A stretch of 64,000 nucleotides of DNA from Verrucomicrobiia bacterium (GCA_035489575.1 DATHJY010000013.1:91346-155345); one strand, 5' to 3'. Counted from the stretch's first letter, positions 1-64,000 are shown. Translations and numbers: made by a program. Notes: a model not told the origin generated them from the letters alone.

Positions 1-616
1 AGCGCCGGGAGGAAGTACCGGCCAGTAAGCGCTTGTCGTACCGGATAGGCAGGTCCGCCCGCGTGAGATGAATGGCAAGATCCAAATCTTCATGCATGGC
101 GCGTACGTGACAGACCTCTTTTCGGACCTTTTTCCAGGCTGATTTGCGCAAGGCAGAATTAGAACCGAATAAAAAGGGAGCATGGGGAGCACCACGGTAT
201 AAGTATTTTCGTACTTGGTGGTCTATCCAGTAATTACGGGGGCTAAATGGCATGTCGTAGTAGAAGACCGGGCCGTTAACTGCTGCATAGTGTTGGTCTT
301 GCATTAGTTTCTTTACGGTCTGCACCCAATGGGGGGGCAAGATGGTGTCACCGTCGATACGTCCGATGATGTCGCTCTTTGCGGCGTCAAATCCGGTGTC
401 TCGGGCAAATACCACGCCCTGGGTTTTTTCGTGGAGCACACGGACAAAGGGAAACTGTTTGGTCATGTCGCGTGTTTTGTCAGTAGAGTTGTTATCTACC
501 AGGATCACTTCATCTGGTAAAACAGTTTGAGCAGCTAGAGCCTCGAGACACCTCTGGATGTGGTGTTCTTCATTGTATACGGGTATAATTATGCTTAAGC
601 TAAATTCTTGAGCCAC
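1..616 (-). CDS. Family-2 glycosyltransferase (GT-A fold); 3-prime end runs off the window
   Basis: Not in the ORF track because there is no stop in the window. My minus-strand translation from GTG at 616 reads MAQEFSLSIIIPVYNEEHHIQRCLEALAAQTVLPDEVILVDNNSTDKTRDM...GRIDGDTILPPHW. This is the typical GT2 N-terminus (IIIPxYNE, VDNxSxD, DxD-like DGD). TATAGT lies 9 nt upstream of the GTG. Confidence 0.7.
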   Translation of the reverse strand, partial: MAQEFSLSIIIPVYNEEHHIQRCLEALAAQTVLPDEVILVDNNSTDKTRDMTKQFPFVRVLHEKTQGVVFARDTGFDAAKSDIIGRIDGDTILPPHWVQTVKKLMQDQHYAAVNGPVFYYDMPFSPRNYWIDHQVRKYLYRGAPHAPFLFGSNSALRKSAWKKVRKEVCHVRAMHEDLDLAIHLTRADLPIRYDKRLLAGTSSRR

Positions 617-646
617 GATATAGACACTATAAAGCCTACCGAAGAA

Positions 647-1768
647 ATGCCAAAAAAAGCGCCTAAATCAACCGCCTCGAGCGGTTCGTCACCACGAAAA
701 CTCCTGGCCCGCGGGAAAGGGTGGTTTGTGCGCTGGCTCCAAAAAGGCTTTTGGCAAAAGGCACTGGCCGTCCTAGTAGCATTGGTTATTGTGTCCCTGA
801 CCGGCATGTTCGCCATTGCCCAGTGGTACTACGCAAAACACCGAGCCGAGCCAGTGCGAATGGGCGCAACCTTTATACCAGACTATGCGCTGCAGCTCGG
901 AGTAGACCCAGACGAAACCCTAGACGCCATCATAAACGACCTGGGCGTAAAGCACCTCCGACTGGTGAGCTATTGGGAAAATGGCGAGATGGTTCAGGGT
1001 ACTTATGATTTTGCATTTTTGGACAAACAAATGGACAAGGCCGCAGAAGCCGACGTGAAGGTGTCACTGGCCATTGGCCTGCGCCAGCCCCGGTGGCCCG
1101 AATGTCACATGCCGGCCTGGGCGGCCAAGCTGCCAATCGGCGAGTGGGAACCACGACTACTAGACTACATAAGTGCTGTCGTAGAGCGCTACCGAAACCA
1201 TCCAGCACTGGATAGCTGGCAGCTAGAGAACGAATTCTTCCTGAAAGCGTTTGGTGATTGCCCAGATCATAGCCGCGATCGGCTGGTCAACGAATTTAAC
1301 CGGGTTAAGCAGCTAGACCCTGACACTACGTTAGTTGTCAGCATGAGCAACAACGCCATCGGTACCCCGATTGGCCAACCAACTCCTGACGAATGGGCTA
1401 TTTCTGTCTATAAACGAGTATGGGATCAGACGCTAACTAAGCGGTATTTTGAGTACCCCATACCAGCCTGGTACTACGCCTTTCGGGCTGGATTCACCGA
1501 GATAACCAGGGGTCATAACTCATTCATACATGAACTCCAGGCCGAAGCCTGGCTGCCGCCCAGCTATACCATGCAGACCGCCCCAATTGATGAGTTTTAC
1601 AAATCACTCAATCCAGAAAGATTGCAGCATCGTTTCCGGTATGCGCAAGCAACCGGGATGAAGAAAATCGACCTATGGGGAGCGGAGTGGTGGTATTACA
1701 TGAAGGTCCGTCGAAATGCCCCAGAGCTCTGGAATGTAGCAAAACAAGAATACGGGAGAGTCCAATGA
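647..1768 (+). CDS. Membrane-anchored TIM-barrel glycoside hydrolase (GH5/GH42-like), paralog 1
   Basis: ORF-track frame 608..1768; I prefer ATG 647 (MPKKAPKS...), with TTG 608 as the alternative. It has an N-terminal TM helix (ALAVLVALVIVSLTGMFAIAQWYY). It then reads LRLVSYWENGEMVQGTYDFAFLDKQMD...GLRQPRWPECHMPAW...WQLENEFF, which is the acid/base NE pattern of clan GH-A. Confidence 0.55.
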   Translation: MPKKAPKSTASSGSSPRKLLARGKGWFVRWLQKGFWQKALAVLVALVIVSLTGMFAIAQWYYAKHRAEPVRMGATFIPDYALQLGVDPDETLDAIINDLGVKHLRLVSYWENGEMVQGTYDFAFLDKQMDKAAEADVKVSLAIGLRQPRWPECHMPAWAAKLPIGEWEPRLLDYISAVVERYRNHPALDSWQLENEFFLKAFGDCPDHSRDRLVNEFNRVKQLDPDTTLVVSMSNNAIGTPIGQPTPDEWAISVYKRVWDQTLTKRYFEYPIPAWYYAFRAGFTEITRGHNSFIHELQAEAWLPPSYTMQTAPIDEFYKSLNPERLQHRFRYAQATGMKKIDLWGAEWWYYMKVRRNAPELWNVAKQEYGRVQ

Positions 1769-2676
1769 TAGACCCAGAACGGTATGGTGTAAGCTTTTCA
1801 GTGAAACAGTGCAGACGCTTCGAGAGCGACCCGGAAAAGACCCTGGCCTGGCTACTAGACGAAGCCGGCTTTCGGCGCGTACGTCTGATGAGCTACTGGA
1901 ACGAGCACGAGAAAGAAAAAGGGGTCTACGATTTTACCACCCTGGACAAGCAGCTAGACCTCGTTGAAAAAGCCGGGGGTGTCGTAACGATGTGCCTCGG
2001 AGTTCGTCAACCACGCTGGCCAGAATTTCACTGGCCAGACTGGGCCTGGGAGGCGCCAAAGCCAGAACGCGACGAGGCGCTCCTAAAATATGTAGAAGTA
2101 GTAGTGGAACGTTATAAAGACAGAAAAAGCATTGTCAGCTGGCAGCTAGAAAACGAAGCACTGCTGACCGGCTTTGGCGAGCGCATAGAGATTGACAGAG
2201 CACGTCTGCGCAAAGAATATGCGCTTGTTAAAAAACTAGACACGTCGCCGCGCCCGGTCATTATGAGCACCAGCGCCGCCTGGGGTATTCCTATTATCGG
2301 ACCCATCCCTAACATGTCAGCTTTTTCCTACTACCTGATCCGCTGGAAGGACACCAAGTACACCACCACCTATCATGCCGCCTTTATCCATCGCATCCGT
2401 GCCTTTTTGATTCGTCTGTTGTGGCGCATTCCCAGTTTTATTCACGAATTACAAATGGAGCCCTGGGGACCAAAAGACATCTGGGAAATGACACCAGAAC
2501 AGCAAGACCAATCTATGGGACCTGCCCAAATACACAAAAACTTTGGTGCCGGCCGCAAAACCAACCTCTACCCACTGGATCTATGGGGCGGGGAATGGTG
2601 GTACTGGCGCCTGACTACCCTGAAAGATCCCACTACCTGGGACGCTGTCAGGCAGGAACTCGCCAACGATCTGTAA
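1765..2676 (+). CDS. TIM-barrel glycoside hydrolase (GH5/GH42-like), paralog 2, no TM anchor
   Basis: MIDPERYGVSFSVKQ...VRLMSYWNEHEKEKGVYDFTTLDKQLD...GVRQPRWPEFHWPDW...WQLENEALL is clearly paralogous to the upstream gene. ATG 1765 overlaps the upstream TGA (ATGA). Confidence 0.55.
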   Translation: MIDPERYGVSFSVKQCRRFESDPEKTLAWLLDEAGFRRVRLMSYWNEHEKEKGVYDFTTLDKQLDLVEKAGGVVTMCLGVRQPRWPEFHWPDWAWEAPKPERDEALLKYVEVVVERYKDRKSIVSWQLENEALLTGFGERIEIDRARLRKEYALVKKLDTSPRPVIMSTSAAWGIPIIGPIPNMSAFSYYLIRWKDTKYTTTYHAAFIHRIRAFLIRLLWRIPSFIHELQMEPWGPKDIWEMTPEQQDQSMGPAQIHKNFGAGRKTNLYPLDLWGGEWWYWRLTTLKDPTTWDAVRQELANDL

Positions 2677-3628
2677 AGCGTAAAACATCCTCGATAAGGC
2701 CTACGGGTCGTTCTGGGTTGAACTGCTCGTCGTTATGCGAGGCGTGTTTGCCGCTACGGATTTTATTGTCGGCAGTTGGCTGAAGAGAAATTGGCGTTGC
2801 ATAACGTACCCCCGCCTCTATGGCTACCGTCATGGTCGACTCCATAACACGATCCGGGTAAAGTCGGTCCTCGGCAAAGGCTGCGACCACGATCACGCCA
2901 AGTTCTGAGGCGGTTAGAACTGGATAATCCATCCGTAGCCGTGTAAGTTCCCACATTTCGCGAATGGTACGTGGCATATTAGCCATGAAATTCTTGGCTC
3001 CGGCCCTAGCCATGTCACCCGGATCTGGCATATCCTTGGCAGTCCTGGCTTCTGTAATAGTGTTTACGAGGAAACGGCCAGCTAGGGAGCCAAACCATTC
3101 ATGGTCGTTGGATCCAGCAGGAGCCAGCATGACTACCTTTGAATCTGTAAAGTAGGATCGCTGCCGTTCGTTTGCGAGCCGGTGCATAGCCTGAAAGATA
3201 AGTGACCCGTAGCTGTGCGTGACAAAGTCAACAGGCCCTTCCGTTTCCGTATGCCCCAACAGAGCCAAATAGTTCATGGCCTGGGAATATGTAGCGCTTC
3301 GCTTGTTCGTAGGGTCACGCAAGATACCGCTACGATTCTGTCCGGGCAACAAAGTATCAAACCCCCGATGAGCCATTTCAGCGGCAAAGGGAAGCTTGGC
3401 GACGACCCCTGCTGTAAAGCCAGGAATCACAAGTACCGGCCTTTCGTACCGAGGCTCTGCAGGATCAAGCCGAAGAACTGGCAAGGTTTCTCCTGGCGCC
3501 GAGCAGTGGGGGAGGGGAATCTGACGCACACCAGCAGCAATCCGCTCCATGATATCGTCTCCAAAACATTCCTGGAGTTGGTTCGTGTAAGCTTTGCTTG
3601 GCTCTAGTTCTAGACCCTCAACTGCCAT
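2648..3628 (-). CDS. Alpha/beta-hydrolase fold protein
   Basis: 326-aa ORF with a nucleophile elbow VTHSYGS (GxSxG-type) and a PVLVIPGFTAG oxyanion-region-like segment. Its 3-prime end overlaps the convergent hydrolase gene by 29 nt. Confidence 0.55.
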   Translation of the reverse strand: MAVEGLELEPSKAYTNQLQECFGDDIMERIAAGVRQIPLPHCSAPGETLPVLRLDPAEPRYERPVLVIPGFTAGVVAKLPFAAEMAHRGFDTLLPGQNRSGILRDPTNKRSATYSQAMNYLALLGHTETEGPVDFVTHSYGSLIFQAMHRLANERQRSYFTDSKVVMLAPAGSNDHEWFGSLAGRFLVNTITEARTAKDMPDPGDMARAGAKNFMANMPRTIREMWELTRLRMDYPVLTASELGVIVVAAFAEDRLYPDRVMESTMTVAIEAGVRYATPISLQPTADNKIRSGKHASHNDEQFNPERPVGLIEDVLRFTDRWRVPA

Positions 3629-3633
3629 GTCAT

Positions 3634-4779
3634 TTATACCCGCTCTCCATAATTATTGTGCAGGGCGTGATTTTCGACAACCGTAAGCGCATCTGGCGTA
3701 GAGGTGCCAAAGGCGTGAGTTCCGTTGATGATAAGCTGCCTCACAACCCCTGGCAGCTCAGAAGGGTCAGCTTCTTTTACTACTTCTTCAAAAACTGTCT
3801 TTACATCGCCCGGTCGATTTAACTCGCTATATATAGGAGAGATAAACGTCATGTTACCGGTCACGTTCGGCATGGCGTCGCCTATCGCCTCGCCCAATTT
3901 TCCGCGAGCCATCGACAGCGGCAGGCGAATAACCTGCGTCATGAAGCGCTTCTCCAGGATGAGTCTGGCAACGCTTCTTGCAACTTCGGCATGCGATATA
4001 CCCTCGCTACGTATGCGGGCAGCTTCGGGGTCAAAGCCAGGCACACTTGCGTAAGCAAGAGCATGTTTCGCCTCACCATCAAGAAAATAATGTCTCATGC
4101 CCCGAAGCAATGCAATGGTTTCCAGGGCGGCTATGTTCGATTTTTCACCAACACGCAATTCGCGGGAGCCCGGAGAGTCAAATACACTGATAGCCTTCAC
4201 AGGCCGCTCTAGCTGGGCGGCCACCTCCAGTCCAACCAATCCACCTTCGGATCGAGCGCGAATAGTGAGCACATAGTCTTCGAAGGCCGAGGCCAGACCG
4301 CCCAGTACTACTTCGGCAAAAGCAGTGTGCCGACCAGAACGGGCCACTTCCTTAGACACAGCGCGCGGCAAAGGGTCAGACTCACCAGTGTTGGGGTGGT
4401 CAGATACCAGCAATCGCATGCCTGGACTCATTCTTAAAATACCGGCAATTTCCCGGATCATTGACTCGTCCCGACATCTGCCCCAGTTCATAAACAAGGC
4501 CGTGATCTCGCCCGAATCACTGTCGTCCCCCAAGATGGAGTAAGCTACTTGTCGGCCTTTTGGCCCACCTTTGTATGGCTTTTCGAATAGCTCACGTATT
4601 GCTACCACGTCAGGATCGGTTGCCGTGGGTGGGCTATCGTATTGCTCGGGCGGGACAAAAGCAAAGGGTTCTAGTTCCTCTACTTGACCACAAGTGTCGG
4701 GCGTGAAGCAACGTGACAGTATCTCTACCCCGTCGGTTAGATCATAATCAATAACATTCGTAAGCGCCTGTTCAGTCAT
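3634..4779 (-). CDS. Hypothetical protein, possibly a divergent alpha/beta-hydrolase fold
   Basis: 381-aa ORF located 5 nt upstream of the preceding hydrolase gene on the same strand. Its only hydrolase-like hint is IRARSEGGLVG. No family recognised. Confidence 0.4.
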   Translation of the reverse strand: MTEQALTNVIDYDLTDGVEILSRCFTPDTCGQVEELEPFAFVPPEQYDSPPTATDPDVVAIRELFEKPYKGGPKGRQVAYSILGDDSDSGEITALFMNWGRCRDESMIREIAGILRMSPGMRLLVSDHPNTGESDPLPRAVSKEVARSGRHTAFAEVVLGGLASAFEDYVLTIRARSEGGLVGLEVAAQLERPVKAISVFDSPGSRELRVGEKSNIAALETIALLRGMRHYFLDGEAKHALAYASVPGFDPEAARIRSEGISHAEVARSVARLILEKRFMTQVIRLPLSMARGKLGEAIGDAMPNVTGNMTFISPIYSELNRPGDVKTVFEEVVKEADPSELPGVVRQLIINGTHAFGTSTPDALTVVENHALHNNYGERV

Positions 4780-4842
4780 TTTGCGTAGTATACAACCTTT
4801 TTAATATTTTTCAATACCTTCATCTTCGGTTACAATAGGAGC

Positions 4843-5304
4843 ATGGTGAAAAAGAAATCGCCCCAAACCAAACGAATAAGCAATCGACGCGCGCGCTTTG
4901 ACTACGATCTAGGCGATGGGTTAATCGTGGGCATCGCTTTGACCGGAGCAGAGACGAAGTCATTGCGCCGAGGACATGGCCATATTCGCGGTTCTTACGT
5001 AACTATCAAAAATGATGAACTGTGGCTCACCAACGCCACTATTACCGGAGATTCTAGCATACCTATATCTGAAGAGCAGCAAACCCGTAGCCGCAAACTG
5101 CTGGCAAAGCGTAAAGAAATTGCCGAATTGATAGCCGCCAAGCAGCAAGGTCAGACCATTGTTCCACTCGAGATATTAACCGGCAGTCGTTATATAAAAG
5201 TTCGTATCTCTTCAGGCCGTGGTAAAAAGCACTATGACAAACGACAGGTCCTGAAGCACAGAGACCAAGCCCGCGAGATGCAGCGAGCAATCAGTCAACG
5301 ATAG
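4843..5304 (+). CDS. smpB: SsrA-binding protein SmpB
   Basis: KRISNRRARFDYDLGDGLIVGIALTGAETKSLR...LLAKRKEIAELIAAKQQGQTIVPLEI...YIKVRISSGRGKKHYDKR matches the canonical SmpB layout. Confidence 0.9.
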   Translation: MVKKKSPQTKRISNRRARFDYDLGDGLIVGIALTGAETKSLRRGHGHIRGSYVTIKNDELWLTNATITGDSSIPISEEQQTRSRKLLAKRKEIAELIAAKQQGQTIVPLEILTGSRYIKVRISSGRGKKHYDKRQVLKHRDQAREMQRAISQR

Positions 5305-5385
5305 AAAAGAGAAGGGTAGCAGGCAAAATTCTGGACGTAGTGGCGTATACTTTGTGGTAAATAGAGAGTTACATAGAGAACCAAA

Positions 5386-6408
5386 ATGACGAGAAAATCA
5401 AAAAAAACCAACAAGCCACTCCTCAGCCACCACCGGCACACAGCCAAAGTTTTGCCACACCACCATACCTCGTGGCCTTTTGTGGTTTTATTATTACTGA
5501 TGGTAGGCGTGGTACTAGTGCAGGCTACCTACCAAGCCCGAGCAGCTGATATGGCGGTAACTGCCACAGCAGAGGGGCCCGTGCCAACAGTACCGGCAGT
5601 TATTACGGATCCTCAGGCTGGCGCGGCTGTTACAGACATGCCCATACAAGTTGCCGGCACTTGCCAAGCACCGTATGTAGTGAGGCTGTACCGCAACCAA
5701 GTCTTTAGCGGCTCTGCCCAGTGCCAGACAGACAATACCTTTCGGATCCTGACTGATCTTTTCGAGGGAAGAAACGAACTAGAAGCTCGCATATTTAACT
5801 TTGCCGACCAGGAGGGCCCAGCGCCCGCCAAAATTATCATCATGTACGACCCACCGTCTGATTCACCACCAAGCGGCACCGTGGATGAGTCATCTGGAGA
5901 AATTCAGGAGCCATTTCTGCTAACTACCGACCAATTTTTCAAAGCAAACCAGGACAAAACACGCATAGACTGGACCTTTGGGATAACCGGCGGCACCGGG
6001 CCGTATGTCGCAGAAGTAGATTGGGGGGATGGAGATAAATCGACGGCTAAAGGCCTCGAGACAAACAGTTTTTCGGTGTCACATGAATATACGAAAAAAT
6101 CGGCAGCTCGGGCCTACTACAAAATGCAGGTCACCGCAACAGACACATCAGACCATACGGCACACCTGCAAGTTTTTGCCGTCCTGAACTATTCGGTGGA
6201 AACAGGCGGGGGAGGTGGTCTGTCAGCAGGTCCTATATCGACAATACCACCGCCCGCTGGCATGTCACAAAATGTTACTTATATATGGGGAGCCTACACC
6301 GCGACCAGTTTGATGGCTATTAGCTTTTGGCTGGGTCAGCACGTTATTGCCGCCGGCATTGGTGGACATACATGGCCGCTCAAACTGAGGTTTCCCAAAT
6401 TCTGGTAG
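5386..6408 (+). CDS. Membrane-anchored protein with a PKD/Ig-like module
   Basis: It has a basic N-terminus plus a TM helix (WPFVVLLLLMVGVVLV). A PKD-like core reads WTFGITGGTGPYVAEVDWGDGDKS...HEYTK. A C-terminal hydrophobic segment is present. Confidence 0.5.
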   Translation: MTRKSKKTNKPLLSHHRHTAKVLPHHHTSWPFVVLLLLMVGVVLVQATYQARAADMAVTATAEGPVPTVPAVITDPQAGAAVTDMPIQVAGTCQAPYVVRLYRNQVFSGSAQCQTDNTFRILTDLFEGRNELEARIFNFADQEGPAPAKIIIMYDPPSDSPPSGTVDESSGEIQEPFLLTTDQFFKANQDKTRIDWTFGITGGTGPYVAEVDWGDGDKSTAKGLETNSFSVSHEYTKKSAARAYYKMQVTATDTSDHTAHLQVFAVLNYSVETGGGGGLSAGPISTIPPPAGMSQNVTYIWGAYTATSLMAISFWLGQHVIAAGIGGHTWPLKLRFPKFW

Positions 6409-6629
6409 ACCGGCCCTAACCACAAGCAGTTTGCAATAAATATATACAATAGACTACAGTTATGTCATGACACGGAGCCCATTTCAGACCTCTTGTTTGT
6501 TAAGTGAAAGCCTTTCTGGCGAGTGCCATTTGTCAGTTCTTCTGAGAAGATGTACCCGTAGGTACATCGCCGAGGAAAACTGGCAAAGGGTGCCGTCAGA
6601 ATGGATTGAAGCTGAATGGGAGTTCTGAA

Positions 6630-7253
6630 ATGGGCTCTATGAGAGGTTTGCGGGAAAGACCCAGTCAGTATGCGCCAGAGGCTACTGAGGTACAAAAATC
6701 CCGTGGTTGGTGGGGGCCAAAAAGAATCCTGGGCATTGTGATGCTGTTTGGCGCTGGTTTTTTTATATGGGGATACCACTATATTCAGTCACCGGCCGAA
6801 GGCACAGTCCGAACAACAGGGCCGACACCTCGGACCGAGGGGGTGTCTACAACAATATTCACTGGTAAATCGTTCACCGTAGAGTTGCCCGGGACCTACA
6901 AATCCCTCAAGGTCGACGCCGCCAAAGCACCGACACAGGAGCTGGCCAGCCTCAGCCAAGTGTCTGCCCTGGAGAATCGACGTATAAGTATCACTATCAA
7001 AAACTCACCCCCCGCAAATTTCAGCGAAGAATCAGCTCTGCAGTTCCGACAACACAGTGCCGAATATGTATCTGGCGACGCTGAAGTAGCCGGCCAGAAG
7101 GCTATCGAAACAAGTAAAAAGGACGGCTCAGAAATTACTTACTTTGTTCCAGGCAAAAACGCTTATGCTATTATTGCAACCACCTCGACCAATCCCCGCG
7201 ACAGCTACAATCAAGAAATTACCGAAATAATAAATAGTTTCAAATGGAGATAA
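6630..7253 (+). CDS. Hypothetical N-terminally anchored protein
   Basis: Frame of ORF 6606..7253; ATG 6630 is preferred. It has a TM helix (ILGIVMLFGAGFFIWGY). No family recognised. Confidence 0.4.
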   Translation: MGSMRGLRERPSQYAPEATEVQKSRGWWGPKRILGIVMLFGAGFFIWGYHYIQSPAEGTVRTTGPTPRTEGVSTTIFTGKSFTVELPGTYKSLKVDAAKAPTQELASLSQVSALENRRISITIKNSPPANFSEESALQFRQHSAEYVSGDAEVAGQKAIETSKKDGSEITYFVPGKNAYAIIATTSTNPRDSYNQEITEIINSFKWR

Positions 7254-7422
7254 CTGTAGCCAGAGTAATACAAAACCCGCCTTTTTAGCCAGATGATCTG
7301 GCTGAGTCAGAAACTTTCAGACTGAGTGAAGCATATCCATAGATACGGTGAGTGAAGTCTGGGAGATTCTGGCCAGTCAGGCGCTGGCTAGGAAGCGAGT
7401 TTTGTATTATTCTGGCTATATT

Positions 7423-8490
7423 ATGGCACCCATAAAAATTGCGGCCGCGTTGAGCGTAGGGCTGGTCACGCTTTTTGCCCAGTCGTCCAGCGGCACCTAC
7501 CGGCTGGACTCGTACGGCATTGGTTCTGGCGGCAATGCCGGCAGCCAGTCCACCACCTACCAGTCGACCACTATATCTGGTCAAACCTCTACGGCGCCAG
7601 GTAACACCAGCACGACTTACGAGCTGCAAAGCGGGGTGCCAGCAACCCATGCCGCCAACGTGCCTGCTGCACCCAACATGACCAACCCGGCGACCTATTA
7701 CAACAAATTGCATATTGTTTTAGACACCGGCGGCAACCCGACTGACGCCAAGTTTGCCGTTGCCATTAGCACCGACAGCTTCGCGTCTACGCAGTATGTC
7801 CAGAGCGACAATACCGTTGGCCCCACTCTGGGTAGCGAAGACTGGCAAACCTACGCAACGTGGGGCAGCGCCGCCGGCGTAGACATCATTGGGCTAAGCT
7901 CTAACACCACCTACTACGCAAAAGTAAAAGCCACTCGAGGCTTGTATACCGAGGCCAAGTACAGTGCCGTAGATACGGCCGTCACCACCGGACAATCGCT
8001 GACCTTTGATATTGACGTGTCGGCTTCTGACATCGAAACCGGACCACCATACACCACCAACTTTGGCGGCCTGTTGCCGGGCACAGTAACAGACAGTCCA
8101 CAGCGTATTTGGATTGACTTTGATACCAATGGCACAACTGGTGGCTATATCTTTATTGCTTCAGTAAACAATGGACTACACAGTGTCACCACGGGGGCCA
8201 CCATTGCCTCGGCCACTGGCGACTTGTCTGTGCTCGGTGCAGGCCTGGGAGCCAAAAGCATGTCAGCTACCCAGTCCGCCGGCGGACCGCTGGCGGTGCA
8301 GTCACCCTATAACGGTGCCTCGAACAATGTCGGAGTGCTCAACTCTACCTTGGCCCAAGTCTATTCATCCGGAGCAGCCATCACCGCCGGCCGGGGATCG
8401 CTGGTGCTAAAAGCCAAATCTCAGACTTCTACACCAGCCGGCAATGACTATACAGACAGACTCACCCTTGTTGCTGCCGTGGGTTTTTAG
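7423..8490 (+). CDS. Secreted surface protein: FN3-like module + WxL-like C-terminal domain
   Basis: Frame of ORF 7348..8490; start at MAPIKIAAALSVGLVTLFAQSSSG (signal-like). The FN3-like stretch reads PAAPNMTNPATYYNKLHIVLDTGGNPTDAKFAV...YYAKVKATRG. The C-terminus reads ...GNDYTDRLTLVAAVGF. Confidence 0.45.
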   Translation: MAPIKIAAALSVGLVTLFAQSSSGTYRLDSYGIGSGGNAGSQSTTYQSTTISGQTSTAPGNTSTTYELQSGVPATHAANVPAAPNMTNPATYYNKLHIVLDTGGNPTDAKFAVAISTDSFASTQYVQSDNTVGPTLGSEDWQTYATWGSAAGVDIIGLSSNTTYYAKVKATRGLYTEAKYSAVDTAVTTGQSLTFDIDVSASDIETGPPYTTNFGGLLPGTVTDSPQRIWIDFDTNGTTGGYIFIASVNNGLHSVTTGATIASATGDLSVLGAGLGAKSMSATQSAGGPLAVQSPYNGASNNVGVLNSTLAQVYSSGAAITAGRGSLVLKAKSQTSTPAGNDYTDRLTLVAAVGF

Positions 8491-8560
8491 GATTTTTCCA
8501 TACACACCACGTCTGTAAAATATTTCACACTCTTCACCTCTAAAGCTTGTTGAATTTCTG

Positions 8561-8589
8561 TTGACATAAAAGCACAAGCACAATACGCT
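8561..8589 (+). promoter_or_regulatory. Sigma70-type promoter candidate (TTGACA-17-TACGCT)
   Basis: TTGACA at 8561-8566, a 17-nt spacer, then TACGCT at 8584-8589, lying 41 nt upstream of ATG 8630. Confidence 0.35.
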
Positions 8590-8629
8590 TAATGAGAAGT
8601 TAATAATCGTTAAGCGAAAGAAAACCAAT

Positions 8630-9703
8630 ATGAACAAAAGTATCAAAAAGTTTGTGCCGCTGCTGGCGGCTTTTGCACTCTGTTTGCAACTGTCTTACGG
8701 GCTATTCGTGGGCCAAGCTTCGGCTGCCTCACTGAGCTATACATTGGTTCGCTTTAATCGAATGAAACAATCTACTGGTGGGGCAGGCGATGTCTTTACT
8801 GATGGTACCGTATGCGCTACCGCAGCCAGCACCGCCACCGAAACCTCGGTAAAAGTTACCTTCCCAACGGGCACTGTTGTGAGCAGCACCGTTGGCAACT
8901 GGGCCGTAAGCACTGCCGCTACCACCGGCTGGCCAAGTGGTGCAGTCGCCTGGCCGGGCATTGCGGCACCAACTGGCACAGGTGAGTTTGTCATCTCTGG
9001 TCAATCAGTGAACTTTGGTAGCAGCGACCTGACCGCCACTACCAGGTATTGCTTTAACTGGACAAATACTACTACCGCACTAAAGACAAACACCAGCGCA
9101 GGCGCCAGCCAATCCGGACAAGTTATCACCCAAACTACCGGTGGAGTTGCGAGTGATACGGGCGACTACTCGACTGCTACCATTGCCAACGATCAGGTGG
9201 TAGTCAGCGCTAGTGTACCGCCCAGCTTTACTTTTGCCCTCAGCGGCAATACAACTGGATTTGGTGGCCTGAGCTCTGGTGCTGTTGGCTCAACCACGCC
9301 CAACCGTACCGTAACTATTACAACCAATGCCGCCAATGGCTGGGTTGCATGGGTCAAAGACTCAAACGTCGGACTTACTTCTGCAGCAGCCAGCAAGACT
9401 ATACCCACTATCGGCACGGTAGACGGCACACCCAGCACGCTATCAGCCGGAACTGAAGGCTATGTACTAGATGTCGACGAGACAGCCGACCCCGGCGGTA
9501 CCGTAACCGTAGACGCCGAATACAACGGTGGTGCTAACGCTGGCGGTACGCTAAGTAGCACTTTCCGGACCGCAGCCGTAGGCACAGCGCCAACAAGTGG
9601 TGACGTCGTTACGCTGGTGGGCAAAGCCGCTATTGCCGGTAACACGCAAGCTGCAACCGACTACACCGACACCTGGACTATCATCGGCGCAGGCGCATTC
9701 TAG
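8630..9703 (+). CDS. Secreted T/S/G-rich surface protein with WxL-like domain
   Basis: Signal peptide MNKSIKKFVPLLAAFALCLQLSYGLFVGQASA. Internal segment PPSFTFALSGNTTGFGGL...TTNAANGWVAWVKDSNVGLTS. C-terminus ...ATDYTDTWTIIGAGAF, shared with the upstream gene. Confidence 0.45.
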   Translation: MNKSIKKFVPLLAAFALCLQLSYGLFVGQASAASLSYTLVRFNRMKQSTGGAGDVFTDGTVCATAASTATETSVKVTFPTGTVVSSTVGNWAVSTAATTGWPSGAVAWPGIAAPTGTGEFVISGQSVNFGSSDLTATTRYCFNWTNTTTALKTNTSAGASQSGQVITQTTGGVASDTGDYSTATIANDQVVVSASVPPSFTFALSGNTTGFGGLSSGAVGSTTPNRTVTITTNAANGWVAWVKDSNVGLTSAAASKTIPTIGTVDGTPSTLSAGTEGYVLDVDETADPGGTVTVDAEYNGGANAGGTLSSTFRTAAVGTAPTSGDVVTLVGKAAIAGNTQAATDYTDTWTIIGAGAF

Positions 9704-9775
9704 AACTTACAATAAACTTTTTTTGACAGAGCTTTCGGAAGTAAAAGGGGAGACTTCTTGTATACTGAAGTAACT

Positions 9776-10825
9776 ATGAAACGAAGAGGTGTTTTTGCAA
9801 CAGCGGCCTTGCTGGTAGCTGTCCTGCTGTTCAGTAACCGAGCAGGCGCACAGACCGGCGAACTAAACCTCACCTCCTCTCCGTTACCCATTGCGCTAAA
9901 GGCCAAGCCCGGAGAGTCAATCAGCACCGACCTGCGTATTCGCAATAGCAGTTCGACCCCCGAAAAGCTGAAGGTTGGCCTCATGAAGTTCTCTGCCGGC
10001 GGTGAAGAAGGAAAGCCACAGCTAGCAGAGCGAGCAAAAGGCGATGACTACTTTGACTGGGTAAAGTTCTCGCAAACAGAGCTAACGGCAGAACCCAACG
10101 AATGGAAAACCATAAAGATGACCATCAACCTTCCGGAAGATGCCGCCTTTGGGTATTACTATGCCGTTACTTTTACACGCACCGACCAAGAGCAGGCCAG
10201 TGGAGCAATGCAATCGGCCGTCCAGGGTGGCTCGGCTACGCTCGTACTACTTGAAGCCGATGTACCAGATACCAAGCGAGAGCTATCGCTCGAATCCTTC
10301 GGGGTAAGTAAACGCACCTATGAATTCTTGCCCGCCAAGTTCAACATAAAGCTTCGTAACAAAGGGAACGTGCACAGCATTCCGTCCGGTACGATATTCA
10401 TCAAGCAAGGCAAAAAACAAATTGGTACGGTCAGCGTCAACGCGTCAAGCGGCAACGTCCTGCCCAAGTCTAATCGCATTTTTACTACCGAATGGTCAGA
10501 AGGCTTTCCGGTTTATAAAGCCAAGCAAGAAAACGGCAAGGCAGTCGTCAAGGACGGCCAACAAGTATACGGACTAGACTGGGATTTGGGCGATCTGCGC
10601 AAGCTGCGCTTTGGCAAATACAGCGCTACCTTGGTCATGGTCTATGACGATGGCACGCGGGACGTTCCGTTGGAAGCTACGTTGAGTTTTTGGGTTATAC
10701 CGTGGAGAATCATTATCTTTAGCGTCTTGATATTACTATTTGCTGGTATTGGTATCTGGGTTACGGCACGCAAGGGCCTCCTGAAATTCCGACACCAACC
10801 CGCAAAATTTAAATCGGAAAAATGA
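9776..10825 (+). CDS. Cell-surface protein with DUF916/DUF3324-like (WxL-interacting protein) architecture, paralog 1
   Basis: Signal peptide MKRRGVFATAALLVAVLLFSNRAGAQ. Two beta-rich halves are visible (...LKAKPGESISTDLRIRNSS...FGYYYAVTF... and ...FNIKLRNKGNVHSIPSGTIFI...GKYSATLVMVYDDG). A C-terminal TM helix (IIIFSVLILLFAGIGIWV) is followed by a basic tail. Confidence 0.5.
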   Translation: MKRRGVFATAALLVAVLLFSNRAGAQTGELNLTSSPLPIALKAKPGESISTDLRIRNSSSTPEKLKVGLMKFSAGGEEGKPQLAERAKGDDYFDWVKFSQTELTAEPNEWKTIKMTINLPEDAAFGYYYAVTFTRTDQEQASGAMQSAVQGGSATLVLLEADVPDTKRELSLESFGVSKRTYEFLPAKFNIKLRNKGNVHSIPSGTIFIKQGKKQIGTVSVNASSGNVLPKSNRIFTTEWSEGFPVYKAKQENGKAVVKDGQQVYGLDWDLGDLRKLRFGKYSATLVMVYDDGTRDVPLEATLSFWVIPWRIIIFSVLILLFAGIGIWVTARKGLLKFRHQPAKFKSEK

Positions 10826-11829
10826 TAAAACGTACCCTTGTCTTAGCAACCCTGCTGGTGCTGGTTAGTTCGGGCACAGCAGTGGCCCTAGAGCGCAAAA
10901 AGACTGGTGGCGTCACAATTACCCCCGCGCTGCAGCAGCTGGTGGTAGAAGGTGACCAGGGGACTCGCGAGGGCACATTTACTGTCCAGAACGACTCCGA
11001 CCAGACCGCCACCTTTGACCTGTCCACCATAGACATGGGGACACTGGACGATACGGGTGGCTTGGTCTTTTCCGGCTTGTCGCAGGACTACCAAAAAAAA
11101 TACGGGCTGGCCAACTGGATGGAGCTGCCACAAACCAGGCTGGATATTCCTGCCGGGAAGGCTGCAACCATCCGCTTTACCATAAAGAACAACGTCTTAC
11201 TGTCACCGGGCGGTCACTATGGTGCCATTATCGTCAAGCAGGCAAATAAGCAGACGGACGTGGACAAACAGGTCACTTTATCACCACAAGCAGCCTCATT
11301 GCTTTTCCTGCTAAAACGCGGGGGCGAGGTATACCAGTTATCCCTGCAGGATATCAAGGCGCCTCATAATGCCTGGAGCCTCCCAACCGTAGTAGAGCTG
11401 CCTTTCAAGAACGAAGGCAATGTACACCTGGTGCCCCGTGGGGTCGTCAGCATCAAGAACATGAAGGGCGCAGAGATTGCCCGGGGCATCATCAACTCCG
11501 AATCGTCCATGGTGCTGCCAGAACGTACACGCACCCTCCATGTCAGCTTTGATAAGCTTGCCAAAGTCACCTGGCCAGGCAGGTACACCGTGGAAGTGTT
11601 GTATCGCTACGACGGCCAAGAGAATTTCTCCAAATACACGCAAGTCTTTTATGCCGCCAACCTCCGCATTCTAATGGTGATGGCCATGTCAGTACTGGCA
11701 CTTGCAACCGTAATCTACGTACTCCGCAGACAGCTACGAAAGGCCGTAAAGTTTGTCACCAAAGCCCTCAGAACTACTTTTTTGCGATTACTTCGGCCCA
11801 TGAGGCATCGAGGCCGAAAAGTTAAATAA
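10822..11829 (+). CDS. Cell-surface protein with DUF916/DUF3324-like architecture, paralog 2
   Basis: Same layout as the upstream gene: signal peptide, ...EGTFTVQNDSDQTATFDL...GGHYGAIIV..., ...LPFKNEGNVHLVPRGVVSI...GRYTVEVLYRYDG, and TM + basic tail (MVMAMSVLALATVIYVLRRQLRK). ATG overlaps the upstream TGA (ATGA). Confidence 0.5.
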   Translation: MIKRTLVLATLLVLVSSGTAVALERKKTGGVTITPALQQLVVEGDQGTREGTFTVQNDSDQTATFDLSTIDMGTLDDTGGLVFSGLSQDYQKKYGLANWMELPQTRLDIPAGKAATIRFTIKNNVLLSPGGHYGAIIVKQANKQTDVDKQVTLSPQAASLLFLLKRGGEVYQLSLQDIKAPHNAWSLPTVVELPFKNEGNVHLVPRGVVSIKNMKGAEIARGIINSESSMVLPERTRTLHVSFDKLAKVTWPGRYTVEVLYRYDGQENFSKYTQVFYAANLRILMVMAMSVLALATVIYVLRRQLRKAVKFVTKALRTTFLRLLRPMRHRGRKVK

Positions 11830-12005
11830 AGCGACTAACTTCTTAAATTTTAGGCAAATTTAAGACGATGAGCCAGCAAATAAGTTTGACAAAACTTAAA
11901 ACAAAAAGCTTGTGCTTACCCCTGAAATTTGATACTATTAGTAAGAATTTTTACATCTTGGGGTAAAAGGCTATCAAAAAGCAAAAAACACAAAAATTAA
12001 AGATT

Positions 12006-14588
12006 GTGGCAGTCTCGGTATTGGCCGGCATTGCTTTTGTGCCTTTTTTTGGGGGCCAGCAGGCCTCTGCCACTGTTAACCGCCAGATCAATTTCCAGGG
12101 GAAGATCGTCAACAAAACCGGCGGCACCAACATTACCAATGGTACGTACAACATGCAGTTCAAGATTTACTCTGGGGGAGACGGCGTGCCCGGTGGTGGC
12201 GACGAGACGCTTCTATGGACAGAATCTCGCCTGCGCAACAGCTCCCAAGGGGTTGTTTTTGCAGATGGCGTATTCCAGGTTAACCTCGGTTCGGTCACGA
12301 CACTACCGGGGAGTGTTGACTTCAACAACAGCACGCTCTGGCTGTCCATGGAGATGGGTAATACCAACGCCAGCTGCACACCCTTTGCCAGCTGCGCCCC
12401 AGATAGCGAGATGGACCCAATGGTGCGCTTCACAGCTTCACCGTACTCGTTCAACTCAGACCTCTTGGATGGCATAGACAGTGCTGCGTTTGGTCAGCTA
12501 GCCAGCAACCAGACCTGGACCGGCACGCAGACTCTGCAGCCAACTACTAACGTCAGTAGCCTAGTAGTCCAGCAGACATCCGTTGGCTCCCCAACCGCTG
12601 ACATCCTAAAGGTGAGTACCGTTAACGGAACAAACAACGCCATCCTGGTAATTGGACCAGCAGCAAACGAAGCCGCGGTGAGTATTACCTCTTTTGGCAC
12701 CGGTCGTGATATCTCTCTGAACAGCGCTGACCAGATTATCCTGAACGCAGCCAGCGGCACCAGCCTGACGAGTACCCTAGCCGGCACCTTGGACGTCCTG
12801 AATATCACCGGTACACCAAACACCAGCGCCAACACCGCCTACGGCCTGTACATCGACCAGGCCAACTCGGCCAATGGCAATGGCTTTGATGCTTCGCTGG
12901 TTATCGATAACTCCGACAGCAACTTGGCGATAGCCGACGGTATGTTGTTTATAAACGGTGGCGGGGGCTTTACCAGAGGAATAACTTTTGCCGGAGCCAC
13001 AACTGACGTAACAACTGCCTCGGGCGAGGATCTGACCGTGGCACCAGGAGGTACCGGCACGCTGACCCTGACTAGTGCCGGCACTGGAATTGCTGCAGTT
13101 GGTATCAATGTCACAGGATCGGGTGGCGATCTAGACATCAATGTCAACGATGCCATCACGGTTGACGCCGCCACTATGACCTTTACGCTTGCTGCCGGAA
13201 CCACCGACTTCACCATCGCCGGTCTGGACGCTGACTCTAACCTGATCCTGCCTGGCATGGCTGGAGCTAACGCTATCCTGTTTGCAGCTCCTACGACCGG
13301 AGTCGTAACCACCGCCGCCACGTCGACAGGATCACAGTGCCTGGTATCTGGTGCCGGTGCCAGCGGTACACCTACCTGGGGCGCATGTGGTGGAACAACC
13401 CCTGATCTCGATGCCGTGTATGCACAGTCCATAACAAACACTAACTTGAACATGGAGATAGACAACGCCGGGGGTCTGACCTTTGACCTCACAACCACCG
13501 GAGACTTTGCAGTGCGAGATGGCACGACAGCCTTTGCAACATTCGCCAACACCGGTGCTATTACTTTTGCGCCAACTTCTGGCCAAAGCTTGACCACCAC
13601 CATCGCCGGGGCGGGCACCTTGACCAACACAATCTCGGGCACCGGTAACGCTACCTTTAACCTGACTTCTACCGGTGATTTTGTAATCCAAGACAACGGC
13701 ACTGCCGCCTTGACCGTGGACGACTCAGGCAATGTAACGATAGGCGTATCCGATGCTACCGGCACACTTTTGAACCTAGATACCAAAACTACCGCCACGG
13801 ATCCTAGTGGTTCTGACGGTGCCATGTACTACAACTCTGACTCTAAGAATTTCCGCTGCCGACATAACGGCCTGTGGCAAGACTGTGACTTTGCATCATT
13901 GCGCTCGGAATGGATGTTCCAGGATGACTTTGTGACCAACACTGTCACAGCGGGAACAGGGGCAAGTCTGAGCAATGTGAGTAATGGCTGGACATTCGTA
14001 TCTATCGGCACCGGTGGCACAATAGCAAAAACCAATGTTGGCACTGACGCATCAAACCAAGATCGATTTGGTGTATTGCAAATGAACTCACCGGCTACCG
14101 TTACCACTGGCGTCCACCTGCGACAAGACAACACCAGTATGGCCGGCGTCCCGAGCAATCTGACAGTCGAGTTCGCCGTAGGACCAGTGAACGCCGCCGC
14201 TGCGACCGCGCAACAACAAACCGCCAGGGTGGGCCTGCTTGACTCGACAACCTCGGCTGCCCCCACAGACGGCATATACTTTATGTACACCGCAACAACA
14301 ACCGCCGGCAACTGGCAACGCTGTACCCAAACCACCTGCGTTGACACGGGCGTAGCGCGCACCACCACCGCCAACCAGTACCAGCGTTTTCGTATCCAAA
14401 CCAACTCGGCTGGTACCGGTGTAGAGTTCTTTATCAATGAAGCTTCGGTAGGTACTGCCTCTACTAATTTGCCTGGGGCCACCGCCAGCTATGGGCCAAC
14501 TATCAACTTTAATACCGTAGATGCTACAATTCGGCAGTGGAAGATAGATTATTTCCAGATCAAAAGAAACCTAACCACCCTCAGGTAG
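12006..14588 (+). CDS. Large (860 aa) secreted fibre/adhesin-like protein with C-terminal ConA/LamG-like jelly-roll
   Basis: The hydrophobic N-terminus ends ...GGQQASA. It is followed by the motif VNRQINFQGKIVNKTGGTNITNGTYNMQFKIYSGGDG...LLWTE. A long G/T/A/N-rich repetitive (beta-helix-like) middle follows. The C-terminus runs ...GAMYYNSDSKNFRCRHNGLWQDC then about 230 aa ending WKIDYFQIKR. Confidence 0.6.
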   Translation: MAVSVLAGIAFVPFFGGQQASATVNRQINFQGKIVNKTGGTNITNGTYNMQFKIYSGGDGVPGGGDETLLWTESRLRNSSQGVVFADGVFQVNLGSVTTLPGSVDFNNSTLWLSMEMGNTNASCTPFASCAPDSEMDPMVRFTASPYSFNSDLLDGIDSAAFGQLASNQTWTGTQTLQPTTNVSSLVVQQTSVGSPTADILKVSTVNGTNNAILVIGPAANEAAVSITSFGTGRDISLNSADQIILNAASGTSLTSTLAGTLDVLNITGTPNTSANTAYGLYIDQANSANGNGFDASLVIDNSDSNLAIADGMLFINGGGGFTRGITFAGATTDVTTASGEDLTVAPGGTGTLTLTSAGTGIAAVGINVTGSGGDLDINVNDAITVDAATMTFTLAAGTTDFTIAGLDADSNLILPGMAGANAILFAAPTTGVVTTAATSTGSQCLVSGAGASGTPTWGACGGTTPDLDAVYAQSITNTNLNMEIDNAGGLTFDLTTTGDFAVRDGTTAFATFANTGAITFAPTSGQSLTTTIAGAGTLTNTISGTGNATFNLTSTGDFVIQDNGTAALTVDDSGNVTIGVSDATGTLLNLDTKTTATDPSGSDGAMYYNSDSKNFRCRHNGLWQDCDFASLRSEWMFQDDFVTNTVTAGTGASLSNVSNGWTFVSIGTGGTIAKTNVGTDASNQDRFGVLQMNSPATVTTGVHLRQDNTSMAGVPSNLTVEFAVGPVNAAAATAQQQTARVGLLDSTTSAAPTDGIYFMYTATTTAGNWQRCTQTTCVDTGVARTTTANQYQRFRIQTNSAGTGVEFFINEASVGTASTNLPGATASYGPTINFNTVDATIRQWKIDYFQIKRNLTTLR

Positions 14589-14595
14589 CTAGGTA

Positions 14596-15552
14596 ATGCC
14601 CGACGAACGTAAGGGTAAAAAAGTTTATAAAAAACTGATTCTGGGTGTCGTTGTCGCACTACTTATCGCTGGCTTGTCATTCTTTGCTGGCAGTCAGTGG
14701 GCTCAGGACCGCATAGTTCACAAACCCGACGCCTACCCACTGCTTGCCAAGCGACTTTTTATCGAAGACCCCAGTGACACTATCATTAATTTTGAGCCAT
14801 TGCGTAGCAAGCTGAGGGACGAGCTAAGCTACTACTCGAATAACGCCTCACTTTATTTTGAATACCTGCCAACCGGCACATCTATCAGGGTAGGAGACAG
14901 CAAGCAATTGGTGGGTGCCTCTCTGCTAAAATTGCCGTACGTGATGGATCTGTACCATCTAGCCGAACTGAAGAGACTGAACCTAGACGACAAAATAACG
15001 CTGAAATCAGAGTGGCTCGACGATCAGTACGGAGAACTCCACAAAAAGGGGGCTGGCCACAGCCTAACCATCAGAGAACTCACTCGCATCGCTATTCAGG
15101 ATTCCGACAATACCGCTATTAACGGTGTGAAATCACTGGTGGCCGACGCCAAACTGGACCCCAAAGACAGCTCCTTTAACGCTCTCGACGTAGACTTTGG
15201 TACCAAACAAGACAAGACCGTAGAGCTATCTTCTAGAGCCTATTCCTCGTTCTTGAAGTGCCTGTACTTTGCCTGCTATCTGTCCAAGGGTGACTCCCAG
15301 GAGGTCCTAAGCTATTTGTCTCACACCACTGTAGGCGACGACCGTCTGCCAAAATACATCCCCAAGTCAACGACAGTTGCTCACAAAATCGGCGTACTGG
15401 GCGAAAAAATCCAGGGTGACTGCGGGATTGTCTATGTAGAGCACCGCAACTACGTGCTGTGCGTACTATTGGAAGAAGGGCAGACCAAAGGCAGCGAAGT
15501 TATTGCCGAACTATCCAAACACGTATACGACTACGTGACCCAAGCGCAGTAG
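14596..15552 (+). CDS. Class-A beta-lactamase-related serine hydrolase, N-terminally anchored
   Basis: TM helix ILGVVVALLIAGLSFFAG. SxxK is present in GASLLKLP and SDN in QDSDNTAI. The third box is a K-I-G variant (AHKIGV). Confidence 0.5.
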   Translation: MPDERKGKKVYKKLILGVVVALLIAGLSFFAGSQWAQDRIVHKPDAYPLLAKRLFIEDPSDTIINFEPLRSKLRDELSYYSNNASLYFEYLPTGTSIRVGDSKQLVGASLLKLPYVMDLYHLAELKRLNLDDKITLKSEWLDDQYGELHKKGAGHSLTIRELTRIAIQDSDNTAINGVKSLVADAKLDPKDSSFNALDVDFGTKQDKTVELSSRAYSSFLKCLYFACYLSKGDSQEVLSYLSHTTVGDDRLPKYIPKSTTVAHKIGVLGEKIQGDCGIVYVEHRNYVLCVLLEEGQTKGSEVIAELSKHVYDYVTQAQ

Positions 15553-15553
15553 C

Positions 15554-16156
15554 TTAGCGCACAACCTCTAATTTAGAGATAATTTCCTTGGCTCTGTCTA
15601 TGCCAAAAGACGTCGAGCCGTCTAGTAATATCCAGGTCTGGTCTGTTTCAACAATGGCCTGGAGCCGATCTTTCTCGCCCTTCAAGAAGTACACGGTGCC
15701 TATCGTTGCCAGATATGTCTCCTGCGTGTCTATTTGTTTCAGGTTAGCCTGGGGTCGCTTCTGCTGCGTCAGGAACAGGCTACCTTTGCCGGTCGTGTCC
15801 GTAAACTTGGTGATTATGCTGTCTTTTTCAGTAGCCGTTTCGGCCGGCTTGAAAACCACGTCCTGAGGGAGCTTGCTTGGGTGATACAGGGTGACACCCA
15901 ACTCTTGGCCCAAGTGGGCAGGGATGGGCGGTATGGCAACACTAGTCACGGCATAGGCAATGAGCACCCCACCTATAAGCACCAACACCCCGCATATACC
16001 CAAAAACATTTTCTTGCGAACCAGTAGGCCGGCTTTTCGACGTAGAAGCAAAAAACGCTCGTGTTGCTTGGCCTTGTCGGACCGTGGGGCTGGCTGCTGT
16101 GTCTGTATGTCTTGAATCAGACGTGGTTTTGCTGCTTTGTGCTCTTGTTTGGTCAT
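15554..16156 (-). CDS. Hypothetical N-terminally anchored protein
   Basis: Frame of ORF 15554..16294; start at MTKQEHKAAKPRL... (ATG 16156). TATAAT (16169-16174, minus) lies 12 nt upstream. TM helix FLGICGVLVLIGGVLIAYAV. Confidence 0.5.
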   Translation of the reverse strand: MTKQEHKAAKPRLIQDIQTQQPAPRSDKAKQHERFLLLRRKAGLLVRKKMFLGICGVLVLIGGVLIAYAVTSVAIPPIPAHLGQELGVTLYHPSKLPQDVVFKPAETATEKDSIITKFTDTTGKGSLFLTQQKRPQANLKQIDTQETYLATIGTVYFLKGEKDRLQAIVETDQTWILLDGSTSFGIDRAKEIISKLEVVR

Positions 16157-16238
16157 AAGGCTGCGCTCATTATAGCAAGATGATATCCTCAGTAACTTCT
16201 GTAAATTTCTGGTAAAATTAACAAGAGAAACAAACCAC

Positions 16239-16577
16239 ATGTCAGAATCAAAAGCACCCACCCAAGTCCGACCAATAGCCCAGCAACCATCCAAGGGGGT
16301 GAGTTATTGGAGTGTTACTATCGCAGCCTCTGGATTTATAGCACTTGGCGCACTGTTTTATCACCTTGTCGAGAAGCTGACATGGCTCGATTCTTTTTAT
16401 TTCACTACCATGACCCTGGCTACAGTGGGCTATGGCGATATAGCCCCCAAGACGAGCGTGGGCAAAGTCTTTACTATGTTTTATGTCCTGATTGGCATAT
16501 CTATCTTTGTCATCTTGGCCCGCATAGTCATGAGAGGCATACTGCGCCGCGGCGGTAGCAGCCAAAGCCAACAATAA
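16239..16577 (+). CDS. Miniature 2-TM potassium channel (112 aa)
   Basis: The selectivity filter TTMTLATVGYGDIAP is flanked by two TM helices. No RCK or other cytoplasmic gating domain is present. Confidence 0.75.
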   Translation: MSESKAPTQVRPIAQQPSKGVSYWSVTIAASGFIALGALFYHLVEKLTWLDSFYFTTMTLATVGYGDIAPKTSVGKVFTMFYVLIGISIFVILARIVMRGILRRGGSSQSQQ

Positions 16578-16630
16578 CCACATATTTACAGGGGCGGGGT
16601 AAAAAGGTAGAATAGCAGGGTTATCGCTAT

Positions 16631-16705
16631 TCCCGGGTAGCTCAATGGTGGAGCAAGAAGCTGTTAACTTCGAGGTTGTCGGTTCGAGTCCGACCCCGGG
16701 AGCCA
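16631..16705 (+). tRNA. tRNA-Asn (anticodon GTT), CCA encoded
   Basis: Hand fold: acceptor TCCCGGG/CCCGGGA, D-arm GCTC..GAGC, anticodon loop CTGTTAA, T-arm GTCGG-TTCGAGT-CCGAC, discriminator G, then CCA. Confidence 0.9.
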
Positions 16706-16709
16706 AATA

Positions 16710-16738
16710 TTGACAAATAGCACGTTTTGTGCTATTTT
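16710..16738 (+). promoter_or_regulatory. Consensus promoter TTGACA-17-TATTTT with a spacer palindrome; leaderless start
   Basis: TTGACA at 16710-16715. The spacer contains AGCAC-GTTTT-GTGCT. The -10 is at 16733-16738. ATG 16745 lies exactly 7 nt after the -10. Confidence 0.6.
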
Positions 16739-16744
16739 ATATTT

Positions 16745-17677
16745 ATGAGTGCTGAATTAATTGTTCATTCGGAAGTTCCTCCTCTTACATGGCAAGAATT
16801 TATAGAAACGCATCCTGTTGGATCGATTGCTCTAGATGGGTACGTTGGCGAAGGTCCGCAGTATGAACCAGAAGGCCCCTATTTAAACGCGAATCACCAC
16901 GAGGGTGTTAAGCGCCTTGAGACACTGTCTACAGCACAGCAAATACTCATGAATGTGCGTATGGGCCTAGATAAAGCCTTTACACGAGATGGTGTTTTTG
17001 CACCAAAAGTTTATGTTAATGACTGCGATCAGGATGTTTGTGCTGCCTGGTATCTTCTAAACCACGTAGAGCAGGCTAAAACTGTTACCAACCCGACTCT
17101 GAACCGATTTATTAACGTAGCAGGCACCCTTGATGCCACCGCGGGCGCTTTCCCATACGACAGGGATCTTCGAATCTTAGGTGAACTTGCTTGGGTATTT
17201 GAACCCTACACGATGTTTAGAGCTAGTGGGGAAATGGCAAGTAAGGATAATGAACAATACCGATCAGTTATTCAGAGCGTAGAAGCTAGAATTCAGCAAC
17301 ATCTGGTGGGTGGAGGAGAGTCCGCAAAGATCGATGCTCGCTATAAACTTGTGGGTGGTGGTCAAGACTGGAAAATGATTGAGGAAGTTGGCAAAGATGG
17401 GCGCGTTGGCGCGTTAGTTGATGGCATAGATGCGTATGTAGCCGTTCAAGAATTACCCGGTGAACGCTGGCGCTACACAGTCGGGCGAAGATCAGAGTTT
17501 ATACCATTCGATGTTCCTGTTCTGATAGACAGACTTAACCAAGTTGAGGCCTGTGAAAAAGACAGGTGGGGTGGCGCAACCATTATAGGTGGTAGTCCTA
17601 GGGTTAGTGGCAGCAAATTAAGCCCAGCGAAAGTCGAGAAAGTCATCAACGAGTTCATTGCCGAAGCCGAAGCGTAA
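16745..17677 (+). CDS. Hypothetical protein (310 aa), island cassette 1
   Basis: Frame of ORF 16727..17677; ATG 16745 (MSAELIVHSEVPP...). No family recognised. Acidic/His clusters (NANHHEG, NDCDQD) might hint at a metal-dependent phosphoesterase, but this is unsupported. Confidence 0.5.
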   Translation: MSAELIVHSEVPPLTWQEFIETHPVGSIALDGYVGEGPQYEPEGPYLNANHHEGVKRLETLSTAQQILMNVRMGLDKAFTRDGVFAPKVYVNDCDQDVCAAWYLLNHVEQAKTVTNPTLNRFINVAGTLDATAGAFPYDRDLRILGELAWVFEPYTMFRASGEMASKDNEQYRSVIQSVEARIQQHLVGGGESAKIDARYKLVGGGQDWKMIEEVGKDGRVGALVDGIDAYVAVQELPGERWRYTVGRRSEFIPFDVPVLIDRLNQVEACEKDRWGGATIIGGSPRVSGSKLSPAKVEKVINEFIAEAEA

Positions 17678-17695
17678 GTTTCGAAGTACGAGCGC

Positions 17696-18073
17696 TTGGG
17701 ATCGTTACTAGCTGATTGCTATATCTCGCTTTATTGCGGTTATAACGTACTCTATCGTTGTGAGCCAAGCATTTACAAATACCACATTACGTTTTATTTG
17801 TCCTGCGAGTACGAGGGCTATTATGCTATCTGGAAAGATTTAGTCTCTCCTGATACAAAAATCGCTGAAGATAAAGCTGGCGCACTAAGTCGCGCAACCA
17901 CTCCTGAAGAAGCTGCAACCATCGAAAGAGTATTCGGTTATTGTGCAATCGACAGATTGTCAGTAGCTCAAGAAACACTCGATGATCCTCTTACGAGTAG
18001 AGGTGCAAAAATGGGTGCTTATATATCTAGAGATTCAGTGGCTCGGGGCATAGAACCATATCGTCTTTCTTAA
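17696..18073 (+). CDS. Doubtful ORF (TTG start) covering repeat copy A
   Basis: 125-aa ORF with no ATG until near its end. Its N-terminal part overlaps the 45-bp repeat. The C-terminal half looks protein-like (TPEEAATIERVFGYCAIDRLSVAQETLDD). Confidence 0.25.
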   Translation: MGSLLADCYISLYCGYNVLYRCEPSIYKYHITFYLSCEYEGYYAIWKDLVSPDTKIAEDKAGALSRATTPEEAATIERVFGYCAIDRLSVAQETLDDPLTSRGAKMGAYISRDSVARGIEPYRLS

Positions 18074-18133
18074 AGTTGCGAAATACGCCCATTAGAGAGG
18101 GCCAGCTAAAGACATTTGCTATACTAGGTTCAC

Positions 18134-18379
18134 ATGAGCACCGACGAATTCACCAAATTATTTCAATACCTGCAGCAGATGGATAGAAAAATTGAAAAAC
18201 AAACTGAAACCATGGCCACAAAAAACAACATAAACCAGATACTAAATCGCTTAGACTCGATTGAAAAACAATTAGAAATTTCTGAAGATGAACGGTTAGT
18301 CATGGGCCATCAACTAGACAGGCTTGATCGTTGGGTTCGTGAAGTAGCGGACAAAATTGGCTATAAGCTGACTGTTTAA
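18134..18379 (+). CDS. Small coiled-coil protein (81 aa)
   Basis: Heptad-like sequence MSTDEFTKLFQYLQQMDRKIEKQTETMATKNNINQILNRLDSIEKQLEISEDERLVMGHQLDRLDRWVREVADKIGYKL. Confidence 0.5.
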   Translation: MSTDEFTKLFQYLQQMDRKIEKQTETMATKNNINQILNRLDSIEKQLEISEDERLVMGHQLDRLDRWVREVADKIGYKLTV

Positions 18380-18522
18380 TTTTTAGCGAAGGGGGACTGG
18401 GACTCACCGTGCGCTGATCCAGGTACCTTCGGCGACCCCGAAACTTCATCTTTGAGAGCAAGTTCTCAAGAGAAGATTTCCTTGCAAAAGTCCACTGGAC
18501 TTTCTCACCCAGGAGCCAATTT

Positions 18523-18550
18523 TTGACAAATACCACTTTTGTGGTATTTT
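18523..18550 (+). promoter_or_regulatory. Consensus promoter TTGACA-16-TATTTT with a spacer palindrome; leaderless start
   Basis: TTGACA at 18523-18528. The spacer contains ACCAC-TTTT-GTGGT. The -10 is at 18545-18550. ATG 18557 lies 7 nt after the -10. It is 87% identical to the 16.7-kb copy. Confidence 0.6.
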
Positions 18551-18556
18551 ATTTTT

Positions 18557-18856
18557 ATGATTGAAAAATATGTGATCACAGACGGACCAGATAAAGGTCA
18601 CATTAAGGACATAGATATTGCTATGGACCTTGCTTACACCGAAGACGCTTGGCGAGAGGAAAATGGTGGAATTCCTATGAATCAACCGCCAGAACGCTTA
18701 GGTAAACCAGAGTTCCGCTTTCGGCAACTAATAAATAGTGAATTAAGTCGCTTAATTCTAGAGGATATTGTATTAACAACAAAAAATGAACTTAACGAAA
18801 TTTATAATACTGAAGCCGCAAGGCAGGCTGATCCTGAGGAAAACAATGAGGATTGA
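18557..18856 (+). CDS. Hypothetical protein (99 aa), island cassette 2
   Basis: Frame of ORF 18539..18856; ATG 18557 (MIEKYVITDGPDKGHIKDIDIAMD...). Acidic C-terminus. Confidence 0.5.
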   Translation: MIEKYVITDGPDKGHIKDIDIAMDLAYTEDAWREENGGIPMNQPPERLGKPEFRFRQLINSELSRLILEDIVLTTKNELNEIYNTEAARQADPEENNED

Positions 18857-18868
18857 CTACGTTATAGA

Positions 18869-19039
18869 ATGGTTAATCGTTTGGCATCTTTAGGTGAAGA
18901 TAACGGTTTTGATGACCAAACCTGCTACGAAATTCTTGATATGCCACTCCCAGAAGCTTTTGAGACTGCATACAGCTACTTAACTCAAGCAGGTTTAGAG
19001 GCAGACACCATTCTTGCGGATTATACGGAGGCAGATTAG
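18869..19039 (+). CDS. Small acidic ORF (56 aa)
   Basis: My translation: MVNRLASLGEDNGFDDQTCYEILDMPLPEAFETAYSYLTQAGLEADTILADYTEAD. It starts 13 nt after the previous stop and is below the ORF-track length cutoff. Confidence 0.3.
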   Translation: MVNRLASLGEDNGFDDQTCYEILDMPLPEAFETAYSYLTQAGLEADTILADYTEAD

Positions 19040-19106
19040 TAGACCAGGTCCAACTTTATCGCAGTTATAACTTCCTCTATCGTGCTGAGCCAAAGATTAT
19101 GAACTA

Positions 19107-19136
19107 AAAAGCACCTCTGTAAGTTGAGGTGTTTTT
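19107..19136. terminator. Rho-independent terminator (A-tract / GC stem / T-tract, potentially bidirectional)
   Basis: AAAAAGCACCTC-tgtaagtt-GAGGTGTTTTT. Confidence 0.6.
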
Positions 19137-19204
19137 AATTTGGGATTGCCCCTTCATAAAGCGGATAGCAAAACTTTTCGACCAGATTGATTTAAGAACA
19201 AGCA

Positions 19205-19234
19205 TTGACAAACTGTATATTACAGAAATATACT
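19205..19234 (+). promoter_or_regulatory. Consensus promoter TTGACA-18-TATACT with CTGTA-tat-TACAG operator-like palindrome; leaderless brnT
   Basis: TTGACA at 19205-19210 and TATACT at 19229-19234. ATG 19241 lies 7 nt after the -10. Confidence 0.6.
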
Positions 19235-19240
19235 AAGTTT

Positions 19241-19546
19241 ATGGATATCTTGCCCGAGCCGCTGTCCTTCCAATGGGATAAAGGCAATATCCCTAAGAAC
19301 CTCCAAAAGCATAACGTGACTTATCAAGAAGCTGAGGAAATATTTGTCAACGATCCGTTTATCTTAGCCAGAGACAAAGATCATTCTAAGAGCGAGCGTC
19401 GTTATTGGGTATTAGGTCAGACTAAATCAAATCGAAAGCTCTTTGCAGCTTTTACGATTAGGGGCACTAAAATAAGAGTGATATCCGTTAGGGATATGAC
19501 ACAAGCAGAGGAGGATGTATATGAAGACTATGAAACAAATTCCTGA
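19241..19546 (+). CDS. brnT: BrnT-family toxin (DUF497 ribonuclease toxin)
   Basis: MDILPEPLSFQWDKGNIPKNLQKHNVTYQEAEEIFVNDPFILARDKDHSKSERRYWVLGQT...RVISVRDMTQAE shows the typical FEWDxxKxxxNxxKHGVxFxEA pattern. Confidence 0.8.
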   Translation: MDILPEPLSFQWDKGNIPKNLQKHNVTYQEAEEIFVNDPFILARDKDHSKSERRYWVLGQTKSNRKLFAAFTIRGTKIRVISVRDMTQAEEDVYEDYETNS

Positions 19547-19799
19547 GTTCAAGAACGAGCAAGAAGAAGCCGAGTTCTGGCGCACCCACAACTCTACAGA
19601 ATACGTAGATTGGTCAGATGCCAAGAAAACGGTATTCCCCAACCTCAAGCCAACTACCGAATCGATATCTCTGCGGCTACCGTCACCACTGCTGGCTCGC
19701 CTTAAAGAGTTGGCAAATGATCAAGATGTACCTTATCAGTCGCTTATGAAGGTATACCTAAACGATCGCGTAAAGCACGAGCTTAAGTCCAAGAAATAA
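19521..19799 (+). CDS. brnA: BrnA-family antitoxin (RHH/CopG-like C-terminus)
   Basis: MKTMKQIPEFKNEQEEAEFWRTHNSTEYVDW...SISLRLPSPLLARLKELANDQDVPYQSLMKVYLNDRV. GAGGAGG lies 6 nt upstream of ATG 19521. The gene overlaps the brnT 3-prime end. Confidence 0.75.
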   Translation: MKTMKQIPEFKNEQEEAEFWRTHNSTEYVDWSDAKKTVFPNLKPTTESISLRLPSPLLARLKELANDQDVPYQSLMKVYLNDRVKHELKSKK

Positions 19800-19961
19800 C
19801 TTTCTTTTACGGCAGACCAGAAAATTTGGAAACTGTCCATTAGGTCGAGCCAAACAAGGACTGTCCCCTAGGGGGGCGGTTTTTGTTTGGCTTTCGAGCC
19901 GGCCCCGAAGCAAGACAACGCACCAGCTTTAGCTGACAGAAGGTTGTCAGATATCAATTGG

Positions 19962-21299
19962 TTATGGAGCGGCGAAAACTTCTATTTCCGAGAGACCTAT
20001 ATTCTGTGTGGTACCACTAACCGTTTTGATAACGAGCTTAACACTTGTTGCCGTTATGTTGGGGAAATTTAGCGTAACGCCTGTGCCGTCATTGTTTAGT
20101 GCGCCCACATCCATAGTAGCGATAGTACCCCCTACATTAAACCTAATGTCAGCACTGGTTATCTGGTCGGTACTATTAGGCCGATCATGAAGGACTATCT
20201 TGTTTATGGTTCGTGCTTGTGGCCAAACCAGTTTTAGCCAGCTACCAGCTTTGCCACCCCAAGTAGCCCATTCTTTTGTGTGGTCAGTTGGGTACCCCGT
20301 AGCAAATCCATCGACAGCCTTTCCTGCAAGTTGATCGGACCAGGGAGATTCTGACGAAGTAGTTAAGACTGACGAAGGTGCAATGTTCGTAAACGCCCCC
20401 GACCCACCGTTCTCTGACCGGGTGGTGTATTGCCTGAGTAGCCATTGAGCATAGGTTCCAGTGCCACAGGCTTCATCACTTGTGCAAACAAAATCGTGTG
20501 CCCCGTAAGCATAAAAAGCATTCTTTTTAGCTGTCCAATCCGGTCCCGATACATTTTCTGGCTTGGAAGATATGCCATACCCCTGGTAAGCAGTTACCCC
20601 ATGCGTGTTTGCGAACTGCTGATGAGCTGCTCTGGCAAAGTATGAAGCAGTATGATGGTCACTGTGATCACCGTCACCAAATACGCCGTTAAAGTCCTGG
20701 GTGTATAGCTCATCAGGCTGGTAGCCATTCATCAACGCCAACAGGGTAGCTATAAGCTGTGGCTTAGTGTAGCCAGAAGTTCCATTAACAGCCCATAGCT
20801 CAGATATCGAGCCGAGCCACAGCTTCTGCAAACTGGTGTTATTGGTGGCAGCAAAGCCGCCGCCCTCACCGTTACCATCTGGCAACCGCAGGAATGTTAA
20901 AGATACGGTCGGGTGATTCGTCATTGTAAATACCGGTATCGGATGACCAGGTACACCTGCGTCAATCTCTTGCCATAAGTTCGCTACGCCAGCCATAGAG
21001 GCATAAGCCGCCTTGGCACCCGCCTCGCGTCCCAGCCAATAGTTAGCGTCCCAGCCAGCATCACCGGCAGTGACAAATACCGTTCTTACACATTTGCCAT
21101 TTTGGATATCGTGCCATAGATCGGGATTCTGGAATAGCAAATCGTCATCTTCATGCGCCACAACACTCATGACAGAACCATTCGGACAATCCACTGCACG
21201 CACAGAACTGCCGCTAGATGCTATCAAGCTCACTAAAAACATACTTAGAATCAACCCAATATAAAATCTATTGCCAATATCACTGAATAATTTCTTCAC
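19962..21299 (-). CDS. Secreted PIG-L/LmbE-family deacetylase fused to a discoidin (F5/8 type C)-like domain
   Basis: N-terminal TM/signal. VVAHEDDDLLF resembles the AHPDDE motif. HSDHH is also present. The C-terminal ~130 aa (...KEWATWGGKAGSWLKLVWPQARTINKIVLHDRP...IGLSEIEVF) are discoidin-like. Confidence 0.6.
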   Translation of the reverse strand: MKKLFSDIGNRFYIGLILSMFLVSLIASSGSSVRAVDCPNGSVMSVVAHEDDDLLFQNPDLWHDIQNGKCVRTVFVTAGDAGWDANYWLGREAGAKAAYASMAGVANLWQEIDAGVPGHPIPVFTMTNHPTVSLTFLRLPDGNGEGGGFAATNNTSLQKLWLGSISELWAVNGTSGYTKPQLIATLLALMNGYQPDELYTQDFNGVFGDGDHSDHHTASYFARAAHQQFANTHGVTAYQGYGISSKPENVSGPDWTAKKNAFYAYGAHDFVCTSDEACGTGTYAQWLLRQYTTRSENGGSGAFTNIAPSSVLTTSSESPWSDQLAGKAVDGFATGYPTDHTKEWATWGGKAGSWLKLVWPQARTINKIVLHDRPNSTDQITSADIRFNVGGTIATMDVGALNNDGTGVTLNFPNITATSVKLVIKTVSGTTQNIGLSEIEVFAAP

Positions 21300-21538
21300 T
21301 TAGTACTCCTAATATGGCAGCTTAAACTCACTAAATTTTAGTTTATACTACCGATGCTCGATTAAAAACCATCTGAAATCCGAAACGAATAAATGCCAGT
21401 ATTCGAAGTGCATCTATTGGTAGAAGCTATAGAAAAATACTCAAGCTGAAAGTCGGGGCTCCAATTGTGCCGCAGGCAGTGCGACAAGTTACGAGCATTG
21501 TCCGGCCCCAGAAAAGCGCAGTACTGTATGATGTAGCT

Positions 21539-22078
21539 ATGGAATTTATACAATCAATCAAAGCAACTGCGCAGCAAATTATTGAACTCAGTAACCAGCT
21601 TGGGGAGCGGACGCACACGTGGAACCAAGGAAAGGCAGCACCAGCTGGTGGATATACTGACCGAGCTGGATTTGTTGTCTATGATGATATCGAACTATGT
21701 GCCGATGTTTATGCGGCAGAGGACGGTACCGAGAGCTTGCTACGAGCCAGGCTGGCCTGGTCGCCACAGGACGAAGCTGAGCCAATTCTGTTCACGATAA
21801 TCACACTCGATTTTAATGCCGACCCAGAAAAGACCAAAGCAATCATAGCCGACTCGGATAATCTCACGCAGCAAGCCCTAGTGTCATTGCTGGGCGACCC
21901 AAGCACCACACCAAAACTCATTCATGTTAGCCTAGAAAGCAACCAACATCCTGAGCGCAAACCTGTCGGCAAGCGCTATGAATACAGCGCCGAGGACTTG
22001 CCAAAACTCACAGCAGCAGATCAAGAAGAATTTTTGAGTACGCTCAACAAAGCTTACGACCAAATACTTTCAAAGTAA
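21539..22078 (+). CDS. Hypothetical protein (179 aa)
   Basis: Frame of ORF 21467..22078; ATG 21539 (MEFIQSIKATAQQ...). No family recognised. Confidence 0.4.
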   Translation: MEFIQSIKATAQQIIELSNQLGERTHTWNQGKAAPAGGYTDRAGFVVYDDIELCADVYAAEDGTESLLRARLAWSPQDEAEPILFTIITLDFNADPEKTKAIIADSDNLTQQALVSLLGDPSTTPKLIHVSLESNQHPERKPVGKRYEYSAEDLPKLTAADQEEFLSTLNKAYDQILSK

Positions 22079-22093
22079 GCACTAGTTGGCTGC

Positions 22094-23191
22094 ATGACCA
22101 TAGATCACGAACTGCCTTACATTCCCCCAGCGTCTAGTGTTGACATATTGAGCGATGAGGCCCTGAGGGCAGGGGCACGGAACGTTGCCGAATCAAGCAG
22201 ACCGCGCGAAGGCTTTCCTGGCCTTATTGCCGGTTATCCAAATAGGCGTTTATATATGTCTCGTGAAGATGTTCTTGCAGCTACTATGTCCGAAGAGGTC
22301 CATGAACTGTCTGACGGTACGCTGACCAAGATTCATCGAATCTACCTTACGCCCGGACACGACACCGCGAGCCAAAGCCGTCAAGACTTTTTGTCTAATC
22401 CGGACAACACAGGCAATCTTCTTTACCCACCTGTTGCGGATATCACGACCGGCAGTGATAAAAAAGTCGCGCCGCAGGCTTTCCGGCGGTGGCTTGATAT
22501 GGGGTTTCGGGTATTCGATCAGCATGACAGAGTTTTGCCAGGAACATATGAACGGGTCATACAGCTACTAGGCTTAAGATCTCAGGGCAATTACGGCACA
22601 AAACTCGGTATGCCAGTCGGCAACGGTACCTTTGCGAGCCCTGGCTCGCACCCCGCAAGTGACCCTTTTATTCTTATGCGACTGGCTGATGGCGACCTTG
22701 CCACATTAGTCTCTGGCCATCCGCCAACAGAGCAATCCCATGAGGTATGGGTGCCGCCTGGGGGCTTCGGCTCAAGAGAAGATGTCGTTGAGGGTCGATA
22801 TTCTTCGTGGCAGGCAGCCGTCCGACTTTGTCTGAGGAAAACGGGCTTTGACATCAGGGAATTTCCTCACATGCCCGTGCATGCCGAACTAGCTCTCAGC
22901 TCCCCCACAACAATAAACAGCATTCTTATCCCGGAAAGCCATATGGTGGAAGCTCCATTTAGCGAGAATGCTAAAGTTTTGGATGAGATTCCAACCGGGA
23001 TAGATGTCCAGGGTGCTCAATGGCTATCCGTGCGGGCATTATTACGCCTCAACAATGGCATGCGTCGCCAGGGGCAAGCATCCGAACTCGATCAAGCAGC
23101 CCAACCCGACCATATCTACTGGGATACCCACATGCGCGGATTAATCGCAGCCGTGAATGCTCTTCGCACCGAAAGCCATTTGGTACACTGA
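22094..23191 (+). CDS. Hypothetical protein with a possible divergent Nudix (NUDT9/ADP-ribose pyrophosphatase-like) fold
   Basis: GMPVGNGTFASPGSHPASDPFIL...HEVWVPPGGFGSREDVVEGRYSSWQAAVRLCLRKTGF loosely follows the NUDT9-type pre-Nudix and Nudix-box spacing. The catalytic REx2EE is not intact. Confidence 0.3.
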   Translation: MTIDHELPYIPPASSVDILSDEALRAGARNVAESSRPREGFPGLIAGYPNRRLYMSREDVLAATMSEEVHELSDGTLTKIHRIYLTPGHDTASQSRQDFLSNPDNTGNLLYPPVADITTGSDKKVAPQAFRRWLDMGFRVFDQHDRVLPGTYERVIQLLGLRSQGNYGTKLGMPVGNGTFASPGSHPASDPFILMRLADGDLATLVSGHPPTEQSHEVWVPPGGFGSREDVVEGRYSSWQAAVRLCLRKTGFDIREFPHMPVHAELALSSPTTINSILIPESHMVEAPFSENAKVLDEIPTGIDVQGAQWLSVRALLRLNNGMRRQGQASELDQAAQPDHIYWDTHMRGLIAAVNALRTESHLVH

Positions 23192-23297
23192 GCCACTTCA
23201 ACAAAGTGCTCCGCTCTTACTTTCTTGCATCCTGCGTGGTCGCCCTGAAACACAAAAAGGTTGCTCTTTTTTTCAGGAGGTGGGGTATCATGCATTT

Positions 23298-23867
23298 ATG
23301 TACGAAGATCTAGCATATGCCATCGAGAAACTACTCGCCGAGCAGGAGGTGGTTGTCGTAGCAATATCGGGCCATGGTGGCTCCGGCAAATCGACCCTAG
23401 CCGATAAGCTGGCGCGCCAATTCGGGGTAGCCGATAATCAAATCATTCGAACCGATGGCCTGCACGCAAAGAGTTATATGCAAGCAAAAGACCTTTTTGA
23501 CCATCACGACTGGGCAACCATCATGGACATCATGTCGAATGCCCGCACCAGTGAGCGCCTGAAATACCTAAAGCGTAACGACAAAGAAATAGAGAGCATA
23601 GTTGATGAGCCGCGCCCACGAGTAGTCATATTCGAAGGCATTCGCCTACTGCGCCCAGGGATAATGCCCTTTGTAGACATCAGCGTTTGGATAGATTGCC
23701 CCATAGACCTAGCTACCGCCCGCGCCAAAGAAAGAAATCGTCAGCAGGGTGACAGTGAAGCCGAAATTGCACTATGGGATACCAAATGGGGCCCCGAAGG
23801 CAAGCTTTACGTAGAGCAAGTTTCGCCACACAAAATCGCGAGCTTTATATACACCGAATATATCTAG
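23298..23867 (+). CDS. P-loop nucleoside/nucleotide kinase (uridine kinase/PRK-like)
   Basis: Frame of ORF 23157..23867; ATG 23298. Walker A is VVVAISGHGGSGKSTLADKL. A hydrophobic beta-strand precedes D/E (VVIFEGI). Confidence 0.55.
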   Translation: MYEDLAYAIEKLLAEQEVVVVAISGHGGSGKSTLADKLARQFGVADNQIIRTDGLHAKSYMQAKDLFDHHDWATIMDIMSNARTSERLKYLKRNDKEIESIVDEPRPRVVIFEGIRLLRPGIMPFVDISVWIDCPIDLATARAKERNRQQGDSEAEIALWDTKWGPEGKLYVEQVSPHKIASFIYTEYI

Positions 23868-23903
23868 CGTAATTGATGCACTTGATTTGCTACAATTACC
23901 TCA

Positions 23904-24629
23904 ATGACTGTAAAACATACTTTTTCTGCCATGCTTCAGCCAACCAACCATGCCTGTACACAGGCTGCTACGGCAATGCTGCTCAGTCATTACGACACTA
24001 GCGCAACTGTTGCACAAGTTATGAAAGAATCCCCCACCCATAAGAATGACAATGGTGACGAGGCAGGATCAAGCATGCAGCAACTGGCGGTCTATTGCCT
24101 AGAACAGGGATACGAAGTTGAACTCTATAGCTTTGATGCAATAATCCTAGATCTAAGCTGGGGTGGTTTGTCCAATCAAAAACTGCTCGAAAAACTAGAG
24201 AAGATTAAAGATAGCCGCGATGTAAAAAACTTAGGCAAAAGCGGCACGAGACAATACATCGAAGAATACATAGCCTTCATTAAAAAAGGCGGGAAGTTGA
24301 TAATCAAACCGTACCCAACCACCCAACTGCTAACCGACCTAGTCAAGCAAGGGCCGCTGTGTGTTGCAATTAGCCACCCCACTATGACAGGGGCAGGTCA
24401 CACCAAAAGCGTGGGCTTACGAAAAGACGTCCAGGAAGACCTCAAAAACGGCATCAGCACTCATGCCGTGTTAGCGTACGGCCAAAACGAGGCTGGGGAC
24501 TACCTGATCTCAGACCCGTGGGGGCATCCGCAGAGCTATACGGCTACATCGGATCAACTGATCGCCTCTATCATGGCTGCGCAGTGGCTATGCGACAACA
24601 TAGTCTTTAGAATAAGCGCCAACAAATAA
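23904..24629 (+). CDS. Papain-like cysteine peptidase domain protein (C39-like)
   Basis: The N-terminal QPTNHACTQAATAMLLSHY resembles the Q..C nucleophile region of C39-like peptidases. A later STHAVLAYG...DPWG could supply His/Asp. Confidence 0.4.
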   Translation: MTVKHTFSAMLQPTNHACTQAATAMLLSHYDTSATVAQVMKESPTHKNDNGDEAGSSMQQLAVYCLEQGYEVELYSFDAIILDLSWGGLSNQKLLEKLEKIKDSRDVKNLGKSGTRQYIEEYIAFIKKGGKLIIKPYPTTQLLTDLVKQGPLCVAISHPTMTGAGHTKSVGLRKDVQEDLKNGISTHAVLAYGQNEAGDYLISDPWGHPQSYTATSDQLIASIMAAQWLCDNIVFRISANK

Positions 24630-24985
24630 CTCTAGCGCGTGCTACCCAACCCAGAATAGCGAAATCGACAAGTATTTGTGCTGTGGGCAACTTGCCTAGT
24701 TGCGTTCCTTAGCTAGCCCGAAGCATAAAACCGAAAGGTTGACTGTAACCGGTTTTATTGATGAGCGCCGGTGCACCAAAACTTATCAAAAAGTGTACGA
24801 AACGGCGCCTTCTATCTGACGACCGTCTTTTGCGAGGATGGCGGGGAAGTGCTACGAGAGTACATTCCCGAAGATGCACCAGGTACAGCAATAAGCGTCC
24901 TGGAAGAATCATTGTTTATGCAGGCACTCCGGCGCTCTTCGCAAGCCCAGGCTAATATCGTGCCCGCCGAGCACTCCGGTGATCA

Positions 24986-25570
24986 CTAGTCTGATCGTCG
25001 TTTCTTGATCCAAATATACTGCGCAACAATGACAGCACCTATAAATGTGCCAACTAATGACAGTAGCAAATCACCAATGGTATCACGATAGGCAGACAGT
25101 GATTCAACCGGATGGCTTCTTACAAAACTGGTGTACTCCAACGCTTCCCAAATAATGTGAGTTACCGCGCTGTAAGCAACTACCAGCCCCGCTGTCACCC
25201 ATTTTTCATATCCACGATCTCTTAGCAAATACCCCGCCACTAAAACCCAGGGAATCGACAGCAGCAGATGCATCACGTCGTCCCAAATGGTGATCTTGTC
25301 ATAGAGGGCAAGGGTGTTGCCCAGCAGGTCAAACGCCGCTACAAAGGTCAAAGCCATGTCGACAAAATAAGGATATGCCAGCAGTTTGTTTTTGCGCCTG
25401 GCAAAACTCCAAGCAATGTACGTTAGCAGAGCAGCCAACGGGTAGAAGACAACCCGAAGAGCAATGGCTTTGTTTTTGTACTGCGGCAGGTCACTAAAAT
25501 ACACTGCATGTACCAGCAGGCCAAGCAGGCCGAACTTCAGCAAAATATTAATAGCCTTAAGCTTGCTCAT
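24986..25570 (-). CDS. Polytopic integral membrane protein (about 5-6 TM)
   Basis: 194-aa ORF made of hydrophobic helices (LLGLLVHAVYF, VFYPLAALLTYIAWSF, LTFVAAFDLLGN, LLLSIPWVLVAGYLL, LLLSLVGTFIGAVIVAQY). Confidence 0.55.
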   Translation of the reverse strand: MSKLKAINILLKFGLLGLLVHAVYFSDLPQYKNKAIALRVVFYPLAALLTYIAWSFARRKNKLLAYPYFVDMALTFVAAFDLLGNTLALYDKITIWDDVMHLLLSIPWVLVAGYLLRDRGYEKWVTAGLVVAYSAVTHIIWEALEYTSFVRSHPVESLSAYRDTIGDLLLSLVGTFIGAVIVAQYIWIKKRRSD

Positions 25571-25646
25571 CGCTAGTAACTATATACTTTTAGAACTTTA
25601 AGGCGAAGTGAATTGCGTCTAGCCCAGCATTCGGTGTCGCACGCAA

Positions 25647-26288
25647 GTGGTTTATGATATTGTATCTACTCAAATGGGAACTTATCCAAATATCGCTATC
25701 AGTGACCCAGACAGAGACTGGGAAATAAACCCAAGAGCCGGAGAGGCTGGCATGCAATTGGTTGATGCCTATCGAGAAGGGTTAACTCATCGGGTAGCTA
25801 TGGTGGCTATTCTTAATTCTGAGGCTCAGATTCTATTGCAGGTGCGAGGCGAGAATATTCTGTGGCCAAACTTATGGGACATTTCGGCCGCAGGGCATGT
25901 TGAAGCAAACAAGACATACATGCAGTGTGCAATCTCAGAAACCTCGGAAGAGGTGGGCATAGACATCACACAACAGCCATGTGGCAACTCGCTACAACGT
26001 GTTGCGCACTTCAAGTCCGTAGAAACCGTCATAGCGGGCAACGACCAACGATTGCAAGATGTTGCAACTGTATCTAGGTGGAATACTCTATACGTCTACC
26101 AACTACCTGGTGGTATAGATTACCGCATAGACAATACAGAGGTTGTTGAGGCTTCATGGACAGAGCTAGGAGTAGCTCGACAAGCCATAGCCGAGCAGCC
26201 AGAGGAATTCCGAGAGGGAGCGGTGTACGCCCTGCAAGCACTCTATGCCGTCATTGATGCCGGAAGACTCTCTACTCTACAACAATAG
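25647..26288 (+). CDS. NUDIX hydrolase (IPP-isomerase-like subgroup)
   Basis: LTHRVAMVAILNSEAQILLQVRGENILWPNLWDISAAGHVEANKTYMQCAISETSEEVGI contains a Nudix box of the form Gx5Ex7..ExxEExG. The start is uncertain (GTG 25647 or ATG 25674). Confidence 0.65.
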   Translation: MVYDIVSTQMGTYPNIAISDPDRDWEINPRAGEAGMQLVDAYREGLTHRVAMVAILNSEAQILLQVRGENILWPNLWDISAAGHVEANKTYMQCAISETSEEVGIDITQQPCGNSLQRVAHFKSVETVIAGNDQRLQDVATVSRWNTLYVYQLPGGIDYRIDNTEVVEASWTELGVARQAIAEQPEEFREGAVYALQALYAVIDAGRLSTLQQ

Positions 26289-26292
26289 AGGC

Positions 26293-26850
26293 ATGAAATT
26301 GTGGATTATACAAACTGCGCCCGCGTGGGAAAAGGCGCAACAGACAGGCATACTCAAAGGCGATGGCCGGCGGGTAGACCGCTTCTACAAGCCCTCTTAT
26401 GAATGGTTAATGGGCCAAATGCGAGAACGCGTCCCGCAGTATAAGGGAGGCTACCCTATATGGGCCTACGCTAGCGACAAGCCTGATTTGCGGCGCCGAC
26501 AGTTTACGCGCGGAACCCCTGGTGTTCGCCTAGAGTTTGTAGCAGAAGCCGACGAAGTCCTGATCTCAGATTTTGACGCCTGGCACATGGTATTAAATGG
26601 CATCTACTGCGCACTAACCGAGCAAGAAGACGAGGAATTTTATAAAAATAACGGTTCTTATAGCATGTGGTTCCATGGCAATAAAGACCCAAAAAAAGTC
26701 GCCCAGATCACAAAAAGCTGGGAACGTATCTTTGACGTAGAGGCGTTAGCGGCCACTCCAGAATGGGAAGGATCTCAAACTTTGCAGGCAACACTGGGAC
26801 AAATCACGCTGGATCAGGTTGTCCAGGTTACTCCATTCATTTCACGATAG
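26293..26850 (+). CDS. DUF3841-like protein
   Basis: Frame of ORF 26245..26850; ATG 26293. MKLWIIQTAPAWEKAQQTGILKGDGRRVDRFYKPSYEWLMGQMRERV...YPIWAYA resembles the DUF3841 N-terminus as I remember it. Confidence 0.45.
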   Translation: MKLWIIQTAPAWEKAQQTGILKGDGRRVDRFYKPSYEWLMGQMRERVPQYKGGYPIWAYASDKPDLRRRQFTRGTPGVRLEFVAEADEVLISDFDAWHMVLNGIYCALTEQEDEEFYKNNGSYSMWFHGNKDPKKVAQITKSWERIFDVEALAATPEWEGSQTLQATLGQITLDQVVQVTPFISR

Positions 26851-26891
26851 ATATCTGTTCTCTGGGGTACTTGCTATATAATGCTAATAAA

Positions 26892-27773
26892 ATGAACTTA
26901 CCTCCCGAAGTACGCAGCTACGTCATAAGCATGATGCAGCAGGGTTATGGGCCCGAACAAATCCGCGCTGGTCTGCAGCAGGCGGGGTGGGACACTGCTG
27001 CTGCCGCGCAGATAGTGGCCTTTTATTTTGCACCCCAACAATCCATGCAATCTGCACATCCCCTGCGCAGAGCCACCCTCAAAAGATTTATCATACTGCT
27101 CGTAGCATGCCTTGTGATCGGTGGAGGCGTGGGAGCATATATGCTTCTGAAAGATCGCTCTGGGCAGCACAATGATCCGCATTCAAAGCAGGATGAACAC
27201 CAGTCAAAAGACATCACCAACCAACCAAGCGCGGACGCCTACACTGAGTTTGCGCAGCTAAAAGGGACAACCCTTTTACTGTCGAAGAAATGGACCACCA
27301 AACCCCGGAGCGAGCCGTCGTCATATGTATCTATTCTTAATTTCGACCCAGGGGCGGTTGCGTCCGAATTAAAGGCTGATGATCGTTATCCCAGGAATGC
27401 TAATTTTTATCACGATGTTAAACGAAGAGACCTCAAAACATACCCATATTCACTGGATAAAATGTATGAGGTTCAGCTGTTTAGCAGACAGCTACCCATA
27501 CCCGCCACGTTAACCGAAGAAGCCATCAAAACCCAAGAAAAAGACAAAATAGAAGACCTGCAGATGTACAAGGTTAACGGCATTACGGTGGCTGACTACA
27601 TAACCAAACCCGGCGAAAACGCGCTTGATCAAAGGATTATCCTCATAAGAGACCAGGCAGGCACCAAAGAAGTGACCGTTGTCATAAACCCCAACCAAAG
27701 CCGGGACAAGATCACCAAAGACAATTTTGATGGCCTTATGGAACTGATAGGTTCTATCAAGTTTGTACCATAA
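26892..27773 (+). CDS. Hypothetical single-pass membrane protein
   Basis: Frame of ORF 26763..27773; ATG 26892 (MNLPPEVRSYVISMMQQGYGPEQIRAGLQQAGW...). TM helix FIILLVACLVIGGGVGAYMLL. Confidence 0.45.
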   Translation: MNLPPEVRSYVISMMQQGYGPEQIRAGLQQAGWDTAAAAQIVAFYFAPQQSMQSAHPLRRATLKRFIILLVACLVIGGGVGAYMLLKDRSGQHNDPHSKQDEHQSKDITNQPSADAYTEFAQLKGTTLLLSKKWTTKPRSEPSSYVSILNFDPGAVASELKADDRYPRNANFYHDVKRRDLKTYPYSLDKMYEVQLFSRQLPIPATLTEEAIKTQEKDKIEDLQMYKVNGITVADYITKPGENALDQRIILIRDQAGTKEVTVVINPNQSRDKITKDNFDGLMELIGSIKFVP

Positions 27774-27921
27774 CTGATTCTTTTATTTCTAATTGATTAG
27801 AGTTAACCAAGCCTGTAAGATGGGCTGGATACCGGTTAGGCATTGCCTATCAAGTAGATAGAACACGGCCTAAATACCCCGGTATTGCTATTTTTAATCG
27901 GAAAACCCCTAAGGAGGGTTA

Positions 27922-28923
27922 GTGTTGCGTTTTCGGGTTGCTCCGCTTTGTGGTGCCGCTTTGTTGGTTGTGGGCCTGTCGGCTTGCGGCCTTCCCAAGC
28001 ACGATGAGAACTCCGGTGCCCAGGTGGACATCGTGGCAGCCGGCGACAGCTACAGCACCGGGCAGGGCTCTGCTGGTGCCTACTACGCCAACGGTGACGG
28101 TGATGCCAAGAGCCCAGACGATCCTCGGACCACCTGGCGCCAGGGCACACCAGTAGCAGGCGACCTGGGGTGTCACCGCAACCACGACGCGGCAGCCGAG
28201 CAGCTGTGGCGTGAGACAGACAGCGCTGGCTCGTTCATCAACGCCTCGTGCAGCGGTGACGTCATTGCCAACCTGACCGGCAGCAATGTACCGCCGCAGT
28301 TGAACGATTTCGATGTGGCCCAGCGAGAAGATGTCGAGCTGATCACCATCACGGCTGGGGGTAACGACCTCCATTTCACGAGCATCGTGGCCAACTGCTT
28401 CTTCCCCGGCGTCGCGGCCAATGGTCCGTGTCGAGAGCAGCAGGACATTGCCCTCGACCTCCTGGACGCAAGCGGTGGGAAGAGCCAGATCCAGAGCCAG
28501 ACCCAAGCGGCTCTGGAGCACCTGGGTCAGCAGTTCCCGAATGCACTCGTGGTGCTGATCGGCTACCCCCTCATCTTCGAGGGAAGTTCGTTCGTGCTGC
28601 CGGCTGACACCACGCATGCCGTGTTCGACCCAGCTGCTGCCATACTGGACGGCATCGAGCTGCTCAACTCGCAGCAGGCCCAAGTGGTGGACGACCTCAA
28701 CGACTCGTTCGGCGAGAAGCGGTTCGTGTTCATGCCACTCCACGAGGACGACAACATGGGCGACTTCGACGGACACGGTCTGGGCGGAGCAGGGCAGGAC
28801 TTCCTGAACGATCTCAGCGCCACGCCGGATTCCAGCGAGTGGGTCCATCCCAACGCCGCCGGTACGGCCGCCATGGGCGATGCCCTCCGCGACCTGCCAG
28901 AGGTACAGGCGTTGTTCGCCTAG
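27922..28923 (+). CDS. SGNH/GDSL-family lipase/esterase lipoprotein (G+C-rich gene)
   Basis: GTG start lies 5 nt after AAGGAGGG. Lipobox is LVVGLSAC. SGNH blocks are present: VAAGDSYSTG, ITAGGNDL, WVHPNAAG. One 60-nt sample counted by hand gave about 70% GC versus about 50% in the flanks. Confidence 0.7.
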   Translation: MLRFRVAPLCGAALLVVGLSACGLPKHDENSGAQVDIVAAGDSYSTGQGSAGAYYANGDGDAKSPDDPRTTWRQGTPVAGDLGCHRNHDAAAEQLWRETDSAGSFINASCSGDVIANLTGSNVPPQLNDFDVAQREDVELITITAGGNDLHFTSIVANCFFPGVAANGPCREQQDIALDLLDASGGKSQIQSQTQAALEHLGQQFPNALVVLIGYPLIFEGSSFVLPADTTHAVFDPAAAILDGIELLNSQQAQVVDDLNDSFGEKRFVFMPLHEDDNMGDFDGHGLGGAGQDFLNDLSATPDSSEWVHPNAAGTAAMGDALRDLPEVQALFA

Positions 28924-28979
28924 CTTCGCAGCTGGGTGCAGCAAGTGTTTATCCGATTACCGCTGGGGTAACTCAGTAG

Positions 28980-29033
28980 CTTACAGATGGGGCATGAAAC
29001 CCGCCCGCCGGCAAGTAGTGCCCCATCTGTAAG
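28980..29033 (+). terminator. 15-bp perfect inverted repeat with a 24-nt loop directly after the SGNH gene
   Basis: CTTACAGATGGGGCA (28980-28994) and TGCCCCATCTGTAAG (29019-29033). There is no clear T-tract. Confidence 0.4.
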
Positions 29034-29210
29034 GATTTATTCAACCTACCAAGTCCGCTGATCTATTGGAATTTCCCAATATCTCCTCTCTAGGGCGTCC
29101 TCGATCATCGTAATTTCATACTCTAGCCCACCAAAAACTCCATCACATAAATACGAAAGAGCCCTGGCCTTTGGCAAGGGCTCTTTTTGCTGCAACAGCG
29201 TACCGTACTA

Positions 29211-32200
29211 CTAGCGACCAAACTTGGAGGCAAGCAGGCTCAGGTCAAATATGTTGACCCTGCCGTCATGGTTGATATCGGCCCTGCCGAGATCAGATCC
29301 GCTGCGACCAAATCGAGAAGCAAGGATACTTAGGTCGTAGATGTTCACTCTGCCATCTTGGTTTATGTCCTCGTCAATGTAGCTAGGCGTCGGTGGCGTA
29401 GGAGTGGGCGTTGGAGTAGGCGTTACGTTGTTTACCGTAAAGTCGATCCTGCCACTGGAGTTTTGGTTACCAGCTGCGTCCCGGGCTCGAGCTATAACGG
29501 AGTGATTGCCATTATTCAGGCCCAGGTTGATGGTGTTGAGGCTAAATCGATAGGGCGCAGACATATCCGTACCTCTGCTCTGGCCGTCTACCACAAATTC
29601 TACTTGGGATACTCCAACGTTATCAGAAGCGTTGGCAGTGACATCGAAGGTGCCCGAGACAGTGGCATTGTTGGCTGGTGCCGTAATAGAGACTGACGGT
29701 GCGCTCGTGTCAGGGGCTGGGGTTGGATTCGGTGTGGGTGTTGGAGTAGGGGTAGGAGTTGGGGTAGGCGTGGGAGTCGGTGTAGGTGTTGGAGTGGGCG
29801 TAGGGGTGGGTGTAGGAGTCGGTGTGGGGTTCGGGGTTGGATTGGGGTTAGGTCCAGGAGCTGAGATGCCAGGGTTGATATTACAGATCGGGTTAGTGCC
29901 ACAGTACAGCTGGCTTCTTGGCAGCACAGTTCTATACTGGTGTGCGCTCTCTACATAGGCGTTGAAAATTTGGCTGTCGCGAGCAGGGTTGGCTTCTCTC
30001 GCCCCGAAGTTAACCTCGACACGTATTGGATACTTTTGATCCTTGGTCAGCTGTATGGGAGTGCCCATGACTGTCTGCGAATTTGGCTGCCAAGCGTCCA
30101 ATACCAGTTGATTGTTGATCCAGATACGCATACCAACATCTTGGCTACGCCCAAAGGTGTAAGGCTCGGTAAACTGGGCCTGGAATTCTCCGGTCCATCG
30201 ACCAGTAAAGGGCTGTCCCCATGGCTTTATCCATAGTGGTGGCAGGGTATCGTCCTCGGCATAGCTTTCGCTAACCGTAGGCTCGTGCCTGCTGTAGACT
30301 TTTGTAGCAAAGTTACCCGTGAAGTATTCGGCCAGCAGGCCATCGCCGGTGCCGTAGTTGTCTGGCGCAAAAGGTGCAATATCAGTCCTGACGTTCCCGG
30401 CAGTAATCTGATAGGCTTGGCCGCCCTTGGGTTGGACCCGGACGCGGTTACTAGGATGGCTACTGTCGTTACCATAGGCTATGGCAGTGCCAGGTCCTTG
30501 GAACGTTGAATTCACAATGTCTATCCTCTTAGGTATGTAGTTACCCACTCCTTGTATCTGGACGGCATGTTGCGTCCAGTTCCTAAAGATATTGTCATGG
30601 AACAGAGTAGGCACCGGAAGCGCGGGGGGATCAGGCAGCTGGGCCTCAGACGCCGCTACCAGGACGGGGGTAATACCCGCTCCATCCCATACCATGTTTT
30701 CGTACTTCTGCTGCCTGATCGATGAAGTATTAGCCTGGAGTTTTATACCGGCCGTACGGTTACCGTATACTTCGCCGTTAAAGTAGTGGTAGTCGTTGGC
30801 GTATGCACCGTGGATGATACCGTAGGTCTGATTGTAGTAAGTGACAAAGTTGCCAGTAGGGTGCAAGTGTGGGGAGTTTTGCCAAACCTGGATACCATTT
30901 TGGTTGTGGTTGTGCGTTATGTTGTTGTCAAAGCCCCAGACGCCGTGGTCACCGTTGAACCAGGCAAATCCGCCTTGTTCACCAGAGCCCTGTATGCCTA
31001 CGGCGGCATTATTCGTAGCTATGTTACCAACACCGCCCAGCAGGAAGAACGACATGCCGTAGTGACGCGGTATAGTATTTGCCACCAGGTTATGGTTCCA
31101 GACAATGTCATGGCTGTCGCTATTTTTATCTAGATCATGCGGATCCCACCAAAAGGCTGCCGACTTTACCTTATAAGCAATGTTGTTACTCAGTGTCACA
31201 CCATGGCTGGCATGAGTCACAAAGGTATGGAAGTTGCCGTCGCGAGCTACCACGCCATCAATGAGCGAACCGCGTGATGCATCACCCATCAGGTGCATGT
31301 GTATGGCATAGCGGCCTAACTTAAAGTTGGGTTGTTTAATAGCCTCGTCCACACCGCCCGAACCCATATGACGCAGTTGGGCATCCCGTATGAACTGGGG
31401 TTTGTCGGAATGGATGAAGATGTGAGAACTGCCGTTAAAACGACGCTTATCATCCCAGTCGTTTTCGAAAGGTCGAGCAATGGCTGTACCCTCTATACGA
31501 ACGTTTCGCGTCAGGTTACCCACTTCCGCCGTCCACTTGTTGTTTACCATAGGGTGAGCCCTACTTGGACGATCGTTAACTACAACGGTATTGCCCGAAA
31601 TAGATTCAATCTTGCGCTCATCGAAAGCGTTGTAGCTTGACGCACCAACAGTTGGTGCCTCTGTGGGAGAGACAACTATCTCATCGCCCACTCGCCAGCC
31701 CACTGGTACCTCCTTGAGAACAATTGTCCTATTAGCTACCCCGTTGTCTGCGTTTGCGGGGTTCCATGAACCTGCAAGGTTTGTCCAGCTGGTCTTAGAT
31801 GCACCGTCCAGATCCAACTGACCGGTATCCATAACCCACATGCCCACGTCTGTATCGAGCGGTATCATGCCGCCGCCCTGGAAGCCTGGCTCATTAACCT
31901 CTACAAACTGCACAAAATGTTCTACGTCAGGCGTGGCGGGCTTCATAGTAAGCTTGCCCGTAACAATGAAGTTAGCATTGGTAATAAATTTGGAGCTTTT
32001 AGCGGGATCAAAGGTCAGGCTACCCCTGATGTAAGTCGTGCCCATCTTGGGGCTCGTGGTGAGATCAAAGATAACATTGTTACCAACAGTCACCGTGTCA
32101 CCAGTTGCCGGCACACGACCAGTAGACCAAACTGTGGGGTCGCTCCAGCGGCCGTCCTTGACACTGCTAACGGCCTCGGCTGCCCGCGATAGCACCAACA

Positions 32201-32330
32201 GGGAAGCACCCGCTACCGCGAACACAACTACGAAAGCCGCCATCATGGTTCGCTTAGGGTCTCTGGCCAGCTTGCCGTATAGTCGTCTTACTTTGGATGT
32301 GATGTCTTGAGCTCGGGGTGCCGATGCCAT
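29211..32330 (-). CDS. Secreted multidomain protein: G8 + parallel beta-helix + PA14 + (PT)n linker + Ig-like + type-I dockerin
   Basis: G8 region: RWSDPTVWSTGRVPATGDTVTVGNNVIFDL...IRGSLTF. The middle is long and beta-helix-like. PA14 region: LLAEYFTGNFATKVY...FTGRWTGEFQAQFTEPYTF...MRIWINNQLVLDAW. PTPTPT runs are present. Ig-like region: SVSITAPANNATVSGTFDVTANASDNVGVSQVEFVVDG. Dockerin: DINQDGRVNIYDLSILASRFGR...DINHDGRVNIFDLSLLASKFGR. ATG 32330 is preferred (AGGAG 6 nt upstream); the alternative ATG 32390 overlaps the upstream stop (ATGA). Confidence 0.75.
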   Translation of the reverse strand: MASAPRAQDITSKVRRLYGKLARDPKRTMMAAFVVVFAVAGASLLVLSRAAEAVSSVKDGRWSDPTVWSTGRVPATGDTVTVGNNVIFDLTTSPKMGTTYIRGSLTFDPAKSSKFITNANFIVTGKLTMKPATPDVEHFVQFVEVNEPGFQGGGMIPLDTDVGMWVMDTGQLDLDGASKTSWTNLAGSWNPANADNGVANRTIVLKEVPVGWRVGDEIVVSPTEAPTVGASSYNAFDERKIESISGNTVVVNDRPSRAHPMVNNKWTAEVGNLTRNVRIEGTAIARPFENDWDDKRRFNGSSHIFIHSDKPQFIRDAQLRHMGSGGVDEAIKQPNFKLGRYAIHMHLMGDASRGSLIDGVVARDGNFHTFVTHASHGVTLSNNIAYKVKSAAFWWDPHDLDKNSDSHDIVWNHNLVANTIPRHYGMSFFLLGGVGNIATNNAAVGIQGSGEQGGFAWFNGDHGVWGFDNNITHNHNQNGIQVWQNSPHLHPTGNFVTYYNQTYGIIHGAYANDYHYFNGEVYGNRTAGIKLQANTSSIRQQKYENMVWDGAGITPVLVAASEAQLPDPPALPVPTLFHDNIFRNWTQHAVQIQGVGNYIPKRIDIVNSTFQGPGTAIAYGNDSSHPSNRVRVQPKGGQAYQITAGNVRTDIAPFAPDNYGTGDGLLAEYFTGNFATKVYSRHEPTVSESYAEDDTLPPLWIKPWGQPFTGRWTGEFQAQFTEPYTFGRSQDVGMRIWINNQLVLDAWQPNSQTVMGTPIQLTKDQKYPIRVEVNFGAREANPARDSQIFNAYVESAHQYRTVLPRSQLYCGTNPICNINPGISAPGPNPNPTPNPTPTPTPTPTPTPTPTPTPTPTPTPTPTPTPTPNPTPAPDTSAPSVSITAPANNATVSGTFDVTANASDNVGVSQVEFVVDGQSRGTDMSAPYRFSLNTINLGLNNGNHSVIARARDAAGNQNSSGRIDFTVNNVTPTPTPTPTPPTPSYIDEDINQDGRVNIYDLSILASRFGRSGSDLGRADINHDGRVNIFDLSLLASKFGR
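29715..29852 (-). repeat. Tandem hexanucleotide (Pro-Thr)n coding repeat
   Basis: The plus strand reads GGTGTGGGTGTTGGAGTAGGGGTAGGAGTT... and encodes PNPTPTPTPTPTPT... on the minus strand. A shorter second PT run lies at about 29386-29427. Confidence 0.85.
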
Positions 32331-32386
32331 GTTAGTCTCCTGTCTTTGCTTTGTGAGGTGCTTTATCTTTCGCCTTACTGCCGCTC

Positions 32387-33904
32387 TCATTGCTTGCCTT
32401 TATCGTCCTCGTTGGGCGAGACAATACTGCCAGGATCAGGCTTTTGCAGACCAGACACCTTGTCGACTAGATTACCAGTCGGATCTTGTGGGGCAGGAGG
32501 AGTACCTGCTGGGCCAGCTTGTGTAGGTCCTGCACCGTGGCTTCCAGGCCAGTTTGGCACGAACCCTCGGCGACGCTTGACCAAGACGAAGGCTCCGACG
32601 ACGACCAGTGCCACCATAGCTGCGATGCTAGCTGGTAGTAAGAGGGATGGGCGGTTTTCGACAACGGCGAGCTCTTTGAACACAGCCTGCTGCAGTATGA
32701 CGTCAGCAGCCTGAGCGCCATCCTCTGCGGTCTTGATGGGCTGTCCCTTGACCGTGACTTCTTGTGAGTATTTCTTACCCTCTTGCTCGTACTCTACCGT
32801 GTGGTTGCCAGGTGCAACGTCATCAAAGTCAACGCCACCGCTTTCGTCAGTCTTGGCTTCTATAGGGTCAGAGTGCAACACTACCTTCTTATTACGAAGA
32901 GGCTTTTCGTACTTGTCTACCAGATACATATGGATCTTGTAGCCCTTTGTCTTAAAGGTCTCTACCGGCATTTCTGTTCTATTGCCTTGCTCGTCTTCGG
33001 CTATCACCTGGTAGTAGAACTTTGTACCGGGCAATATGACGCTCTCGTTCAGCATAACCTCGTGCTCGGTACCGAAGCCGGTTAGCTCTGTCTGGGCAAC
33101 CAGCTGATTCTCTAGACCATATTTTATGAACATGCGGAATTTTGTTTTAGCCTTGGCCAAGAAGAGTGCTTTGGTGAATTCAATGCGGCGCCTCTGTACG
33201 TCTAGATCAATAGCGGGCTTGCTACCCGAATTGTTAGCGGTGCCACCGGAAGAGCCACTGCCACCACTACCCGAGTTGCTAGAGCCACCCGAGGAAGAAC
33301 CGCCTCCGGATGACGAACCACCGCTCGGCGAAGGTGAAGGGGAGGGACTTGGCTTAGGATTAGGGGTGGACGGATTGGGGCTAGGGGTTGGGGAAGGGGA
33401 AGGAGCAGGCGCCGGAGAAGTAAGGGTTATAGTCGCGCTGCCATTGCTAGGAGTGGTACCAACGCCCACTAACGCACCGGTGCCAGAGACCTGCAGATTA
33501 GTTGTGCCACTGCCAGCAAGGGCCTTGAACGTTACCTGCGTAATAAGAACATCCGTAGAAACTGTTCCTGGGCTAACAAATCGAACCATGCCCACGGTGC
33601 CACCGCCGCCCGAGCCTGGTAGTTCGTACGGAAAGCCAGACCCACCTGAATTGGCAGATACAAACTGGAGCTTAGACTGATCGTAAGTCAGAGTAGCATC
33701 GATTGTATCTATAGCCGTTCCCGGGTTGACCCGCACACCGACGGTTATATTGTTACCATTCTGAACACTGCCTGCTCCCGTGATACTGAACTGACCCGGC
33801 GCCGCAAGGGTATGCTGCAGAAGAAAAGCACCACCAAATAAAGCAGTGAGCCCTCCAACCATAAACATTCTAATTTTTGGAGAGAACGATCGTAACTTTT
33901 TCAA
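32387..33904 (-). CDS. Membrane-anchored cohesin-like scaffold protein
   Basis: Signal/TM N-terminus. Cohesin-like ~140 aa: FSITGAGSVQNGNNITVGVRVNPGTAIDTIDATLTYDQSKLQFVSANSGG...VLITQVTFKALAGSGTTNLQVSG. A P/S/G linker follows. A Cna-B/carboxypeptidase-regulatory-like module reads YKIHMYLVDKYEKPLRNKKVVLHSDPIEAKTDESGGVDFDDVAPGNHTVEY. A TM helix (ASIAAMVALVVVGAFVLV) + KRRRG and a Pro-rich tail close the protein. Confidence 0.6.
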   Translation of the reverse strand: MKKLRSFSPKIRMFMVGGLTALFGGAFLLQHTLAAPGQFSITGAGSVQNGNNITVGVRVNPGTAIDTIDATLTYDQSKLQFVSANSGGSGFPYELPGSGGGGTVGMVRFVSPGTVSTDVLITQVTFKALAGSGTTNLQVSGTGALVGVGTTPSNGSATITLTSPAPAPSPSPTPSPNPSTPNPKPSPSPSPSPSGGSSSGGGSSSGGSSNSGSGGSGSSGGTANNSGSKPAIDLDVQRRRIEFTKALFLAKAKTKFRMFIKYGLENQLVAQTELTGFGTEHEVMLNESVILPGTKFYYQVIAEDEQGNRTEMPVETFKTKGYKIHMYLVDKYEKPLRNKKVVLHSDPIEAKTDESGGVDFDDVAPGNHTVEYEQEGKKYSQEVTVKGQPIKTAEDGAQAADVILQQAVFKELAVVENRPSLLLPASIAAMVALVVVGAFVLVKRRRGFVPNWPGSHGAGPTQAGPAGTPPAPQDPTGNLVDKVSGLQKPDPGSIVSPNEDDKGKQ

Positions 33905-34034
33905 TTTTTTGATACCCCTTATTGTCTCTCAAAATAGTACTTATGCTAAGAAAAAGCAACCAGTATATTAGAGAAATCTTATAGACGCCTGAGAGCGCAG
34001 CCCATGCTTTTCTTTATTAACAGACCAGGATCGT

Positions 34035-34448
34035 TTATTTCTTTGCCGTAACGTTAACCATCCAGGTAATGCCAAACTTATCTATCAGCATGCCAAACTT
34101 GTCACCCCACGGAGCAGCTACAAGTGGTTGCGTTACCGTGCCGCCAGCTGACAGCTTCTGAAAATACTCAGACAACTCGCTATCGTTGGTGCCACTCAGT
34201 GACATGCTGATATTTGCACCCGGCTTGTAGTCCATACTTTTAGGTGTATCGGCTGCCATAAATGTTATGCCATTATCTGCGGTCAGGACTGAGTGCATAA
34301 TATTCTCTTCTTCACTTGGATCATGAGCAGAGTTGAATTCTTTAAAAGTATGCAGCTCTAGCTTGCCGCCAAAAACTGTCTTGTAGAACTCCATAGCTTC
34401 ACGAGTCTTGTCCCTGAAGCTAAGGTAAGGATTAAGTGTCGATTGCAT
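34035..34448 (-). CDS. VOC-superfamily protein (PhnB/YjdN-like glyoxalase fold)
   Basis: LNPYLSFRDKTREAMEFYKTVFGGKLE...APWGDKFGMLIDKFGITWMVN matches the PhnB-like pattern. Confidence 0.7.
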   Translation of the reverse strand: MQSTLNPYLSFRDKTREAMEFYKTVFGGKLELHTFKEFNSAHDPSEEENIMHSVLTADNGITFMAADTPKSMDYKPGANISMSLSGTNDSELSEYFQKLSAGGTVTQPLVAAPWGDKFGMLIDKFGITWMVNVTAKK

Positions 34449-34631
34449 GGTTTTCTCCTATTAATTGTCTGTCCTCATCATACACCAGCTGCCGTTTACA
34501 CTTTCGGTTTGAGCCCGTTTTCGCTACACGACTTTAGCATTCTCGCGTCGATTCCATAGTACCCACCGGATGCGCGTCCAGATGTGATATGGGGTGGCGA
34601 GAGAATGCTAAAATCGTGTAAGATAGGCACT

Positions 34632-36161
34632 ATGGCTACCTTAAAAGAACTGCGCGACGAACGCTTACGAAAACTAGAAGAGCTAAAAAAGCTCGACATC
34701 AACCCATACCCGGCCACCACCTCCAGAACCCACACAGCCCAAGAAGTCGCTGACAAGTTCGAGGAACTGCAGGGACAAACCGTCACGCTCGATGGTCGTC
34801 TTATAAATACCCGCAAATTTGGCAAGATCGCTTTCTTTGTACTAAAAGACGCATCCGCAACCATCCAACTCTTCCTCAAGCATGACACCCTAGCAGGTCT
34901 AGAGGCGCCAAACAGTCAGCTTGGCTTTGAGCAGATCAATTTGCTAGACCCTGGTGATTTTATCGAGGCCACCGGACCTGTCATAAAGACGCAAACCGGA
35001 GAAATATCTATCGACGTGCAGAAGCTTCGGGTGCTAACCAAGTCGCTCCGGCCCATGCCCACAGAGCAAGACGGCTTCACTAATAAAGAAGAACGCCTCC
35101 GCCGACGCTACATAGACACAAATGTTAATAAGGACGTTTACGAGCGTTATCTGCGGCGCAGTACCTTTTGGCAAGCAACACGCCACTTCTTATTAGATGA
35201 AGGATTTGTAGAAATAAACATTCCCGTGCTAGAACTCACCACCGGTGGGGCAGACGCCACGCCGTTTGTCACCCATATGGACGCCCTAGACCAAGATTTC
35301 TACCTGCGTATTAGTCACGAGCTACCACTGAAGCGGCTGCTGGTCGGGGGATACGAAAAAGTATTTGATATCGGCCCACGTTTTCGCAACGAGAACTATA
35401 GCGACGAACACCTGCCAGAGCATGTGGCAATGGAATGGTACTGGGCTTATGCCGACTGGGAAAAGGGCATGGAACTAACTGAAAGACTGGTACGTGCTAT
35501 CGCCGATAAGACCTGGGGCAAGCGTGCATTCAAGCTCGCCAACGGCATGGATCTAGACCTAGGAACCGATGACCAGAAGTGGCCACGTATTAGCTTTGTA
35601 GATGTAATCCAAGAGCACTACGGCCTGGACGTCTTCACCTGTACGCTTGACCAAGTCAAAGAACAGCTCAAGAACCATCAGATAGAAGTAGAAAAAACCG
35701 AGAACCGCTCTCGTGGCATAGATAAGCTCTGGAAAAAAGTACGCACGACTATTGCCGGACCCGCCTTTTTGGTAGACATACCCACCTTTTTACAACCGCT
35801 GGCCAAAACCCAGTCCGGCAAGCCGGAGCTGACCGAGCAGTTCAACTTGCTCCTTGGCGGCAGCGAACTCTGCAAGGCCTATTCAGAGCTGAACGACCCA
35901 GTAGATCAGCTCAATCGCTTCAAAGAGCAGCAAGCCCTTCGTGACGCCGGTGATGACGAGGCCATGATGCTCGACGTTGATTATGTAGAAGCGTTGGAGT
36001 ACGCCATGCCACCAGCCTGCGGCTTTGGATTCTCGGAGCGCTTATTCTGGTACCTAGAAGGCGTAACCGCCCGCGAAGGCGTGGTCTTCCCCCAGCTCAG
36101 AAGGGAAGTAGACGAAGTCACCAAAACCATCTATCCCGAACTGTATAAAGACAAAAGTTGA
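34632..36161 (+). CDS. lysS: Lysine--tRNA ligase, class II
   Basis: Frame of ORF 34584..36161; ATG 34632 (MATLKELRDERLRKLEELKKLDINPYP). OB-fold region: VTLDGRLINTRKFGKIAFFVLKDASATIQLF. Class II motifs: FRNE, ELNDP, GFGFSERL. Confidence 0.9.
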   Translation: MATLKELRDERLRKLEELKKLDINPYPATTSRTHTAQEVADKFEELQGQTVTLDGRLINTRKFGKIAFFVLKDASATIQLFLKHDTLAGLEAPNSQLGFEQINLLDPGDFIEATGPVIKTQTGEISIDVQKLRVLTKSLRPMPTEQDGFTNKEERLRRRYIDTNVNKDVYERYLRRSTFWQATRHFLLDEGFVEINIPVLELTTGGADATPFVTHMDALDQDFYLRISHELPLKRLLVGGYEKVFDIGPRFRNENYSDEHLPEHVAMEWYWAYADWEKGMELTERLVRAIADKTWGKRAFKLANGMDLDLGTDDQKWPRISFVDVIQEHYGLDVFTCTLDQVKEQLKNHQIEVEKTENRSRGIDKLWKKVRTTIAGPAFLVDIPTFLQPLAKTQSGKPELTEQFNLLLGGSELCKAYSELNDPVDQLNRFKEQQALRDAGDDEAMMLDVDYVEALEYAMPPACGFGFSERLFWYLEGVTAREGVVFPQLRREVDEVTKTIYPELYKDKS

Positions 36162-36163
36162 AA

Positions 36164-36216
36164 CCCTCCGACCAGTGATAAGCATTGGCTTCGCCAATGA
36201 GTATGTAGTCGGAGGG
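36164..36216. terminator. Hairpin CCCTCCGAC-(35 nt)-GTCGGAGGG between convergent lysS and the G+C-rich membrane gene; copy 1 of 2
   Basis: 9-bp perfect arms at 36164-36172 and 36208-36216. The flanks AAACCCTCCGACC ... GTCGGAGGGTA are shared with the copy at 36782-36836. Confidence 0.45.
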
Positions 36217-36229
36217 TAATGGTGTTCTG

Positions 36230-36595
36230 TCAGCGATCGCAGCTGCAGCGCGTGCTGCGCAGATGGGCGTGGTAGTTGACGAAGCAGTTAACCAAAATCA
36301 TGGCCCATAGACCTTCGATGTCGTGCGCGAGCGCACAGATCAACCCGATCAGCAGGTAGCCCGCGGCGTAATGCGCCCCGTGCACCAGAGGCAGCATGGC
36401 CGAACCCTCTCGGACGCGCATAGCACCCCACGCCACCAGGATGAAGGCCCACAGGCCGCCAGCGTTGTGATCGCCCAAGACGGCCAACAGGATGGCCAGC
36501 AGCCCTCCCACGTAGGTCAAAAAGACCGCCTTGGTCATCGCATCGATGGAGCTGAGCCAGCTCGTCGCGTGGTCACTATCGTTTGCTGTGGTCAC
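36230..36595 (-). CDS. Small polytopic membrane protein (G+C-rich), paralog 1
   Basis: Frame of ORF 36230..36667; GTG 36595 lies 3 nt after AGGAGGG. ...GGLWAFILVAWGAMRV...GLWAMILVNCFVN is paralogous to 36855..37187. Confidence 0.5.
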   Translation of the reverse strand: MTTANDSDHATSWLSSIDAMTKAVFLTYVGGLLAILLAVLGDHNAGGLWAFILVAWGAMRVREGSAMLPLVHGAHYAAGYLLIGLICALAHDIEGLWAMILVNCFVNYHAHLRSTRCSCDR

Positions 36596-36781
36596 AATCC
36601 CTCCTAGGGATATACGCTGGATACGGTAGAAACCCGTGGACCAACTCGGCCCGAGCACTGATGACATATCAAACTACAAGAACACCTTGCTTAAAACAGA
36701 AGTTAGAGACTTATGCTAAGCGTAGATATTATAGAACTTTTTACCATACCCATCCATAAATATGTCTAATAAAGAATTAAA

Positions 36782-36836
36782 CCCTCCGACCTGTCATACA
36801 GTATTGGCCGAAGCCGCATGCAGAAAAGTCGGAGGG
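36782..36836. terminator. Hairpin CCCTCCGAC-(37 nt)-GTCGGAGGG; copy 2 of 2
   Basis: 9-bp perfect arms at 36782-36790 and 36828-36836, directly 3-prime of gene 36855..37187. Confidence 0.45.
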
Positions 36837-36854
36837 TATAGGTGTGGTGGTGGG

Positions 36855-37187
36855 CTAGTCGCTCAGTCCATCGACCAACGCGTCGGCGAGCCAGTTGACC
36901 AAGATCATGGCCCACAGCGGCTGAACGCTCTCCACGTAAACGCAGATGACGCCGATGACGGCGTAGCCAGCAGCCATGGCTGCGCCGTAGAGCAGAGGGG
37001 AAACCTCGCCCTTACGATCGATCTCCTGAACGCCCCAGGCCACCAGGATGAGGGCCCACAACGCACCTGCGTTGCTGGTCTCGATGGCGGCGACGCCGAT
37101 GGCGGCCACGCCAGCGACAAGAACCAGCAGCCTCGCAGCCATTGCGCTGTTCGCGGACTGCCGCGGGGTATTGTCAGTGGTGTCCAC
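36855..37187 (-). CDS. Small polytopic membrane protein (G+C-rich), paralog 2
   Basis: GTG start lies 6 nt after GAAGGAG. ...AGALWALILVAWGVQEI...PLWAMILVNWLAD. Confidence 0.5.
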   Translation of the reverse strand: MDTTDNTPRQSANSAMAARLLVLVAGVAAIGVAAIETSNAGALWALILVAWGVQEIDRKGEVSPLLYGAAMAAGYAVIGVICVYVESVQPLWAMILVNWLADALVDGLSD

Positions 37188-37280
37188 TACGGACTCCTTC
37201 TGATTCGGGGTCAGTCATGCTGACCGTTCCAACAAGAACACCTCACTTGCAGGTAGCTTGTACCAGTATCAAGCAGGGAT

Positions 37281-37309
37281 ATAATAGAATTAATTTTCTA
37301 TATTGGCAA
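37281..37309 (-). promoter_or_regulatory. Promoter TTGCCA-17-TATTAT (minus strand) upstream of the G+C-rich paralog 2
   Basis: On the minus strand, TTGCCA is at 37309-37304, the spacer is 17 nt, and TATTAT is at 37286-37281. Confidence 0.45.
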
Positions 37310-37310
37310 T

Positions 37311-37586
37311 TTAGTTATCTTTTTTGATAAGCTTGTAGGTTTTGTCTAAGTAAATCAGATTTTGTATGAGCTGTTGCAGCACCGCTGCCTCGGCACGGTT
37401 CTCTACGGTCAGCTCATCACTAATAGAATCGAGCAAGGTAGCCAAAGTTATAAAATAATCACCAGATCGTACGTGGACGATAAGATCCTCTAGCTCACGA
37501 GTGTCGCTACCATCGTGAAGAAGCCAGGTGGGTGCCGAATCATGTGCCAACACCGCCGAAGGGGGATCTAGCGCATAATCAGCCAC
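37311..37586 (-). CDS. Small hypothetical protein (91 aa) downstream of radC
   Basis: Frame of ORF 37311..37673. GTG 37586 overlaps the radC stop (cGTGGCTGA). The sequence reads MADYALDPPSAVLAHDSAPTWLLHDGSDTRELEDLIVHV... Confidence 0.35.
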   Translation of the reverse strand: MADYALDPPSAVLAHDSAPTWLLHDGSDTRELEDLIVHVRSGDYFITLATLLDSISDELTVENRAEAAVLQQLIQNLIYLDKTYKLIKKDN

Positions 37587-38337
37587 GGGGCGTCTCTTCC
37601 ATAATGCTGGCGAATGAATCTTGGTTGATAATAAGGTGATCCAGAATATCAATACCCAACACCCGGCCGGCATCCACCAGCTGGGCAGTGACTATACGGT
37701 CAGCGGCTGTGGGCTCTAGGCTGCCAGAAGGATGGTTATGAGCAATGATAATTGCCACAGCGCCATAGATAAGCGCAGGCTGAAATACTTCGCGGGGGTG
37801 CACGATGTTTGCTGTCAGGCTGCCTACCGAGATGACCTCGTCATGGATAACTTCATGGCGGCTATTTAAATAGAGTCCCCGAAGTTGTTCCTTCTGGCTG
37901 GTGCCCATGTCCTTGAGGTACACATGAGCCTGCTTGGCGCTGCGTACATAGGTAGCCTTGCCTTGCCGGCTCAAGAAGTATCGGCGGCCCAGCTCAAAGC
38001 TGGCAACTATTTGACAGGCCTTGCCAAGGGGAATATTGAGCGCCTCCGATAGCTTGGCCGGGTCGGTCTCGTTCATGATGGCAGTCTCGCCGTATTCTTT
38101 GAGGATGCGGTGGGCCATAGACAAGACATTTTCTTTTCTAGTGCCCACATTCAGGAGTACCGCTACTAGCTCGGCCACGCCAAGAGCCTTTGGGCCGAGC
38201 AGTTGCAACTTTTCCCGCGGCTTTTCATCGGTGGGTAGGTCGCTGAGGGGTGTCAGCTCATATTCTTTTTCACCATCTGCAAGCATGAAGATCCCTCGGT
38301 CATGCAAAAGATATTTTTCGTCTACCACCAATGTCAT
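37579..38337 (-). CDS. radC: RadC-like JAB/MPN domain protein
   Basis: EKPREKLQLLGPKALGVAELVAVLLNVG...IIAHNHPSGSLEPTAADRIVTAQL...ILDHLII. TATAAT (38349-38344, minus) lies 6 nt before ATG 38337, consistent with a leaderless mRNA. Confidence 0.8.
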   Translation of the reverse strand: MTLVVDEKYLLHDRGIFMLADGEKEYELTPLSDLPTDEKPREKLQLLGPKALGVAELVAVLLNVGTRKENVLSMAHRILKEYGETAIMNETDPAKLSEALNIPLGKACQIVASFELGRRYFLSRQGKATYVRSAKQAHVYLKDMGTSQKEQLRGLYLNSRHEVIHDEVISVGSLTANIVHPREVFQPALIYGAVAIIIAHNHPSGSLEPTAADRIVTAQLVDAGRVLGIDILDHLIINQDSFASIMEETPRG

Positions 38338-38636
38338 GGCGGCATTATAGCAAGCGGTTTTGTGAGGACTCTATCGCAATGGACTTGGCTTAATCTTTAT
38401 TTAACAATCCGAATATAGTCAGGTATTAGAGTTGAGTTTTGTAATAAGCAGTAAGTACTCCTGATTTGAAGTCATCGTTGTCTACACGATCCTAAAGCTA
38501 TCCGTGCAGAAAGGTTCGTAGCATTCTCTTCTGTAAAGTGAATATAGCGCATGATTTTGAAGCAACCATAACAGCCTATCGGGCACATCAAAACAGTCTA
38601 GTATAGTATCAAGTAACGCTTAAAGGAGTAGCCTGG

Positions 38637-38969
38637 ATGAACTTCGATCAAATCGTCAGTAGAGCACTAGAGCTAAGAGAGAAGTACGACCAACTAAATG
38701 AAACGCAACGCGGTGTCCGCTGGAACGAACAGCAGTTAATGGCAGGATTCGTAGGAGACGTGGGTGATCTGTCAAAAATCATCATGGCCAAGAGCGGCCT
38801 GCGTGCTATGGACGATGTAGATAAAAAACTAACACACGAGCTCAGTGACTGCCTTTGGTCCATCCTTGTCATAGCCAGCAAGTACAAAATTGACCTGGCA
38901 ACAGAGTTTATGAAGACAATGGATGAACTCGACGCCCGAATCAAAAATGAACTAGCATCAGAAGGATAA
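38637..38969 (+). CDS. MazG-like nucleotide pyrophosphohydrolase (small all-alpha NTP-PPase)
   Basis: ...MAGFVGDVGDLSKIIM...LTHELSDCLWSILVIASKYKIDL shows the E/D-rich helices typical of the MazG-like family. AAAGGAG is present upstream. Confidence 0.6.
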   Translation: MNFDQIVSRALELREKYDQLNETQRGVRWNEQQLMAGFVGDVGDLSKIIMAKSGLRAMDDVDKKLTHELSDCLWSILVIASKYKIDLATEFMKTMDELDARIKNELASEG

Positions 38970-39066
38970 AACTCATCTTTAATTGAGAGTCTGCTGGCTT
39001 AAATATAGCTTTGCCACGATCACCGCCCCTTAACAATCACTTAATATTCTTGAGCTGTCGGGTAGA

Positions 39067-40293
39067 CTATTTATGGGTTTTAATCTTGGAGGTTAGCAGC
39101 AGAAACTCTTGATCTTTGGTTTTTGTAGCCTGCATCATGTCAAAGTCATTCCTCTCAAACTGCTCAATGAGCCCCGGGCCGTCGTGGTGCCAGTATCGCC
39201 AAACAGTGATCAACTGGCCTTTATTGATGTGGATATATTTGAAACCTTGTGGGAAGGTAAACTTTACCGTGAGTGCCATCTTGGGGGTTATACTGATGGA
39301 TCTGGCTTGTTTCTTTTCGTCGAAATTTTGCACGACATCGTAAAGATCTTCGTCGATGTTCAAAAAATCTAGAATCATTCTGTGGTTATATGCAAGCTTC
39401 TGATTTGCGGAGGTGGTGAAATCAAAATAACGTCGCGAATTAACAGTATCAAGCTTGGCACTATATACAAGCAAATCGTTGATGCCCAAACTGTTATTAA
39501 TGGCCCACAACGCCTGATCCGGAGTCCTGAGATTGCCCAGGGTTGCCCCTAGCAACAGTACTATATTTACTGGCGTATCGCTTTCATCTTTACCAATAGC
39601 ATCTTCGGTGAATAAATCGTCAAATCGTTCCCGGCTAAAGTCCCGAGCATACCCCTCGAACTTAACTCGACCGTCAAACCACGTGCCGATATTCTTCTCC
39701 GCAATCTGCAGCATTTCCTTGCTGATGTCAAGAGTAACGTACCGCTTCAACTTTCCAAGCTTAAGGAAATGCTCAAGGAGTCCCTTTGCTGGCATGCCGT
39801 TTCCAGGCCCTAGGTCTACAATGTTGACATACTTATGGCCCCCAACCAGATGGTCTAATGTATCAGTGCTAGCCCCTAGCAGGTCAATGGTTGCTGTCAG
39901 CATATTACGAGTGCCTTCATTGGCAAGCCGGTTTGCGTAATCATCCCAGTAGGTCGCCCCACCATTAACATAGCTGTACGGCAGAGGTATCTCGTGATGA
40001 ATGGTGAGATGAGAAATAATATCTAGTATCTGTTTGTGGTCAAACGTCTCGTAAAACTCAGGCTTGGGCGAGATAGTTTTGAGTGCACGCTTGTTTTTGT
40101 ATTTTCTGCCTTTCTCAATGAGTTGCTCTATGAGGATAGTATTCTTGGTGACATTGGCCACATAGAAGCGTCCCTCTTTTTCGTGTAATTGTAAGTCTAG
40201 CTTGCCTTCTTGAGTAGCCTGAACCCAATTGCGTACAGATTTCTCTGAGACATTATAGATCTTTGCTAATTCGGTATTCTTAAAAAACTTCAT
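39067..40293 (-). CDS. HTH domain fused to an EgtD-fold (histidine N-alpha-methyltransferase-like) SAM-dependent methyltransferase
   Basis: N-terminal HTH: NTELAKIYNVSEKSVRNWV. Methyltransferase core: NIVDLGPGNGMPAKGLLEHF...YVTLDISKEMLQIA...LLLGATLGNLRTPDQALWAI...LLVYSAKLD... follows the EgtD-family block order. Confidence 0.5.
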   Translation of the reverse strand: MKFFKNTELAKIYNVSEKSVRNWVQATQEGKLDLQLHEKEGRFYVANVTKNTILIEQLIEKGRKYKNKRALKTISPKPEFYETFDHKQILDIISHLTIHHEIPLPYSYVNGGATYWDDYANRLANEGTRNMLTATIDLLGASTDTLDHLVGGHKYVNIVDLGPGNGMPAKGLLEHFLKLGKLKRYVTLDISKEMLQIAEKNIGTWFDGRVKFEGYARDFSRERFDDLFTEDAIGKDESDTPVNIVLLLGATLGNLRTPDQALWAINNSLGINDLLVYSAKLDTVNSRRYFDFTTSANQKLAYNHRMILDFLNIDEDLYDVVQNFDEKKQARSISITPKMALTVKFTFPQGFKYIHINKGQLITVWRYWHHDGPGLIEQFERNDFDMMQATKTKDQEFLLLTSKIKTHK

Positions 40294-40345
40294 TGATACT
40301 CCACAATTATCTTAGTACACCAGCCTCAAGAACATAAAAAAAATG

Positions 40346-40375
40346 TTGACATGTTCCGATTTTAAAACGTATCAT
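40346..40375 (+). promoter_or_regulatory. Promoter TTGACA-18-TATCAT
   Basis: TTGACA at 40346-40351 and TATCAT at 40370-40375. It would give a leader of about 140 nt before ATG 40523. Confidence 0.5.
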
Positions 40376-40403
40376 GACTGTAAAGCACCTTTGCAGACGA
40401 CTT

Positions 40404-40446
40404 TCTTGGAGAGAAGGGAGCTGTTCTGCATTGAATCTCTCCAAGA
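40404..40446 (+). promoter_or_regulatory. Leader hairpin (11-bp perfect stem, 21-nt loop)
   Basis: TCTTGGAGAGA (40404-40414) pairs with TCTCTCCAAGA (40436-40446). Confidence 0.4.
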
Positions 40447-40522
40447 TCAGTCAATGATACGAACACATAAGGTAACATTGTAACATATAGAACGAGCCAA
40501 GCTCGGGAAAGAGGGAAGACTT

Positions 40523-40966
40523 ATGAGCACCACACTGTTTGGAGAAGGCGGGGTACAGGACTACAAAGCAGCACCTGATTTTTGGATGGTTTATACACCA
40601 AAAGCTGGCTCAGAGGCTTTTACTAATGTGTTGCATGCGTTGTACTATTTGCCAGAGAATTACAAGCTCATGATCATGACCGCGGATGTGACCACAGATG
40701 AGCTGGCGCCACTAGTAGAGTGCATAGATCTCATGAAGCGCGTACGGTTCGAGACAACAACGGAGCTGCCAGCAGAGGCAACTCCGTTTTCATTTGGTCG
40801 GGCACTCGTATCAGACGAAGCTCAGCCGGCTAAGTCTTCTGTCCTAGTAACCTCCGAGGCTACCAGCGCCCTCAGCGGTGACTACAACTCGGGCTTTACG
40901 GTCCTGGCCCAAAGCCCACCAGCCCTGGCAAGCGCCATCCTGAAGATCGCCCACGCTACTGTTTAG
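40523..40966 (+). CDS. Hypothetical protein (147 aa)
   Basis: AGAGGGAAG lies upstream of the ATG. No family recognised. The 3-prime end overlaps the convergent otsA-otsB gene by 11 nt. Confidence 0.45.
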   Translation: MSTTLFGEGGVQDYKAAPDFWMVYTPKAGSEAFTNVLHALYYLPENYKLMIMTADVTTDELAPLVECIDLMKRVRFETTTELPAEATPFSFGRALVSDEAQPAKSSVLVTSEATSALSGDYNSGFTVLAQSPPALASAILKIAHATV

Positions 40967-43169
40967 GCTTCATTTCTACCTGCGCCAGTCTGAGCAACAG
41001 CTTGAGCACTTGCTCTATTGACACAATCTGATGCCGTGCTTCGGTACCGCCAAGTCCTACCTTTATGCTATTTGCTTCTTCGGGGAGCGCCCGAAACATG
41101 TCTTCGTCAGTGTAATCGTCGCCAATGGCCATGACAAAATCAGAAGGATACATAGCCTGTAAATCTTCGACCACAATCCCTTTATTGACGTTGCGGGGCT
41201 TGATCTCTATTACCTTTGCGCCATTGTGGACCAGGATATCACTGCCCGCCAGCAACTGCCGCAGCTCGTACCTCAGGCCTGCGTTGCGGGCATGGGCCAG
41301 TTCGGTAGGCACCGTACGGTAATGCCAGACAATAGCCGACTCTTTTTCTTCTATACGGGCACCGGGCGTCCGCTCGGCGTACTGCTCGAGTATAGGCATG
41401 ATGTGCTTACGATGTTCGTGAAGTGACGAAGGCTGCTGTGACCATTCGCCGTCATATTTCATAAAAGCGCCGTGTTCGGCAGCCAGCAGGACGGGTAATT
41501 CGCTAAACCACATCTCTAGTGCATCACGAGGGCGACCGCTAACAATACAAATGCGCGTATCGGGCAGCTGGGCCAGTTGGTGGAGCAGCTGGAGCAGTTG
41601 TTTGGGCGGGCGGGCCTGGGCGGGGTGGTGGCTGGCAGCAAATTTGCGCAAAGTACCGTCGTAATCCAAGAAAAGCAGCCGATTCTTGGCTTTTTGAAAT
41701 TGCCGGACAATTTTGTCTTCTCTCTCACGGGTGAGCAGTTTGTTGCTCTCTTGCGTCTGTGCCAACTTGGACTTTTGCAGCTGATCCATAAAGTCCGCCG
41801 CCCACCGCTGAACGGTATAGCGGGACAGGCGGCGCTGCATAGCCAACAGCCGGGCTCGCTTTTCTTTTTGGGACATCTTGAGAGCAATCTTGAGTGCCTG
41901 AACCACCGAGGCTGTGTCATTTGGATTGATACGCAGCGCCTCGGGCAGCTCGTCGACCGCACCGGTCATCTCGCTCAAGATCAGCACGCCTGAGGCTTTT
42001 TGTTTTGTGGCGATATACTCTTTTGCAACTAAATTCATGCCGTCTCTGAGAGGAGTCAACAGCGCAACGTCAGCCCGCGCCAATAGTGCGCTGATCTGCT
42101 CGAAGGGGAGATTCTTGAACTGATACGAAATAGGTGTCCAGTCCACTGTTCCGTAGTCACCATTGATACGACTTACCGCTTTTTCTATCTCGTTGCGGAG
42201 TTCTTTGTAGGTATCCACCTCTGTACGCGAAGGCACCGCCACCATGAGCAAGACAACTTTTTTATGCCACGAAGGTGCACTACGCAAAAACTGCTCGAAC
42301 GCTTCAAGACGCTTGAGGATACCCTTGGAATAATCAAGACGATCCATAGATATAATGATCTTTTGGCCATTGTAGTGCTCTTGCAGTTTCTGCAGCTCGA
42401 CCTTTGTTTGATCGTCCTCCAGTGAGTCAACCCATTTTTGATAGTCAATACCAATAGGGAAAGCATCTACCTTAACGATACGAGTGCCCTTTATGATAGA
42501 ACCACTGTCATTCTCTAGGCCAAGGACCCTCAGAACACTACTCAGAAAGTGACGAGCATAGTCATAAATATGAAAGCCAATCAGGTCAGCGCCCAACAGT
42601 CCTTGCAGAATCTCTTTTCTGTTTGGCAACTGTCGAAAGATCTCGTATGACGGGAAGGGAATGTGCAGGAAGAAGCCAATGGTAGCACCTGGCAACGCCT
42701 TTCTGATCAGCTGTGGCAGCAGCATGAGATGGTAGTCGTGGATCCAGATGGCTGAATCAGGTTCAGCCTTGCGTACAATCGCCCGCCGGAACACATCGTT
42801 AACTTCTTTGTAAGCCTGCCAGTAGGCAGCATCGTATTGGGCAAGTGACTGAAAATAATGAAAAAGTGGCCAGATAGTATCATTGGCATATCCGGCATAA
42901 AAGTTGTCGACCTGCGCTTTTGTCAGAAAAATGGGGTAGCATCCAAATGATTTGAGCTTGCGCGTAATGGCCGATTTGTCTTGAGATGTAAGATCGTCCG
43001 AGGCAATCCCAGGCCAGCCAATCCATATCCGGTCCTTAGCGTTGGAATCTAGGCTGGCCATAGCCTTGGCCAACCCGCCTGAACTAGAAGTAAATACAAG
43101 CTTGCCGTCTTCTTTAGAGACGCTAACTGGCAGCCTATTAGAAACGATAATAAACTTGGATCTCGCCAT
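40956..43169 (-). CDS. otsA: Bifunctional trehalose-6-phosphate synthase (GT20) / trehalose-phosphatase (HAD) fusion
   Basis: OtsA-type N-terminus: IIVSNRLPVSV...GGLAKAM...WIGWPG...NDTIWPLFHYF...WIHDYHLMLLP...FFLHIPFPSYEIFRQLP. C-terminal HAD region: LLFLDYDGTLRKF...IGDDYTDEDMF. Confidence 0.85.
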   Translation of the reverse strand: MARSKFIIVSNRLPVSVSKEDGKLVFTSSSGGLAKAMASLDSNAKDRIWIGWPGIASDDLTSQDKSAITRKLKSFGCYPIFLTKAQVDNFYAGYANDTIWPLFHYFQSLAQYDAAYWQAYKEVNDVFRRAIVRKAEPDSAIWIHDYHLMLLPQLIRKALPGATIGFFLHIPFPSYEIFRQLPNRKEILQGLLGADLIGFHIYDYARHFLSSVLRVLGLENDSGSIIKGTRIVKVDAFPIGIDYQKWVDSLEDDQTKVELQKLQEHYNGQKIIISMDRLDYSKGILKRLEAFEQFLRSAPSWHKKVVLLMVAVPSRTEVDTYKELRNEIEKAVSRINGDYGTVDWTPISYQFKNLPFEQISALLARADVALLTPLRDGMNLVAKEYIATKQKASGVLILSEMTGAVDELPEALRINPNDTASVVQALKIALKMSQKEKRARLLAMQRRLSRYTVQRWAADFMDQLQKSKLAQTQESNKLLTREREDKIVRQFQKAKNRLLFLDYDGTLRKFAASHHPAQARPPKQLLQLLHQLAQLPDTRICIVSGRPRDALEMWFSELPVLLAAEHGAFMKYDGEWSQQPSSLHEHRKHIMPILEQYAERTPGARIEEKESAIVWHYRTVPTELAHARNAGLRYELRQLLAGSDILVHNGAKVIEIKPRNVNKGIVVEDLQAMYPSDFVMAIGDDYTDEDMFRALPEEANSIKVGLGGTEARHQIVSIEQVLKLLLRLAQVEMKPKQ

Positions 43170-43269
43170 ATGCTTACTACCGGCTTAGTTCGCTCATGCT
43201 GAGTACACTATACGCCAGGTTCGACACACCAAGTATGTATTATCTTACAGACGTAATAAAATAGTAACA

Positions 43270-44655
43270 ATGCGTCTGCGCCTTATCGCTAAGAATCGTA
43301 AGTTTGTGCTGATTTTCGGCGCTTTTTTGGCGTACTTTGTACTTATTAATGTGGTGGCCTATCTGTTTTTTAACGCCCGAGCCTTTCCACGCACGACTAT
43401 TGACGGACAGAAGGTGGGCGGCAAATCTTTCTCGCAGATAGAGAAAACGCTGCAGGCCAAGACCTTAGGACATGACACCCTGACCCTCAATCACCAGGAC
43501 AAGCACGAGCAACTGCCCCTGAAAAGTATCGACGCCAAGGTGGACGCCCCCGCTACCATTGCACGGCTCAAGTCAGAGCGAAGCTGGCTACCCATTAGTA
43601 ATGTGCTGAAAAAACATACGCTAGAGACTTCGGTATCCATGGATTCCGCAAAAGTAGAAGCCGAGGCAAACCGCTTGGCCACCGCCTTTTCTAGGCCGGT
43701 TACAGATGCCAAGATTGTCCTGCAAAACAACATATTTACCCTGGTGCCAGCCCAAGATGGAGTAACTGCCCAGAAAGACACCATAAAGCAAGCCCTGACC
43801 CACGCGCTGCAAAACGGCCAGCAGAACGTCACGCTGCAGTTGCGCACAGTCGAACCCCAGAAGAAGACCAAAGACCTCGAGCCAGCCCAGCAGAGCCTGC
43901 AGAAGCAGCAAAATACCAGTATCACCATAACCTATCAGCAAAAATCTCACACGGTCACGCCTCCAGACATTGGTGGGTGGTACAGCCCCCAGGGTGATGC
44001 CTTTACACTCAACCGGGACCTCGTGAAAGCCTACATCCAAAAACGTGGAGCGGCTTGGGGTATTGTGGTGGACAACAGCGACGCCGCCGCCGATCAGGTG
44101 TCCAAGGCGATCGCCGCCGGCCAGAAGGTCAGTGTGGGCCTGGTTGCCCGCAAGGCCGCCAGGCACTATACCTACTGCGTGGCAACACGAGGTGTCGACA
44201 ATGCCTACTTGGGTGAGTTTGGGAGCAAGTTTGCTGCCACCCTGGCCGATGCCCGCGGCTGGTCAGTGGGTGGGCTGGTGACGTTCTCGCAAGCTAGCAG
44301 CGGCTGTAACTTTACCGCCTGGCTGACTGCGCCCGACCAGATGCCGAGCTTTGGCGCTATCTGTGATGCTATGTGGAGCTGCCGGGTAGGCAGCAACGTA
44401 GTGATCAACTTTGACCGCTGGCGCTTTGCCTCGCCAGCCTGGAACGCCTCGGGGGGTAGCCTGGAAGACTACCGATTTATGGTAATAAACCACGAGACCG
44501 GACACTGGTTTGGTTTTGACCACAGTAACTGTGGCGGAGCAGGGCAGGCCGCCCCTGTCATGCAACAACAGTCAATCGCACTCAATGGCTGCGTGTTTAA
44601 CCCATGGCCGTTGCCGGGCGAAACGGCAGCCCTCAAGCAAAGATTGGGCATATAG
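43270..44655 (+). CDS. N-terminally anchored putative zinc metallopeptidase (DUF3152-like C-terminal domain, HExxH)
   Basis: TM helix FVLIFGAFLAYFVLINVVAYLFF. The C-terminal domain reads YTYCVATRG...DARGWSVGG...SCRVGSNVVINFDRW...YRFMVINHETGHWFGFDHSNCGGAGQAAPVMQQQ. Confidence 0.5.
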   Translation: MRLRLIAKNRKFVLIFGAFLAYFVLINVVAYLFFNARAFPRTTIDGQKVGGKSFSQIEKTLQAKTLGHDTLTLNHQDKHEQLPLKSIDAKVDAPATIARLKSERSWLPISNVLKKHTLETSVSMDSAKVEAEANRLATAFSRPVTDAKIVLQNNIFTLVPAQDGVTAQKDTIKQALTHALQNGQQNVTLQLRTVEPQKKTKDLEPAQQSLQKQQNTSITITYQQKSHTVTPPDIGGWYSPQGDAFTLNRDLVKAYIQKRGAAWGIVVDNSDAAADQVSKAIAAGQKVSVGLVARKAARHYTYCVATRGVDNAYLGEFGSKFAATLADARGWSVGGLVTFSQASSGCNFTAWLTAPDQMPSFGAICDAMWSCRVGSNVVINFDRWRFASPAWNASGGSLEDYRFMVINHETGHWFGFDHSNCGGAGQAAPVMQQQSIALNGCVFNPWPLPGETAALKQRLGI

Positions 44656-44711
44656 GGGTACAATGCCGTTAAACAACCATGCTTATGGTAAAGTCAAGAT
44701 ATATAATTGAC

Positions 44712-45350
44712 ATGAAACAATCACACAAAAAACATCCTGGCAAAAAACACAGCTCGGCTAAAAAGCCCAAGCGCTGGATGCGTGCCGTTGGTGGGTACAG
44801 TTCTATGGCGTATGTCGGCCGAATTGTAGTAAGCCTGGGACTTATTGGCATCGGTGCTGGCCTGGTAACGTTGTTTCAGCCCCATGCCAGCCTGCGAAAC
44901 CCCCTAGATTCGATCAGCCATACCTCTAATGCACCTGACACGTCGGAGCTATTGCAGCTGGTCAACGCTGCCCGGACCGAAATACATGTGCCTAACGTTA
45001 CCCTGGACCCCCAACTGACTGCCGTTGCCGAAGAACGCCTGAAGGACATGGTGCAGCACCAATACTACTCACATCAGAGCCTGAAAGGTCAGTACTACTA
45101 CGATCTGTTCGCTGGCCATGGCTTTAAGACAAGCTACAGTTGCGAGAACCTGGGCATTGCCCCAACCCTCGTAGCCAAAAAATATGTCGATGATTGGCTG
45201 ACAAGCAACGAAGGTCACAAAGACTGCATGCTTACCAACAGGGTATCCAAAGTAGGCATTGCCACGGCAGAGTTTAGCAAGTCCAGTAATGCCGAGACAA
45301 CCTACCTAGTGGTGAGCATCTACTCAACCGCGCCCACAGCCACCAAATAA
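44712..45350 (+). CDS. CAP/SCP (YkwD-like) domain protein, N-terminally anchored
   Basis: Frame of ORF 44679..45350; ATG 44712. It has a basic N-terminus plus a TM helix. The CAP region reads LLQLVNAARTE...LDPQLTAVAEERLKDMVQHQYYSH...CENLG...WLTSNEGHKDCML...VGIA. Confidence 0.6.
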   Translation: MKQSHKKHPGKKHSSAKKPKRWMRAVGGYSSMAYVGRIVVSLGLIGIGAGLVTLFQPHASLRNPLDSISHTSNAPDTSELLQLVNAARTEIHVPNVTLDPQLTAVAEERLKDMVQHQYYSHQSLKGQYYYDLFAGHGFKTSYSCENLGIAPTLVAKKYVDDWLTSNEGHKDCMLTNRVSKVGIATAEFSKSSNAETTYLVVSIYSTAPTATK

Positions 45351-45813
45351 CGCCTGTTGTACATTTGATACTTGCGGTACCTCGTAACGGTCATGCTAAA
45401 ATTTAGGAGGTCATGGAGGTATGGGAGACCATCTACTTTCAGACTTTTATATACATCTTGGCACGCACACCTTGGTCCCTGCGAGCCTACATATCATCAC
45501 AGGCATCTGTTTACGGACAACCGACCGGACGGTTCGGGAACTCCTACCAGACACCTTTTGTTCTAAAGCCGTCTGCGAGCATCTATAAAGACTGTTTCGC
45601 CTAGTTTCTTTTACCTTTATAAAAACATAGAAGTTACACACTTGAGCATCCAGTGCATTTTCTTCTCGCGGAACAGACCGAGCCGTATCTGAATACGGTG
45701 AAGGGAGTACCGCAGAGAAAAAATGTGCTGGGTGCCAAGAGCATTAGCAGAGTTTCTGGCTCTGCCAGGAAGTCGGCTAATGTGATGTGTAAGTTTCTGA
45801 AGGAGCCAATGAT

Positions 45814-46065
45814 ATGTACGCACTAAACCAAGTAGTCAACGTAAACGCCTTTTACTTCCTAAACGGCAGAGGGCTAAAGTCCTTTCCAAAAGAGATCGAG
45901 TTCGGCAACACCCGCTGCACATTCAGCGACGGTTTGCAGTACCTGGTACGCAAAGGCCAGCACGTCATAAGACTGTTTGACATGACAGACGGACGCACCA
46001 CCTACCGCCTACGCCTAGAGGATGACACCTGGACTCTCGTAGGCACCCGCAGCACCGAGCGGTAG
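45814..46065 (+). CDS. Small hypothetical protein (83 aa)
   Basis: GAAGGAG lies 7 nt upstream of the ATG. A strong terminator follows. No family recognised. Confidence 0.5.
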   Translation: MYALNQVVNVNAFYFLNGRGLKSFPKEIEFGNTRCTFSDGLQYLVRKGQHVIRLFDMTDGRTTYRLRLEDDTWTLVGTRSTER

Positions 46066-46083
46066 GGTACCGCAGGTCTTCCT

Positions 46084-46118
46084 AAGAATCGCCACTTTCG
46101 AAAAGGCGATTCTTTTCG
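46084..46118 (+). terminator. Rho-independent terminator
   Basis: AAGAATCGCC-actttcgaaaa-GGCGATTCTT followed by TTCGT. Confidence 0.6.
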
Positions 46119-46233
46119 TATCAATTATTAATAAAACATTAAGCCAGAATCATTTCACAAACACAACCAATATGTTCCCTAATCCGTCCCCGTTATGATG
46201 CCGATACCAACTAATACGGAAGGCGTGTGAGCA

Positions 46234-47226
46234 ATGTCTCAGACAAACTTGGGGGCCGCATTACACAAAAACGGATGGATAAAACAAAATAAACTCAGGG
46301 TAATCTCGGCACTGTTCTTGCTAGCTATGATCTTTTCGGTCAGCTTGCCAGTAGTGGCAGGCGCTCAGCCACAAGGACGCAGACGCCACACCAACAGAGA
46401 TCGACGAGTATCACACTCCGAGGTACAAGAAACATTGCAGGACATTCCAGGCGTAATGGAGAGTTCAGATCAAACGGTTGCACAAAGCGACGCAGACTCA
46501 GCAGCCACCAGTACCACAAATGGCACAGTGGTAGACGTGCCAAAAGACGCCAAAAAGGGCGTTACCTTTGGTGCAGAAGGTGGACCAAAGCTAGACATTC
46601 AACTGCCTAACGCCACTGAAGCCAGCGAAGGCACACAGGTAGCAGCCGGAACCGTCGCCTACGAATCAGGCAATGGCTCAGCCAACGCCGTCCAAGCCAC
46701 AGAAGATGGCGGCGTCCGCATGCTGACCATCATCGACAACCCAAGCGCCCCTACGGCATACGACTACAAAGTAACCGTGCCAAATGGTGGCCGAATCGAA
46801 CTAACCCCAGATGGTGGAGCAATTGTGTTGGCGGCGGAGTCGAGCGAGCCAATTGCTTCCGTAGCAGCCCCTTGGGCTAAAGACGCCGAAGACAAAACAA
46901 TACAGACCTGGTTCACCACAGACGGACAGACTCTGACTCAACACGTGCAGCACAATATTCCAGGGGTGGTTTATCCGGTGGTGGCGGATCCATCAGTTTC
47001 TTGGGGGTGGACTGGCTACAACGTTTACTTTTCAAAGGGTGAAACTAATGCGATGGCGTGGATTACGGGCGCTGCCGCCTCAATGGCCACGGGTAAACTA
47101 TTAGGACTTGTATCTTTCGGGATAGTTCCGGCTGCTCAATGGGCAACTAGAAATGGCTACTGCGTTGCCGTCTTTCGCTCCTACAATCCTAATTCAGTGA
47201 TGGTACCGTGGCCTTATCGATGCTAA
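46234..47226 (+). CDS. Secreted hypothetical protein (330 aa) with a Gly/Ala-rich hydrophobic C-terminal segment
   Basis: Signal-anchor VISALFLLAMIFSVSLPVVAGAQP. C-terminus ...AWITGAAASMATGKLLGLVSFGIVPAAQWATRNGYCVAVF. Confidence 0.5.
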   Translation: MSQTNLGAALHKNGWIKQNKLRVISALFLLAMIFSVSLPVVAGAQPQGRRRHTNRDRRVSHSEVQETLQDIPGVMESSDQTVAQSDADSAATSTTNGTVVDVPKDAKKGVTFGAEGGPKLDIQLPNATEASEGTQVAAGTVAYESGNGSANAVQATEDGGVRMLTIIDNPSAPTAYDYKVTVPNGGRIELTPDGGAIVLAAESSEPIASVAAPWAKDAEDKTIQTWFTTDGQTLTQHVQHNIPGVVYPVVADPSVSWGWTGYNVYFSKGETNAMAWITGAAASMATGKLLGLVSFGIVPAAQWATRNGYCVAVFRSYNPNSVMVPWPYRC

Positions 47227-47453
47227 TCTCTAAGATAGCAAATAAGAATGGGAAAACAGTGAAACAAGAATCAGAGTCAAGAAAAAATTCATGGCAGTGG
47301 TCAAATTGGGACTATTTGCGACTGGTTTTTCTTTTAGCGCTCACCATATACGCCTTTTCAAGGTCAGCTACGCCAAGCCTGGGGCTTTACTTTCTCATGA
47401 TTGCACTGGTTGCATTATCACGCATCGTAGAGCAATTAATCAAAAAGAAGTAG
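47220..47453 (+). CDS. Small 2-TM membrane protein (77 aa)
   Basis: Frame of ORF 47208..47453. ATG 47220 overlaps the upstream stop. TM helices are LRLVFLLALTIYAF and LGLYFLMIALVALSRIV. Confidence 0.4.
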   Translation: MLISKIANKNGKTVKQESESRKNSWQWSNWDYLRLVFLLALTIYAFSRSATPSLGLYFLMIALVALSRIVEQLIKKK

Positions 47454-47454
47454 T

Positions 47455-47601
47455 GTGAATCTAAGCAAAAGATGGCTCGCTGTAGTTGTTGTAGGTTTGC
47501 TTGCTTTGAATATAGTAAGCTTCACACAAAACTGGCGCTGGGTTATGGCAACGATACCGCTTGCAGTACTTTGCGTAACCGTCAGCAGGAGTAAACCATG
47601 A
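47455..47601 (+). CDS. Small 2-TM membrane protein (48 aa)
   Basis: My translation from GTG 47455: MNLSKRWLAVVVVGLLALNIVSFTQNWRWVMATIPLAVLCVTVSRSKP. Its TGA overlaps the next ATG (ATGA). Confidence 0.3.
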   Translation: MNLSKRWLAVVVVGLLALNIVSFTQNWRWVMATIPLAVLCVTVSRSKP

Positions 47602-47774
47602 AGCTTGCGCCCATGATTGCAACAATTGCTTTCCTGTTTCTTCTTGGGTTAATCACTAGCGATGAACAGAGCACCTTGATGGACTTGGGCCGTGCCGTGT
47701 TTATGGGAGTAATATTAAGTGTGGCGTTTCTTGACAGACGAAAGCCTAGTAAATTTCTTAAGAGGAAAAATTGA
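47598..47774 (+). CDS. Small 2-TM membrane protein (58 aa)
   Basis: My translation: MKLAPMIATIAFLFLLGLITSDEQSTLMDLGRAVFMGVILSVAFLDRRKPSKFLKRKN. Its TGA shares one nt with the SPFH ATG (TGATG). Confidence 0.35.
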   Translation: MKLAPMIATIAFLFLLGLITSDEQSTLMDLGRAVFMGVILSVAFLDRRKPSKFLKRKN

Positions 47775-48559
47775 TGACAAAGATTGCAAATCCTATTCAG
47801 TTAAATGTGACTAGACCAACGATACCACCGATAGCATGGAAGCTTGCCATACCCATAATTCTTTTGGTTCTGCTGCCACTGATGTGCGTCCGAACTATTG
47901 ACGCAGGACAAGTGGGGGTGGTAACTCGTTACGGTGAAGTAAACAGAGAGACTCAGAGTGGATTGGCCCTTAAACTCCCATGGCCTGTCGAGAAGCTGTA
48001 CCGTATGGATACACGTCTACAGAAGCAGCAAGAAGAAGCAGAGGCAGCCAGTTCCGACCTACAGGTCGTTAGCGCTACCCTAGCCGTCAACTATGCCCTG
48101 AACCGCGAAAAGGCCACGAACGTTTACAAGGAGATTGGCGCGCAGTACAGAGATCGTGTCATCGTGCCCGCCGTGCAAGAATCTTTCAAAGCGGCCACCG
48201 CGCAGTACACAGCCTCGGAGTTGCTTACCAAGCGGCCCGAAGTAAAACAAAAAGCTCTAGAGAGCATAAAAGCACGGGTTGAGCCCTACGGGATACGAAT
48301 CGAGGATATCAGCATAGTGAACTTTAGTTTTAGTAGCGACTTCAGCAAATCTATTGAAGCAAAGCAAGTAGCAGCCCAGGAAGCAGAGCGAGCAAAATTT
48401 AACCTAGATCGTGCCAAGCTAGACGCCGAAGCACAAAACGTACAGAAGCTGTCTCTGAGCCAGGAGTTCCTACAAAAGCTGGCAATTGATAAGTGGGATG
48501 GCAAGTTGCCGCAGTACATGGGTGGCGGCGATTCGGTGTTCAATATACCATTGCGCTAA
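47774..48559 (+). CDS. SPFH/Band-7 (prohibitin/HflC-like) protein
   Basis: The TM helix is followed by IDAGQVGVVTRYGEV...LKLPWPVEKLYRMDTRLQ...SSDLQVVSATLAVNYAL...VIVPAVQESFKAATAQYTASELLTKR...GIRIEDISIVNFSFS..FSKSIEAKQVAAQEAERAK. Confidence 0.8.
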   Translation: MTKIANPIQLNVTRPTIPPIAWKLAIPIILLVLLPLMCVRTIDAGQVGVVTRYGEVNRETQSGLALKLPWPVEKLYRMDTRLQKQQEEAEAASSDLQVVSATLAVNYALNREKATNVYKEIGAQYRDRVIVPAVQESFKAATAQYTASELLTKRPEVKQKALESIKARVEPYGIRIEDISIVNFSFSSDFSKSIEAKQVAAQEAERAKFNLDRAKLDAEAQNVQKLSLSQEFLQKLAIDKWDGKLPQYMGGGDSVFNIPLR

Positions 48560-48572
48560 TTGCGACAAGGTT

Positions 48573-48680
48573 TTAGTAAATGATTTCGCCGGTGACCCGG
48601 GTGCGTTGCACGAAGAGACGCATGAGCACTGCGTATATGTGCCAGATGATCAGCCAACCACGATGTCGTGTTTGATACCG
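48573..48680 (-). pseudogene. Orphan 3-prime fragment, paralogous to the C-terminus of gene 51185..51859
   Basis: The minus-strand reading after an in-frame TAG is RYQTRHRGWLIIWHIYAVLMRLFVQRTRVTGEIIY*. The intact gene reads ...IGGWMIIWHIYAVLMRLFVQRTRVTGEIIY*. Positions 48573-48655 are about 91% identical to 51185-51267. Confidence 0.55.
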
Positions 48681-48778
48681 CTAGCTTTGTGTCTAGCCCA
48701 CTTGAGCGTCGGGACATGTCAAAATCGTAGGGCTATGGTACGTGCGGACTGGGATCCTGGGTTATAATAGATCGATAT

Positions 48779-49156
48779 ATGATCACAAGAAGTGCTAGTG
48801 TGTATGGGGTTTACCTTGACGCTAAAGGCAGAGTGCTGCTTATCCAAGATGCTAGTTCGGGCCTGTGGGGTTTTCCCGGGGGCAGGATTGAGGAGAGAGA
48901 GACTCGGAGGGTCGCCTTGGGGCGCGAGTTCTTAGAAGAGACCGGTACAAAAATACAGGGCAGCGTAACGTACATTACCCAGCAGAATGATGCGCTAAAA
49001 CAAAGGTACTTCTACAAGATACAGACAGTGGAAGGCCAGTTGAGTAGACAAGGCAATGGTGTTGATGTTGCACGTGGCGCCTACTTTGCTGTTACAAAGT
49101 TGCCCGTAGACAATCTGGCTCCCGGCGTAGAAAATATCATCAAACGCATTCACTGA
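48779..49156 (+). CDS. NUDIX hydrolase
   Basis: Nudix box: GFPGGRIEERETRRVALGREFLEETG. TATAAT (48763-48768) lies 10 nt upstream of the ATG. Confidence 0.75.
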   Translation: MITRSASVYGVYLDAKGRVLLIQDASSGLWGFPGGRIEERETRRVALGREFLEETGTKIQGSVTYITQQNDALKQRYFYKIQTVEGQLSRQGNGVDVARGAYFAVTKLPVDNLAPGVENIIKRIH

Positions 49157-49193
49157 TCTACGATCTTATGTATGTCTCATTGAGAGGCTGGGC

Positions 49194-51188
49194 ATGGATA
49201 GAACACCTGAAAAAATATCAATTGTAGAAGAGCCCCGCTTACTGGCACCGCTGACAGCCGCTGAGGCTGCCCAGGTCGTAGGGCAAGTCGCCATAGGCAG
49301 TGATGTTGCACTGCCGCCCATAGTCTGTAGTCACGCACCAAGCCCAGAGGCGGCAATACATGCCGTCACCCTGGACTTCCCCGACATGCCAGACGTACGC
49401 ATAGACCAATTACTTGCGGAAAGAATACCCGCCACAACAATCCGCCCTCGACTTGTCCTGCCCGAGGAGGTAAGTGCGCCAGAGGCCTATAACCGCTTTC
49501 GGGGGCAGGAATACAAAGAGCAATACCGAGGAGCGTTACGGAAAACTTTGCTTGAGGCATGGCAAACGGAGTATGGGGCCGAAGAAGGTGCAGAAATCCT
49601 TGAACGTTTTGACCAATTATCTGCCATTATTCAAGAGGACGGCGCCGTGGTATTTGGCGACTTGATTGATCGTGAACATTTTGGTCAGCTGGTGGGCGAC
49701 TATGATGAACTAATGCAAAGAGATGGTAGTCAGAGCCTCCTGCATAGTTATGCCAACCTGCGCAATCAACCAGACTTTCTTGCCAATAAAGGGTTTAGTG
49801 GCGCATTTTTCCACCCCTTAGCTCTTGCCCTCATATCTGAGAGGGTTGGCGGAGCCGTGCGTGTAGTGGATGCGCGGGCAAAAGATACGGGACCTATTAG
49901 TGCACGGGCGCAAGACAACATGCTACATATCGACAATACCCCTTACAGAGATGAGTATAAAGTACTGGTTACCTGGGAAAAAGGGAAGGCCAGTGGGCCA
50001 AAAGGACAGAATTTCGTGTTTTTGCCCGGTACGCATATAGGGGTAAGGGATAGCCTAACGGGTCCTGGGGGCGAAGTTTTCTCTACGGAGAACGCCTCAA
50101 TTTTTATTAACCCAGAGGACGTAGACCAGGTTTTTGCTCTGCAGCGGCAGGTGCGTTCGGGCGATAACGCAGTTGTGGAAATATATGATGAAGAGAGGCC
50201 ACTTACTACTGTGTTCCCCTCCGGCTCTGTGGTCCATCATCGCTTAAGGACAGAGGAAGGACATGCCAGGAGTAGTCTAATCATAGCTTTTCACCGAACA
50301 GGAGATGCCCCAGGCGAATTTATCGGTAGCTACCCACAGGCTGACAGCAACACATTGGAGCAAGCGCTCTTCGGATTTCAGGACGCTAATTCAGATGCAG
50401 ATTTTTGCCAAATGTTGGCTAGTTACGCCTCTGACATCGCAGAAAAGGTAGAAGAAGTCTTTGTGGCAAATGACGGAACTGTCCGTATTGACACGCAGGC
50501 AAAAACCCTTACGTCAGAGGATATGCGCCGGTGGTATGAAATTGCCACAGAAGCGCCCACTGTAGAAACAATCAAACAGCAAGCCGGATACTTTCCTCTT
50601 GGGGAAACACTTGGCTTTGATGATTTTATTGAGCTGCTCGGTTCTCAAATGATGCTCCATGACAAACATGGGCCCATTGATATGATTTTATACGCCGACG
50701 GCCACGAAGAGCCTAGGAAATGGGCACGTAATCGGATTCGTGAGATGCGGGTGGACGTGCTGCAGGAGCGACTCAACACGTGGAGTGATCAGATCAGCCT
50801 CCCCACGTCTGACGACCTCCTTACACCTGATGCTATGCGCGAAATCACTACACGCCTCTTAGAAATCGCCGGATCCATATCGCTGAAAGAACGCCAAAAT
50901 GGCTATCTTGATCCCATCGAAAGAATATCACCACAAGAGGCCTACCGTTCTGTAGAGCAACTCATTGTAGATCTAGGCGAAAACCTCACTCGGGCGGATG
51001 AGAGACAAACCTACCTCTCTGCATCTCTGTTCCAATTTTGGGCGTGTGATGAACTCAATAGACTACAGGGTAACCACAATCCGATACTAAGAGAAATCGG
51101 TGGCAAGTTGGTCAGGAACTACATTGCTACAGCCATCCTCATAGAAAAACAAATTAATCGAGCACCGAACAACAGAGCCCCATTCTAG
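49194..51188 (+). CDS. Large protein (664 aa) with a central PhyH-like Fe(II)/2-oxoglutarate dioxygenase-type core
   Basis: NMLHIDNTPYRDEYKVLVTWEKGKASGPKGQNFVFLPGTH gives the HxD and ..PGxH pattern. Later, GSVVHHRLRTEEGHARSSLIIAFH could supply the distal His and Arg. The long N- and C-terminal extensions are unassigned. Confidence 0.4.
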   Translation: MDRTPEKISIVEEPRLLAPLTAAEAAQVVGQVAIGSDVALPPIVCSHAPSPEAAIHAVTLDFPDMPDVRIDQLLAERIPATTIRPRLVLPEEVSAPEAYNRFRGQEYKEQYRGALRKTLLEAWQTEYGAEEGAEILERFDQLSAIIQEDGAVVFGDLIDREHFGQLVGDYDELMQRDGSQSLLHSYANLRNQPDFLANKGFSGAFFHPLALALISERVGGAVRVVDARAKDTGPISARAQDNMLHIDNTPYRDEYKVLVTWEKGKASGPKGQNFVFLPGTHIGVRDSLTGPGGEVFSTENASIFINPEDVDQVFALQRQVRSGDNAVVEIYDEERPLTTVFPSGSVVHHRLRTEEGHARSSLIIAFHRTGDAPGEFIGSYPQADSNTLEQALFGFQDANSDADFCQMLASYASDIAEKVEEVFVANDGTVRIDTQAKTLTSEDMRRWYEIATEAPTVETIKQQAGYFPLGETLGFDDFIELLGSQMMLHDKHGPIDMILYADGHEEPRKWARNRIREMRVDVLQERLNTWSDQISLPTSDDLLTPDAMREITTRLLEIAGSISLKERQNGYLDPIERISPQEAYRSVEQLIVDLGENLTRADERQTYLSASLFQFWACDELNRLQGNHNPILREIGGKLVRNYIATAILIEKQINRAPNNRAPF

Positions 51189-51859
51189 TAGATGATTTCG
51201 CCGGTGACTCGGGTGCGCTGGACGAAGAGGCGCATGAGCACTGCGTATATGTGCCAGATGATCATCCAGCCGCCTATGGCGATTCCAAAATGTTTGAGCG
51301 CTTGCGTGCCCTCTGCCGAGCGCAGTACCAATACATCCTGACCAAACAGGCGACCCATATAGGGCAACGCCAGAGCCGTAAAGGTGATAACCAGCATTCC
51401 GATGAAAAAGCGCCAGAGCAGCCTAACCACCAACAACCGCCGCAAGGGGTGTTGGACCAGCTGATTTTTTTGGCCGGGCATAGTTACCTCTTTAGCGGAC
51501 TGCCGTACTTCTTTGATAGTAGTGATAGAGAAGTCCAGGACACTGTAGATGACCCAGCCCACAAAGCCCCAGAGCAGTGCAGTGGTCAGGGTACTGAGCG
51601 TGTCGTTTCGAAAGGCGTCGTTCACGGGCTGCAAAAAACTGGTGTCGTAGGTGTTTACTAGTTGGCTGTCTACGCCGCTATTAAAGAAGTGGGGAAGTAC
51701 CAAGTCAGGGTTCATGCTCAGAAAGAGCAGGTGAATACCAATAACCAACAGCGACAGCATGAGATACCCGACCAGACCCGCAATAGAGGGGAATATGACA
51801 CGGATCCAGAGCCGCCAACCGGAGCCTTGATGGTGTGTTACTTGTATGTTTTCGCTCAA
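51185..51859 (-). CDS. Polytopic membrane protein (224 aa)
   Basis: Hydrophobic helices include IRVIFPSIAGLVGYLMLSLLVIGIHLLFL, TTALLWGFVGWVIYSVL, LLWRFFIGMLVITFTALAL and IAIGGWMIIWHIYAVLM. It converges on the previous gene with a 4-nt overlap (CTAG). Confidence 0.55.
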   Translation of the reverse strand: MSENIQVTHHQGSGWRLWIRVIFPSIAGLVGYLMLSLLVIGIHLLFLSMNPDLVLPHFFNSGVDSQLVNTYDTSFLQPVNDAFRNDTLSTLTTALLWGFVGWVIYSVLDFSITTIKEVRQSAKEVTMPGQKNQLVQHPLRRLLVVRLLWRFFIGMLVITFTALALPYMGRLFGQDVLVLRSAEGTQALKHFGIAIGGWMIIWHIYAVLMRLFVQRTRVTGEIIY

Positions 51860-51991
51860 CGGAGGTCCTTTGCTTAGGTAGGCTCTTGATAGCAGGGTAA
51901 TACAAAATTCGCCTTTTAGCCAGATAGTTGATGCAGTCCCAGGGAGGGCCTCTCAGATACATCTCAGCTATAAACAGGTACAATCTATCCT

Positions 51992-52672
51992 ATGAGGATT
52001 TTAGTAGTCGAGGATGAGCACAAGATTGCCAACGCCGTCAAGCAAGGTCTAGAGCAACAATCATACGCGGTAGACGTAGCCTACGACAGCGACAAAGGCC
52101 TGGGATTGGCCACCACCGAACCGTATGATCTGATCATTCTAGACCGCATGCTGCCGGGCCGCCTGGACGGCATCGGTATTTTGAAGTCGCTACGGGAACA
52201 GCACATCCATACCCCGGTGCTACTGCTAACCGCCAAAGACAGGGTGCTAGATCGGGCTGCCGGGCTGAATGCCGGGGCCGATGACTATCTGGTAAAACCA
52301 TTTGCTTTTGTAGAGTTAATTGCCAGAGTGCGTGCCTTGCTGCGACGCCCACAGCAAACAAATAACCCCGTCCTGACCTACGAAGACCTTACGCTAAATC
52401 CAGAAAGTATGACCGTAGAACGCCAGGGGAAGCCAATAGATCTGACCACCAAGGAGTTCGCGCTCCTGGAATACCTCATGCGCAACAGTGGGCGCATCCT
52501 GACCAAGGACACCATAATGCAGCACGTCTGGAACTACGACGCCGATATCTTGCCCAACACAGTAGAGGTGTATATTGGCTACCTTCGTACTAAAATAGAT
52601 AAGCCTTATGGCGAACCCCGTCTTATCCATACAAAGAGAGGGTTCGGTTATACATTCGGAATTAAGAACTAA
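51992..52672 (+). CDS. OmpR-family response regulator
   Basis: Receiver domain: MRILVVEDE...DLIILDRMLPG..DG...LLLTAKD. Winged-helix domain: LTTKEFALLEYLMRN...VEVYIGYLRTKID. TACAAT lies 7 nt upstream of the ATG. Confidence 0.85.
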   Translation: MRILVVEDEHKIANAVKQGLEQQSYAVDVAYDSDKGLGLATTEPYDLIILDRMLPGRLDGIGILKSLREQHIHTPVLLLTAKDRVLDRAAGLNAGADDYLVKPFAFVELIARVRALLRRPQQTNNPVLTYEDLTLNPESMTVERQGKPIDLTTKEFALLEYLMRNSGRILTKDTIMQHVWNYDADILPNTVEVYIGYLRTKIDKPYGEPRLIHTKRGFGYTFGIKN

Positions 52673-53682
52673 TGTTTCGTAAAACCTACACTAAATTAGC
52701 CGCACTCTACCTGGTGATCCTCATGAGCATCAGCCTGTTTTTTAGTGCCATCATTTTTCAGAGTGCTGTCCACGAGTTCAACAGAGACTACGAACGCCAG
52801 GGAGTGGTCATTCGCCGCTTGCCAGATTTTCGACTAACCGAACCGGCGTTGGACCAATTCTTCGACCAACGGCGGCAGCAGTATACCGAGGCGAAAACCC
52901 ACATCTTGAATCGTCTGGTGCTGATTAACCTCATTATTTTAGTGGGCGGCGGCATACTGTGCTATTACCTGGCACGCCGCACGCTGCAGCCTATAGAAGA
53001 AGCTCATGATGCCCTAGAGCGCTTTACGGCCGATGCCAGCCACGAACTGCGTACGCCCTTGGCCGTCATGCAAACCGAGAACGAAGTGGCCCTGATGAAC
53101 CCCAAACTGACACTAGACGCCGCCAAAGATCAATTGCGCAGCAATCTGGAAGAACTGGCTAAGCTGACCGTTTTGTCAGAGGGCTTGTTACGCCTGGCAC
53201 GCCTAGAGAATAATAGTGATGATTTTGTGGACGTAGAGCTAGAGAAGGTTATAGCCGACTCACTAGCCCGCACGACTACCTTGGCACAGACCAAGCATGT
53301 CCAGATCGAAGCAACCGTTGCACCCCACCTGAAGGTACGCGGCGAACAGGCCAGCCTAACAGAGGCTGTCGTTACCGTGCTGGATAACGCCATCAAATAC
53401 AGTCCCAAGAAGTCAAAGGTCCAGGTCACCGTACGCAAGAGCCAGAAACAAGCGCTTATCCAGATCAAAGACCAGGGCATGGGTATCCGGGCGTCAGACC
53501 TACCACATATTTTTGACCGTTTTTATCGCGCCGATTCGGCCCGCAGTAAACAGGACACCCAGGGGTACGGGCTGGGCCTGGCCATCGCTAAAAATATTGT
53601 CGAAATGCACGGTGGCGCCATTACGGTCAAGAGTAGCCAGGGCAAAGGGTCGACATTTACTTTTCATCTGCCACTTGCATAG
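52672..53682 (+). CDS. Sensor histidine kinase (HisKA + HATPase_c)
   Basis: Two TM helices. H-box: FTADASHELRTPLAV. N/G boxes: LDNAIKYSP, DQGMGI, GYGLGLAIAKNIVEMHGG. The ATG shares one nt with the regulator's TAA (TAATG). Confidence 0.85.
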   Translation: MFRKTYTKLAALYLVILMSISLFFSAIIFQSAVHEFNRDYERQGVVIRRLPDFRLTEPALDQFFDQRRQQYTEAKTHILNRLVLINLIILVGGGILCYYLARRTLQPIEEAHDALERFTADASHELRTPLAVMQTENEVALMNPKLTLDAAKDQLRSNLEELAKLTVLSEGLLRLARLENNSDDFVDVELEKVIADSLARTTTLAQTKHVQIEATVAPHLKVRGEQASLTEAVVTVLDNAIKYSPKKSKVQVTVRKSQKQALIQIKDQGMGIRASDLPHIFDRFYRADSARSKQDTQGYGLGLAIAKNIVEMHGGAITVKSSQGKGSTFTFHLPLA

Positions 53683-53845
53683 AGTCTACCCCAGATCTCC
53701 AATCCCACGCCAAAACCGTCCCTTTCGGCGCCAATCCGCCCTGGTTCGCCAAGCGTACCTACGGGTACGCTTGGCGAACCAGAACGAACTGTCACTCGAA
53801 ATAGGCCAATTTTGGCACCCAAGAGCGAGATCTGGGGTAGACTCT
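53681..53845. repeat. 165-bp nested palindromic element (18-bp terminal inverted repeats + central 19-bp perfect hairpin)
   Basis: Terminal repeats are AGAGTCTACCCCAGATCT (53681-53698) and AGATCTGGGGTAGACTCT (53828-53845). The central hairpin is CTGGTTCGCCAAGCGTACC-tacg-GGTACGCTTGGCGAACCAG (53741-53782). Confidence 0.7.
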
Positions 53846-53877
53846 GAAGCATTCCCATATTATGCTGAGGTAACTCT

Positions 53878-54906
53878 ATGCTAAGTTTTATTGCTTCTTC
53901 GGGTGCCGCAAGCGTGCATCACTATCATGTGCCGTGGTTCATGTATGCCACGGTTGCTACCGTATTGGTCCTGTACGCCATCATAGAAGCCCACCACACC
54001 AAACGAGACCACGTCATCGGCACCAAAGAGGCCACCATCTGGTCTCTTATCTATATTGGCGCAGCATTGGCCTTTGCCATTCCAGTCTTTATGTTCATCA
54101 GCCCCCAAGCAGGCAGTGAATATTTGGCAGCATGGGCAATCGAAAAAGCCCTGTCTTTGGACAACCTGTTTGTTATGAGTCTTATTTTTACCAGTTTTGC
54201 GGTACCGCCCAAACTAGAGCGGCGCATGCTGAACTATGGCATTGCCGGGGCTATTTTCTTCCGATTGGTTTTTATCGTGCTAGGTTTTCAACTGCTAAAG
54301 GCTTTTGCGTGGATTAGCATATTCTTTGGGCTTATCCTGCTGCGGGCTGCCTGGAAAGCTATCAAGGAAGCTCATGGCGACTACGGCGAGGAAAAGGTGG
54401 AGATCACCGAACAGCGACTCTGGAAAACAATCACCAAAATCTTGCCGGTTTACCATGGGTTTGATGGCCACAAGCTGACAACCATCCGCAACGGCAAACG
54501 TATGCTGACGCTCATGGCGGCTATCATCATTCTGATCGAACTGTCAGACGTGGTGTTTGCCGTTGACTCAGTGCCAGCTGTTCTGGCCGTATCGCCAGAT
54601 AGGTTTGTGGCGTACAGCTCTAACGTCTTTGCTATCCTGGGGCTCCGGGCTTTGTTCTTTGTCTATCAGTCCATCTCTGACCGGTTCTGGGCGCTAGAGT
54701 GGGGTCTGGCTGGCATCTTGGCCTGGATATCTTTCAAGATGATCGTAGCCCCCACCAAACTGTTCTTGGGCATAGACTGGATTGGCCTGCACATACCAGT
54801 CGCTATAAGTCTTGGGGTGTTAGCACTCTTATTCGTTGGGTCTATTGCTGTCAGCATGTTCTGGAAGCGATCCATCAAAACTAAGCCACTTCATATCTCT
54901 AAATAA
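53878..54906 (+). CDS. TerC-family integral membrane protein
   Basis: EKALSLDNLFVMSLIF and ...ELSDVVFAVDSVPAVLAV... are the duplicated TerC signature segments. The protein has many TM helices. Confidence 0.8.
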   Translation: MLSFIASSGAASVHHYHVPWFMYATVATVLVLYAIIEAHHTKRDHVIGTKEATIWSLIYIGAALAFAIPVFMFISPQAGSEYLAAWAIEKALSLDNLFVMSLIFTSFAVPPKLERRMLNYGIAGAIFFRLVFIVLGFQLLKAFAWISIFFGLILLRAAWKAIKEAHGDYGEEKVEITEQRLWKTITKILPVYHGFDGHKLTTIRNGKRMLTLMAAIIILIELSDVVFAVDSVPAVLAVSPDRFVAYSSNVFAILGLRALFFVYQSISDRFWALEWGLAGILAWISFKMIVAPTKLFLGIDWIGLHIPVAISLGVLALLFVGSIAVSMFWKRSIKTKPLHISK

Positions 54907-55019
54907 GAAACACATTACACCGGACCTTGCATTTTCACTTTCGTCCTTTTGGACTCATCAGCATGAATGCACATTCATGGAGTGAAATGACAAGCAGAAT
55001 ATAAAAGAAAGTGGCGCGG

Positions 55020-55067
55020 ATGGGGCGACGAAGTATGAAGCCTAAGGCTCCTTCTTCGTCGCCCCAT
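55020..55067. terminator. 14-bp perfect inverted repeat directly 3-prime of the G+C-rich membrane gene
   Basis: ATGGGGCGACGAAG (55020-55033) and CTTCGTCGCCCCAT (55054-55067). Confidence 0.45.
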
Positions 55068-55072
55068 CGCGA

Positions 55073-55423
55073 TCACGCTCCGCCGAGAACCAGCAGACTG
55101 GTGCCGATACCCAGCAACACGGAGCAGGTGGCAGAGAACAGGGCGTACCGTGGAGTGTTGGGAGACGACTTGCCGATCTGGAAGAACGCCAGGACCGCGA
55201 AGAAGTACTCGGACACCCAGAGCAGGACCGCCACCAGAGTGGACGAATCCAGATCGGACTGCCTCCAGAGCACGAAGACCGCAACCGCCTCGACGATGTT
55301 AGCCACGACAGCCCAGAAAGCTCTCGCTGGAGTGAAGGTGTCCTTCCTGCCGATCAGCAACACGGAGCCCAGGAGGCCAAGCACCACAGTGGTGTACAGC
55401 CAGATCAGGGAAAAAGTGTACAT
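55073..55423 (-). CDS. Small polytopic membrane protein (116 aa, G+C-rich)
   Basis: Four hydrophobic helices (LIWLYTTVVLGLLGSVLLI, FWAVVANIVEAVAVFVLW, LVAVLLWVSEYFFAVLAFF, LFSATCSVLLGIGTSLLVLG). Codons are GC3-rich. Confidence 0.5.
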   Translation of the reverse strand: MYTFSLIWLYTTVVLGLLGSVLLIGRKDTFTPARAFWAVVANIVEAVAVFVLWRQSDLDSSTLVAVLLWVSEYFFAVLAFFQIGKSSPNTPRYALFSATCSVLLGIGTSLLVLGGA

Positions 55424-55735
55424 GTCAGAACCTTGTCTTCTCGATCTCGACCACTATCCGCTCGTGGAGGTCGCCTACGCCAAAGGGTAGGTGTGCTTTC
55501 TTTTGCACAAAGATGAGATACAAACCCAGCCTATGCTGGACTCATAACTCACCTTTATGCGTCTGCTTGTCAAAGTACTCATTACATCTGTAACAAGTTA
55601 GTTTATTATAACATAAAAAATACTACTATGCAACCGTTACCGCACACATCTGTCTGGGCTATGAAATATTTTATAGTTGCCAATATATAAGTAGTCATAA
55701 TGGACCGTGCCAACCTAATAAGGAAGGAGGCTATC

Positions 55736-55843
55736 ATGGCAAACGATTCATCACAAGATGACACTGCGATGCAAGACCAACCTCAATTGGATCCCGACGA
55801 GCTAAAAGATTCCCAGCTCGACGAAGACAACGACACCTATTAG
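55736..55843 (+). CDS. Very acidic 35-aa peptide ORF
   Basis: AAGGAAGGAGG lies 5 nt upstream of the ATG. The peptide is MANDSSQDDTAMQDQPQLDPDELKDSQLDEDNDTY. A 12-bp-stem terminator follows. Confidence 0.35.
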   Translation: MANDSSQDDTAMQDQPQLDPDELKDSQLDEDNDTY

Positions 55844-55867
55844 GCAAGTGCTTTAAGATCCCCCTTT

Positions 55868-55900
55868 GATACACCCGGCTTCCCCAAGGCCGGGTGTATC
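55868..55900 (+). terminator. Rho-independent terminator (12-bp perfect stem)
   Basis: GATACACCCGGC-ttccccaag-GCCGGGTGTATC followed by TTGGTTTCT. Confidence 0.55.
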
Positions 55901-56045
55901 TTGGTTTCTGGGGTATGTATTAGTTACTGCAACATATTTTATAGCTAATAATTGTCCGTGATTTCATACTTGGTGTCAGTGGCTTTTAACAAAAGCCCTA
56001 AAAGCACACCAACAATAGCAACAGTAGACGAAGGAGGTATGCACT

Positions 56046-56321
56046 ATGGCAATGAATATTATTTTGTGGATCGCGTTTGGAGCGGTTGTTGGCTGGATAG
56101 CATCCATGGTCATGGGTACTAATGACCAGCAAGGCGGCATAGCCAACATCATTGTTGGTATCCTGGGTGCGTTCATAGGTGGAATGGTAGCCCGCATGTT
56201 TGGTGGACCTGGCGTGACTGGTTTTAATCTTGGCAGTCTGCTGGTGGCTATCTTGGGATCGGTTATCTTACTGTTCTTTGTCAGGCTGTTCACGGGCGGC
56301 CGTCACCACGACGCTGTCTAG
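56046..56321 (+). CDS. GlsB/YeaQ/YmgE-family (transglycosylase-associated) small membrane protein
   Basis: MNIILWIAFGAVVGWIASMVMG...GIANIIVGILGAFIGGMVARMFG...LLVAILGSVILLFFVRLF. Confidence 0.8.
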   Translation: MAMNIILWIAFGAVVGWIASMVMGTNDQQGGIANIIVGILGAFIGGMVARMFGGPGVTGFNLGSLLVAILGSVILLFFVRLFTGGRHHDAV

Positions 56322-56662
56322 AGCCTTTGGTGCAGAGGTTCCGAAAATGGACTTGATCTTTGAGTAAAATATTTCGTAGTGAGAAAGTAGGATACCACGT
56401 AGACTGTCAGTAGCCTTAACGATTGGAGGGAAGTTATGGCAAAGAAGAACAGCAAAGTTCGTAACAATGAAAGCTGGAAATGGTATGAAGAGAGCAATCC
56501 ACACCCATTTCGAACTTAGATGGTGGAACAATACCTCCGACGGCGGGATCATCAACGGGGAAACACCCGTGGTAGAACCCCCGGCCGCACCCTTTGACCT
56601 AGAGCCCGTCGTCCATCGCCTGATACACCCCATGATGTATCACGCCTAAGCAAGGAGTATAG

Positions 56663-56836
56663 ATGAACAAATACGGCCCCAAGGCCCAAAAGACCGTTGA
56701 AAATGCCATGCACAAATTCAAAGAAGGTGATCTGCGCAGTGGCAAAAGTAAGAAGAAAGTAACCAGCCGCAAGCAAGCGGTAGCCATAGGCCTATCCGAA
56801 GCACGAAGCAAGGGACAAAAAGCCCCAAAGAAGTAA
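56663..56836 (+). CDS. Small basic protein (57 aa), DUF6496-like
   Basis: AAGGAG lies 6 nt upstream. The protein is MNKYGPKAQKTVENAMHKFKEGDLRSGKSKKKVTSRKQAVAIGLSEARSKGQKAPKK. Confidence 0.5.
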   Translation: MNKYGPKAQKTVENAMHKFKEGDLRSGKSKKKVTSRKQAVAIGLSEARSKGQKAPKK

Positions 56837-56857
56837 TAGCAATTTGGATCTATCGAT

Positions 56858-56890
56858 CAAAAATAATCTGGATTCACTCCAGATTATTTT
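56858..56890 (+). terminator. Rho-independent terminator
   Basis: AAAATAATCTGGA-ttcac-TCCAGATTATTTTT. Confidence 0.6.
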
Positions 56891-57047
56891 TATCTGCTAT
56901 TTGGGAAGAGCAGCCAACGAAAATGGAGCACATTTTCATTGCGCGATATCGGGGTCCCCACAAAACCCGTTTTGTGGGGTAAGGTGAGAAACCCAAGCCA
57001 GAGGGACCCAAGCTTGCTTGGGGCTGCGCATGGGTGTCTCATTACGG

Positions 57048-58271
57048 TTATTCGTGGCGGAGAGCGTCAATGGGGCGCATGCGAGCTGCCTTGAGGGCGG
57101 GCGTAATGCCAAAGACCATGCCAATGCCAACAGACACCAGGGTGGCAAAGGCCATGATCTGCCAAGTAAGTACTGGTGTCAGGTTGGTAAATATCCGGAG
57201 CAGGTAATTAGTAAACAACGAGAACAGCAGGCCCAGCAGGCCACCCACAAAGCTCAGCAGGGCCGCCTCTGTCAAAAACTGCCCAAGGATCTGACGATTG
57301 GTTGCGCCAATAGCCTTGCGCACGCCGATCTCGCGGGTACGTTCGGTGACTGACACCAACATGATATTCATGATACCAATGCCAGCCACCACCAACGCAA
57401 TGCCCGCGATAGCAGCAATAGCAGCGGTGAGCAGGTCGAGCACTCGTTGCGCCGAAGCCTGGATGTCTTCTTGCCTTAGGACGGTAAAGTCAACCTGACC
57501 AGAATGGGTATTGGCCAACGAAGTCTTGATAGCCTCGGCCGCCAAAGTGGCCTGGCCGGGTGTGTCTGGACGGGCTAACACTTGGTATAGCTGTACCTGG
57601 CCATTGTCTAGTTTTTTGCCAGAGTCGTAGGGAATAAAAATGGCGTTATTGTAGTCGGCGTTAGGGATAAGGGGACTAACCTGGAACTCCTCGAACACTC
57701 CACGCACCACAAACTGGCGACCCCGGACGGTAAATAATTTGCCTATGGGTACGTTCTCTTGAAAGAGCTGCTCGGCCACCCGCTTGCCGATGATTGCTAC
57801 GTCACGATCTGACTCGCTCTTATTAAAGAAAGCACCGTATTCGAGTTTTTTGTTGATTGCTTGGGGCGCTTCTTCCGTAGTGGCAATCACCAGCGCTTCT
57901 GTAAATTCGCGGTCATGATTTTTGGGCACACCGTTGACATAAGCAAAGGGAATGGCGCCCTTGACGCCATTGGCGGCGTCTATAGTGGCGTAGTCGCTCT
58001 CGCTCAGGAAACCAGTATTCAGGCCACCGAATAGTCCGATCAGAGCCCCTGTATCGTTCTGTTTAGAGATCCGACCAGGACGGACCGTGATCAGATCGGC
58101 ACCACCGTTATTGATCTGGCCCACAATCTGCTGTTTGGCGCCTTCGCCCAAACTGACAATGGTTACCACGCTGACTATACCAATAACCACCCCCAACATA
58201 GTCAGCAAACTGCGCCAACGCGAGGAACGTATGGCTTCGCGGGCCATTTTGAGGTTGCTGGGGCCAAACAT
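57048..58271 (-). CDS. ABC transporter permease (MacB/FtsX-type with large extracytoplasmic domain)
   Basis: N-terminal MacB-like region: AIRSSRWRSLLTMLGVVIGIVSVV. C-terminal FtsX region: ERTREIGVRKAIGAT..I..QFL.EA. Confidence 0.8.
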   Translation of the reverse strand: MFGPSNLKMAREAIRSSRWRSLLTMLGVVIGIVSVVTIVSLGEGAKQQIVGQINNGGADLITVRPGRISKQNDTGALIGLFGGLNTGFLSESDYATIDAANGVKGAIPFAYVNGVPKNHDREFTEALVIATTEEAPQAINKKLEYGAFFNKSESDRDVAIIGKRVAEQLFQENVPIGKLFTVRGRQFVVRGVFEEFQVSPLIPNADYNNAIFIPYDSGKKLDNGQVQLYQVLARPDTPGQATLAAEAIKTSLANTHSGQVDFTVLRQEDIQASAQRVLDLLTAAIAAIAGIALVVAGIGIMNIMLVSVTERTREIGVRKAIGATNRQILGQFLTEAALLSFVGGLLGLLFSLFTNYLLRIFTNLTPVLTWQIMAFATLVSVGIGMVFGITPALKAARMRPIDALRHE

Positions 58272-59164
58272 CAGGCTTTTTTGCCTTTTTTGGCGGGAGC
58301 TTTGTATTTGGTACGTTTTGTGGTGGTCTTTTTCTTGGCTTTGGCGGCTGGCTTTTGCTTGCCAGAGCTTAATTTGTCGGGAAGAGTTTTCATGAGGGTA
58401 GATACACCAGCCAGGTCGTCTTCTATGGTTGCACGGGGCAGGAAGTACATGCTGCGCCGTACTGATTCGTGCAGTTCGCCCACGGCCGACTGCTCGTCTT
58501 TGACGATGGCACCGTCGTGCATGAACACCACACGGCTGGCAAAGCGGGTCAGGCCAGGGTTGTGTGTCACCAGCAGAATGGTGTTGCCGGCTTTGTGGAT
58601 GTCGCTCAGTAGCTCCATAACCAGCCGGCTAGAGGCACTGTCTAGGTTGCCAGTTGGCTCGTCCGCAATAATAATGTTGGGATTGTTTATGAGGGCACGG
58701 GCAATAGCCACCCGCTGCGCCTGGCCACCAGATAGTTGGCGGGGCATGAAGTACTCGCGGTCAGCCAGACCAACTCGCTCTAGAATTTCGGCAGCCCTTT
58801 TTTGGCGGCGGGCCTGGGTAGTACCTTTGTAGGCCAGGGGCAATGCCACATTGTCTACAACCGTCAATTTGGGCAGTAGGTTGAACGACTGGAACACAAA
58901 GCCAATGGTGTCACGACGCACCTTGGCCTGGCGGCGAGCACTCAGGCGCTCGGCGGGCTTGCCGTTTAATTTGTAGGTACCATGCGTAGGAGTGTCTAAC
59001 AGTCCGATGAGGTTCATCAGAGTAGATTTGCCTGATCCGCTCGGTCCCATGACCGCCACGAACTCACCGGCGTCAATACTGAGATTGACCTCGTCAAGTG
59101 CAACGGTAGTAGCATCACCGAAGCCGAAAAGCTTGCTGACATCTTGTAATTGGATAACTGGCAC
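58271..59164 (-). CDS. ABC transporter ATP-binding protein (MacB/LolD-type) with a Lys-rich C-terminal tail
   Basis: Walker A GPSGSGKST, Q-loop, signature LSGGQAQRVAIARAL, Walker B IIIADEPT. The extra tail reads ...KQKPAAKAKKKTTTKRTKYKAPAKKGKKA. GTG start. The stop shares one nt with the permease ATG. Confidence 0.85.
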   Translation of the reverse strand: MPVIQLQDVSKLFGFGDATTVALDEVNLSIDAGEFVAVMGPSGSGKSTLMNLIGLLDTPTHGTYKLNGKPAERLSARRQAKVRRDTIGFVFQSFNLLPKLTVVDNVALPLAYKGTTQARRQKRAAEILERVGLADREYFMPRQLSGGQAQRVAIARALINNPNIIIADEPTGNLDSASSRLVMELLSDIHKAGNTILLVTHNPGLTRFASRVVFMHDGAIVKDEQSAVGELHESVRRSMYFLPRATIEDDLAGVSTLMKTLPDKLSSGKQKPAAKAKKKTTTKRTKYKAPAKKGKKA

Positions 59165-59479
59165 TATACATTAGTGTACCCTTTGATGATCCCCATCTTC
59201 AAGGTGTTAGTGATGTAATTTTTAGGATATAATGCCATGAAGCCAAAAATGTCTACAAAGCAGCTCGCTGCTTTGCCCGATTGGCGAGAGGATTCGCCAA
59301 TCGGAAGAGGAACCGGCTTGCTGAGGTAGCTAGATTTGCCGGGCAAACTTGTTTTGCCGGCGAATCAGCTACCTCAGCATTACACGTTGGCAAACGAGCG
59401 ATCAGCGAAGGTTGTATGCAGAACCCAAGAAATCCCAGTCCTTGAAAAAGAAAAGATTTCTTGGCGTGAAGCTATACGA

Positions 59480-59567
59480 GGAGGGGTCGCCTAGTGGCCT
59501 ATGGCGCACGCTTGGAAAGCGTGTTGGGTGCAAGCCCTCGAGGGTTCGAATCCCTCTCCCTCCGCCA
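59480..59567 (+). tRNA. tRNA-Ser (anticodon GGA), long variable arm, CCA encoded
   Basis: Hand fold: acceptor GGAGGGG/TCCCTCC, anticodon stem CACGC/GCGTG with loop TTGGAAA, variable arm TTGGGTGCAAGCCCTC, T-arm GAGGG-TTCGAAT-CCCTC. Confidence 0.9.
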
Positions 59568-59570
59568 AAT

Positions 59571-59600
59571 AAAAAAGCCTGACTTTGTTGGGCTTTTTTA
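59571..59600 (+). terminator. Rho-independent terminator after tRNA-Ser
   Basis: AAAAAAGCC-tgactttgttg-GGCTTTTTT. Confidence 0.6.
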
Positions 59601-59602
59601 TT

Positions 59603-59626
59603 TGGCTAGGCGAAGGGGATTCGAAC
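59603..59626 (-). pseudogene. Orphan tRNA 3-prime-end fragment (T-loop to CCA) in inverted orientation
   Basis: The minus strand reads GTTCGAATCCCCTTCGCCTAGCCA. This is a T-loop TTCGAAT, half-stem CCCCT, 7-nt acceptor strand, discriminator G and CCA. No complementary 5-prime half is present. Confidence 0.4.
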
Positions 59627-59935
59627 GGGAGTGCCTGTGGCACTCCCCGGACCCGTAGCCCCAAAGATGCCTGACGGCATGTTTGGGGTCGAATAGGCAG
59701 CGCACTTGCGCTCGCCCGAGGCGAATCCCTCTGAAGAGGGCTATTTCTGAGTTTGAGCTAAGAGACCTAAACCTGAATCCCGAAACTCAATTTAACAGAG
59801 GTAGGTGAAAATGAAAGTCTACTCACCCCAACAGAGACGGCAACTTCACCCAAATCCTTATAACAGGGGTGTAGTTTCGGGATTCAGGTACCTAATGATT
59901 GAAATAACTACGGTTTGTTATATAATAACCGACCT

Positions 59936-60529
59936 ATGAGCACACCTACTATTGAGGATGGCTTTTTCGAAGGCGTCTATGATTACAATCCACACCTTCA
60001 GCAGGCATATGATCCTGAGGAAGTTCAGCGTGCCATGCCCAACAGGGGACGATGGGACTTAACCGACGCTCGCCCGGCCGTACTGGGTTTTCCCGACGGA
60101 GTAGACCAGCACCTAGGCAACCTAGGTCTGCCGTACCGACAGACTAACGAGGTCATGCAAGTCGGGCTGCAATACGTCCATGACCAGCCAAACAGAACAG
60201 CGGTACCCGACGGATATGAAGTTCTCTTTGCACGAATGGGACGCTTTAGGGATACACATGTCCAAAAAAGCCTTGTCGTGAGTGTTCTACGCGAATCCGT
60301 CGCAACAGACCTGCTCGAGACGGAACCTACTAACGATGCGCAACACAGGTGGCAGCGGGTAGCTCAGGTAGGAGAGCGCATTGGCAACGCCGTACTGAGC
60401 TGGTCTGCACACACCCAGGCTAACCGAGGGCTGATCACAAGAAACAGTAAACGTAGTTACACAGCCCCAGCTCCCGCAGATGAAAAACTCGCCCAAGCCA
60501 CCTTTAGAACCGTTGCCTTTTGGGAATAG
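59936..60529 (+). CDS. Hypothetical protein (197 aa)
   Basis: Frame of ORF 59915..60529; ATG 59936 (MSTPTIEDGFFEGVYDYNPH...). No family recognised. Confidence 0.45.
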   Translation: MSTPTIEDGFFEGVYDYNPHLQQAYDPEEVQRAMPNRGRWDLTDARPAVLGFPDGVDQHLGNLGLPYRQTNEVMQVGLQYVHDQPNRTAVPDGYEVLFARMGRFRDTHVQKSLVVSVLRESVATDLLETEPTNDAQHRWQRVAQVGERIGNAVLSWSAHTQANRGLITRNSKRSYTAPAPADEKLAQATFRTVAFWE

Positions 60530-60534
60530 TGCGC

Positions 60535-61239
60535 CTACTTAACGGTGGTGCCGACTTTTTCGCCCTGGCAAATCTTCAGCAGATTGCCTGGTACCATGGC
60601 TTCGTAGATAACCACTGGCATGCCTTGTTCCATAGCCAGGCCCAGGGCAGCTTTGTCCATAACTTTTATGGCGCCATCTTGTACTGCTGTCTGATAGTCG
60701 AGTTCGTCAAACTTCTTGGCGCCGGGGAATCTGGTGGGATCTTTGTCATATACCCCGTCTACTTTGGTAGCCTTCAGGACGACATCGCAACTGAGTTCTA
60801 GCCCAATATTTATAGCCGCAGTGTCGTGGGTAAAATAGGGCCGGCCGGTGCCACCAGCCACAATAACTGTTCGACCAAGCTCTATATGTTTATCGGCCCG
60901 TCTGAATGAGTACATTTCTGCCACTTGGTCAGCAAAGACATTGCTGAGGCACCGGGTTTGCACGCCGTGCGACTCGAAGATATCAGTCATAGCTATAGAG
61001 TTAATAAGTCCGCTGAGCATGCCCATGTGGTCGCCGGTGACGCGACGAATGCCTTGCTTGGCAACTTCGGCACCGCGGGCCATATTGCCGCCGCCCACCA
61101 CAATCACCAGCTGGTAGCCGGCTTTGGTGGTCTTCTTTACCTCGTCCGCAAAGTAGGCGGCTACCTGGGGGTCAATCCCAACGTCAAACTTGCCAGCTAA
61201 TTGCTCACCAGAGAGCTTCAGGAGTACGCGTTTGTACAT
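60535..61239 (-). CDS. pyrH: UMP kinase
   Basis: MYKRVLLKLSGEQLAG...LVIVVGGGNMARG...MGMLSGLINS...VIVAGGTGRPYFTHDTAA...VLKATKVDGVYDKDP. Confidence 0.9.
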   Translation of the reverse strand: MYKRVLLKLSGEQLAGKFDVGIDPQVAAYFADEVKKTTKAGYQLVIVVGGGNMARGAEVAKQGIRRVTGDHMGMLSGLINSIAMTDIFESHGVQTRCLSNVFADQVAEMYSFRRADKHIELGRTVIVAGGTGRPYFTHDTAAINIGLELSCDVVLKATKVDGVYDKDPTRFPGAKKFDELDYQTAVQDGAIKVMDKAALGLAMEQGMPVVIYEAMVPGNLLKICQGEKVGTTVK

Positions 61240-61388
61240 TACTGGTAGTCTAGCATAAGTTCAATTGCTCTTCGCCATTACTGTGGTGCAGATAAGTAAG
61301 AGCAGAAATTTTTATGCAATAAAGCCCGGGAGCTGTGCACAAGTCTGAAAATAGGGTAGATATGAGCTTCTGACACTTTAGAATTAAA

Positions 61389-61417
61389 TTGACTATTAGT
61401 CCATCATATGTTAATAT
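61389..61417 (+). promoter_or_regulatory. Promoter TTGACT-17-TAATAT in an AT-rich spacer, immediately upstream of the G+C-rich block
   Basis: TTGACT at 61389-61394 and TAATAT at 61412-61417. GGGAGGTGGAG precedes TTG 61478. Confidence 0.5.
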
Positions 61418-61477
61418 TTGCCCGTTTCAGTTAGTTCTTTAAACCCATGTAAATCCATCACCTAGGGAGGTGGAGCG

Positions 61478-62494
61478 TTGATACGAGTCGTGACTGCATT
61501 GTGCACTGCTGTGGTGGCCCTCCTGGCCACAGCAAGCACTGCACATGCAGAGACCCTGGACGACACAGTGGAAGCCCTCAAGGCCAGTCCCGTGTACGTC
61601 GCACCAGGCACCGAAGGAACAACCCCCGACACCGCCGGAGAACTGCTGCATCAGATACATGAAGGAGACTACGTCTTCATCATCATGCTGCCGCAGCAGG
61701 CCATCAGCGAGTCGGGAGAAGAGCCAGCCGATCTGACGGCGTTCGCGCAGCGAATCGACGAGGCTCTCGGTGGCAAGAACATCATCGGTTTATCCGTCGG
61801 CGATCAGATCGTGGCCTATTCGGCCATCCTGCCCGCCGGCGAGGCGACCGACCTGATGGATCGAGCCATCAGCGTTTCGACCAACCAGAGTGAAACCCTG
61901 ATTACGTTCATCCGGAATGTCCACCACTGGCAGGATCGCAACCCCGAGGCTGCGGCCTCCAAGTCGGCCAAGCCAGAAGATGAACCACCCCTCGTCCCAC
62001 TTGCCGTGGGCTGCGTGGCAGTGGTGCTTGCGGCAATCGCCACGATTGTTGTGTTCACCAAATCGTCACGGAGCGAAGACTCAGGGCCGGCATTCCATGC
62101 GCCCCGCAAGGTCAGCGACATCCTGCGAGACATCCTGCAGCTAGCGCCGCAGGTGAACCGCAGCGACATGGAGCAGCTGATCACCCAGATCGTCTGGGAT
62201 TGTGACGCATACTTCGAGCGCCAGGTGCCCCTCGGCACCACGGTCAACGAAGATAGTGACAATTTCAAGAACCATCTGGGCAATCTTCGGGGACTGATCA
62301 TCAAGTACATCGACGTGCAGGACTGCCCGCGCTACTACGACAATCCCCGTGAACTCATGGAGAGCGGCGAGAACGCGATGCGAGGTTTTGCAGAGATGGT
62401 GCTCGACGATATCAGGGACGGCAACACGAGCAGTCTTGCCGTTTACCTGGTCAACGCCGACATCATGAACGCAGAGCGCACCTGGAGCAAGTAA
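61478..62494 (+). CDS. Secreted, membrane-spanning hypothetical protein (G+C-rich, actinobacterial-looking)
   Basis: TTG start follows a strong SD. Signal peptide VVALLATASTAHA. An extracytoplasmic ~150 aa is followed by the TM helix LAVGCVAVVLAAIATIVVF and a cytoplasmic C-terminal domain. Codons are GC3-rich. Confidence 0.55.
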   Translation: MIRVVTALCTAVVALLATASTAHAETLDDTVEALKASPVYVAPGTEGTTPDTAGELLHQIHEGDYVFIIMLPQQAISESGEEPADLTAFAQRIDEALGGKNIIGLSVGDQIVAYSAILPAGEATDLMDRAISVSTNQSETLITFIRNVHHWQDRNPEAAASKSAKPEDEPPLVPLAVGCVAVVLAAIATIVVFTKSSRSEDSGPAFHAPRKVSDILRDILQLAPQVNRSDMEQLITQIVWDCDAYFERQVPLGTTVNEDSDNFKNHLGNLRGLIIKYIDVQDCPRYYDNPRELMESGENAMRGFAEMVLDDIRDGNTSSLAVYLVNADIMNAERTWSK

Positions 62495-62630
62495 GCCACG
62501 GGCGCTAGGCCTTCTTTCAACTGAAACAACATTTCTCCCCAACGGCTCATGACACATGTGAGCTGTGCCACCCGACCCTCATCCGAGAGTCACGAACCTT
62601 CCAAACCCAACAACCGCACCTGGAGGTGCA

Positions 62631-63611
62631 GTGAGTTCCAACCGAAAGCTCAAGCGAGTCGCCTCAGCATTGGTGGTGACCGCCATCCTGACCAGCGTCG
62701 GTGCCGCGTGCTCCTCGAGCACCGCCAACACCTCGTCCATGTGCAGTTTCGTGCTGGGCGATGGCAGCAAGGGCCACGACCGCAAGGTCCACGACGTCGT
62801 CTACCCCGACGACAACGTCGACTACAACAGCGATACCGAGGACGTGCGCTACGTCCCCTGCAACGCCCGGAACTTCATCATCAACGACGGTTCCGTGACC
62901 TACGGCGCTGACCAGAAGGTCGGTGACCGAAGCAACCCCTCGGTGGGCTACACCAGCGATGGCACCAAGGTCAACGGCTTCACCAGCTCGTACTGGACGC
63001 TCAACCAGGACGAAGAGGCCTTGCGCGCCTTCTGGGCCGTCTGCGACAAGTACAAATGCTCCAGCGACGATGCCGAGTCCGGCGATGCCAACTTCTCCAC
63101 CGAAGGGTGGAACGGCATGCTGGCGGAGAACTTCGGCCCCTCGGTGGACGATGCCTTCAGGATCGCTGTCGCCGAGGTGGACGACGAGGTCTGGCAACAC
63201 CCCACCCCGGAGCTCGAGCAGCAGATGAGCGACCGCATGTCAGCGGCATTCGCCGACGCCGTGCGGGCCAAGACCGGCTACGAGCTGGACATCTTCTGCG
63301 GATCGGGCAACTCCGGCTGGGACGACGTCGACAAGCCCGGCGAGGGTGACTTCTTGTGCACCAGCGTGCGCATCGAACTGGACGGCATCATCGCCGCCAA
63401 CTCGGGCACCCAGCAGAGCAGCGAAGAGGCCACCCAGGCTCAGAGCGAGCTCGAGAGCAACGCCGCCCGCCTGGCTGCCGCCGAGGCCCTCTACGGCCCC
63501 AGCGCCGGCTACTGGCTGGGCCTCATGGACGTGCTGGACAAGTGCAAGGGCGAGGAGTCGCACTGCGACGTGAACATCGGCAACCCGCCGGGCGTTCCCG
63601 TCAGCCAGTAG
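62631..63611 (+). CDS. Lipoprotein of unknown function (G+C-rich)
   Basis: Frame of ORF 62565..63611. GTG 62631 lies 3 nt after GGAGGT. The signal + lipobox reads MSSNRKLKRVASALVVTAILTSVGAAC. The mature part is Cys-paired and Asp-rich. Confidence 0.55.
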   Translation: MSSNRKLKRVASALVVTAILTSVGAACSSSTANTSSMCSFVLGDGSKGHDRKVHDVVYPDDNVDYNSDTEDVRYVPCNARNFIINDGSVTYGADQKVGDRSNPSVGYTSDGTKVNGFTSSYWTLNQDEEALRAFWAVCDKYKCSSDDAESGDANFSTEGWNGMLAENFGPSVDDAFRIAVAEVDDEVWQHPTPELEQQMSDRMSAAFADAVRAKTGYELDIFCGSGNSGWDDVDKPGEGDFLCTSVRIELDGIIAANSGTQQSSEEATQAQSELESNAARLAAAEALYGPSAGYWLGLMDVLDKCKGEESHCDVNIGNPPGVPVSQ

Positions 63612-63729
63612 ACATCCCACCCAGTACCCAGCTCTGATCCAGAGCCAAGCAACCCTACCGTGTGAGTAGGTCATACACGCCCAGCGCGTAGATCACACCA
63701 GCCTTTCGGAAGCTGTAACACTCCGAAAC

Positions 63730-63791
63730 CGGGGAACGCTTGTGGAGGATCGCATTTCATGCGATCGCTAATATCAACCACAAGCGTTCCC
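63730..63791. terminator. 15-bp perfect inverted repeat enclosing an 8-bp inner hairpin, downstream of the lipoprotein gene
   Basis: Outer arms are GGGGAACGCTTGTGG (63730-63744) and CCACAAGCGTTCCCC (63777-63791). The inner hairpin is GATCGCAT-ttc-ATGCGATC (63747-63765). Confidence 0.45.
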
Positions 63792-63954
63792 CAAACAGAC
63801 TCCATAGATCTACCAAAAGCTATGCCGATGAGCCGTAAACGGCGAAAGTCTATCGCAAACTATTGCATATATATCGATAAGATTGTATAATTAATTATCC
63901 TATCGCTCGTTCACATCGGACCGCAAACGGTCCCCAACCCATGAAGGAGACGCC

Positions 63955-64000
63955 ATGTGCGTCACATCCGGCCCCGCCGAGATCAACGACACCCGCGTCC
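63955..64000 (+). CDS. Start of a further G+C-rich CDS, truncated by the window end
   Basis: GAAGGAGA lies 4 nt upstream of the ATG. MCVTSGPAEINDTRV... has G/C at almost every third codon position. Confidence 0.3.
   Translation, partial: MCVTSGPAEINDTRV

Follow-up and report, generated by a model that had tools for sequence, protein, structure and literature searches.

Two neighbouring genes for rare four-helix membrane proteins lie in tandem in a 64,000-nucleotide stretch of DNA from a Verrucomicrobiia bacterium (GCA_035489575.1 DATHJY010000013.1:91346-155345; the window, in whose numbering all positions are given). To judge from the sequence, they are probably two complete, separately transcribed minus-strand units that descend from an old tandem duplication and that each end in a terminator-like hairpin. 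An ancestral unit would have been duplicated long ago into two units with predicted transcription of their own, each composed of a sigma-70-type −10 element, a leader carrying AGGTGTTCTTGT, a strong Shine–Dalgarno sequence (SD) with a GTG start, an ORF of ~110–120 aa and a stem-loop. The stem-loop, which is long, interrupted and G+C-rich and has a U-rich tail, would act as an intrinsic terminator and 3′-end stabiliser, the downstream one probably also halting the convergent lysS transcript. The products would be four-helix inner-membrane proteins, both ends of which are predicted to be cytoplasmic, built by the internal duplication of a two-helix hairpin. The architecture of the locus itself is ordinary; some interest attaches only to the protein family and to non-coding motifs that are preserved unusually well, and no long-standing question is opened.

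Layout and age of the tandem units

All elements of both units read on the minus strand (Table 1). Every element named in the initial annotation is in its proper place, including the strong SD and the GTG start of each gene. The pair converges on lysS, whose orthologue in a second, syntenic genome (L001) is assigned tRNA_anti-codon and tRNA-synt_2 in Pfam. The lysS stop adjoins the stem of the copy 1 hairpin, as had been described, at a distance of 2 nt instead of 3 nt, and the T-rich tail of copy 1 overlaps the final lysS codons. In the window and in L001 the pair has lysS, a 92-aa ORF and radC as neighbours; the named neighbours comprise a VOC-family protein, lysS, radC and an EgtD-like methyltransferase, with no integrase among them. 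The small ORFs adjoining the pair gave no match in a Pfam search, and neither the ORF list nor the L001 locus contains mobility genes beside it. The copy 1 protein is 99% identical over its full length to NCBI HTE58366.1, both being of 121 aa.

Table 1. Positions of the elements of the two units and of the convergent neighbour in the window.
Feature	Position	Strand	Details
Copy 2 promoter, −35-like TTGCCA	37304..37309	-	Consensus match only; predicted
Copy 2 promoter, −10 TATTAT	37281..37286	-	Inside shared block TTCTATTATATC (37278-37289)
Copy 2 leader box AGGTGTTCTTGT	37232..37243	-	37 nt downstream of −10; 44 nt upstream of GTG
Copy 2 CDS	36855..37187	-	110 aa; GTG start 37187; SD GAAGGAG; four-helix membrane protein; from ORF list
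Copy 2 3′ hairpin and T-rich tail TTTAATTCTTTATT	36765..36840	-	Arms 36828-36837/36781-36790; apical cUUCGg mini-stem
Copy 1 promoter block TTCTATAATATC	36725..36736	-	Predicted −10 TATAAT at 36728-36733; no good −35
Copy 1 leader box AGGTGTTCTTGT	36676..36687	-	40 nt downstream of −10; 80 nt upstream of GTG
Copy 1 CDS	36230..36595	-	121 aa; GTG start 36595; SD AGGAGGG; paralogue of copy 2
Copy 1 3′ hairpin and T-rich tail TTTCAACTTTTG	36142..36219	-	Arms 36208-36217/36163-36172; inner 7-bp stem CATTGGC/GCCAATG
lysS (class II lysyl-tRNA synthetase)	34584..36161	+	Convergent neighbour; from ORF list

The two proteins are paralogues, as had been proposed: BLASTP gives 52% identity across a 61-aa core (E 5e-16), and over the full length 45 of the 110 aligned residues are identical (41%). 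The alignment of the two copies extends from the −10 block through the T-rich tail, past the CDS at both ends, and thus bears out the claim that the entire unit was duplicated rather than the ORF alone. The repeat families at the locus have a start-to-start spacing of 556 to 620 nt, and the hairpin regions of the two copies are 66% identical and agree fully in both 10-nt stem arms.

The duplication is old. In addition to the low amino-acid identity, the synonymous sites of the paralogues are saturated (dS ~1.5), the third-position identity being 0.43 against 0.36 expected from composition, and L001 carries both copies in the same order, together with leaders and hairpins. The intergenic regions of L001 are ~88% identical to those of the window, its copy 2 orthologue is 87% identical (dN/dS 0.31) and the corresponding dN/dS for copy 1 is 0.22, at a dS between the two genomes of 0.2–0.5. 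In a third syntenic genome, no more than 48 nt lie between two small genes that are candidate members of the family. An internal terminator and promoter are thus not present everywhere, and there would have been at least one gain or loss of the intergenic module.

Predicted promoters, leader box and hairpins

The predicted promoter of copy 2 immediately follows the stop codon of the 92-aa ORF that precedes it. Its elements, TTGCCA-17-TATTAT (37309-37281, minus strand), are present as first annotated and match 10 of the 12 consensus positions in a consensus scan; L001 retains the block, but there the hexamer is TATCAT. No convincing −35 was found for copy 1, the promoter block of which is conserved in L001. 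Both predicted promoters contain the common block TTCTAT[A/T]ATATC.

The leader motif reported to be shared by the two units is the exact 12-mer AGGTGTTCTTGT, of which the window holds no further exact copy. The copy 2 box is kept in L001, where the copy 1 leader outside the box is poorly conserved and diverges faster than the coding region. The folds of the four leaders have z scores of −0.67 (copy 1), 0.03, −2.18 and 0.74 and are not significant. No Rfam match was obtained for the leaders or the region at E <= 10, and at gathering scores the whole window yielded two tRNAs and nothing else; on these grounds, the lack of an Rfam match and of significant folds, a riboswitch or another described cis-regulatory leader RNA was rejected. 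The shared box would make both genes responsive to the same regulator.

The two 3′ hairpins, of 55–57 nt, are built on the same 10-bp stem, ACCCTCCGAC/GTCGGAGGGT, and are found 12–17 nt after the stop. Their outer arms are 35–37 nt apart, the sequence between them forming an interrupted extension topped by a mini-stem. On the minus strand the copy 1 hairpin folds with a dG of −37.7 kcal/mol (z −7.6) and that of copy 2 with −29.8 kcal/mol (z −4.0). Among the 3′ ends of 63 genes of the window they rank 4th and 7th. T-rich tails are present on the gene's strand only, 7 of the 12 nt that follow each stem being T; the U-tracts are interrupted (UUUCAACUUUUG, UUUAAUUCUUUAUU; UUAAA... in L001), the break falling after 2–3 U. 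A simple terminator scan called neither hairpin because of the 35–37 nt that separate the arms. Regarding the L001 hairpins, that of copy 2 contains an A-to-G change that leads to a G.U pair, and the inner stem of copy 1 shows a compensatory change of G-C to A-U plus a U.G wobble; both wobbles pair in the sense-strand RNA only.

All four exact matches to the 9-mer CCCTCCGAC in the 64 kb are within the two hairpins, against ~0.5 occurrences estimated by chance. A covariance model (R1) scores the copy 1 hairpin at 88.4 bits and that of copy 2 at 87.9 bits, and this covariance check, a part of the genome-wide one that the initial annotation had advised, found no additional copy in the window and 10 related loci. 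The loci of distant homologues contain neither the hairpin nor the leader box. An unrelated small gene of the window, at 55073-55423, also has a 3′ hairpin that is just as long and has a T-rich tail but differs in sequence. The placement and predicted folds of the two hairpins best fit a role in intrinsic termination or 3′ stabilisation. Contrary to their earlier description as an unusual signature, they are not exotic, having the position of a terminator and a T-rich tail on the gene's strand only.

The stems of terminators usually diverge through compensatory changes. The invariant sequence of the 10-bp stem in all four copies hints at sequence-specific recognition or at gene conversion. In the former case, the stem CCCUCCGAC/GUCGGAGGG and the leader box would be recognition sites that control both paralogues beyond, or instead of, simple termination; RNA-binding proteins, small RNAs, RNases and DNA-binding regulators are candidate partners. 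We consider this reading unlikely. It is the stem sequence, and not just its pairing, that is identical in the four copies while synonymous sites are saturated; the paralogues also resemble each other in the 3′ half of the loop, and the 12-nt box is exact in both and unique in the 64 kb. Moreover, an SD-like GGAGG in the stem is sequestered by CCUCC, and the box contains an SD-like (G/A)AGGUG followed by UUG 3 nt later. Against this, the four sequences come from two close genomes and therefore have low statistical power, the leader folds have z between −0.7 and +0.7 in three cases and −2.2 in one, Rfam gives no match, distant homologues are without either motif, and the window provides no extra motif copies that would define a regulon. 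A narrower version, in which the stem and the leader box AGGUGUUCUUGU would be matched cis-elements read by a dedicated post-transcriptional regulator of a Patescibacteria-specific, LiaI-like envelope pair, appears highly improbable; if true, the matched stem and box would constitute a new small regulatory RNA module, beyond a plain terminator plus promoter.

Since they are better kept than the synonymous sites, the non-coding motifs of both units are probably functional. If the reading as two old, separately transcribed units is true, the locus is a clean natural case of a −10 block, a leader box and a terminator stem outlasting silent-site saturation after a duplication, which makes these control elements good candidates for experimental dissection.

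Base composition and origin of the shared sequence

The coding parts of the two genes are indeed strongly GC3-rich (0.80 and 0.81; long ORFs of the window, 0.56 ± 0.08), and the promoter regions that flank them are AT-rich. These features had been taken to indicate a foreign high-GC gene that was captured, set under native AT-rich promoters and then duplicated, a history that we regard as quite unlikely. A high GC3 (0.68–0.87) is also seen in several further ORFs of the window, the products of which are all envelope proteins lacking Pfam domains, so the genome may hold a class of imported genes. However, a recent capture is contradicted by the age of the duplication: despite saturation, a GC3 of 0.8 is held by both copies in two genomes separated by a dS of 0.2–0.5, the opposite of amelioration, which argues against an unameliorated recent import. 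The remaining family members for which DNA was read, one of them from Patescibacteria, are all on contigs of 39–45% GC, and a donor lineage of high GC is not apparent. In several of these genomes the GC3 of the gene is likewise above that of its neighbours (0.47 vs 0.23; 0.57 vs 0.39); part of the bias therefore travels with the family. Searches of plasmids, phages and viral contigs found no family relatives, and the absence of mobility genes beside the pair also speaks against capture. An older transfer between lineages is conceivable.

Gene conversion between the neighbouring copies, that is, concerted evolution, might have made or maintained the non-coding similarity, which in that case would not be ancestral. 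The conserved patches are short and sharply bounded, one tail position is T in both window copies and A in both L001 copies (GGGTTT vs GGGTTA), and the two candidate genes of the third syntenic genome are separated by a short gap, all of which would fit such a process. Conversion would, however, homogenise the adjacent coding sequence too, yet this is saturated except where the protein is conserved, and the patches coincide with landmarks, namely the −10 box, the leader box at its fixed distance and the terminator stem. We find this explanation distinctly improbable.

That the hairpins are a mobile or recombination palindrome (REP, MITE or integron attC) which mediated the duplication is scarcely credible: a 55–57-nt imperfect palindrome after each ORF is superficially reminiscent of gene cassettes, but the copies number just two in the 64 kb and two in the syntenic locus of 12 kb, with no others detected by the covariance model. 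Each unit is, moreover, equipped with a predicted promoter, and the neighbourhood contains no integrase or transposase. The stem pattern gave >120 matches in metagenomes, none beside a family gene and none similar past the stem, and 22 in a viral scan, 20 of which are one identical hairpin sequence, unrelated past the stem; being unrelated in loop and context, these matches are at chance level for a short pattern. Integron attC core sites have the form RYYYAAC/GTTRRRY. The arms ACCCTCCGAC/GTCGGAGGGT are followed by TT(T/A)(C/A)A and lack such core sites, and an attC site was rejected on this basis; a REP or MITE was rejected for want of dispersed copies beyond the two in the 64 kb and the two in L001.

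The protein family and its comparison with known systems

Pfam has no dedicated model for this very rare family, in agreement with the first description of its function as unassigned. Its members, of ~100 aa, amount to 42 cluster representatives among 1.84 billion, and, besides this genome, the sole named source is a MAG of Patescibacteria. Only one further locus was found among the GTDB species representatives. NCBIfam gave scattered weak matches only, a sequence profile search of the PDB returned TspO only (E 0.46), and Foldseek found nothing below E 0.5 in the PDB, where no solved structure resembles the AF2 model. The ORF at 55073-55423, which had been grouped with the two proteins, is unrelated to them by hhalign (probability 0.4%) and was rejected as a third paralogue.

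In the AF2 model of copy 2 (pLDDT 88) the helices span residues 10-37, 40-58, 64-85 and 89-109. They form an internal two-helix repeat (hhalign probability 97%, E 9e-11), each unit of which ends in LWA(L/M)ILV. In both copies, as in the family as a whole, lysine and arginine residues concentrate at the N-terminus, in loop 2 and at the C-terminus, and loops 1 and 3 of both copies contain none (inside 4 and 6, outside 0 and 0, respectively), a distribution from which both protein ends are predicted to be cytoplasmic. Having the same topology, the two proteins might act together, as homo- or hetero-oligomers, in a membrane scaffold or sensor. If the preferred reading of the locus is true, a compact, uncharacterised 4TM family of ~40 sequence clusters would be added to the small membrane proteins of ultra-small bacteria, possibly with a remote link to the LiaI/LiaF envelope-stress domain.

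The hairpins resemble intrinsic terminators in their G+C-rich stem right after the stop, the U-rich tail on the gene strand and the very stable folds. They differ from them in the wide spacing of the outer arms, in the early break of the U-tract and in a stem sequence that is identical in paralogues otherwise saturated at silent sites. The copy 1 hairpin, which copy 1 shares with the convergent lysS, is comparable to the bidirectional terminators of convergent genes.

Paired SMR and Fluc proteins are encoded by tandem genes, the ~110-aa 4TM products of which form antiparallel heterodimers. Here, two adjacent paralogous 4TM genes of ~110–120 aa are likewise present; in contrast to SMR and Fluc, the K+R bias is the same in both copies, there is no similarity in sequence or fold, and a membrane-embedded charged residue is absent from the window proteins. 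The equal bias implies that they are not a pair of opposite topology, and an antiparallel heterodimer or dual-topology pair was rejected. The DUF308/HdeD proteins are, like this family, built from repeated two-helix hairpins, and DUF308 and the HdeD NCBIfam model gave weak matches to two members (E 0.03–0.07; NCBIfam 6e-4 at best), well below threshold. HdeD is usually described as larger; two repeats are found here, and an acid-resistance context is absent.

The family also resembles Pfam LiaF-TM (PF22570), the 4TM domain found in LiaI and LiaF, which are envelope-stress proteins of Bacillus; both have four transmembrane helices in ~90 residues. At E <= 0.1, 7 of 29 family members match this profile; the six members inspected and copy 2 align in one register, from profile position 2-7 to 84 of 98, except for the sixth, which ends at 70. 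One member (P0019) passes the gathering cut-off (28.8 vs 27 bits), which is not reached by copy 2 (13.7 bits, E 0.12), and copy 1 has no match. The LiaI-LiaF-TM domain can be a small stand-alone membrane protein, as in LiaI, and its usual partners are Toastrack, PspC, PspA and two-component genes (PMC11237479). None of these was seen next to any examined member, and the neighbours in six other genomes are unrelated and variable, with Pfam tags that do not include the partner families. The family is probably related, remotely, to 4TM domains of the LiaI-LiaF-TM type, to which the window proteins are similar without being members, and the LWA(L/M)ILV signature together with the clear two-fold internal repeat marks it as separate. 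By analogy with LiaI and LiaF, the protein pair may have a role in envelope stress.

Organization of the duplicated unit

The two small membrane-protein genes, copy 1 and copy 2, lie between lysS and the radC operon. The initial annotation had described two copies, each with a leader motif and a hairpin; paralogues, motif and hairpins are all present, but are read on the minus strand. The gene-strand alignment of both units contains conserved blocks beyond the ORFs on both sides, rather than similarity confined to the coding region, and the proposed duplication of the whole unit holds, as these blocks run from the -10 to the T-rich tail. The shared order begins with TTCTAT[A/T]ATATC, which includes the -10 hexamer (TATAAT or TATTAT), followed a few bases on by GCTT. 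Then come the leader box, an exact 12-mer (AGGTGTTCTTGT) located 37–40 nt past the -10, the SD site and the coding core and, finally, ACACC ahead of the hairpin, the hairpin itself (ACCCTCCGAC...GTCGGAGGGT) and a T-rich tail. Copy 2 has a good -35 (TTGCCA, 17-nt spacer, 10/12 matches), which copy 1 lacks. The 5′ elements are repeated at 553–556 nt and the coding and 3′ elements at 607–620 nt, because the copy 1 leader is longer. The two proteins are 52% identical across a 61-residue core (E 5e-16), with 45 of 110 residues identical overall. The tandem duplication is genuine and old, and it covers an entire unit that is predicted to be monocistronic.

The NCBI protein HTE58366.1 (121 aa) is 99% identical to copy 1 over its full length. 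A longer ATG-start version of copy 1 in the ORF list (36230–36667) was rejected, being at odds with this 121-aa protein and unconserved in L001, a syntenic contig of a second genome from another sample. Long antisense ORFs in the mechanical ORF list, found opposite G+C-rich genes, most likely reflect the scarcity of stop codons in GC-rich sequence and are not genes.

Features of the gene pair and of other G+C-rich genes in the window
Feature	Position	Strand	Remarks
lysS	34584–36161	+	convergent neighbour of copy 1
Hairpin 1 T-rich tail	36142–36161	-	last six lysS codons and stop on +
Copy 1 CDS	36230–36595	-	121 aa; GTG start after SD AGGAGGG
Leader-box region, copy 1	36676–36695	-	
Copy 2 CDS	36855–37187	-	110 aa; GTG start after SD GAAGGAG
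Leader-box region, copy 2	37224–37243	-	
radC operon	37311–38337	-	other flank of gene pair
Third small gene	55073–55423	-	116 aa; membrane protein; GC3 0.80; HTE58385.1
Hairpin of third small gene	55006–55070		
High-GC3 ORF	27922–28923	+	GC3 ~0.68
High-GC3 ORF	61478–62494	+	GC3 ~0.73
High-GC3 ORF	62565–63611	+	GC3 ~0.87
Antisense ORF	36762–37223	+	
Antisense ORF	55011–55490	+	
Antisense ORF	27919–28944	-	

Hairpins and leaders

In each hairpin, an outer stem of ~12 bp leads through an internal loop to an apical mini-stem, which is CAUUGGC-GAA-GCCAAUG in copy 1 and carries a cUUCGg tetraloop in copy 2. On the gene strand, hairpin 1 folds at -37.7 kcal/mol (z -7.6) and hairpin 2 at -29.8 kcal/mol (z -4.0). 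When 63 gene 3′ ends of the window are ordered by stability, the two come 4th and 7th, and 7 of the 12 nt behind them are T. They start 12 and 17 nt past the stop codons and are followed by UUUCAACUUUUG and UUUAAUUCUUUAUU; on the opposite strand, no such T tail is found past hairpin 2 and a weaker one (5/12 T) past hairpin 1. In L001, the copy 2 outer stem has an A-to-G change yielding G.U, whereas in the copy 1 inner stem one G-C pair has become A-U by compensatory change and one pair is U.G; both wobbles pair in the sense-strand RNA only. The hairpin of the third small gene is longer still (-52.6 kcal/mol, z -6.7, for the 121-nt 3′ region) and runs into a T-rich tail, CACTTTCTTTT; its sequence differs from hairpins 1 and 2, so that long interrupted stems follow at least one other small gene in this genome. 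From position, T tails, folds, L001 substitutions, stability ranks and this parallel, we read the hairpins as putative intrinsic terminators or 3′ stabilisers, hairpin 1 being read as common to copy 1 and the convergent lysS. The same bases serve as lysS coding sequence and as the predicted terminator tail of copy 1.

The “signature hairpin” of the initial annotation is most likely a terminator; it has two oddities, an invariant stem sequence and interrupted U-tracts. Its spread as a dispersed element was rejected: the exact stem 9-mer occurs four times in the window, always inside hairpins 1 and 2, a covariance model built on the four copies of the window and L001 found no further hairpin in the window and ten loci carrying relatives, and bare stem-pattern matches in metagenomes and viral contigs have unrelated loops and contexts. 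Twenty IMG/VR viral contigs (within L132–L153; for example L132, 8939–8996) share an identical 58-nt hairpin followed by TCTATTT, with the outer stem of the L001 copy (ACCCTCCGGC...GTCGGAGGGT) and an unrelated loop; it is a conserved element of those contigs, and that its stem matches the one in the window is a coincidence.

Within the window, the two leaders hold the only exact copies of the leader box. Of the four leaders in the window and L001, three have it intact, and L001 copy 1 has one substitution and a 1-nt insertion. A riboswitch is unlikely, since the leaders match nothing in Rfam even at E ≤ 10, folding energy equals that of shuffles in three of four, and the copy 1 leader outside the box diverges faster than the coding sequence between the window and L001. 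The box may act as an operator, as an RNA–protein site, or through an SD-like (G/A)AGGUG with UUG behind it. Such a motif, with UUG 3 nt on, is found at the boxes (L001 5975–5995 and 6530–6560). In window copy 1 and in L001 copy 2, UAG comes right behind the UUG (a start-stop); in window copy 2 the UUG begins a mini-ORF of 6 codons, and L001 copy 1 has GUG-GGU-UGA in its place. This arrangement may reflect chance or a ribosome-loading element.

Age, constraint and composition

L001 has the order radC, 92-aa ORF, copy 2, copy 1 and convergent lysS, with leaders and hairpins as in the window. Between these orthologues, dS is 0.23 for copy 2 and 0.48 for copy 1, and dN/dS is 0.31 and 0.22, respectively, which marks both as real genes evolving under purifying selection. 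Between the paralogues, synonymous sites are saturated (dS ~1.5; third-position identity 0.43 vs 0.36 expected from composition), while the hairpin region is 66% identical and both 10-nt stem arms are identical. That non-coding motifs outlast silent sites implies either selection or homogenisation by conversion. Gene conversion between the copies has to be reckoned with as a source of this conservation, because one tail position is altered in parallel in both L001 copies.

A third syntenic genome (JGI 3300078620, 39,372-bp contig) shows radC, an 89-aa ORF, 113-aa and 115-aa ORFs and convergent lysS. The two small genes in this slot are only 48 nt apart, against ~260 nt in the window, so the internal hairpin–promoter–leader module seems absent there. 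Their proteins were not among the matches of any search for the small-protein family; the slot may hold either a bicistronic form of the pair or other genes altogether.

The G+C richness noted for the coding parts is clear: the copies have GC 0.62 and 0.64 (window 0.51) and GC3 0.80 and 0.81 (window 0.56). This had been taken as a sign of foreign capture; a recent one is unsupported, since the GC3 excess persists in both old paralogues and both genomes, relatives' genomes are lower in GC (in several, the family gene also exceeds its neighbours in GC3), and there is no mobile context at the gene pair in the window or L001 and no plasmid, phage or viral-contig relative. Ancient transfer or gene-specific codon bias may explain the excess. 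Five other envelope-protein ORFs in the window have high GC3. In the three high-GC3 ORFs of the table, the N-terminus resembles that of a lipoprotein or a signal peptide and there is no Pfam domain; one contains a GDSL-like ‘AGDSYSTGQG’ motif. These ORFs and the small membrane genes make up a high-GC3 envelope-protein class in a 51% GC genome, for which transfer and expression-linked bias are candidate origins.

The protein family and its relatives

Word-indexed searches found only six close proteins and a profile word search 19 clusters. When 1.84 billion representatives were searched exhaustively with a profile, 42 matched at E ≤ 1e-3. The third small gene, which had been queried alongside the pair, is not a homologue (hhalign probability 0.4%); its region (54960–55640, minus strand) has a similar general layout, with an AT-rich upstream region and TATAAT near 55600. 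The named sources of the family are one Patescibacteria MAG and the window's own, labelled ‘Verrucomicrobiae bacterium’ at NCBI (record of HTE58364–HTE58385), a label that may deserve checking given the other source; cohesin/dockerin, PG_binding_4+DUF3152 and other genes are likewise present in the window.

Elsewhere the family gene is single-copy, on 39–45% GC contigs with unrelated neighbours. On one (L125, 4667–5309) it shares 8 nt with the end of the 113-aa ORF upstream, in an operon-like manner, and genes for a tyrosine recombinase and a T4SS coupling-protein-like product are close by; this is the sole hint of a mobile context for any member. In another member (P0011, 159 aa), the N-terminal extension (…AQLVERRIYTANVAGSIPASS…) resembles the translation of a tRNA gene; the start chosen for this gene is probably too far upstream, and a tRNA probably lies just before it.

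An AF2 model (pLDDT 88, pTM 0.77) has four helices. The protein halves are homologous (hhalign probability 97%), each running from a helix through a short polar turn to LWA(L/M)ILV. In both copies, as throughout the family, Lys and Arg residues are located in the N-terminus, central loop and C-terminus, which predicts a cytoplasmic location for both ends. The two proteins have the same predicted topology and are probably co-regulated; as to mechanism, we infer only a possible oligomeric scaffold or sensor.

No Pfam or NCBIfam model reached its cut-off for the window proteins, and no similar solved structure was found. Copy 1 and copy 2 are rare four-helix membrane proteins whose likeness to LiaI-LiaF-TM, a 4TM domain (PMC11237479), is only remote. 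Unlike that domain, the family has none of its usual partners nearby. LiaF-TM (PF22570) is matched by 7 of 29 members, one over cut-off, and the six alignments inspected are in a constant register; together, these matches support a remote relationship between the family and the LiaI-LiaF-TM domain.
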